From assembly GCA_054661495.1 (NCBI GenBank), contig BAAFSQ010000500.1, forward strand, positions 1-5,154: a DNA stretch of 5,154 bases, in the 5' to 3' direction. Both the position numbers and the translations under genes were made by a program. The notes under the pieces were generated by a model, which saw only the letters and a program-made list of their open reading frames with translations, did not search any database and was not told the DNA's origin. Shown here piece by piece: positions 1 through 5,154 of the stretch (positions within the stretch are counted from its first letter, which is position 1; the number at the start of each line of letters is the position of its first letter). Source of the stretch: Zygophlyctis sp. KS116 (Eukaryota; Fungi; Chytridiomycota).

Positions 1-77
1 AGCCTTGCGGTCAAACGTGATAAGTCACAAAGCAATAAAAATCTAGTGCTGAAATCTGCGGTTGATAAGATCAGCCC

Positions 78-286
78 TGTCAGGACCAATTATCTCTTGC
101 TCCTTCGTATCATCTGAACAAGTTATTCGAATCATGTTTCAATACGGATGACGTTCACGTCGAGGATTAGATCATTTGTTGTCGACGTCATCAGGGAGAA
201 TAAAAAGAATAAAGAGAATAGACTTTGGATTTAGTTTATTCATTTATTGAGAGAGAGAATTCATAAAATAGAAGAGAAGCATTACA
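78..286 (+). repeat. 5' LTR (209 bp)
   Basis: Begins TGTCAGGACC and ends GCATTACA. No differences from 4600..4808 on manual comparison. Similarity stops sharply at both ends. Confidence 0.98.
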
Positions 287-287
287 T

Positions 288-304
288 TGGCGTTATCAGC
301 ACCA
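288..304 (+). promoter_or_regulatory. Primer binding site TGGCGTTATCAGCACCA, probably complementary to the tRNA-Ile anticodon arm
   Basis: Starts 1 nt after the LTR-terminal CA with TGG. The reverse complement TGGTGCTGATAACGCCA forms a 5-bp stem and 7-nt loop with GAT at the anticodon position. The position is secure; the primer identity rests on recalled tRNA-Ile sequences. Confidence 0.85.
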
Positions 305-315
305 AGGACAGACAA

Positions 316-1074
316 ATGGAACGAATGTTAGATACAGCATTTTTAAGTGGATTAATGAAATTTGATGGATCAACTGTGGCAAGCACAGATTGGATTATGG
401 AGTTTCTGGATGCAAGAGATGTTGCTCAGTGGACAGAAGAGGAGGCATTGCGATCATTCAAATTCTTGATGAAGGCTGATGCAAAGAGATGGTTATACAC
501 AGTTAGCTTGGATCCTGAATCAAAAGATTATAAGGTTTCAGATTGGATAAAGAAGTTAAAAGAACAGTTTCCGGATGAATTTACCACGACTCAGCGCTAC
601 ACGGGTACGCTTGAAGGGTTGATGGGATTACGTTGCGGCGAGATCGAAAGGATGGAAGCTTATGTCTCACGTTTCAAGAGATATAGTCAGACCGTTGATC
701 CAGAATTGTGTAGTCCTACCGGTGTGCATCAAACATTTTTAGCTTCATTGAAAGACTCCCATCCACAGTTATGGTGGTCAGTTAAGTTGTTGAAATTGGA
801 AGATTGGAAGCAAGTCTATGGAAATGTTCTCCAGATTGCAAGCTGGGGAGTACCTCCTCCTGCATTACATGCCGTAACAAGTGCCGACACTCCTCGTCCG
901 ATCCCTTTGAAGCACGAAACACAGCGTATCGACATTGATTCACAAATTCAAGATCTCAGCGCTAAAGTAGAAAATCTTACTTTATTGATAAAGAATACTC
1001 CAGAGAAACGGGAAAAGACATGTTTCCGATGTAATCAAAAAGGTCATATCGCAAGTGATAAGGAGTTTCACCCT
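316..1074 (+). other. Gag region: capsid-like domain, coiled-coil segment and nucleocapsid zinc knuckle (approximate limits)
   Basis: Retrotransposon-gag-like pattern DWIMEF...W..EEAL....LMKADAKRW...W...LKEQF, MHR-like LRCGEIERMEAYVSRF (628..675), heptad segment IDIDSQIQDLSAKVENLTLLI (928..990), and CFRCNQKGH (1021..1047). Confidence 0.8.
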
Positions 1075-4000
1075 GATTATCAGAGACCCAATCGTAGTCC
1101 AGCAACAGGAGCGAATGCAATTCCTATCGGGACAAATCAATTTGTACAATCGACATCAGGTCCATCTAGTCAAAATGCAATGTCATTAATTGAAGAAAAT
1201 TCTGAACCAGTTGCAGCAGTGAAGAGAATCAGAGTGGACGACTATTTGAACGAGCCTGAAAGGGAAGTATTAGACAAAGGTGTACAAGCCAAGGGAGCCA
1301 AGAAAAATGACTTGCCGAAGAAGAAAGTGTTAAAGACCACTCCGTTGACTGCATCAATCTTAAATGCTTCTGTGTCTGTACCTCTGCGTGAATTACTAGC
1401 ACAACCGCGTGTTGCTAGTAATGTCATGGCTCAAATCAGGTCAAATAAGATTCCCCAACCAGCACGCTCTCTTAAGATCGAAAAGCGATCAAAACCTTCA
1501 TATTTAGTCGCCAAAATTGATGGGAATTTACTGCCAGTTTATTTGGACAATGGTTCCTCATATTGTGTCATCTCTCCTTCGTTCGTCAAGAAGTACGCAT
1601 TAGAAGATAAAATGGAACTCCTTGAAGAACCTTTATTTTTAAAGCCAGTTACAGGGGACTCAGTAGAATGTATTTACGGTATTCGACAGGCCATCGAAAT
1701 TGCTGATACTACATTCAAATTTAATCTAATTGTCATGAAAGGAAGTAATTGTCCTCTCATGTTGGGATTAGAGGAGCTAAAAACGTTCAAAGCTATTGTA
1801 AACTATGATACTTGCACACTAACTCTTCATTCTTTAAATAAAATAGCTACAGTACAGCTCTATACAAAGGAAGAAGTACATCAAGTTTTGGATTCAGACG
1901 ACACGGAAAGTGATGAAGATGAATATGAGTATGTACAGCGTCTCGTGCAGGATGAATATCTTAGGAAGATAGAAGACACGATCGATGAACCTGCAAGTGA
2001 TTTTGAAATTAAATTCATTCAGAAAAATCAGGATATATTTGCTAAAGAACTTTCTGAAATTCCAGGAATGTCTTGGACGCCTCATCAAATCGTCTTAGAA
2101 CCGAACGTGAAGCCGGAGTCAGCGAAACTCCGTAGATACTCCCCAAAGGAAAGAGAGTCTATCAGAATAGAGATTGATAAGATGTTAACCTTTGGAATTA
2201 TAGTCCCTTCAACTTCTTCGTGGTCTTCACCAATTGTTTTAGTGACAAAACCCGATGGTTCAATTCGATTCTGCGTGAACTACAAGAAATTAAACAATGT
2301 AACTCTCAAAGACAAGTTTCCTTTACCTCGAATTGATGATAGTTTAGACAGTCTCGCTGGGAAGAAAATCTATAGTACTTTGGACTGTTTTAGCGGTTAT
2401 TGGCAAGTACCACTCCACCAAGACACACAGCCTTTAACATCCTTTATCTCTCCATTTGGATCTTATCAATTCACAGTACTACCATTCGGCCTTACAAATG
2501 CCCCTGCAGTATTTTCGAGAATTATGCAGACCATCCTAGCACCATACCTTTATGAATTTGTCATTGTTTATATTGATGACATATGTATCTTCAGTGATAC
2601 TCAAGAAGATCATCTCAATCATCTCGCTCTTATCTTTGAACAGTTACGGAAATATCAAGTGAAACTTAAGCTTAAGAAATGCGATTTCTTTCGGACATCA
2701 TTTACCTACCTCGGGCATGTAGTTGATTCAACAGGGATTAAACCTGATCCTTTGAAAGTTCAAGTCATAAGAGACTTTACGAGCCCTTGTAATGTCAGAG
2801 AAACACGTTCGTTTATTGGGTTAGTATCATATTTTCGTAAATTTATTCCTGGAGTAACCGAATTATTGTCTCCCTTACAAGCTGTTGTAATATCGAATGT
2901 CTCATCCAAACGATTCCAATGGACAGAAGAGGCACAACACAACTTTCACCTTTGCCAAAAGTTATTAACTTCTGATTTATGTTTGAAATTTCCCGACTTC
3001 AATTTGCCATTCATTCTATCCACAGATGCCTCATCGTTCGCAGCAGGAGCCATTTTAGAACAAGAGATCGGCGTCGTTAGCTACTTTTCCAAGAAATTCA
3101 GTGGAAGCGAGTTAAACTACTCAACATATGAAAAAGAATTATTTGCAGTGATCCTCTCAGTTAAAAAGTTCGGTCATTATCTAAAATCTGGCCGTTTCAC
3201 CATTTATACAGATAATTCAGCTGTCTCAGCATTGTTAAGACAACCCTTAGCTGAAAACACTCGTGTCACACGTTGGATAACATACTTACTCTCTTTTGAT
3301 TTTATTATTATTCATCGAAACGGAAAAGTAAATCAAGCTGCTGATTTCTGCTCTCGACATCCCGTTGCCACTATTACCGAGGATTCACGATCTCCCTATC
3401 AAAAAGTCTACTCTTTTTTACAGAATCAACCTGGTAATTTTTCACAAAGCGTTATCTCTCTTGCTCGCAAGTTTTGTATCATTGACGATAAGTTATATCG
3501 CCAAAGCACACCTCTACCTTTGTTAGTATTAGATAGCCCCGCACATGTTCAAGCCGTTTTGTACCACTTCCATGATTTGATGTCACACCCAGGGGAGAAA
3601 GTGGTACGGCGTTGGATAATGCCTCGATTCTGGTACCCTCGTCTAGGAAAGATTATTCAAAGTTATTGTAAATCCTGTGATACATGTCAGAAGTATCAAC
3701 AAAGACTCCCAGACTATAAATTCTTAGGTATTTCTTCAATATCTGGTTTATTTTATGAATTTCAAATGGATTTCTTAGGACCACTACCAGAAGGTACTAA
3801 CAATGCGAAATATGTTCTAGTTGCAGTAGAAAAGTTAAGTCGCTATCCAATCGCTGTATCCGTGAAAAGTACAACAGCAAAAATTGCCATGGAGTTTCTC
3901 TCCTCAGAGATCATCGCTCGATTTGGAGTACCTCAGGTCTTAACTGTAGATCAAGGAAAATGTTTTGTGGCCGAAGACTTTCAAAACTTCGTAAAAAAAT

Positions 4001-4692
4001 GCGGAATTAAGTTAAATCTTCTACCTGCATATCAAGCCGAATGGAATGGATCAGTAGAACGTTTAAATTTGACAATTCGACAATGTTTAAATAAGACATG
4101 TACGACACCTTTCAAATGGAAAGAATGGCCACTATATTTAGATCAAATATTATTGTCTCTCCGAACTAGAAAATCAGCAGCTACCGGATATTCACCCTTT
4201 TATCTCTTATATGGATTCGAACCTAGATTGCCGCTCGACATAGAATTTGAACTAGCAGAACCAAATTATTCAACTGAATCTAGACAATATGAAATCGCTC
4301 ATTTACCTGCAATACATCAAGAGTTGAAACGTATCTCGAAATCTACCGACAAGAAGGTTATCTTCGAAACAGGACAATTCGTCTTATTGTTACGACCAAC
4401 TTTACGAAAGAAATCTATAGACAGCAAGTTAAAAGCTAGATATTTAGGTCCATACAAGATCATCGCTAAGTTGCCAAACGACATGTATCAAGTAATCTCG
4501 GAAAAAGGAAAATTACGAAATGTTCATGTTAGTCGATTATTGCCATATTTTATGCGAAAACTAGACAATCTAAATGTCATGTCTCTCGGGGAAGGGGAAT
4601 GTCAGGACCAATTATCTCTTGCTCCTTCGTATCATCTGAACAAGTTATTCGAATCATGTTTCAATACGGATGACGTTCACGTCGAGGATTAG
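316..4692 (+). CDS. gag-pol: Gag-Pol polyprotein, 1458 aa from the first ATG (the ORF track starts at TTG 247 inside the LTR)
   Basis: Stop-free frame from 235 to TAG at 4690..4692. First ATG at 316, alternative at 325. Contains capsid-like Gag, CX2CX4H knuckle, LDNGS protease, YIDD RT, TDAS RNase H and HHCC/DD35E/GPY integrase. Confidence 0.95.
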   Translation: MERMLDTAFLSGLMKFDGSTVASTDWIMEFLDARDVAQWTEEEALRSFKFLMKADAKRWLYTVSLDPESKDYKVSDWIKKLKEQFPDEFTTTQRYTGTLEGLMGLRCGEIERMEAYVSRFKRYSQTVDPELCSPTGVHQTFLASLKDSHPQLWWSVKLLKLEDWKQVYGNVLQIASWGVPPPALHAVTSADTPRPIPLKHETQRIDIDSQIQDLSAKVENLTLLIKNTPEKREKTCFRCNQKGHIASDKEFHPDYQRPNRSPATGANAIPIGTNQFVQSTSGPSSQNAMSLIEENSEPVAAVKRIRVDDYLNEPEREVLDKGVQAKGAKKNDLPKKKVLKTTPLTASILNASVSVPLRELLAQPRVASNVMAQIRSNKIPQPARSLKIEKRSKPSYLVAKIDGNLLPVYLDNGSSYCVISPSFVKKYALEDKMELLEEPLFLKPVTGDSVECIYGIRQAIEIADTTFKFNLIVMKGSNCPLMLGLEELKTFKAIVNYDTCTLTLHSLNKIATVQLYTKEEVHQVLDSDDTESDEDEYEYVQRLVQDEYLRKIEDTIDEPASDFEIKFIQKNQDIFAKELSEIPGMSWTPHQIVLEPNVKPESAKLRRYSPKERESIRIEIDKMLTFGIIVPSTSSWSSPIVLVTKPDGSIRFCVNYKKLNNVTLKDKFPLPRIDDSLDSLAGKKIYSTLDCFSGYWQVPLHQDTQPLTSFISPFGSYQFTVLPFGLTNAPAVFSRIMQTILAPYLYEFVIVYIDDICIFSDTQEDHLNHLALIFEQLRKYQVKLKLKKCDFFRTSFTYLGHVVDSTGIKPDPLKVQVIRDFTSPCNVRETRSFIGLVSYFRKFIPGVTELLSPLQAVVISNVSSKRFQWTEEAQHNFHLCQKLLTSDLCLKFPDFNLPFILSTDASSFAAGAILEQEIGVVSYFSKKFSGSELNYSTYEKELFAVILSVKKFGHYLKSGRFTIYTDNSAVSALLRQPLAENTRVTRWITYLLSFDFIIIHRNGKVNQAADFCSRHPVATITEDSRSPYQKVYSFLQNQPGNFSQSVISLARKFCIIDDKLYRQSTPLPLLVLDSPAHVQAVLYHFHDLMSHPGEKVVRRWIMPRFWYPRLGKIIQSYCKSCDTCQKYQQRLPDYKFLGISSISGLFYEFQMDFLGPLPEGTNNAKYVLVAVEKLSRYPIAVSVKSTTAKIAMEFLSSEIIARFGVPQVLTVDQGKCFVAEDFQNFVKKCGIKLNLLPAYQAEWNGSVERLNLTIRQCLNKTCTTPFKWKEWPLYLDQILLSLRTRKSAATGYSPFYLLYGFEPRLPLDIEFELAEPNYSTESRQYEIAHLPAIHQELKRISKSTDKKVIFETGQFVLLLRPTLRKKSIDSKLKARYLGPYKIIAKLPNDMYQVISEKGKLRNVHVSRLLPYFMRKLDNLNVMSLGEGECQDQLSLAPSYHLNKLFESCFNTDDVHVED
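1501..1830 (+). other. Retropepsin-type aspartic protease domain (approximate limits)
   Basis: VYLDNGSSYCVIS active-site motif (DNG at 1546..1554) and a downstream LMLGLEEL matching the ILG-x-D motif. Confidence 0.85.
2083..2740 (+). other. Reverse transcriptase domain (approximate limits)
   Basis: SSWSSPIVLVTKPDGSIRFCVNYKKLN, TLDCFSGYWQV (Asp 2383..2385), LPFGLTNAPAVF, YIDD (2569..2580) and YLGHVV. Confidence 0.97.
3007..3357 (+). other. RNase H domain
   Basis: TDAS (3022..3033), NYSTYEKELFAV, IYTDN and NQAADFCSR; all four acidic catalytic positions are present. Confidence 0.95.
3571..4548 (+). other. Integrase: HHCC, DD35E core and GPY/F C-terminal module, no chromodomain
   Basis: H-X4-H-X29-C-X2-C (3571..3687), D at 3769, D at 3949 and E at 4057 (35-residue spacing), GPY at 4447..4455, and VHVSRLLPY ending at 4548. 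Confidence 0.96.
4588..4599 (+). promoter_or_regulatory. Polypurine tract GGGGAAGGGGAA (plus-strand primer)
   Basis: Twelve consecutive purines, (GGGGAA)x2, abutting the TG of the 3' LTR. Confidence 0.95.
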
Positions 4693-4808
4693 ATCATTTG
4701 TTGTCGACGTCATCAGGGAGAATAAAAAGAATAAAGAGAATAGACTTTGGATTTAGTTTATTCATTTATTGAGAGAGAGAATTCATAAAATAGAAGAGAA
4801 GCATTACA
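4600..4808 (+). repeat. 3' LTR (209 bp)
   Basis: Direct repeat of 78..286 (offset 4522), immediately preceded by the polypurine tract. Confidence 0.98.
4721..4735 (+). terminator. Candidate polyadenylation signals (AATAAA x2) in the 3' LTR; copies at 199..204 and 208..213 in the 5' LTR
   Basis: AATAAA at 4721..4726 and 4730..4735, about 30 nt after the gag-pol stop codon, followed by a T-rich stretch. Confidence 0.55.
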
Positions 4809-5154
4809 GTGAGGCTTGATTTGGTGGCTGGGTCATGTCCGGACAGAGTTGTGAATTTGTCAAACGTTTAAATATGATTGGATGTGTGATCTCGTTGTTT
4901 CGTTGTTTACTTTCCGGGACTTTCTGCATTTGCAATTGATGCATTCTATCTAATGCAGCCGCTAAAGGACTGGATTTCACGTATGTGGACGAGAATCTCG
5001 TGGATGTTCGATTGGAAAACAAAGGTGAATTCAATTATAATAGTTTTAGATTATAAAACTGTCGTCCAGACCTAAATAAAGCAATCAAACGCACTCTTTG
5101 AAATAAAGAAACGAAACATTTGTGATTAAGCCCACAATGCAACTATTGCCATTA

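Follow-up and report, generated by a model that had tools for sequence, protein, structure and literature searches.

A predicted primer binding site complementary to the anticodon arm of host tRNA-Ile in a Ty3/gypsy retrotransposon of Zygophlyctis sp. KS116

Analysis of the window, i.e., the whole stretch of 5154 bases studied here, which is the entire contig BAAFSQ010000500.1 (C500) in the 12.7-Mb, 1175-contig assembly of the chytrid Zygophlyctis sp. KS116, showed a single intact Ty3/gypsy LTR retrotransposon of 4.73 kb that represents a recent insertion. The element is bounded by two identical LTRs of 209 bp with TG...CA termini (5' LTR, positions 78–286; 3' LTR, positions 4600–4808; all features are on the forward strand), which part ways immediately after their ends, at 287 (T) and 4809 (G), respectively. 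In the independent run X2, a Logan unitig corresponded exactly to positions 78–286 and had approximately twice the depth of the element interior. A single gag-pol ORF of 1458 aa (316–4692) begins with an ATG at 316 and stops 93 nt into the 3' LTR. Its layout comprised gag, protease, reverse transcriptase (RT, with the motif YIDD), RNase H, and an HHCC zinc domain with the integrase core, and the Pfam matches along the ORF were RVP_2 (406–505), RVT_1 (644–802), RT_RNaseH (894–994), Integrase_H2C2 (1076–1129), and rve (1150–1239). A polypurine tract read from the sequence (GGGGAAGGGGAA, 4588–4599) abuts the 3' LTR. The element was assigned to Ty3/gypsy based on the domain order PR-RT-RH-INT, as claimed in the original prediction, and the LTR pair with TG..CA ends, the primer binding site (PBS) after the 5' LTR, and the polypurine tract before the 3' LTR were in agreement with this assignment. 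No target-site duplication of 4–5 bp was found, the flanks reading ..CAGCCC and GTGAGG..; this has no bearing on membership of Ty3/gypsy by sequence. The Gag zinc knuckle (1021–1059; CFRCNQKGHIASD) is without a fourth Cys at the expected spacing, and the protease active-site triplet (approximately 1549–1569) reads D-N-G instead of D-T/S-G in an otherwise intact ORF. A search with the Gag portion alone returned nothing.

Both flanks (1–77 and 4809–5154) were multi-copy in run X2, at 2–4 times the depth of the element, and at position 77 of the 5' flank a different contig departs. Because of the multi-copy flanks and the missing target-site duplication, the contig may have been assembled by joining through repeats. 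The element itself is single-copy in the host assembly. Near-identical copies were present in freshwater, lake, and estuary metagenomes from several studies, and a freshwater metatranscriptome contained short contigs 97–99% identical to the element, which alone are no proof of transcription. A 4521-nt contig in run X4 was circular, position 4599 being connected to 78 via the LTR. The simplest explanation is a circle created by the assembler across both LTRs, although a 1-LTR circle is possible.

The predicted PBS (288–304; TGGCGTTATCAGCACCA) starts with TGG (288–290), one base past the terminal CA of the 5' LTR. Its reverse complement, TGGTG-CTGATAA-CGCCA, folds into a 5-bp stem with a 7-nt loop, in which the stem pairs are, in tRNA numbering, T27-A43, G28-C42, G29-C41, T30-G40 (a G-U pair), and G31-C39. 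The original prediction had described both this geometry and the TGG start correctly, and had compared the site with the anticodon arm of eukaryotic tRNA-Ile(AAU). A pattern search of the genome allowing one mismatch first located three loci, which are three identical tRNA-Ile(AAT) genes (ARAGORN; Rfam RF00005, 65.9 bits) reading ...GAGCG-TGGTG-CTAATAA-CGCCA-AGGTC..., so that positions 27–44 of the host tRNA-Ile are TGGTGCTAATAACGCCA-A, i.e., TGGTGCTAATAACGCCAA. The predicted arm was present exactly in all three genes. Identity of the site to the complement of these genes was 16/17 for positions 27–43 and 17/18 for 27–44, or 18/18 when an I34:C pair is counted, and the only difference, as anticipated, was C297, which faces the wobble position 34; the gene has A here, and inosine is expected in the mature tRNA. 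T287, which lies between the CA of the LTR end and TGG, is opposite A44 of the host tRNA-Ile; it either extends the PBS to 18 bases or acts as a 1-nt spacer before it. The 3'-end reading had been expected to be a misfit because of the G that it needs at position 61, and none of the 3' ends compared fitted equally well: the best match among 29 distinct host tRNAs was that of tRNA-Ser(CGA), with 6 contiguous bases and 13/18 identity. The comparison with the host genes confirmed that positions 288–304 are complementary to the whole anticodon stem-loop (27–43) of the host tRNA-Ile(AAU/IAU) rather than to any of the tRNA 3' ends compared.

The exact 17-mer was found 5 times in the 12.7 Mb and its 14-nt core 22 times, compared to 0–1 for the reversed control, which indicates that these occurrences are not due to chance. 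All exact 17-mers and most core sites either adjoined the end of an LTR or preceded the gag of a retroelement; the sites on C171 and C760 were unassigned. Each of the five exact 17-mers followed a terminus of LTR type ('..CA T|TGG..' or '..TA T|TGG..'), and the sequences flanking them were unrelated on both sides. The identical 17-mer was present in the gypsy families C545, C226, C966, and C156, which have unrelated flanks, and variants with 1–2 mismatches in the families C236 and C375, so that at least six gypsy families of the host besides that of the window element share the site. The T preceding TGG was shared by 6/7 gypsy families with an intact or near-intact PBS, a metagenome relative included. 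Family C545 is represented by an intact gypsy element (1416 aa) with Ty3 capsid, PR, RT, RH, and INT domains, and the best match to the window polyprotein among 5.8 billion proteins was P0001 (37% identity), whose loci in two separate metagenome assemblies (L084 and L085) carry an identical TTGGCGTTATCAGCACCA upstream of the ORF. The polyproteins of the window element, C545, and P0001 were mutually 37–38% identical over approximately 1430 aa. As 18 bases remained unchanged while their surroundings diverged beyond recognition, the site is very probably functional with both of its edges fixed; conservation was thus not confined to 12–14 nt but covered the full 17–18 nt, in families with 37–38% identity and unrelated flanks. 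The host genome contains at least 120 further gypsy copies besides those compared here.

A chromovirus on C159 (L050) was considered as a possible third carrier lineage of the 14-nt site and rejected, since its own LTRs are followed by a different, non-tRNA-Ile sequence and the nearby 14-nt sites belong to copia fragments. This gypsy element (L050:1835–6790) has a chromodomain, identical 266-bp LTRs (1835–2100 and 6525–6790), and the target-site duplication CACAG; its post-LTR sequence TTTTTTTGAATTGAAC showed no match to tRNA-Ile and no clear match to its own LTR. In a Smittium culicis element (L208), the post-LTR sequence also differed from the tRNA-Ile-arm site, and no clear self-priming signal was found in either of these two elements. 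The distant relatives L086, L207, L209, L210, L225, and L226 were without a recognisable 5' LTR end or without the Ile-arm site. None of the 120 stretches obtained in an exact-pattern scan of metagenome contigs with the 14-mer was followed by a retroelement; apart from three tRNA-Ile(GAT) genes, they were chance matches. The 14 matches to the 17-mer in viral contigs were all attributed to chance.

Many Ty1/copia elements of the same genome carry the 14-nt core CGTTATCAGCACCA, corresponding to tRNA-Ile 27–40, directly after the CA of the LTR, and their Gag ATG is often immediately 3' of the PBS or overlaps its last A. A complete copy (C236, L049:3215–7807) has identical 198-bp LTRs, a 5-bp target-site duplication (ACCTT), and the purine tract GAGAGGGGG. 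In two copia elements the PBS runs into the complement of the tRNA-Ile D-arm, with 13/16 matching positions in C561 (L066, PBS 4159–4172; family-wise P = 0.00025) and 11/16 in C329 (L064, PBS 5570–5583; family-wise P = 0.027). The relic in C561 includes one extra base at the position of G26 and three mismatches at tRNA positions 16–18, where D16, D17, and Gm18 are usual. These stretches look like fossil read-through of the plus-strand stop, and they point to tRNA-Ile itself as the primer that was copied. Such over-extension relics were seen in copia elements, not in gypsy. Two copia PBSs (C64:40109–40122 on L075, and C337:1338–1351) have T instead of C facing position 34 and match the unedited gene, which could be the outcome of C-to-T mutation or of priming by unedited tRNA.

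Based on the sequence comparisons above, we estimate a probability of roughly 0.8 that T287 together with 288–304 binds the anticodon stem-loop (27–43/44) of the host cytoplasmic tRNA-Ile(IAU), with a 5' fragment of this tRNA as primer. Because a primer must offer a 3'-OH where the duplex ends, the minus-strand primer would have to be a tRNA-Ile cut after A43 or A44; these two ends are indistinguishable, as the first base added to an A43 end would also be A. The 3' end of the fragment would be the internal C41-C42-A43, mimicking the normal CCA end of a tRNA, and this would explain why the PBS starts with TGG like a normal one. For the copia type, the primer would end at G40, near the end known for copia and Ty5. 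Since the copia sites stop at 40, either two cut sites or a heterogeneous pool of fragments must be assumed, which is a point against the proposed priming. A second such point is t6A37, expected in ANN-decoding tRNA, whose location within the duplex could make pairing less stable or retard the reverse transcriptase; the duplexes of the proven tRNAiMet primers of copia and Ty5 include it as well, a feature common to these systems and the window element. The nuclease involved must leave a 3'-OH, for which an RNase P-like activity would be a better candidate than one of the RNase T2 or angiogenin type; RNase P was proposed for primer cleavage in copia and Ty5 (PMC5371799).

In eukaryotes, position 34 of tRNA-Ile(AAU) is occupied by inosine, a base that pairs with C and that reverse transcriptases read as G. 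C297 would accordingly be the partner of inosine-34 in the mature tRNA-Ile, and each cycle would write it anew when the primer is copied into plus-strand strong-stop DNA. C faced position 34 in 22/22 exact core sites of the genome. The sharp edge of the PBS at position 27 may in turn reflect N2,N2-dimethyl-G26 (m2,2G26) halting the reverse transcriptase: a C after ..ACCA, as required for pairing with G26, was seen in just 2/30 PBS contexts. The host tRNA-Ile has G26 together with G10-C25 and C11-G24, the context in which Trm1 makes m2,2G26, and the host has a Trm1 homologue. Interference of m2,2G with reverse transcriptases and a Trm1-dependent signature at position 26 were reported (PMC12140624), and a modification-defined plus-strand stop is known to set PBS length, m1A58 giving the usual 18 nt (PMC13191261). 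A broader and more tentative reading, to which we would give slightly less than even odds, is that the gypsy clade switched from priming by tRNA 3' ends to an internally cut tRNA-Ile with C41-C42-A43 as its CCA-3'OH, and that the PBS records modifications of the primer, namely C at inosine-34, the edge at m2,2G26, and, in the copia relics, the extra base at 26 and the errors at D16/D17/Gm18.

Among the alternatives, the one that survives best is an anticodon-arm primer whose source is a minor tRNA-Ile(GAU) isodecoder not included in the fragmented assembly, in which case C297 would form an ordinary G:C pair and be uninformative on inosine. Genes for tRNA-Ile(GAT) with the exact arm TGGTGCTGATAACGCCA do occur on the metagenome contigs L095, L111, and L198, and the host assembly consists of 1175 contigs without a completeness estimate. 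These three genes are nuclear-looking and clustered with other tRNA genes. We nevertheless consider a GAU primer unlikely, since the exact 17-mer occurs in the 12.7 Mb only at PBS sites, as opposed to three AAT genes, and the assembly, of whose detected tRNAs 29 sequences were compared, contained no AUC-reading GAU gene with a PBS-type anticodon arm. Eukaryotes normally decode AUC via I34, which would be needed for this purpose if the host is without a GAU gene. The D-arm relics also match the D-arm of the AAT gene, but the same D-arm could be present in a GAU isodecoder.

Considerably less probable is that the 17-mer serves as some other cis element adjoining the LTR, for instance in packaging, in dimerisation, or in silencing guided by tRNA fragments, and that priming proceeds otherwise, e.g., by self-priming of the Tf1 type. 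The Tf2-like labels of relatives and a weak SH3_Tf2-1 match would be consistent with this. However, in the window element, C545, and P0001, the LTR showed no stretch of ≥6 nt with Watson-Crick complementarity to the PBS region, which excludes Tf1-type self-priming for these three families. Moreover, over 20 elements from both superfamilies have the site at the obligatory PBS position, its edges coincide with the tRNA landmarks 27 and 43/44, and relics of tRNA copying exist. Additional tRNA contacts of the bipartite-PBS type were looked for in three families, and the 8–9-nt D-loop matches obtained were at chance frequency. LTR elements were not enriched near tRNA genes either: by a rough count, approximately 7–8 of the 62 genes had an RT match within a few kb, vs. 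approximately 7 expected.

The least probable alternative is that an undetected host tRNA or small RNA with the genuine 3' end ...GCUGAUAACG-CCA (3' end ...GCUGAUAACGCCA) primes in the canonical way. The TGG start one base past the LTR could be adduced in its favour, as could the limited set of 62 tRNA hits scored out of 1120 first-look candidates (29 distinct sequences compared). It is already largely refuted by the required G at the near-invariant C61, the best real 3' end with its 6 contiguous bases, the D-arm relics indicating tRNA-Ile, and the location of 22/22 exact 14-mer and 34/34 exact 10-mer sites outside detected tRNA genes. At the examined sites ARAGORN found only the tRNA-Ile genes themselves, and none of the 62 tRNA genes found in the fragmented assembly was located at an exact GCTGATAACG site.

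Priming by a tRNA-Ile fragment would have close parallels among known systems. Drosophila copia and yeast Ty5, the precedent invoked in the original prediction, are established cases of half-tRNA priming and use the anticodon stem-loop of tRNAiMet (PMC5371799; Ke et al. 1999 cited there). As in those elements, the PBS of the window element adjoins the 5' LTR and complements a tRNA anticodon stem-loop, and priming would require a 5' tRNA fragment whose newly created 3' end is located within or close to the anticodon stem. The window element differs in being Ty3/gypsy rather than Ty1/copia, in matching the elongator tRNA-Ile rather than the initiator Met, in its putative primer end at 43/44, i.e., at the junction of stem and variable loop with an internal CCA, compared to approximately 39/40 inside the stem, and in a duplex of 17–18 nt. 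In plants, a 1/2 tRNA-Ile PBS was reported in 92% of 260 elements of the Ty1/copia lineage Bianca, and 1/2 tRNA-Met in the lineages Osser, Bryco, and Gymco-II; in that survey half-tRNA primers were exclusive to Ty1/copia and found in no Ty3/gypsy lineage (PMC6317226). Bianca resembles the window element in the predicted use of tRNA-Ile as a half-molecule primer but belongs to Ty1/copia; with respect to tRNA species and half-molecule use, it looks similar in type to the copia elements of the host, with their 14-nt site abutting the LTR. The original prediction had included neither this precedent for tRNA-Ile, nor the agreement of C297 with inosine-34, nor the shorter site in the copia elements of the host.

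Canonically primed elements, i.e., Ty3 (tRNAiMet), Drosophila gypsy (tRNA-Lys), and HIV-1 (tRNA-Lys3), share with the window element a TGG-initial PBS 1–2 bases past U5 and a PBS length of approximately 18 nt; a modified base that stops plus-strand strong-stop synthesis (m1A58; PMC13191261) defines the inner PBS edge in those elements, as is proposed for the window element; with canonical Ty3/gypsy elements it also shares the order PR-RT-RH-INT and the polypurine tract. In contrast to these, the complementary tRNA segment is internal (27–43/44 vs. 59–76), the proposed stop is m2,2G26 instead of m1A58, and the primer would have to be made by cleavage. The Tf1/sushi group likewise represents a non-canonical mode in chromodomain-less or Tf-like fungal Ty3/gypsy elements that needs an internal RNA cut (PMC4600332), but its defining complementarity between the transcript 5' end and the PBS is missing in the window element, whose PBS matches a host tRNA. 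Internal anticodon-arm complementarity, the lack of a fitting 3' end among the 62 tRNA genes detected, and in-register conservation, which characterise the half-tRNA-primed class, were all found. The interpretation in the original prediction is thus supported by comparative evidence, and its three refuting conditions all turned out in its favour.

Half-tRNA priming has so far been treated as a speciality of Ty1/copia. A search of the full-text literature yielded no report of it in Ty3/gypsy, with an older report in a subscription journal being possible, and the comparisons support superfamily, cut site, and length as the features that would be novel here within a known mode of priming. If a Ty3/gypsy clade uses the tRNA-Ile anticodon arm, neither superfamily would be evolutionarily bound to one particular primer end. 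As copia elements match tRNA-Ile 27–40 and gypsy elements 27–43/44 in one and the same genome, the question of how the primer is cut becomes testable by direct comparison. PBS finders restricted to tRNA 3' ends would mislabel or miss such elements. If the clade-wide switch is true, a host or particle activity would cut tRNA-Ile at 40/41 and 43/44 and leave a 3'-OH. The C at position 34 and the stop at 27 additionally suggest that the PBS reports tRNA editing and methylation in uncultured eukaryotes. This idea of a modification footprint is attractive but unproven; if true, the modification status of tRNAs could be read from the retrotransposon sequences of unculturable organisms.
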